A DNA stretch of 32,789 nt from Porpidia crustulata (lineage: Eukaryota), in NCBI GenBank assembly GCA_964255105.1, contig CAXUWE010000012.1, forward strand, positions 1 to 32,789, in the 5' to 3' direction. A program made the position numbers and the translations under genes. The notes beneath the pieces were generated by a model, which did no database searches, was not told where the DNA came from, and was given only the letters and a program-made list of their open reading frames with translations. Positions 1 through 32,789 of this stretch are shown piece after piece; positions within the stretch are counted from its first letter, which is position 1; every line of letters begins with the position of its first letter.

Positions 1-10
1 GGTGAAGGGA

Positions 11-105
11 GTGATCTTGAGTGGTGGCGGTGCCCTTGAGTGGTGGCGATGATCTTGAGTGGCGACGGTGATCTTGAGTGGCGGCGATCATATTGGGCGA
101 CGACG
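11..105. repeat. 19-bp minisatellite, 4 good copies plus 1 degenerate copy (consensus RTGATCTTGAGTGGYGGCG)
   Basis: The CTTGAGT core recurs at 16, 35, 54 and 73, an exact 19-nt period. Units start at 11, 30, 49 and 68, with a degenerate unit at 87. Confidence 0.9.
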
Positions 106-356
106 ATGAGATTGAGATTTCTATCAAATCAATTAGGTTGTGGGTAATGATGGCAGCGAGGTTTAGAGATGATACCTATATTTAGGCGGTGGCGCCATAT
201 AAAATGATGTACTCCGCCTACTGTGCGCTGGCATGTGCGCGCTCATTTCGTGCGCTCCCCGGACTTCCCGCAATTGCGAAGCTATCCAAGCTGCCAACAT
301 CCTTTCTTCCAACGTGTGCTAAAGCGACTAAGAGCATAGGACTGCTCAATGTAAAT

Positions 357-929
357 ATGAGTCCCTCACAACCATCATTAGATGATTCCCATCAAGTCCT
401 TCTGGATTCACTTGACTTAAACCTGAAATCCCGAACATTCCGCAAATCTTATTGGAAGCCATCGCAGCGACGGAATAAAAATATCAAGCAAATTCTTTCC
501 GAAGCATCCCGTAAAGAGGCTTCTGTGATAGTAACACAGGACAATAGCGGCTCTTCAACTCCCCAAGTTCAAAGCTCTGTGATGGATACTGGTGCTGCCA
601 CACCGGTTCCAACTGGCGGGCCCGTTCCATATACCAATATCTCTCAAGCAGCACAAAATCTATCGACGCTTGTGCTTGAAAAGAATTTGCAAGCATCTGT
701 ACCGTCAGGCCCAATAGCTACATACACTAATATCGAATCCGCGCCATCACTTCATCCGGCGCATCAGAAGCACTATTGTGATATTACTGGTTTGCCAGCT
801 CCCTATACAGACCCAAAGACAAGGCTTAGGTACCATAATAAGGAAGTCTTTGGCGTGGTCCGGACTCTACCACAAGGAGTGGCTGAGAAATACCTTGAAG
901 CTAGGGGAGCGCACGTGGTTCTCAAGTAA
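357..929 (+). CDS. IES6: INO80 chromatin-remodelling complex subunit Ies6 (YL1_C domain), ~190 aa, intronless
   Basis: N-terminal FRKSYWKPSQRRNKNIKQIL and C-terminal TYTNIESAPSL...YCDITGLPAPYTDPKTRLRYHNKEVF...YLEARGAHVVLK are typical of Ies6/YL1_C. ATG 357 is preferred over the GTG start of the ORF track. Confidence 0.93.
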   Translation: MSPSQPSLDDSHQVLLDSLDLNLKSRTFRKSYWKPSQRRNKNIKQILSEASRKEASVIVTQDNSGSSTPQVQSSVMDTGAATPVPTGGPVPYTNISQAAQNLSTLVLEKNLQASVPSGPIATYTNIESAPSLHPAHQKHYCDITGLPAPYTDPKTRLRYHNKEVFGVVRTLPQGVAEKYLEARGAHVVLK

Positions 930-1633
930 ACTCACTGACTGGGTATATTTGCTGGGTTCAATTTGCTACCTCGAAAGCTTTCCTTATCACGGATGGAACA
1001 ATCATCAAATGAGGAGATCCACTTCGGAAGGAGTCATGTGCGGCCATCAAAGTCAAGCCCCTTCCACCCGCCTTGTCCTTTCGGTACCCGGTTCAAGAAG
1101 GCACTCCGGCTTAAACGTGACATTGGTTACTCTTCGCCTGATGATGATCTACCGATGAGCCCATGGAGTAAGGTGGAGCATCAGTTACAACGTCTATAGA
1201 TCGCTGTTGTCATGGCGCTCCGTCGCGAATCCGAAACTTGTATCATCTTGCGCTTTCTCTTTAAATGATATGAAGGATTGTGTCCCTTTAGAGAAAACAA
1301 TTCTTGACTGGAGAAGGATGACATGATTGGCTTGTACCCCGAATACTCCGTAGTGGAAATGATTCTGTCCCAACAAGTTTCGTCGAATTTCACGCACGGA
1401 AAGAGTGTGATTCTCTCTAAATGTTTGATGATCTCTACGTTCAAGAAGCCAAAGAAGATTGGGTTTAATTACCAAGCTATGATAGTGTCGAAGTATCAAT
1501 CATTCGTAATTGAGTAGGTAGGTGGCAGGTGGTAGTTTGATGTGCCGAACCTTGACATCTACCAATTTCCAGCGAGCATTAAGTCTTCTCTGAAGCCTTG
1601 TTACAGAGAGCTTTGGGACCCGCAAAACCCACA

Positions 1634-2282
1634 ATGTCTAGCATGTGGCTTTCAGATACGCAAAGTAAGCCCTGTATACAAGATTGCTGATTGTAAACGG
1701 TTACTAATTTTCTTTGATGCGGTCAGAAGTGGGCGTGGCTTTCTGCTCAGGTGGTGGGTATGCTATACATTCACACCGGTGTCCTGCGCATCGATTAACA
1801 CTCACCTAGGGGGTTTTTTCCTCTGCGGAGGAGTCATAATGTTCTTTGATAGAGCTATGTATATCGATAAAACGCTACGAATTACACACGCACATGCTAA
1901 ATTTTATTAGGCTGGCCATGGGTAATGTATGAGGGCTCATGGAGACTCCCACATGGTCGTACCCTGACGCGTTACGACTATATAGATCTTGTTCCTTCTC
2001 GGACTTACTCTCATCATTGGCCCCCAGAAAACCGCGCTGTTTTTTGCAAGACGTCAAAAGCTAAAGGGAACTGCCGCATTTGTTGTCGGAATATTACTCA
2101 TATGCGTACGCTGGCCTTTAGTAGGCTTCCTGGTCGAGCTCTATGGAATTTTTGTGCTGTTCGGCGACTTCCTCTCAACCATCGGTGGCTTCGTCGGAAA
2201 GGTACCTGTTATTGGTCCTTACGTACAGCAAGCACTGGACACGGTGGCAGGGGGGCGGAGGAACGCAGAGCTACCGGTTTGA
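1634..2282 (+). CDS. GOT1: Got1/Sft2-family Golgi transport membrane protein, ~139 aa; exons 1634-1664, 1727-1753, 1810-1858, 1911-1926, 1986-2282
   Basis: The spliced translation [57 protein letters not shown]...RWPLVGFLVELYGIFVLFGDF matches the Got1 family. All four introns are GT..AG and the exon sum (420 nt) is in frame. Confidence 0.92.
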
Positions 2283-2553
2283 AATACGCAGCGAGGAGCA
2301 TGATGGCTATCGCCACTTGGGCTGACCCCACCCACGATCTAGGTGACAAAGCTTCAGTGCGTCACCAGCCAACATTGAAAAGCATCAAGATATAGCGGGG
2401 TGTAGCATATAAGAAGCGGATAGCACCAGAAGCTAGAGAATAAGGTCGGCGTGGTATCGGACTTTCACCATCTATCTGCTAGACCATCCTCAAAGAAGAA
2501 GGCATGTAGAATACTGCACCATAATTGTTTTAAGGACTAAATCATGCGGTTTC

Positions 2554-3232
2554 TCAATAACCCACACCGATCAGATAGTCCCCAAGTTGTTCGACAGTGT
2601 TGGCCGCAGCGCCCGATTGTACTGTTTCTGGATGATGAGCGACGAGAATTGCCAAAGTCGTCTTGACAATGACAATGCCTTCCTTGCCCTAAGCATTACA
2701 TGGATCAATATTTTTCATTTCCACATGGGTTTACGCTAATAGAATGAAGTACCTTTTTGCCATACAGACTCCTCCCATCAGCTTTTATGCAAACGTAACG
2801 TTCACCTGCAATATGAAATCCGCTTGCCTGAACCTTCTTTACATCTCCTGTGTCCGCATAGGCAGCAATGACATCCTTGATCTCGTGAGGAGCAACCTGC
2901 ATATGCTTTCAGTGGACTTTGCCGGAAAATGCATGTCTCTCCAAAATCCTCAGAGAACCGTATTTCCATATTATCTTTTACGCCTCATCGGGCATAGACG
3001 ATGAGAAGGCTTACGGTGAAACCAGCAGTATTAGCCCACGCACTTGTGCCTTCGACATTGAAGATGGCAGCTTTATCGATATTGCCACTCCCCACCAAAC
3101 TATACTCTATGTTCAGCTTTCTCTCACTCGCTTTGTAAAAATTTGAAGGGTACCTAGTATCAACATATGCTATGTATTCCCGTCAGCACAGACACAAGCG
3201 TAGGTCAAAAGTCGCTGACCTTGCCACGACAT
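2554..3232 (-). CDS. PFY1: Profilin, ~130 aa; exons 3232-3220, 3169-3154, 3099-3015, 2896-2753, 2688-2554
   Basis: Spliced translation MSWQAYVDTSLVGSGNIDKAAIF...GFHIAGERYVCIKADGRSLYGKKGKEGIVIVKT...VEQLGDYLIGVGY*, with canonical profilin N- and C-termini. Exon sum is 393 nt. Confidence 0.96.
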
Positions 3233-4650
3233 GGTAAAATTGGGGTTAGAGGAATGGATCGAAAAGATTCGTAGACAGGCGCACTGGGGGCTTGAAATAG
3301 GTACACGTCTAAATGATGTGGTGGACTTCGAGTGGGAGTTATGTTCTTTGTTCTACGGAGATAACATCGAAAGTTTGGCGTTATGACGAAGGCAGCTTGT
3401 TCCTCCACACCCCAAACCCTGACCGAGGTAGATGCTTACCTAGCGTGGCTAGGTAGGTGCTACTCTAGGTGACTATCTAGGTACCTTGATACCCAAGATA
3501 CCCTCCACGAGCATCATCGTTAAGCATTTCTTACCAATTAAGTGCCCCAATACAACAATTCAATAGAGCAACTGCAGGAGCATCATCGCGACTGCGGCTC
3601 TAGAATGTCTTGTGTGTTGAACTTGGAGATTTTACCAAAAATCTGTACTTTTCTGCATCAACATACGCAATCAAACGAGCCTGGCCCACAGACCCGACTA
3701 GGGGAATAACCAGGTACTTTACTGTGCCAATTACTCCAGAAAATATTGCATCTTTCTTCAACCTCCATACATCCACTGTGTCTCCCATTATCCGCTGACG
3801 GAAGGCGGTCAGGACTTGTCCCTGTCATCTTGTGTGCCTGTCTCCCTGTGCAATTTCCCGTTGCAGTCTCATATCTTTTCAGGGGAAAGAGCCTAGCAAT
3901 TGTCGTTTCATCGTCATACACTCATCACTCACACAGGCGAAGATGTGGCCATAGTCCACCATTACAATTATTCCTTTACTCGTGGTGACGTTGATTTTTT
4001 TCCCCTTGGTCCCCTCAGTCTCACATATTCCGTCCCGCCATGTTTGAACTAGTATTGCCGTAGTTACACATGCCAATCGTATCGGAGCATATTCACAACA
4101 TTGATCTTACCGATCAAATTACTTGCAATTTCTCCGCTTCTTCCTTGACCATCATCGCAAATCCGCAAGAGCCGGGTCTTTGTCTTTTTCCCATCAATCA
4201 CCGCTCTCTATGGAGTAGACCGTCACTTTCTGCGATCAATCTTTGATCCTCTCATCGCTGCCTGTTCGCTCCTACTACTGATACATCCATCTTCATTGCT
4301 ACGAGTTAATTTTTATCGTCAATGCTCGACTATTGATGTCCGGCCTTCGAATCCCAGGTGAGGCCGATCGAGGATTTTATAAGGTCTTTGAAGAAAGTCA
4401 TCGAGGGGCTTTCGAGACCGGATTGGATGACTCTGCAATGCGTATTGATAGAAGGTAACTTTACCTAATGACAGCACTCGAAGTCTTCGGTTCTACATAA
4501 GTCTCCCCAATTGGATGCCCCAGATACACAAGGCTAGATAAACACTCTGCCTACCAAGCTTTGGTGATTGGAGAATACTGCTCGTGCCTTTCCTATACAA
4601 CAGCGTAGCGGCGGTCCAATCCTCCTATTCTTCAGCGGAAGCACTCAGCA

Positions 4651-6412
4651 ATGCCAAACTTTGTGACCCGTGCTCAGTCGGCTTCAGATCTACGGGAGTC
4701 TGAACAGAGCACGGAGGATATTATAGATAAGCGCTTCAGTCACGATGGATTTCCCGGAGAGACATACATCGGCATTGCCCTAGGCAGTCCACGCGATAGT
4801 CTATTGCCGCTCTTGCCTCCAGCAGAGTCGGAGCGATATGTTGCCCAACAGCAAAAGACCAGCAGGTGGAAGTCTTTCGGTTCTCTCTTCGGGAAGAGGG
4901 GGCTAAGAAGATCGGCTTCCACTTCGCGCGGCTCCTATTCGCAACATGAGGCTTTCAGAGAAACAACGCCAAGCTCGACTTTTCATCCGCGAAAGAATGA
5001 ACCCGGCAGCATCAACAATAACCATACATCCTGTGCCGAGCCTCCGCAAGGATATTTGGGAGAGACGCGGTCGTTTACACCGCATAGTGCGACTACCGCA
5101 GGTAATGAGAGCTTGCGAAGCAAGCTAAGTTTCAAAAGAAGCAACTCCCAAAGAAAGCTTATCCAGGACAGACGGCAGCCCAATCGTGAACGTGCACACA
5201 CTATGCCACTGCCACAGGGCCTTGTCGATGGCCCAAAGTTACGGATCAACGGAGATTCGTTGTTACAGGTTGAGATTCCTCACGTGGAAATGGAGCGGTA
5301 TAGTGTAATGTTCGGCAATCTCCTGCGACCTCCCGCTGCATCTTCTTTATTGGTTCGAAGAGAGGCGCATCTGGAAGAGCTATTTGTTGATACCGCAATC
5401 CAAGATGTAGAACCTACGGTAAGCATTCCGATTTTTTCGGATTTTAGCTGTCATACCCCTCTCTTTGCTGTACGAATTTTCACCATGACGCTTTATGCAC
5501 CAAGGTGTTTCTGATTGAGACCTTGCTACACCCTTGATGGCAGTTTCATCTAGTGATTCCAAATGATATCTAAGTCACCTACTACTTCTAATGGCTTGTC
5601 GAGACTCTATTTACACCTTGGTTTTATGTGCGACTCGAGCAAAGCTGATTAAGCCTTCACTCGTCAAACAGCGTCACGAAGATTTCGAGCGCCCAAACTT
5701 TGAAAGAAGGACCCCTTCAACCTCCTCGACCAAGTCCTCAACATTTCCCCTATTTCCCGGCAGGCAAGATAACCCAAATCGCAGTCCAGCAAGGAAGGCC
5801 ACTCTTGACCGCAGTCCACTTTCACGCTTCGCAGCTGCACCAGGTGCGTTTACCCAACGACAGCCCAAGAGAGAGCTCTCTGTCGCGCAGGAGCAACCCC
5901 ACGTTATCATGATTGTCCATAGTCCTGCTCGTGCGTCGTCGAAGACGCCCTTCAACGTCTCCCTTCGCAGGGATTCATCTTCTGATACTGCCCATTGTCC
6001 TCAGTCATCAAGAGACGCTAATTTTATGGAAGCTCCTGAGTCGCCAATCGAAGCTTCTCGGCCTCCATTGAGAAAGGAAGACTTACCTATGAGGAATTCA
6101 AGCATGAGGGCTCCACAGAAGCCTCGGGAGGTCGCATATACGACATCATTTGGCTTAGCGCCAGTCAACACAAATGAAACCACATCCATGGAGCCACATG
6201 TCCCAGAACAAAGGCTGAGAGATACCGCTGAAATCTCCATTGCACGGCAAATATCAGTCTCAAAGCGACAGCGGCACTTGTTGGTACCTGTCGTGCCTAA
6301 GACGGTAAGGCAGCCGATGCAGCCTACGGTGGTTGACGTGAGAGAGCCTTCACCGTGTAGGAAGTCGCACCATTTAGTGTTGGAAAGTCCTGAGGAGCCA
6401 AGGCAGCGGTAA
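4651..6412 (+). CDS. Uncharacterised S/P/R-rich, probably disordered fungal protein; exons ~4651-5418 and 5672-6412; true start probably further upstream (~4330-4610, unresolved)
   Basis: Two long ORFs are joined in phase 0 by an intron at 5419-5671 (GTAAGC...GCTGAT...ACAG). Conserved-looking islands include YIGIALGSP, SRWKSFGSLF, LLQVEIPHVEMERYSVMF and AEISIARQISVS. Confidence 0.65.
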
Positions 6413-7013
6413 CTAATTGCCCTTGGCTGAATCAGGCTGAAGAAACAAAAGGAAGGGCTCTATAGTTGTCTTACCTTACATGAGAATCGTAGAAATATCT
6501 TGGCCTGCATGGAAAACTTTGGGTATCTCGAGGGTTTCTTTGCGAACCTGGGACCTGGTCCACCCTTCCCAGCCGTAGAATGAAGACTTCAAGACCGGTA
6601 TTATGGACCTCGTGTACTCCACCCCAGGCAGCAGATACACTAAGCTCTCCGGATCCTACGGGCGGTATTTTGCCAAGAACGTTGGTACATTAGTCACGTT
6701 CACTATGTATATTCATCCCCTTTGAGCAGCCTAAATAACATGACAGCTCTTGAACTCAGCGTCCGAAGCCGAAAATTTTACAAATAGCAAACGAGCTTAG
6801 TGGTGCGTCATAAAGACAGCTTCCAATATGAACCGCGTACCATGTGCCATGCTTCTTTCCCACAAGTTTCCCTTCGACAACTTGCATGCTCAGTGTTGGT
6901 TTATACTATGATCAATAATTTACAATACCTCCAACCATAACGCCATCAATTATGCTATTCCCCTGACGACACTGCTCGTACTCGTCACCTTCGTGCATAT
7001 AATTGGAAAATGC

Positions 7014-10000
7014 TCATCCCTTCTTAGATCCATTATCCTTGACCACCGGCACCCCTGGCAATTCGACTCCCTCAACCATCCATACCATCCCCAAATATGC
7101 GTCACTAACTACCAGTATATTTGCCTTCCTCGCCGTCTTTTCTGGCAAAATTTTCACTGTCGTCTTTGAACTTACCTTCCCGTGTCTTGCATTATTATCC
7201 CTCTGAGGCCAACTGACCCGCTTCAGCGCCAGAATCTCATCAACAGCCACGGCTGCGACAATGAGGAAGTAGCCTTCAGATTGCGGCTTTGGAAACCTAG
7301 GGGCGTATATGCGATAGTCGGGTTGAGTGGACGGGTTGAGGCGCGAAATGGTGACGGTTAAGCCGAGAGCATTGACTTCTGTGACGTGGAGTTCGACGTT
7401 GGGTAGTATGTCAGCAGCTTTGTGAGCCTGATCAAGAAGCTTTTGGGGAACGGAGACGGCGTTGAAAAGAGCACTTAGGGCAGCTTTGGAGAGGCACGGG
7501 AGCTCGGCCATAGAGTGTGGACGTGACTTCTCGATCTCAATACGATGGCGTTCTTTTTCAAGATTCACGCCTGGAAGGATAGAGAGCGGTCCATCGCCAG
7601 GCCAGCGAGCGGATTTGATGCATTGGAGGAGTGTCATCATCATGGTGCAGCTTGATAAATAGCCTAATTCCGTCAATACGTCGATGGATGCTTGAATGAT
7701 ACGGATACTCTGATCAAGTACTGAATTCTGATCCCCCACATAATCCGAGATAGGCAGATCAATGCGCGACATGTACGCTTGAAGAAGCAAGAAAGCCTTG
7801 ACGTGAGGATCCCACATGGGGAGGCCAAGTGTATCGGCAGAAAGGGGAAGATTCTGAGAGAGCTCAGCGTTGATAAGATCTTCATTATGGCGGACAGGTA
7901 ATTCGTCAAATTCAGTGGCGGAGCACATCCAGGATAGGGCGTCTTGAAAAGTTGCGTTGCGCTTTGCATGCTTGATCAAGTGACGGATAGTTTTGTGAGA
8001 TAAATAGTAGTAGGACATGACCTTGCCAAGTGGCGTGGAGTCAACCTCGCCATTCGAGTGGAGCTCGATACAGTGAGACTCCGCAAGCTGGCCAAGAGCA
8101 TTGTCTACCATTTCGATCATATATTCGTTGGCAAGTTGTTGCGCGGCCAGCGTATTGTGTTCTTCAGCCAATATTTCAAGACCATAGTAGGATGGATTCT
8201 TGTGCAATCGTCGGAAAAAGAACGTCCATGTCAAGTAGTCTAGAGCATCTTGTTTGGTACCGATGGTTCCTGCGGAAACCTCAGCGCCAAGATGATTATC
8301 CAGTACGTTATGTAGAGAGGACTCGACCGGGAAGCCGGTATGTAGGAAGTGCTTGTAAAAGGCTTTCTTGGCATCCTGCGTGAAGATGCGGGCAATTCCG
8401 GAAGTATCGAATTGAGGACGTCCAGCTCTACCGAGCATTTGCAGTACGTCTGTTAGGTCCATGTCCTTATAACCTTCAATCTTGGCATCGAAATACTGAG
8501 TGCCTTTGACTATCACTAGATGTGCGGGTAAATTGACCCCCCACGCAAGCGTACTTGTAGCAACAAGAACTTGGATCTGATTATTCGCAAACAATTCTTC
8601 TGCTAGCTGTCTGTCGGCCTCTACCAGGCCAGCGTGATGCAGTCCGATGCCGAAGCTCAATGCCTCCCGTAGGGCCTCGTCCTTGACTCGGGAAAGGTGG
8701 AGCTGAAGCTCATCTTCTGACATTCGTACAAAATGACGAGGGTTATCTTCCATTCCGCAAAAGTTGATCAGGTCTTTTGCCGTCAGGCGGGTCTGTCTAC
8801 GTGAAGCGACGAAAACAATCACAGGCTTGTCTGGCGAATGTGTTTGGATTGCCCGGAAGGCTGGACGATTCATTGATTGCATGAGCGGGCAGAACCCTCG
8901 CTGCTCTGGGAAGCCGTCGATAAAAATTTCCAGAGGGACCGGACGGACAGAATGGCGGAAGTTGAAAAGACCTTCCTTCACTCCGAGCCAATTACCAAGG
9001 TCCATTGCATTAGCACATGCAGTAGACATTCCGACCAATCGCACAGACCCCTTCGACTCAGAAGCAATGTAGTTCATCCTGGATACAATGATCTCTAAGA
9101 TAGGCCCGCGGTCACCTCCAAGAAGATGGATCTCGTCAATGATTACTAAACTGACTTGACGCACATAGCCCCGTGTCTGCCAGCTACGACTGATACCGTC
9201 CCACTTCTCGGGCGTAGTGATAATGATATCAGCATTCCTAATCGTGCGAGTATCTGGAGTGTTGTCGCCCGTTAGCTCTACCAATTTGAGCCTCATTTGC
9301 TGAGTGAGGCGTTTTCGCCAATCCTGAACTCGCTCCCGCACAAGAGCTTTCATTGGAGCGATATAAACAACCTTTGAGCCAGGCTTTTCACGGAAAGCCC
9401 ACCACATTGCTAGCTCAGCTGCTACCGTCTTACCGCTACCTGTCGGCGAACCCAGCAACACATTAGCTGAGGTGTGATAAAGAGTGTGGAAGATCTGAGT
9501 CTGCATCGGGTTGAAGAATCGAAATCGTTTCCCATAAAGTTCCTCAAGCAAGGGGTTCTTTAAGGCAGTTATCGGGAGTGGCTGAAGGTCAAGTAGATCC
9601 GTGTAGACACTCTCGGTATCTGGTCTAATCAAGTGCTGGAACGAGACCGGTGTCACTGTCTCAGCGCCTAACCATCTGTCTGAGATTGCTCTGACATAGA
9701 TCTGTGTTGGAAGAGGGTCAGATAATGGAATCGTAAAGTTCAATTCGTGATCATCGTAGAGCTTTCTTCGCGAGAGAATAAAATACTCATGATGGTAGAT
9801 CTCTGAGGTCTCGGAATTTTCAACCCAGATCCAATACGACTCCGAGGTTCCGTTGTGCCTATCGTTCCAGCGGAAGTCAGCAGTGAGATAAAGATGAACT
9901 CGTAGGACGTCACGATTCAGCGGAGCAATTTCGACTTCCACACTCAGTGTTGGAAAATTATCGAGCAGCTTCGAGATCGTGTGTCCCATACCGTTGTTAT

Positions 10001-12992
10001 GGACTAGCTGACCGATCTCTGCTGGCTCCATATCTCGGAGTGATTCGATAGAAGAAACAGCTGCTTTGTCGTCAAGATTCCTTAGAATAGGCTGTGGAAG
10101 CTCGAACTGGTGAAAAGGATGTTGGAATGGCCATACCTGCTTCTCGATCGACTTGCAAAGAGAAAGCAATACTAAGCACTGATGTCCCCATCTTCGATTC
10201 AAAGCTATCATGAAAAGTGCTCGACAAATCCTTGCTGCATTTTGCGCAACATACGCAGAATCAGATACTAACGCGAAGTCTTCTAGGCGTGCTCGAGAAA
10301 TGTAGGACTGCAGAAGTATGTTTGTCTTGGCATGGGCGACATCGTTACCCCCTTCGACTTCGCACCGCACGGAGTCCTCGCGAAGCTTCGAGAGCTCCTT
10401 GGATTCATTATCGCGAGACTGGATATTGTCGAACTCTCCACTCATACTGATCATTTTCAGCACATCAGCTTCGGTGGCCATTGGACGCATCATCATATTG
10501 AAAATTTCGATACTATTTTGCAATACGTAATATTGACTTGCAATTCGGCCAATATCCTTCGCTTTCAATTCTCCGGTGCTTTCAATGAAGATGATCATCT
10601 GGCTCCTCTGCAGGACCCGGGCAGCGTCAACAACTAGCTTCGTTCTTCTTTGCCCCAAGTGAGGATCGTCGCGGATCTCCGCCCAATCGATACCGTAAGT
10701 AAGTGGATTCCGCTGCATACGCACGAACAGGTAAGAATAGCCAAGCCATCGTACAGCATCATCAATCGAGGTGACAGTGCCCAGAGCAATCTCTGCATTC
10801 AGATTATCCACCAGCTTTCTCGAAAACTTTGATTCAATAGGCTGCTGTTGAGTTACGGCAGACAGATAGTGATCAAGCTTATCATGTGTGGTACAGATGA
10901 ACCCAATACCGGTAGCTTGAAACTGTGGTCGACCTGCCCGTCCAAATATCTGTAGGACATCTAAAATGCCAAGATCCACAAATTTACCTTCCTGAGAGCT
11001 GTAAAGCTGTGTCCCTTTAATCACGACGGCTGCGGCCGGGAGATTAACACCCCAAGCAAGTGTTGCTGTACAGCACAGAACGTTGATGTGACCCTCAGCA
11101 AAAAGTGCCTCAACCCTGTTGCGATCTGATCTTTGCATTCCGGCATGATGAGTCCCGAACCCTTTTGGCACCAGCTCTCTTAGTTCCTTTCCCCTCGTGT
11201 TTTTTAGGTCTCGGATTGCATTCCCATACCCCTCTATTTGCTGGCAATCAAAAAGGTCAGAGCAGCCTTGCTCGGTGGCCATTTGGATGAAGGTACGCGC
11301 CGTATTGACAGTGTCCTTTCGAGAATGAACAAATACCATAACTTGATGCCCTTGCTCTAGCATTTCTTTCACTTTCAAAAATGAAACCTGGTCAATGTTA
11401 TCACGGGATGCCTTGGTTCCCGCTTTGCCTTTTACGCCAATGAAATGCTGCTCGAGAGGGACAGGGCGAAAGGATGCGTCAAAGTAGAAAAGCCCCGCCA
11501 TGCGATTTACTTTGAGAAAATCGGCGACGTCAACGTAATTGGGCAAAGTGGCGGAAAGTCCAATAATCCTGATCAGGGATTGGCTGCTCTCAACTTGCCT
11601 CTGTGTTCGAGCGACAAGAGACTCAATAACGGCACCACGCTCATCATGTAACATGTGAACTTCGTCAATGATGAGCAAGCGGACCTTTTGCACAAGTTCA
11701 GTGTCTCCAGTGCTCTTGCGAGTGACAACATCCCATTTCTCTGGGGTCGTCACAATGATCTGAGTTTGAATAATTTCCTTTTTTGTTAGATGCATATCAC
11801 CAGTGAACTCGCGGACCTGTATCCCTAGCCATGCAAGCCGTTTCCCAAGCTTCGCGGTGATCTCTGCCGCAAGGGCTTTCATTGGCGCGACATAGATTAT
11901 CTTGAAGTCCTCCGAATTAATAGTAAAGTCATTGGCAATGGGGTTTTCCGATGGATTTGGCGTAAGATTTTGGCCAATTGCATGTATTATGGCCAGCATG
12001 GCGGCGTCGGTTTTACCAGCACCAGTAGGAGCACATATCAACATGTTCTCATTTGTCTTGTACGCGACTGGATATACAAGGCTTTGCATCCGGTTCAACG
12101 ACTTGTAACCTTTGAACGTTCTCTTACAGATTTCGTCCATCTCAGAGAGCTCGACGAGCTTTCTCTCTAGATCCAGCGTACCAACTTTTGCGGCTGGGAT
12201 GGAATATTCTTGGTATTTCTCATGTTCAAATCTCTGGCTACCTAGTGGCAAACCATACTTTCTACCCTTTACATCAAGAGTATTGCCATTAGCGTTAGCT
12301 TTATATACATGCGGATACTGAGAATCGTCGCGATTGAGTGTAGGTCCTAGAGCTGCAGTCTTATGCTCGAGGTCTTGATGCCGGAGAGCTAACTTGCGCT
12401 CCTGCTTTGTCTGTAGTCGATCTAGAACGTTGATGCTAGATAGCTCATCATGTGCTTCCAACGCGAGGATTTCATTTCGATTCTCGATCAATTCTATGAC
12501 CAGATCTAAATCATCGTACCCTATGATATTCGCAAGAGACATCTGTAATTCATCTTCTGGCGAAACGGTTAGTCCTTACCCATACTATGAATCTTCGAGA
12601 GTACCTTGAATATCCGATACTAGTAGAGCCAATAGTTGTTCATGTAATTCCCTCGCGTCAAGCCCCGACTTTTGACTTGTGAAAGCGACACATTTGCTTT
12701 GGAGCCAACCCTCATCGTGCTTACCACCAGCAGTTTTTTCTTCAGGCATAGGACTATCCTCTGGAGTCGCTGAGTCACTGCTGCATGCGAGCTCTCCTTC
12801 GTCACTGAACACGGCCCAGATATCATCCTTGTCACTATCACCAGTGAGATCATCGTCCTCGACCAACAGGTCATGGCCATATTCCTGTACCGCACCATTG
12901 GGCTGATTTAGATTGAGGTTCGCGATTGCTTCCCGCATTGATGCCAGCTGAGCTAGCCATGTGGCCTCAAAGGTATCTATTGTTGAAGACAT
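7014..12992 (-). CDS. SLH1: Ski2-like tandem-cassette helicase Slh1/Rqt2 (ASCC3/Mug81 ortholog; ribosome quality-control trigger), ~1976 aa; exons 12992-12605, 12556-7014
   Basis: Two DExH helicase cassettes (APTGAGKT/DEVH/GRAGRPQF and SPTGSGKT/DEIH/GRAGRPQFD), each followed by a Sec63-like region. The N-terminus has the YPHVY motif and lacks the Brr2-type N-terminus. A 48-nt intron at 12557-12604 (GTAC..CTAAC..CAG) fuses the 159-aa and 1842-aa ORFs. Confidence 0.93.
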
Positions 12993-13281
12993 ATTAAGTC
13001 TCAGCACATACGCGCACTGGAAACAGAAATACCACAGTACAGCGATGGCTGTTGCAAGATTCAAGTTACATGCTTGTAGGTTTTTAACATTGAATTAATG
13101 AGTCGAGCGAGTCGACTGATCTATGTTACAATCAATGGCGAACAACAACTTACGTGCCACCTACTACCCACCCACCTAACCCGTGCGGTGACTTTTCGGA
13201 GTCAGTACAAATGTCCATACACCAATAGCGTGATGTCCAAACGCCCCTCCCGCAACCTTAATGCATGACTGTATGAATACC

Positions 13282-13525
13282 CACGCGGGTCAAAAATAAA
13301 GTGGGACCGCAAAACCGAATTCCCATTTAAATCATTAGATATATCACTGTATTCTTGAACATAGCAACATGAGACTGAGCTTTAATTATTGTGATGCATT
13401 TACTAGCGTTAAGCTTAAAGAACAATTGAATAATTTGAGCGAATGACTTCAGAAATGCAGTAGTAAATTTGATGATTCAAATGAGAGATCGATTTTACGG
13501 TCCCGCTTTATTTTTGACCCGCGTG
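13282..13525. mobile_element. Non-autonomous DNA transposon (MITE), 244 bp, ~78-bp imperfect TIRs, 5-bp TSD ATACC; Transib-like end signature
   Basis: The left end CACGCGGGTCAAAAATAAAGTGGGACCGCAAAA (13282-13314) matches the reverse complement of the right end (13493-13525) at 31/33 positions, the first 20 perfectly. Ungapped similarity extends to 63/78. ATACC flanks both ends directly (13277-13281 and 13526-13530). The AT-rich 88-bp core has no ORF. Confidence 0.92.
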
Positions 13526-13718
13526 ATACCGTAATCTATCTATAAGATAACGTGTCTGCGTACTAGCGCCCGCACCTAGGATCAAATCTATCTGCGGTGT
13601 TTCCAGGCGAGCTGGCACCCAGATTACGTTCATTGTTCTTGCACGTTTCTCAAGGCCGACTACTCTTGGTATCAAGCTCGAGAATATTTAAATCATCCTT
13701 GTCTTCTACATCTCAATC

Positions 13719-14541
13719 ATGAAACTGTATTACATTGGAGTGGGTACCGTGAGCGGTCGATCTTCCAGAAGTGGATGTGCTGACGTCTCCGATAGATACT
13801 AAAGAACGAGGAAAAGCCTGCGCATGAGCTATGCGTGGAGAAAGATCTTAGCAGCTATTCAAGATTTACGAGAGACAAGTAAGCCCCCAATACTGGAGAT
13901 GCTAGACTTCATTGCTGACAGCAATATCCGCGCTTCAGCTACGGTCAGTTTATGACCTTGTTCAGCAAAACCGTCGCCGAGAGAACAAAACCCGGCCAAC
14001 GGCAGGATGTGGAAGAGAAATGTACTCCCTCTTACATGTGTGAGCTGAGTTCATACTGACTCCCAGATATAGCTTATACTTTCCACGCCTACGGCCGCAC
14101 TGAAGGTGTTGCCGGCATTATTATCTCAGATCCCGACTACCCAGCCCTTGTTGCTCATCAGCTTCTCTCCAAAGTTATGGACGAGTTCCTGAACAAGTAT
14201 CCACGGACGGCTTTCGCTAACAGTACTCCTGCCCTCGCATTTCCGCAGTTGAAGGAATATATAGTCAAGTATCAGGATCCGCAGCAGGCGGATAGTATCA
14301 TGAAGATCCAAAAGGAGCTGGATGAGACCAAAATTGTGTTGCACAAGACGATTGAGAGTGTCTTAGAAAGGGGGGAGAAGATCGATAGCTTGGTGGAGAA
14401 GAGCGACGGACTGAGTGCGCAAAGTAAGATGTTTTATAAGCAGGTAAGATGCCTTCACCCCTCTTGGTTTGGACTATCCACTGATAAAAAAATCTTTGAT
14501 CATAGGCAAAGCAACAAAATTCTTGCTGTATATTAATGTGA
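13719..14541 (+). CDS. YKT6: R-SNARE Ykt6 (longin + SNARE motif + CCAAX), ~197 aa; exons 13719-13739, 13796-13878, 13939-14021, 14073-14443, 14506-14541
   Basis: Spliced translation MKLYYIGILKN...DLSSYSRFTR...KTVAERTKPGQRQDVEE...[70 protein letters not shown]. Exon sum is 594 nt. Confidence 0.97.
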
Positions 14542-15135
14542 GGTTGTACCAGCATTCGGCGTCGTGGAGTTTGCTGCGATCACTTTCGGTAGTTATAGTT
14601 TGCATTATCACAAGATTTACAGCGATGTATCGATCCATGCCTGACTCGATGCTGCATTCGATAGTGCTATCATGTACAATTGTCCTCTTGCCGAAGGGTA
14701 TAAAACATTATAAAAGCAAAAATTCCTATTATGCCAAGAAAATTGAAGTAGTATCCATCGCGCCACAAGCTATTAGGACGCCTGAAGAGTATATCAAGAC
14801 TCCTATAAAGGTGCTGCAAGGCGAGAAACCCATCTGCGGTGGTCGGCAGCTCTGACTCGTTCCTAATCTGGGTGTCAGTGCTCGGAGACCGGCTATCAAT
14901 TGAAAAGTTCATTTATGCTAACATGCTCACAGGTAAATATCTTCAGGTTGGCTCGATAAACGTGTTTTTATGACCCCTCTCAAGTCGTCCTATTTCTCAT
15001 AAATCCTCGCTGCTCTCAGCATCGCAGCGGTCCCGGCTATTGTGGCAAGAGGCACGAAGTCTTGGGAGTTGTTTGTCATGGAATCACTATCGAATCTTCG
15101 AGCCGAGAATGATTCAGTCCTCTGATGCAAATCAT

Positions 15136-16814
15136 TCAAAAATCTTCAATGACTCTAGTCATTAAATTGACATCAAAGTCCTCGCTCAGTTCAGCCCGCC
15201 GTCCGACGATGCAATTCATTCTATAGAGGATCTCTCCGCTGGGTTGTCGATCTCGATGCTCCTGGAGATGGTTCATGAAAGTCTGAACACCCCCGAAAGT
15301 CGGGGTACCTCGTCCTTCAGCGCAGCAGAAAACGCAGCCGAAGGTGGCTTGCGATGGGTCCGGCGAAAGATCTTTCGTTTCTACATGGCTCTTGAAGAGG
15401 AATTGCCAGCGGAACTGGATACCCTCACTGAAAACCAGAACTCTTCTGTCGTAACCTTTCTTCTTCTTTTCGTCCAAAACCATCCGGCCCTGGAACGTAC
15501 ACTTTTTGCATTGCCAGTAGCCATTGGCGCTGTACATGCCTCCAGGCCGCTGTCGTTCCTCCATGGCTTTTTTGAGATCACCTATTTGAAGTCGCCATGC
15601 ACCTTTGCAGAAACCTGCAAACTTGTTCGCTTCGCTTGGAAGAAGCTCTTTTGGATTTATCGTCATGTTTGCCATGACAACCTCCAGATTGCTCGTGGGC
15701 ACTCGGCGCTGTGAACCAAATGATCTGGAACTGCGATGGACATTAATTGGACTCTGTGCTATGGGGCTTTGTGAAAAGGGACTCCGCGTTGAAGACTGCC
15801 GTGTTGGCAGGGTTTTTATGGGTGAAGAACCCCATGGGTTATAATGAGGATCGTCAGGTTCTAGGATCGAGCTTTGCTCAGTACTGATCGATCCTACTGT
15901 AGATATCGTATCTGAGAATTCTCTATCGGCAAAGTCTCTTAACGTCGCACTATTCTGTTTATGATGCTCTGACGACGCAGGCTGCAAGTACCTTGTTGCG
16001 AGAATCTCGGGAGCTTTTGCGGCCGATTCGATCTTTGAGTGCCTGCGAAACATGGCACCGAAACGACCCGGCCCCTTTTCAGAGACTGGACTCACTGGCA
16101 TTGGGCTTGATTTGATTGCCGTTGGTGAAGGTGGAAGTGTCGACCACGTTTTATATGCCGGCGGTGGGGGAGACGAACCATTCGGTATAGTGGGTGAAGC
16201 TGGGGGTGAATTGGTGATTTGATGTACCGGAAGAGGTTGAGAATATTCATTTGATGACACTGGATAAGAGAAGAGAGGAGGAGGCTTGAGATTCTCGATG
16301 GGTCCAGCGGTGATTAGTCGCTGTTGAAGTTGCATTAAGATTAATATGGCCTGGTTCTGACTTTCGTCTGAAACATCCTGTAGAGTAGAAACATCCAAAA
16401 ATGTATCCTGCTGCCATTGGACCTTGAGATTCGATATCAATTGGCCTTGAAGATAGATAATGATATCTTTCAGGCCATCCTTGGCGATCTCTGTAGAAGG
16501 ATTAGCGTATTTCTCGAAGTATCAAGTGGACCGAGGGACAGCTCACGATCGCCTTTCTCAAAAGCTGGGCCAAATCGCCGAAATTGAAAGTCGTACTGAT
16601 CCTGAATAACGCCTTCTCCACGTTGTAGGGACCTTTCAAGCTCAACTGTTTGGGCATCTTGCAACAACGTATCATTTTCGTATTGGAAAGCTCCCAGGGC
16701 TTTTCTCACCTTCCTCTTGGCCTTGATCTGTTGTACAAGCGCATTCCCATCCCTGTAGGAACTTACAATAGCAGCGATACAAGATACAACTGCGACTATT
16801 TCCAACCCTGACAT
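15136..16814 (-). CDS. Uncharacterised fungal protein, ~540 aa: helical N-terminal domain, S/P-rich linker, Cys/His-rich C-terminal domain; exons 16814-16547, 16490-15136
   Basis: ATG 16814 (MSGLEIVAVVSCIAAIVS). A 56-nt intron at 16491-16546 (GTGAGC..GCTAAT..CAG) joins the 148-aa and 434-aa ORFs in frame. The C-terminus reads FCKGAW, CKKC, FLFKSH, GCVFCC, NHLQEH. Confidence 0.85.
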
Positions 16815-17644
16815 ACTGGCAGAACGCAGAAAGTGATATTGCGACGTAGTTCTACTTCTAATGTTGCTAGAGAAGATAGAATAGTTTAGTAGGGAGGGTA
16901 GCCTAGGGTCCAACATGCTGAAAGCTAGACAGTCTCACTGACCAGTGATCCTGAAATCAGCGGCCAAGACACAGCCGCAAATAGCCCTGTCGCGACCTAG
17001 TATGTATTATGCCTTGTACACCGTAGCGAAGGATCCAGTACAGGGCACGGAACGCTGCGCTACCTGCACGTTTGAGGTCTGTGCTAGTATGCGGATTACA
17101 CTCGATCATATACATCTTTTTAGGTGGGCCAGCACGGTGTTTAAGTATCAAATGGGCGTATCTTCAGAAAAACGCGATTGTTCAAGATTTCGGATCACGC
17201 GTTGATGAACCTCCTGCTCCTTCAGGCAGTTACTCGGAGAAGTAGCTTGACTCCGGCTAGGCCTTGTCGCTACTGCTACCGTAATCTGTAAGGCTGCAGC
17301 AAGATGTTATGGGTTGCCCGTTGTGGATGTGACTACGGCCGAGTAGACAACATCATCATAAGGTTTCCATGCCTTTCGCACAGTTCATTTGATGAGATGG
17401 TCCGATAGGTATGGGAGAGGCCTTAGAGTCAAGAAAGCATTCATTCCAATCATGCGACGCCCGAGACGTAATATCAAAAAGACCAAATCTTTCCGTCTAC
17501 CCTGCCAGCCATTCCAATATTTCAAAGATTGTTATCTGGCCCTATGATCCAACCTTGCAGTATTGAATTCACGTCGGAAATCGTCAATTCTAAGAAGCTA
17601 AGCGACAAAGTGACAATCGCGCTCATTGCGTTTGCTTCGTAGCA

Positions 17645-18566
17645 TCAGCAGCACTTCCCTCGCTTGCCTTTGGTGTCACTCTCCACACCTGTAGAGCCCT
17701 CTTCGCCCATGCCAAAGCTTGGTGCCGGAAGACCGAGCCAGCTTCTTCTCTTATCTCCATGACCCACTCTGAAGCTCCCTTGACCGTCTAGGCCAGGAAC
17801 GTCAAAGTAATTACCTCTTTCGGTCGCAGGTGTAGTTCTTGCTCCCAGAACCTGCCCTTGCTCTCCCATCTTGTTCTTCTGTTCGACAAGTTTCCTCGTC
17901 AAAACACGAAAAACCTCATCAATACCCTCGCCATCTTTAGCACTGATCTCGTGGCAGCAATCCCAGCCGATATCTTGTCCCCAGAAGCCGCTGCTGCGCT
18001 TACTGTCTAGACCTTGGAACATACTGGCGGAGCTGGTGCTGTTAGGCGGGCTTACTTTCTGTTCTGGATGTAGGTGCTCTGCAACATAATGTATACACCT
18101 CTCGAAAGGTACTCTCCTTAAATTTGGGTCTTGCGCGACCACATCGCTTTTGGTACCGACCACGTGCACTATGATATCATCGCCAAGATTCTCCTTCAGT
18201 TCAGTCAACCATCGTCCCATTTCCGTAAAGCTTTGTTCGTCGATAATGCTGTAGACAAGCAACACAGCCGATGCGCCTCGATAGTAGAGCTTCGAGATGC
18301 CCCGGAATCGTTCTTGCCCGGCTGTATCCCACAGCTGGAGGCGTACCGTAGTTCCGCTGTCAACGTCGACAACTCGCTTTGTAAGAAATGAGGCGCCGAT
18401 GGTCGAAGTTGTGGTGGGTGGGCTGAATGTGCCCTTCACATAGCGATAGACTAGGGAGGTTTTGCCGACACCTTGTCCCGATCAGCCTTGGCAGTAACGG
18501 TGCAGCGCGTTGACACATACCTTGGGCACCAAGAATGCATATCTTGGCTTCGAGGCTGTTCGACAT
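17645..18566 (-). CDS. Rab GTPase of the Rab5-related group with Rab24-like features, ~290 aa; exons 18566-18521, 18471-17645
   Basis: G1 GAQGVGKTS (spanning a 49-nt intron), effector STIGASFLTK, G3 WDTAGQERF, YYRGA, G4 GTKSD, G5 EISAK and a C-terminal CC prenylation motif. Confidence 0.9.
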
Positions 18567-19684
18567 CGCTATAGGGATGAGAGAACAAGGACCGATACAT
18601 GTCTCATGATGAGTGATTTTCGCTGATGGAAGGTGGTGGAAGGTTTGAGTAAGTTTAAACAAATGATTTGGCCAAATGGAGCTTCACTCTGAATATTGCC
18701 TCAAAGAATTTTGTAGAGGTCTCGTGTATGGAAAAATATTGGATGTGGGAAGGAAAGCCGAGAACGTCCCGCTGAAATCAACAAATATCTGCTGCCGCGC
18801 ATCATGATATTCGATTGCGGCTGATGCTCAGACCAGATTTCACGCTTTTCGCGTAGTCACTCATTTCTCACGTTTTCATGAGCAAGAAATGGAGCTGACG
18901 GCGCGACTTCTTAATGGGTTGCAGTGTACAGGTACCTTATGGTATGATACCTGAGTAAGGCACTACTACTACGTTTTGATTGGGTAGGTAGACATTGCAG
19001 ACTACACCTTAGCATGATGGTACTCCCAAAAACAAAACGTTTATATCTAGATAGAGATCCCGAGGTATTTGATCCACACAGCATGGCCATGGGCTGGAGT
19101 AGAGATGAACGACTACCTTACTTTATGACGGGGCTTGTAAACGTCCATCAAGTGACATGCTCCGACAGTGGACCTTTTCTTTCCTCCATATGAAGCCATC
19201 TAATGAATATCTACGTGCCTACCTACCTTGGGGATTATGATAAAGCGAAAAATATGAGCTTCGGTGCGTGAACAAGTATGGGTACATGCACTAGCACTCT
19301 AGCTAAGGTGGTCGAGTAAGTACCTACCACGCCTACCTTTACTTCGCATCTAGGCCCTGCAACCCCACACGATCTTCTCCGCAAATCTGCTCCGCAATTT
19401 GCCGCACTACCCCTCCGTTCGAACGAACATCCAATTGCTCGATTTATATCTTTGCGGCAACCGTTCTCGGTCGATGTAGCTCTCCTTCTCTACCAATAGT
19501 CAAGTAAATAGTACTTGCTAGAGTAGTGCAAATCTCTTCAACATCTTCTTCCTTTTTGTATTTTTTTTTCATTTGCCCGCTCTCTCCACCTCTATATTCG
19601 CTTTTTCTGGTTTCTCAACTTGTCTCTGTGCCTCATATATCCTGGTACTCCAACGTAGTCAGCTTGATTTGATCCCGCAGTAAG

Positions 19685-21256
19685 ATGAATCGAGAGCCGC
19701 AACAGGCGCCTGAGGGCCAAAAGCTCCACGGCGATGAAGTGGCGAAACACAATAATGACAAGGATTGTTGGGTCATAATACATGGCAAAGCTTACGATGT
19801 GACCGAATTCAAAGAAGAGCATCCAGGTGGCAAGAAAATAATTCTCAAATGGGCTGGCAAGGATGCGACCGAAACCTACGAACCAATTCATCCTCCGGAC
19901 ACCCTCGATAAGTATCTCGATCAATCAAAGCACCTGGGGGAGGTTGATATGAGCACTCTTGAGCAGGAGCAGGTTGAGGAGGATCCCGACGAACAAGAGA
20001 GGCAGGAGAGAATAAAGCGCATGCCCATATTGGAACAATGTTACAATCTCATGGATTTCGAAGCCGTTGCACGACGAGTAATGAAAAAGACAGCATGGGC
20101 ATACTACTCAAGCGGTGCGGATGATGAGATCGTAGGTGACTATACTTGCATCTGGAGTTATAGTGAGCTAACCTGCGCGCTCTAGACAATGCGAGAAAAC
20201 CACTCGGCGTACCACAAGATCTGGTTTCGCCCGAGGATTCTTGTGGACGTGGAGAAGATTAACCTCTCCACTAAGATGCTGGGCACCAAAGTTGACATCC
20301 CCTTCTACGTAACTGCAACAGCACTAGGAAAACTAGGGAACCCCGAAGGCGAAGTCATCCTTACCAGAGGCGCAAAGAAACATAACGTCATCCAAATGAT
20401 CCCCACTCTCGCCAGCTGCTCTTTCGACGAGATTGTAGACGCAAAACAGGGCGACCAGACCCAATGGCTTCAGCTTTATGTCAACAAAGACCGCGCCATC
20501 ACGAAACGCATCGTCGAGCACGCCGAAAAACGTGGATGTAAGGGGCTTTTCATAACCGTTGACGCCCCCCAACTCGGCCGCAGGGAGAAGGACATGCGCA
20601 GCAAATTTTCGGATGTTGGCTCGAACGTGCAAAACACTGGCGGTGACAACGTAGACCGCTCCCAGGGTGCCGCCCGTGCTATATCTTCCTTTATCGACCC
20701 CGGCCTCAGCTGGAAAGATATCCCATGGTTCCTTAGCATTACCAAGATGCCCATTATCCTCAAGGGCGTTCAAAGAGTGGAAGACGTCCTCCGAGCCATC
20801 GAAGCCGGCGTCCAAGGTGTAGTTCTCTCCAATCACGGAGGGCGCCAGCTCGACTTCGCCCGGTCTGGTATTGAAGTTCTCGCTGAAGTTATGCCCGTCC
20901 TGCGGGAGCGAGGCTGGGAGAACCGCATTGAGATCTATGTCGATGGCGGAATACGGCGCGCCACCGATATCATCAAAGCTCTCTGTCTCGGTGCCACGGG
21001 CGTGGGCATCGGCAGGCCGTTCTTGTATGCTATGAGTGCGTATGGGTTACCTGGAGTAGATCGCGCGATGCAATTGCTGAAAGATGAGATGGAGATGAAC
21101 ATGAGGTTGATCGGAGCATCCAGTGTAAATCAGTTGAATCCAGGAATGGTGGATACAAGGGGTCTCAGCCTGCATTCAACGACCGTGCCGTCGGACTCGT
21201 TGGGCATGGGAGTGTACGATCCGCTTGTAATACCATCGGAGAAGGCGAAGTTATAG
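19685..21256 (+). CDS. CYB2: Flavocytochrome b2-family L-lactate/2-hydroxy-acid dehydrogenase (cytochrome b5 domain + FMN domain), ~505 aa; exons 19685-20131, 20186-21256
   Basis: The b5 domain reads HNNDKDCWVIIHGKAYDVTEFKEEHPGG. The FMN domain has AWAYYSSGADDE, QLYVNKDR, TVDAPQLGRRE, LSNHGGRQLD and DGGIRRATD. A phase-0 intron lies at 20132-20185 (GTAGGT..GCTAAC..TAG). The protein ends in AKL. Confidence 0.92.
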
Positions 21257-21386
21257 AGGTATTGTCTTGGTAGTGTACACGCATTGTTTGGAGTAGAATT
21301 TGGTCAAGGGGCTGCAAAGCACTGATATTGCCATAATATGTACGTATTGATTTTCGCAAACGAAGGATAGCGTTCCTTGATTTCTT

Positions 21387-22355
21387 TCAAATCTCAATGA
21401 CCTGTGGTCTGTTCCCTAATCTCCCCGAGTCTTCATGTGCCAGCGCAGCATTGACCATAATTCCTGCGTTCCCGTCGCCACCCCAGACTCTACTCCAAAG
21501 AATCCCCAGTATTCCGTACCAAACTAAAATCGCAATATCTTTCCATGCGGCAACATCAACCATGTCCATCAGGGCTCCGGTATCGCCCCTCGCGCACACT
21601 CTCTCGTAAGCCCTCTGTCCCTCATCCCAGAACACATTCTCTCGCCCGTACCCGGCATGGATGTGCCCGAAAACATGTACCATGGGACGGACACGCCAGA
21701 CTTCATTGAGGAGGTACGCACAGCCTAGTCCGATAGGGAGGTCAAGGTGATGGCGGGGAGGCGTGTGGGTGATGAGGACATCCGTGGTCGACGGAATGGT
21801 AGACGACCAGGCATCCTCATGCCGCTTATACTGGAACGCAAAATCATCTCCGCCGCAAACAGGAATTTGTGGAGCACCATAGAAATTCAGTTGTCGATTT
21901 CCGTGCGCGGGGAATTCTATTTTGAGGTTGGAGTGCTGAAGATAATGAACATCGCCCCAGTCCACCTTTTTGCCATCGTCCTCCTTTTTCCTTGATCTTG
22001 GATCACACCAGCTGTCATGGTTCCCCGCAACCACTATTTTATCCCCGTGTTCCAAAGAATTCAACCAATTTACCTGTGCCTGGATTTCATTCACTGTACC
22101 CAGGTTAGTGAGATCACCAGCATGAATGAGGACGTCGCCATCAGGGATCAAGGAGGGTTTGTGGGTGTGGGTGTCAGAAATGCACACCAGGCGGATGCGT
22201 TGTGGAGGAGGTGGGAGACAGAATGCAGGACCCCGGAGGAAAAGAATTGAGTAGTAGATATTAGATGCCAAGAATCTTAGAGGAGAAGAAAGAGAGGAGT
22301 AAATCAAAGAAGGCGGATTGAAGAGAGAAGAGGGCGGGAATGGGGAGAAAAGCAT
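21387..22355 (-). CDS. Calcineurin-like metallophosphoesterase (MPPED/239FB-like), ~322 aa
   Basis: All five metallophosphoesterase motifs are present: CISDTH, HAGD, AGNHD, ITHTPP, VFGHIH. The first ATG is at 22355. Confidence 0.9.
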   Translation of the reverse strand: MLFSPFPPSSLFNPPSLIYSSLSSPLRFLASNIYYSILFLRGPAFCLPPPPQRIRLVCISDTHTHKPSLIPDGDVLIHAGDLTNLGTVNEIQAQVNWLNSLEHGDKIVVAGNHDSWCDPRSRKKEDDGKKVDWGDVHYLQHSNLKIEFPAHGNRQLNFYGAPQIPVCGGDDFAFQYKRHEDAWSSTIPSTTDVLITHTPPRHHLDLPIGLGCAYLLNEVWRVRPMVHVFGHIHAGYGRENVFWDEGQRAYERVCARGDTGALMDMVDVAAWKDIAILVWYGILGILWSRVWGGDGNAGIMVNAALAHEDSGRLGNRPQVIEI

Positions 22356-22466
22356 TGTGATTAGTAACTTGAGATCATTGGGTCTTAACCTCGATCGCAA
22401 CCCAGGTCAGGTGCCTATTGATCTGCTTTCATAGTCTGTATTCATAAAACGTGTCGCATCCAACTG

Positions 22467-22544
22467 CTCGTTCCCACCCCCCAACGGTCCGCTCTACCTA
22501 GGGTTAGGGCTATATCATAGGGGCGGACCGTTGGTGGGAACGAG
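22467..22544. repeat. 78-bp hairpin (22-bp inverted repeat, one arm with a 4-C insertion) enclosing TAGGGTTAGGG; possible tiny or degenerate MITE
   Basis: CTCGTTCCCACC(CCCC)AACGGTCCGC (22467-22492) pairs with GCGGACCGTTGGTGGGAACGAG (22523-22544). The right end is followed by TA. Confidence 0.75.
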
Positions 22545-23115
22545 TACAGCTAGAGTAGTGTGGTACGCATGAATCCTCGTCACTTTTCATTTAACATCAA
22601 AATCAATGCTTTCAGGATACTTATAAACAGATAATTTTTGAATCCTGATTATAGGTGTAAACTGGAATACAACGAAGACTTATACGGACTAAATGTGTTC
22701 TACAGTGAAGGGCTCATGCCGCCGAGAAGTCAGTAGACGACTAAATGCTAATTCTGGGCTCCGAATAGTCAGTCTATACAGCACAGGAAGACTATTGAAG
22801 AGAGCAATAGTTCTGACAGGTCGCATTATGAGGTTATTTACGAAGAGATCCGACGTTTATAGCAGATAGTAATCTGGTACAACGGTAAAATACTACTAGT
22901 GCAATTCAACCTCGGTGCTGGACCCTGCCTTATCTCTTATCATGTATCGTCGATAGGACTGCCAGACCACCATGACACCCAGACTTTGATGCCTCATTTA
23001 TAGCCAGCGCTAGTTGCAAATGACACACCTTGAATACCGAAAGCGCGATGGCGCTTACTACACGTCCACATTATCATGTATAGGTACCTCCCAATAAGAA
23101 AGGATCCTTCACAGC

Positions 23116-24370
23116 ATGCAACAAGAACCTTCTCTGGCCGATACGACTACTATGACTGCAAAGCTATCTTCTACATTCACACCACCAGATTACACCATAA
23201 AACAGGTCCATAACGCTATTCCACCTCATTGCTTTCATCCTCACACCCTCCGCTCTTTGAGCTATGTGCTGCGAGACTTTGCCTTTGTCATTGTCCTGGC
23301 GTTTGTTGCAGCAAGACAAGTCCCGTGCATCCAGGACCCTGTCCTCCGAGTGCTCGCATGGACAACATACAGCTTCTGCCAAGGCCTGGTCTTCACCGGC
23401 CTCTGGGAATTAGCTCATGAGTGCGGTCACGGGGCATTGAGCAAGTATAAATGGGCTAACGATGCTATGGGCATGGTCATACATTCTTTCCTGCTGGTGC
23501 CCTACCACTCATGGCGCTTCACTCATTCCCAGCATCACAAAGCGACCAACAACCTAGAGCGGGATATTGCGTTTGTCCCAATGGTAAAGGAGGATTACAT
23601 TGCTGCACAGACCCCCCGCGGAAGCTACCCCAGAGTCTGGGAATTGATGGAGGATACCCCCATCGTCGCTTTGGTGACCCTGTTCTTCCACCAGCTGATC
23701 GCCTTTCCCATCTATCTAATCATTAATAATTTCGCCCTACCGAGAATGCAAGCCACACCATGGTACAAGCGGAGCCACTTCTACTTTGGAGGAGACGGAC
23801 CCAACTTCAAACCTGCAAACAGAAACGACATCCTAATCTCAGACTTGGGCATCGCAGCCGCGCTGGTCGCGCTCTGGGCCAGCGTCAACCAGTTCGGTGC
23901 CTGGAACGTAGTCCTGTTCTACATATTCCCCTATCTCTGGACGAATCATTGGATCCGTGAGCTCAATGACATGTCCCCAATCCCCGGGGTTTGCTAATAA
24001 ATTCGAAGTGACCATCACATTCCTCCAACACACCGACGCGTCATTACCTTACTATCCCTCTACGACGTGGTCCTTCCTCAGGGGAGCGGCATCAACCGTT
24101 GACCGGGACTTTGGCTTCATCGGCAGCCAGATTTTCCACGGCGCGATCGAAACACATGTTCTACATCACCATGCCTCGCGCATTCCCTTCTACCACGCTG
24201 CCGAGGCCTCAAAAGCCATGAGAAGGGTCATGGGAAGCCACTATCAGAGCGATTTCCAGACCCCGTATTTATGGGCGTTCTGGAAAAACTACCGCCAGTG
24301 TCGATTTGTGGAGGAGAAGGATGAAGGGAGCGAGATTTTCTTCTTCCCAAAGCCCGCAAAGACATGTTAG
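23116..24370 (+). CDS. Divergent FAD2/omega-6-family membrane fatty-acid desaturase-like enzyme, ~400 aa; exons 23116-23956, 24009-24370
   Basis: N-terminal PDYTIKQVHNAIPPHCF and three His boxes (HECGH, HSQHH, HVLHH), plus ITFLQHTD, TVDRDFGFIG and IPFYHA. A 52-nt intron lies at 23957-24008 (GTGAGC..GCTAAT..AAG). Confidence 0.92.
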
Positions 24371-24703
24371 CTTAAATAGAGACGATATACTTTAGACGAA
24401 GCCATCATGAAGCTTGCAATAAGGCACCTAGCACATGCGCTAATCGAAACTCTGGGAGTCGCGTAAACATAGGTTGAGGTTGTTCGAATACAATGATACC
24501 TTAATCGCAACTCATCGTTTGCGGCAGCTTCGTTTTCACCTCGTGTGCTTCGACCTTGCCGGGTACAAGCAAGGAATTATTTGATCAAAGCAAGACTAAC
24601 TTGCTCGATTGATGATTGATGCCAGCTGCGCCCTCTATTCTAGTTATCGTAACGCTTTTCTCCACGATATTGGATGTCATTGTTACCCAGGCATACCACA
24701 ACC

Positions 24704-26241
24704 CTATAGCGGCTTCTCACACCCAATCCTCGCCAGAAGCTCCTTCCTATTCTCCGCATCCATGAGCCTCCTCCTCGCAGTTGTCGGCTTCGGCTTCGGC
24801 TCCGACAGTGTCGAGAATTCCCTGCTCATGTCATATTCACTGCCGCCACCCACACAAATATTTAAATCCGTCACGCTTGTTGGTGTCCTCCCAGTACCCG
24901 CCTCGCCATCGTCCACCTCCGCCTCATCGTCGCTCCTGGTATCTTCCGGCCTCCCGCCCATCAGCATCATCGTAATGACTTTTAATATCGTGCCGAACCA
25001 AATCATGCTCAGTAGCTGCAGAAATCCCAACATGCCTAGGAAGATCCACTTGACTTCAACGTTCAAACACATCGGACCCTCGGAATCTTGAAACGGCCAA
25101 ACGAGATGGGAGAAGTAGTCAGGGTGTGCGGGAATATCGGGGAGTAGCTCATATGTGTCACCAGCAAAACACCCATAGAGCATGGTATTCGGCCCTGGGA
25201 CATCCACATAAATATCATAGCAGAGCTGCAGATACATGAGATGGCGAGCGATGAACCACGTTATGACGAAAAGACCAAATGCAGCGTTGCATGCGACTTC
25301 TTGACGGAGATATCGTAGGATTTTCGCAATCTGCAAGTACGAAGTGGCCCGATTAGCAAGCAACCGTGTCCGAGCAAGCGATGCTGTGGACTTACCGGCA
25401 GCATGAGATCGACCACATCCATGAGGCATAAGACAACATTCGCAGCACGAGTATATCGGTACACATAAGTAACCGACACCAGGGCACAGGTGACGATATG
25501 ATGTGTGAGCATCTGAGCATGATCTTTCCGCCGTGCTTCAATGTGGATGACAAGGATTTGTTGAACCCAGAATGCTAATTGGACGAGGTAGTACCATTTA
25601 AATGTACCTGACATGTCTCTTGCGGGCCAATTGGTCCATATGGCCTGGTTATTGAGCCAATAGGGCGAATTGACCCAAAGATACTGTGGTTTTGGTATGT
25701 AAGTAATATTTCCTGGATACGTCGCTAGGGACGCGAAGCAAGGGGGACATACCATACCCAAAGTCCAGAATATACCATAGTAGCAGACGAGCCATCCTTG
25801 CTCAGCAAAGCGCAAATGGCTCTTTTTGGTGACCCCCAAGTGCTTGGCCGCTGGTCGCAATATCCAATCAATTGAGATTGCTCTCAAAGCTGTAAAGTTG
25901 ACGACCCATGCTATCACAAAATACACGTCATCGAAGCCCTGCTGGTATGTTTGATCCGTTTGGGACGCGTGTGAGAGCTGCAGGAATTTACTTGTGTAAA
26001 CTCGGGAGGGGGGATGAAGGGTGTGCAGGGAGACTACACCCAAGATCAAAGTGGAAGCCATTTCTGCGGAAAAAGACTAAGTACACATTTCTATTGAAAA
26101 CTGGAAGAGTAACACACCAATTTGATGTTGCAGAATCCAATCCGACAATTGAGGTCTTGAAAGCTTGGGGCTGTTGACGCGATGGCTGTGCGCCTTTGCC
26201 CTGATCCGAGATTCATCCACAACATTTTCGTGGAGAACCAT
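24704..26241 (-). CDS. Ceramide synthase (sphingosine N-acyltransferase; TLC/Lag1 family, BarA-like), ~449 aa; exons 26241-26118, 26063-25753, 25683-25396, 25330-24704
   Basis: RFAEQGW, KWYYLVQLAFW, the Lag1 motif EARRKDHAQMLTHH...MDVVD..L..AKILRYL, WFIARH, EDTRSDDE and C-terminal RKELLARIGCEKP. Three GT..AG introns give 1350 nt in frame. Confidence 0.92.
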
Positions 26242-26904
26242 TGATTTTAAAATGCAGTGCGACGCAAAGAAACGATGTGAATGGCTCTCAAAACGATGAG
26301 TAAGTAGATAACAATTGTGTGGCACAATTGAGGAAGCGAAATGCAAGAAAACCAGAGGATCAAGCGAAAGGGACGGGTAGAAACGGTACGGAAAGGCGAC
26401 GAAAATACTTCTGGGCAGAAGCCACGACCCTTATGCCACGGAATCCACTTACCTAAGCAGCCATAAGTGCCCTTCCGACTAGTGCTAATTATTAGTTAAC
26501 GGCAGGCTGGCAGGCACGCAGGGTGGCTCTTGACAAAAATCACATTATTTTATTATACATGAACTCGTAAACCCTAACCTTACAGTACTATACCCTCGAC
26601 CGATCGTTATCTGATCCTATCTTCTGTCGCCGACCGTGCTGCAATTGAAGCCGCAACGAGTACTGATGCGGGTGTAATGGTTTGATGTTTGTGAACAGCG
26701 AGCAGTGTAAGCTCTGCCCCGCGGCTGACTATGCGTAGTGACGTTTTGCCTTTTGGTCTAGACCTATAATCATAAGGCTGCCAACTTTTACCACCATTAT
26801 CGAGGGCCGCATATTCTTTCTCGCTCTCCGAAATAACACACAGACATTGCACCGTAGGTCGAGAGACCGTGTTCTACTCTGGAGAAGGTCTCAGTCGGTC
26901 GGTC

Positions 26905-29245
26905 ATGGCTCCCCAAGATGACCCGCATTCGAATCTGGACGTGGACTATGTGATTAGCTACCGGTTTGCAGATACTGGTATGTATAGGTACGCGTTATAA
27001 TTTCGGAGTAGTGCTGACACCACGCATTAATGTAGACAAAGCAGAAGCGCAAAATACGTTTGAACGACTCTTAAAGGCATTGGCACATGTAGGGTTGGCT
27101 ATCGAGATCAGGAATGGCGACAATTGCTCTCTCCTGATATTCGTCAAGGTTGCTTCGGATAGGCAATTGAATCGGGCGGTCTACCGATCAAGGTAAAATC
27201 TAGGGTGGCTATCACTTTATCAATTGATATTGATACGAGACTGCAGAGTCAAGGACTGGCTGTACGGCGTCCGAGCAGCCCAGCCAGACAAGGAGACTCA
27301 GAACTCCCTGACAAGTCAGCCATTGAGTGATGCTGAGCGGTATCGCATAGTCTACCATATGATCACAAACCATGTAGAAGACGGCGGCGCCGGTATTACC
27401 CAGAAGCAAGGGCAGTGGAAGAATGTCGAGTCGATTTTTGCACTCCATGATCAGAAGTTCAACAAAGAATGGATTAGAAAGTGGAGCACTGTGACTTTTT
27501 TAAAAGCCGAAGATCTAGACGAAATAAGAAATCACTTAGGAGAAAAGGTTTGGCCTAATATTGAATTCCCTCTGCATACTTGCTAACGGGTATTGGAGGT
27601 CGCCTTTTACTTTGCTTTCACCCAATCGTACTTTGCTTTCTTGATGTTCCCAGCTGGTTTCGGATTTGCTGCATGGGTTCTGCTGGGCCACTTCTCCCCA
27701 GTCTACGCTGTTGTAAATAGTCTTTGGTGCATAACTTTCATCGAGTACTGGAAACGACAGGAGCTAGACCTTGGAGTGCGGTGGGGAGTAAGGGGTGTTT
27801 CCGCTATCCAGGAGAAACGAAGAGAATTCAAGCACGAAAAAGAGGTCAAAGACCCCATAACTGGTGAAACTGTGCAAATATTTCCCGCAACAAAGAGATT
27901 GAGTCGGCAACTGCTATCCGTACCGTTTGCCCTATTGGCAAGCTTGGCATTAGGGACGTTGATCGCTACTTGCTTCGGAATCGAAATATTCTTATCTGAG
28001 GTATACAACGGTCCTTTCAACAACATCTTGGTATACCTACCTACAGGATTACTGACTACGCTCGTCCCTACTTTATCGACGCTGCTAACCACTTTTGCCA
28101 CGCGTCTTAACGATTACGAGAACTGGGAGACGGAAGAAAGCTACGAGTCTGCCATGACTCAGAAAATTTTCGTTCTAAACTTCATAACCTCCTACCTCGG
28201 TATCTTTCTGACGGCGTTTGTCTATGTTCCGTTCGGTGGCCTCATCGTACCTTACCTTGATATCTTCAGCCTTACCGCACGCCCGTTTGCTGAGAATGAA
28301 AAACAACTCACAGCACCCAAAACGCCTTTTGCGATCAATCCGTCTCGTCTCCGGCAACAAGTCATTTACTTCACCTTGACAGCCCAAATCGTGAACTTCG
28401 CCATGGAAACCATTGTTCCATACATCAAGCGCAGGGGTTTCCACAAATATCGAGAAGTCAAATCCCAACGTGCGGCACAAAAGGGAGGTGCAGGCCCCGG
28501 AGCCGCTATTAACGATCTGCCTCAAGAAGCAGATTTTCTGCGCCGTGTCCGCCAAGAAGCCGAGTTGGACGTCTACGATGTCGCAGTCGATTTGAGAGAG
28601 ATGATTGTGCAGTACGGCTACCTATCGCTCTTCTCCGTCGTCTGGCCATTGACCCCCGTCTCCTTCTTTGTTAACAATTGGATCGAACTCCGCTCCGACG
28701 CCGTCAAGATCTGCATCGGTATGCAACGCCCGACACCCATCCGCGCCGACAGCATCGGGCCGTGGCTCGACAGTCTGGGCTTCCTCACATGGCTCGGCAG
28801 CATCACCACCGCGGCGCTTGTTTACCTATTCAGCAACGACGGCATGGGCCCTGACGGCACGCCCGCCACGATCAAAGGCTGGGCATTGCTGCTGACCATT
28901 TTCTTCTCGGAGCACATCTACCTCCTCGTCGGCCAAGCCATCCGCACCGCGATTTCCAAGATGGATTCCCCCGGCATGCAAAAGGAGCGCGCGGAGCGGT
29001 TCATGGTGCGTAAGAGGTACCTGCAGGAAACCCTAGGGGAGGATGTGATGAATTTGCCGCCGAATAACGCCGAGGAAAACATCACGAGGGCGTCGCTGGA
29101 GGAAGAGGCACGGCAGTCTACTCTGAGGTCTGCCGGACCCACAGATGGATTTTGGTTGCGGCAGAGAAAATGGGAGGAGTCGTTTCGCGTCGGGGCCGGT
29201 CTGATTGAGAAGATGGCGCCAGGGGAGACCAAGAAAGCGCAGTGA
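26905..29245 (+). CDS. IST2: Anoctamin/TMEM16-family Ca2+-activated lipid scramblase/channel (Ist2-like; afTMEM16/nhTMEM16 homolog), ~725 aa; exons 26905-26977, 27036-27192, 27247-27547, 27599-29245
   Basis: VDYVISYRF, DWLYGVR, IFALHD, GEKVAFYFAF, EYWKRQE, NFAMETIVPY, DLREMIVQYGYL, NNWIELRSDAVK and RADSIGPWLD. Exon sum is 2178 nt. Confidence 0.93.
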
Positions 29246-29948
29246 ACGGGAATTCTGTAAAGAAGCACGAGATTACACTCATGGACAAAGTCAAATTGGC
29301 TTGTTGAAGGAGCACGGTGGATTTGTTCAAAGTATGGATAATGAACACAAGGGGCGGCGAGCTTTTGGGAACGATTACTGCCAAGCAGCAGAGCTGGAGA
29401 CGAGGTAGATGTAGGTCCCTTCGTACATATTCGCCGTAGTGACGCACGGGGAGTTTCACGATTTCAAGGCTGCCTAACTTCAAGCCTTGTACAAAGGACA
29501 ACTGTAGCATACGACCCCTACAGAAGGGCTGGGCCAATTGCAGATTCTGAACCTCCACCCCTGCTTGATTGATGCTCGTGGAACGAGACATATCGTACCT
29601 GCTTTTTTTCGCTTGAAACGGACGAAATCGGTCCCGGCGACGCGGTTAGGAGAGTAAAGCTCAAGTAGTCTCATGTCCGACGTTTTTGCGGATGATCTTC
29701 CAGCAAAACCTGCGTTTGACGTTCCTGTGTAGCCGGATTAAGCCGGATCGCCTGGTCTTCTAGGCCGCCTTCCAACTCTGTGGGTCACTGGATGCACTGG
29801 GCAATTCCGCTGGGTAAGCAGCGAGATATTGCAACGGCGCTGTGCTCCCAGGTCGGTACGGCTCTGCCGCACCAGATATGATCAAGAGATCAAGTACATG
29901 CATTCAGCACAGATCTTCCACCCTGTCTGCCTACCCGTTTCAATCCCC

Positions 29949-30908
29949 TCACTCATCCATCTGCCACGCATAATCCAGCTCCTTCAACCTTCCGACCCGG
30001 TTTCTGGCCTTGAACCATTCCTTCTCGAACCCGTTCCCCCGATCCACGCCGTCCCACCGATGCCCCGGCCTGATCCCGTACCGGTTCGGCATCGCTGGTC
30101 CTTGGTAGAGCGGTTTTCCGCTGACGCTCTTGCCGTCTTTCTTTTTGCTCAAAAATTGCGCCGCGGGATCGTTCCATCTGTCCTTGTCCTTTAATTCGTC
30201 GTTGAGCTCGGTGTCGTCGGCGTAGCGGGAAACGGGCATGAATTTTGCGTCTTTGAGTTGCGATTTGCGTTCTTGGGCCTGGGCGCGCTGAACATCGCCC
30301 TTCTGAGCTTCTAACTCCTCGGCGGCTTTCAAGGCTTCCTCCTCTGCCTTCTTACGGGCCTCGGCACGCTTCATTGCAACGTTGATGATCCTCCCGCTTG
30401 CATCCCGATATATGGTCTCTTGGCTCTTTCCGCTCTTTTCGTCTCCATCCTCTAGGAACCGCTGCCGCTCTAATGCGTCCTTGCGCTTGAGCTGCGCCGT
30501 CACCTGCGCTGCGGTTTGCAAGCCTGCATGAGCACCTGATTCCAATTTTGCAGCGGAGTCGTCGATAACGGGAGCGTCCTCGTCCGCGAGAGTGCGGGCC
30601 TGGCTTTCAGCTGCGGCGCTGGCGATGATGGCGTCTGCGGCAGCTTGGTCGGTAGAAGAGAGAGCGGGTATTCCGATGGTCTGCCAGTTGTTCCGGCGGG
30701 CCTTTCTGAATTCAGCACTGTTGCCATTGACCTCAAGAGGGCCGTCTTCATTGTCGCCAGTGGTGTTGTTGGAGTTCCAGCCTAGGGCGTCATCGTCGGC
30801 GATGATGAGACCGCTTTCGCCATTTTTTCTCTTACGTTTTTTTGACTTCTTTTCTGCTTTCGAATCTGCTGTGAGGTAGTTCTTTGCTAGATAATCAGCG
30901 AGAGACAT
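29949..30908 (-). CDS. BUD13: Pre-mRNA splicing factor Bud13/Cwc26 (RES complex), ~319 aa, intronless
   Basis: N-terminus MSLADYLAKNYL; ETIYRDASGR, RWNDPAAQFL and PNRYGIRPGHRWDGVDRGNGFEKEWF in the Bud13 domain. Confidence 0.95.
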   Translation of the reverse strand: MSLADYLAKNYLTADSKAEKKSKKRKRKNGESGLIIADDDALGWNSNNTTGDNEDGPLEVNGNSAEFRKARRNNWQTIGIPALSSTDQAAADAIIASAAAESQARTLADEDAPVIDDSAAKLESGAHAGLQTAAQVTAQLKRKDALERQRFLEDGDEKSGKSQETIYRDASGRIINVAMKRAEARKKAEEEALKAAEELEAQKGDVQRAQAQERKSQLKDAKFMPVSRYADDTELNDELKDKDRWNDPAAQFLSKKKDGKSVSGKPLYQGPAMPNRYGIRPGHRWDGVDRGNGFEKEWFKARNRVGRLKELDYAWQMDE

Positions 30909-31095
30909 ATTTATCAAGGATTATGATGGTAATGGAGGTTTCTCTTGAAGTTTGGCCGAGACCTCATAAGGCTGCTCGGATTTAAGCACTGCGCTAAGAT
31001 AGTCGCAGTGTGGCGTCGACTCAACTAAAGCACAGCTGAATCGCTCGGATTGTTCACTGATGCCCTCAAATATGTGATTTGATACTCTACGGATT
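30909..31095. promoter_or_regulatory. Very compact divergent (bidirectional) promoter between BUD13 and ATL1
   Basis: Only 187 bp separate the two head-to-head start codons. Confidence 0.6.
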
Positions 31096-31727
31096 ATGGC
31101 CAGATCAGATGAGGCTGAGTGGTGGTTTAATGCTGTATATAATGCAGTGCAAGAGATACCTTACGGCAGAGTCACGAGTTATGGGCATATTGCTCGTCTT
31201 TTGGGCAGACGTGAGTGCTTACCATACGACTGGCTCTGGCTTTCTTTGATCGTTCTTCAAGGTTAAAGACCGAAGGGTAAGACTGTGCTGATCTTTGACG
31301 TCACTGCAGCAAAATGTCCTCGGTTAGTGATCTCAATAAAGCTGTATAGTTGAGGTCAATGTCAAGGCTCATCCGGATTTCAGCCAGGTTGGAATCTGCT
31401 TGAAACACCTGCCAGCAGCTAGCACAGGTCAGCACTTTCACTGCGATAATGTTCCGTGGCAACGAGTCATTAATTCGAAAGGAGTCATATCGGTCAGGTA
31501 TGCCATTCCACTCTCTTGTAGCATTCAGAACCGGACCTAAATTCAATATTAGAGGGCCGGACGGAGCTGCGAGACAAGCCGCCGTACTGCGGACAGAAGG
31601 TCTCACGATCACGACGGGACATCTGGGGGAGCTGAGCGTTGACTTTGGAACCGTTGGGTGGTTTCCAATTAGCTTACCCAGCGAAGCGGCCGAGGCCAGT
31701 AGTTTAGAGGATGAGACTGAAGCTTGA
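31096..31727 (+). CDS. ATL1: Alkyltransferase-like protein (MGMT family, Trp replacing the catalytic Cys), ~138 aa; exons 31096-31210, 31310-31322, 31384-31497, 31553-31727
   Basis: Spliced translation MARSDEAEWWFNAVYNAVQEIPYGRVTSYGHIARLLGRPKCPRQVGICLKHL...NVPWQRVINSKGVISVRGPDGAARQAAVLRTEG. It carries PWQRV in place of PCHRV. Exon sum is 417 nt. Confidence 0.92.
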
Positions 31728-32789
31728 ATCACCAGCTCCCTTGTCAGATTAGCGAGTTCCTCTGTCGGGATGGTCATCCAGGTGCCAGATTATCAAATGT
31801 GCACCCACGACGAGCTGATCGTCATGGTCGAGTAACATGAAGACATTGCAAATTATGTCGCCGTGATGCTTTGTTTGAGATTCTTTCGAGAGAGGGATTT
31901 ATGGATTCACGCGCTAATGTAAGGCACAATGGCGTTTGCGTTTATGCTGTGCATGGATTCCGGTCTCATCCGACTTGTGCAAGCGTGCACAACCCTATCC
32001 CCAAAGCTACTCGATTACTCTGAGTGTCACGGCAGCTGTACGGTATCATGGAAATGTCGTGTATCACATCTGCCTAGCACCCAAGGTATTCTTTCGTGTG
32101 AACTATGTTACTGGTGCCACGCAAGTGCCCACTTACTCTACTTGATATCCGTCGTACGAATCGTACAACTTACAAGTACCATCTGAGCTCATGTGGCTGT
32201 GTGATCGCGCCTTATCGCGCCCCCTCTCTCCTCCTTCAGTCACACCCGCCCATGTACTACTATGTAGGTATGATCATCCCGCAAGCTATCATTAGATTAG
32301 AGCTTCCTTCCCACCCCCCAGTCCAGCTTGGTTGAATGACTCCCTTGCCCTCTACCTACTACTATCACTGATTTCACCTATCGCTACTTATCTAGGCCTC
32401 TCATATGGCCAACTGCTAGGCTTCGAAGCTTCTACTACGTTCTTCTCCCCGTCATCCGCTCTTACTCATATTATTGCTCTTCCTCCTTTGATTCACTCTT
32501 AACTTCCTTTGTCGTGGATGACTCACCCTGTCTCACGAATAAAGAGTCACTGCTTGTTTCTTGTTCAGTACTTAACTTCGCCGCCTTGTATCACTCTACC
32601 ACGTGCCAAACCCGTCTCACGTTACTACATCCGGTGCTCTATCTCAGTCAACATCATCACGTACTGCTCTACTGCATTTACTTCCCCTCTCTTCTTTGCT
32701 GCTCTTCCTTATTCACTATCACTTTGCTTAGGCACTCCGGGAGCAGCCATTCCTAGTCTTTGCAGCGACGCTCACCTCTAGGCCAGCAT

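Follow-up and report, generated by a model that had tools for sequence, protein, structure and literature searches.

Structure and Genomic Context of the Element

The window, meaning the whole 32,789-nt stretch of Porpidia crustulata DNA analyzed here (contig C12), holds a short inverted-repeat element flanked by two genes. A Ski2-like Sec63/Brl helicase gene (SLH1-like, a name given in the first-pass annotation) lies on the minus strand at 7014–12992 with Pfam matches to Sec63, DEAD and Helicase_C, and a longin and synaptobrevin SNARE gene (YKT6-like) lies on the plus strand at 13719–14536 with matches to Longin and Synaptobrevin. Their likely start codons, at 12992 and at the ATG at 13719, are 290 bp and 194 bp from the element, respectively; both genes are outside it, and as they diverge on either side, the element sits between divergent genes. 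A 19-bp tandem repeat is also seen at the contig start (11–116).

The element is a 244-bp MITE at 13282–13525, with no strand assigned, which starts CACGCGGG and ends CCCGCGTG. Its left TIR (13282–13359, plus strand) is composed of a CACGCGG terminus, an A-rich tract and an inner motif common to transposase-bearing elements, and its right TIR (13448–13525) is in minus orientation. The 78-nt arms are 81% identical (63/78 ungapped), being perfect over 20 bp and matching at 31/33 positions in the outer part. ATACC flanks the element on both sides: the left copy at 13277–13281 is read from the sequence and from the 5-bp duplication seen family-wide, and the right copy lies at 13526–13530, like the left on the plus strand, where the GTA next to it agrees with the N-T-A half of the family's target motif. 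The length, the TIR figures and the ATACC repeat given in the first-pass annotation were all reproduced from the sequence; the terminus CACGCGG agrees at 4/7 positions with the RSS heptamer CACAGTG as quoted there.

The core has no coding capacity now, as its longest stop-free frame is 49 codons, and to this extent its earlier description as non-coding holds; it is, however, the decayed 5′ end of a transposase gene, with 13369–13445 (plus strand) aligning as a frameshifted and broken remnant of the first ~26 codons, from the ATG. Taken together, the DNA search, the TIRs, the profile and the core alignment point to a fungal Tc1-like (DD37E/DD38E) transposon from which the element arose by internal deletion. 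Elsewhere in the window the family TIR profile has no match. A search of sequencing runs returned no orthologous empty site, the locus being present in 1 run that is probably the source's own. The insertion is old, with no shown effect on its neighbouring genes.

A MITE Family with 5-bp Target-Site Duplications

Searches of the organism's own genome were made in the 22.9-Mb assembly of 2,447 contigs. With the window element as query, a DNA search returned 17 matches on 13 contigs at 67–85% identity, the self match excluded, and the terminal pattern was found at 70 sites as opposed to 9 with a reversed control. The first 31 two-ended copies, picked and paired by terminal motif alone, range from 45 to 323 bp, with 24/31 falling at 227–264 bp. 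A flanking 5-bp repeat is exact in 18/31 copies and has at most one mismatch in 26/31, where about 0.04 exact 5-mers would be expected by chance; in the same copies exact repeats number 0/31 at 4 bp or at 6–10 bp, 1/31 at 2 bp and 1/31 at 3 bp, and TA flanks both ends in 0/31. Six later pattern matches comprised four two-ended copies (two exact, two with one mismatch) and two without a second end, bringing the duplication to 20/35 exact and 30/35 with at most one mismatch. That the element is a MITE whose CAC termini and 5-bp duplication are genuine, as proposed in the first-pass annotation, is borne out, and the table of copy number and flanks suggested there shows a multi-copy group. The ends carry a terminal C in 61/62, A in 60/62 and C in 59/62 cases, on a set of ends that were selected on the CAC motif, and an A-tract occupies TIR positions 11–19.

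The 18 exact sites also reveal a target preference. The duplicated pentamers average 62% GC vs 43% in the flanks, which corrects the earlier remark, made from the single ATACC, that the duplication is not especially GC-rich. A palindromic preference, TAN-[CCWGG]-NTA, was shown statistically from these sites: TA occurs at −3/−2 of the pentamer in 18/36 half-sites vs a background of ~6% (p 3e-13), and the pentamer's centre base is A/T in 15/18. Divergence between copies is high, with the closest pair at 95% and a median of 60% over 406 pairs, and the window copy is at most 76% identical to any other. The window MITE belongs to an old multi-copy group, whose members are short, non-coding, bounded by TIRs and duplications, and uniform in size.

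Some individual copies are of interest in their own right. Two tiny members with exact duplications, G000:C1841:3153–3197 (L085; 45 bp, CCTAC) and C56:4257–4337 (L063; 81 bp, TCTGA), suggest the minimal ends needed for transposition. Copies at L050 near 2260 (G000:C1720) and at L058 near 280 (G000:C667) are interrupted by repeat-like sequences starting TACACACCTCTAGTTCGG and ACGGTACACCCCC, respectively, which are probably nested insertions of other small elements.

Transposase-Bearing Relatives

Inward of single TIR ends, over distances of up to 10 kb, the 7 + 10 loci with ORFs listed gave host genes only and no long element. A metagenome scan with the terminal pattern gave 71 loci, of which two, L142 and L155, are two-ended; for the other 69 a second end could not be made out convincingly, and they were counted as chance matches. 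L155 is a MITE of 254 bp whose ACAGA repeats lie within TAA...TTA. L142:10001–11330 is a 1,330-bp, RIP-type AT-rich element on an ascomycete-like contig of another organism, with CACGCG ends, 72-nt TIRs at 90% identity and GTAAG on both sides. Its interior is filled by a single minus-strand frame (read with X at stops) that looked Tc1-like by eye. Pfam found 0 families in the six RIP-mutated frames, and a homologue search with the minus-strand frame returned 0/888 candidates; the frame was later confirmed by tblastn and by a family HMM built from 54 homologues, which it matches at E 7e-63 with the other five frames at background. The element interrupts one arm of an inverted repeat whose other arm has a single GTAAG and nearly the same downstream bases. 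This partner arm is an empty site, a paralogous (41-nt arms, 83%) and not an orthologous one. Beside the element lie a long RIP-type AT-rich block (L142:1–8000) and nested inverted repeats (9245–10000).

In the organism's own genome, a DDE_3 search found 7 loci, of which G000:C312 alone matched the L142 frame (31%, E 7e-36). The C312 element (L185:920–~2187) is about 1,270 bp, has the left end CACGTGGGG and contains a single 357-aa ORF (P0002), located 107 bp inside the left end, with Pfam matches to DDE_3 and HTH_Tnp_Tc3_2. Its inner TIRs match the MITE-end profile at E 2.8e-5 and 2.9e-4; the outer right end is decayed, the element lacks a duplication, and Ser stands in place of the second catalytic Asp. 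An intermediate of ~0.5 kb, G000:C1386, retains the start and the end of the ORF together with the right end CCCGCGTG; one of its ends is decayed, and it too lacks a duplication. The TIR profile matched 4/14 loci tested (C312, C1386, L142 and L155) and 0 of the 10 others, with no match at the own-genome homologues C81, C1347, C2311 and C2384.

All ORFs found between CACGCGG-type TIRs are Tc1-like, and domain and profile searches of the long TIR-bounded copies identified a Tc1/mariner-type transposase, not Transib/RAG1. The first-pass annotation had taken the MITE for the non-autonomous partner of a Transib-like or otherwise unclassified transposase elsewhere in the genome. The first half of this stands, as the element is a non-autonomous relative of a transposase elsewhere in the genome; the Transib/RAG-like family assignment is lost, since the partner ORFs carry DDE_3 and HTH_Tnp_Tc3_2, and a mariner-type partner was among the outcomes that the annotation itself had named as counting against it. 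Intact ends together with the 5-bp duplication occur in one transposase-bearing copy only, the RIP-mutated L142 element of another organism. The family looks inactive in the Porpidia crustulata genome: in the best copy there, the right end is decayed and Ser replaces the second catalytic Asp.

G000:C1347 (L190) has the N-terminal half of the same transposase type in a longer frame without TIRs, and P0269, from Hymenoscyphus, is a 1,116-aa fusion with a phospholipase-D-like domain, the sole longer form found. Domestication or gene-model fusion are both possible for these two.

Descent of the MITE Core

In the core of the window element, 13369–13445 aligns with the C312 ORF from its ATG to about codon 26. 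Against the first 90 nt of the ORF the core scores 35.5, a score reached by 1/2000 dinucleotide shuffles, and of the 22 windows compared along the ORF none scores better than its start. Against the 5′ end of C1386 the score is reached by 4/2000 shuffles, and against the 3′ end of the ORF by 86/2000. A similar pattern is seen in the family: for MITE cores above 200 bp, 16/29 outscore every one of 200 shuffles when aligned to the ORF's first 90 nt, and 3/29 do so with its last 90 nt. The 13/29 cores without a clear match to the start of the C312 ORF are probably sister subfamilies. On these alignments, the window core is what remains, in decayed form, of the first ~26 codons of a Tc1-like transposase.

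The Transposase Clade

Among 1,158 candidates, 135 homologues of P0002 were found at E≤1e-10, named examples being from Pyrenophora, Clathrospora, Rutstroemia, Ophiobolus, Orbilia, Curvularia, Parathielavia, Byssothecium, Zopfia and Aulographum, and a transposase profile matched 485 representatives at E≤1e-30. Viral contigs gave 14 pattern matches, 0 of them two-ended, and no transposase relative, and prokaryote genomes gave one distant match to the transposase at 23%. In motif matches to 121 proteins, catalytic spacing is DD37E in 33/70 and DD38E in 22/70, and in 60 homologues the catalytic residues hardly vary. A profile of 60 sequences searched against PDB sequences has 5 matches at E≤1, all to Sleeping Beauty or Mos1 (SB100X at 1.3e-18), and a model of P0004 (pLDDT 83.6) has Mos1, SB and SETMAR at fold-match ranks 1–15; RAG1 and Transib are absent from the fold matches listed for this model and from the PDB sequence matches of the profile. 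Two CxxC pairs, at 125/128 and 188/191, are conserved in the clade (each Cys in 54–58/60) and have no counterpart in the aligned SB sequence; both precede the second D, and 37–38 residues separate D and E.

The motif HAG.[KR]K, a translation of the TIR, lies upstream of transposase sequence in 4/266 homologues, making 3 independent cases, as compared to 0.25 expected, an optimistic expectation given that the pattern was chosen after two of the matches had been seen. In a quick tree of 105 rows, which left out proteins without the full catalytic region, all six TIR-linked rows are inside one 54-row clade (SH-aLRT 96), where they sit on separate branches; the placement of L142, a long branch of odd composition, is uncertain. 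In the predicted proteins P0012 and P0015, a different Tc1-like transposase runs directly into the TIR translation and an ORF of the 54-row-clade type, one Tc1-like element having inserted into another.

Several other elements are present in the genome. G000:C180, C363, C879, C1571 and C2331 are also Tc1-like but bear other TIRs. An open frame of 343 aa is present in C180, and C180 and C363, at 21–25% identity, fall far outside the 54-row clade in the quick tree. As C180 and C363 appear TA-flanked, TA and 5-bp lineages appear to coexist in the genome. At L194:2626–2857 (G000:C122) lies an unrelated element of 232 bp whose 29-bp TIRs (CGGTGTCGGC...) are perfect; it is located at the end of another decayed Tc1-like element and has a possible 6-bp duplication with one mismatch (AGCCAC/AGTCAC). 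A frame at L055:1648–2124 (G000:C1112) resembles by eye the Cys-rich C-terminus of a piggyBac-type transposase, with no match in Pfam.

Comparison with Known Systems

The clade is closest to the Tc1 family (SB100X, PDB 5cr4; Mos1, PDB 3hot/4u7b/5hoo), with which it shares a single ~360-aa transposase of HTH and DDE_3 domains in a ~1.3-kb TIR element, and which provides its best sequence match (E 1.3e-18) as well as its best fold matches. Unlike that family, clade elements have a variable GC-centred 5-bp duplication, CACGCG ends, DD37E/DD38E spacing and the two CxxC pairs not present in the aligned SB sequence. The norm for IS630-Tc1-mariner (ITm) elements, in the available text of PMC5630946, is 1.3–2.4 kb with one ~340-aa ORF between TIRs. 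The sizes of 1,330 bp (L142) and about 1,270 bp with a 357-aa ORF (C312) agree with this, as does a protein of HTH and DDE_3 domains with a Mos1/SB fold. The rule of TA duplication, as given in the portions available of PMC5630946, PMC7325037 and PMC8533490, does not hold here, with 0/31 copies TA-flanked and GTAAG at L142. As the enzyme is of ITm type but the TA rule fails, the family is classed as a variant and not a canonical member of Tc1/mariner; the best description is that of a fungal, Tc1-like lineage whose 5-bp duplications vary.

Mimp MITEs belong to the impala group, and impala and mimp duplicate TA. The present lineage resembles impala/mimp in being fungal and Tc1-like, in DD37E spacing and in producing MITEs; the impala group is Tc1 group 9 and is listed as DD37E in the text available of PMC7325037. 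Three clade motifs were not found in the searchable text of supplements to PMC7325037. ITm enzymes are able to change duplication length, as seen in Fot and Fot-like elements (TAA, TAAA; PMC7386202) and in Sailor DD82E (TATA; PMC8533490), both as described in partial text. These, however, keep fixed TA-containing words of 3–4 bp, where the duplication here is 5 bp, variable and 62% GC. Zator duplicates TWA and Tc4 TNA, and the Repbase entry MarinerL-1_AO from Aspergillus oryzae has a longer non-TA duplication.

Other candidates from the literature provided no match. The PdMLE1 lead yielded no sequence or duplication data, and the table examined for Epichloe MITEs has no 5-bp class. Paracoccidioides Trem elements were rejected because their duplications, in the text available, are TA or undefined, and Sordaria Smini 5-bp repeats because the accessible account holds them to be solo LTRs. 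A full-text literature search, mainly of papers open without subscription and extending to neither Repbase nor Dfam, found no fungal Tc1-like family with a 5-bp duplication in the text available; sources covered in part also include PMC12730594, PMC4592977, PMC5751038, 10.1101/108332, PMC3227409, PMC2836289, PMC11544213, PMC2817418, PMC2851567.

Alternative Explanations

The MITE was very probably moved by an enzyme of the IS630-Tc1-mariner type, Tc1-like with an HTH domain and DD37E/DD38E spacing, and three other accounts can be weighed against this. Mobilization by a Transib/RAG1-like or other CMCT-clade transposase, the view taken in the first-pass annotation, draws on real likenesses. CAC ends, a 5-bp duplication and a GC-rich palindromic target (cCASTGg in Transib) are all shared with Transib in the available portion of PMC1131882; CMCT elements have CA..TG ends and duplications of 2–5 bp (PMC12730594, seen in part), Neurospora has the CMC-type element Sly1-1 (accessible text of PMC4592977), and the assembly, at 2,447 contigs, is fragmented. 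Against this, the ORFs between the TIRs are all Tc1-like and the MITE core itself derives from such an ORF; the clade enzyme is of an unrelated type and half the size, with no RAG1-like match by sequence or fold, while Transib elements are 3–4 kb with enzymes of ~700 aa (PMC1131882, same portion), and no RAG1-core-like transposase in an element of that kind was found. Fungi are listed without Transib in the part available of a genome survey (PMC5751038). Pfam models for RAG1 (PF12940), CACTA (PF02992) and DUF6589 (PF20231) had no match in the genome, a weak negative as control genomes gave no match either, and CMC/CACTA elements, including Sly1-1, are further set apart by the clade's mere 37–38 residues from D to E, its CxxC pairs before the second D and the lack of a PF02992 match. 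The survey without fungal Transib is reported to have covered 1,730 genomes. The Transib/RAG reading is very improbable and already largely refuted, and the Transib likeness is best read as convergence.

A different account would assign the TIRs to another superfamily with 5-bp duplications, such as hAT5, leaving the Tc1-like ORF as captured cargo and placing the cutting enzyme elsewhere. The lack of the second catalytic Asp in the C312 ORF would suit a passenger; the near invariance of the catalytic residues over 60 homologues would not, and the Tc1-like ORF fills the whole interior in two organisms, with TIR read-through in 3 more independent homologues. The separate branches occupied by TIR-linked proteins in the 54-row clade fit long co-inheritance rather than one capture. 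No hAT-like ORF was seen between TIRs in the loci examined by reading. This account is very improbable. An ordinary TA-duplicating Tc1 element with mis-called ends, its 5-bp repeats being of other origin, is extremely improbable: TA is indeed enriched near the ends, at −3/−2 from the duplicated pentamer, but it is found in half of the half-sites only and outside the duplication, and it adjoins both ends in none of the 31 copies. The pentamers vary between sites and are direct repeats, not inverted, and the L142 empty site has its pentamer once.

Proposed Mechanism

With a Tc1-like enzyme as the preferred assignment, the MITE is very probably old and non-autonomous, having arisen by deletion from a cut-and-paste transposon of compact size (~1.3 kb) with one ~360-aa transposase. 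As the alignment shows, the MITE retained the two TIRs along with the gene's first ~26 codons, and it was presumably moved in trans by the Tc1-like enzyme. From established DDE chemistry, a transposase dimer would bind the TIRs via its HTH domains, excise the element and join its 3′ ends to target strands 5 nt apart, not 2. The preferred target is the palindromic site described above, and gap repair would then yield the duplication of a variable GC-centred pentamer that is seen at the insertion sites.

The clade-specific CxxC pairs fall in the linker and clamp-loop regions, which in Mos1 keep the two catalytic domains aligned. A zinc site at this position could speculatively widen the stagger, and it is a speculative and rather doubtful proposal that the pairs bind zinc and re-space the two active sites.

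Implications

At roughly even odds, the findings describe an undescribed and widespread Pezizomycotina lineage of Tc1-like DD37E/DD38E transposons which abandoned TA duplication for a 5-nt stagger at TAN-CCWGG-NTA and converged on the Transib/RAG signature, with CxxC pairs that may set the geometry. TA duplication is taken as the defining mark of the most widely distributed DNA-transposon group, and the known exceptions in the literature available still duplicate fixed words that contain TA. A Tc1-like enzyme that naturally makes a variable GC-centred 5-bp duplication would allow a direct comparison with Mos1 and Sleeping Beauty on what determines stagger length and target choice, and could be of use in gene delivery, where its insertion profile would differ. 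The family also exposes a classification trap, as CAC ends with a 5-bp duplication do not imply Transib in fungi. If the proposal is true, this lineage would supply the enzyme so far lacking for many fungal MITEs that have 5-bp duplications and are unclassified.
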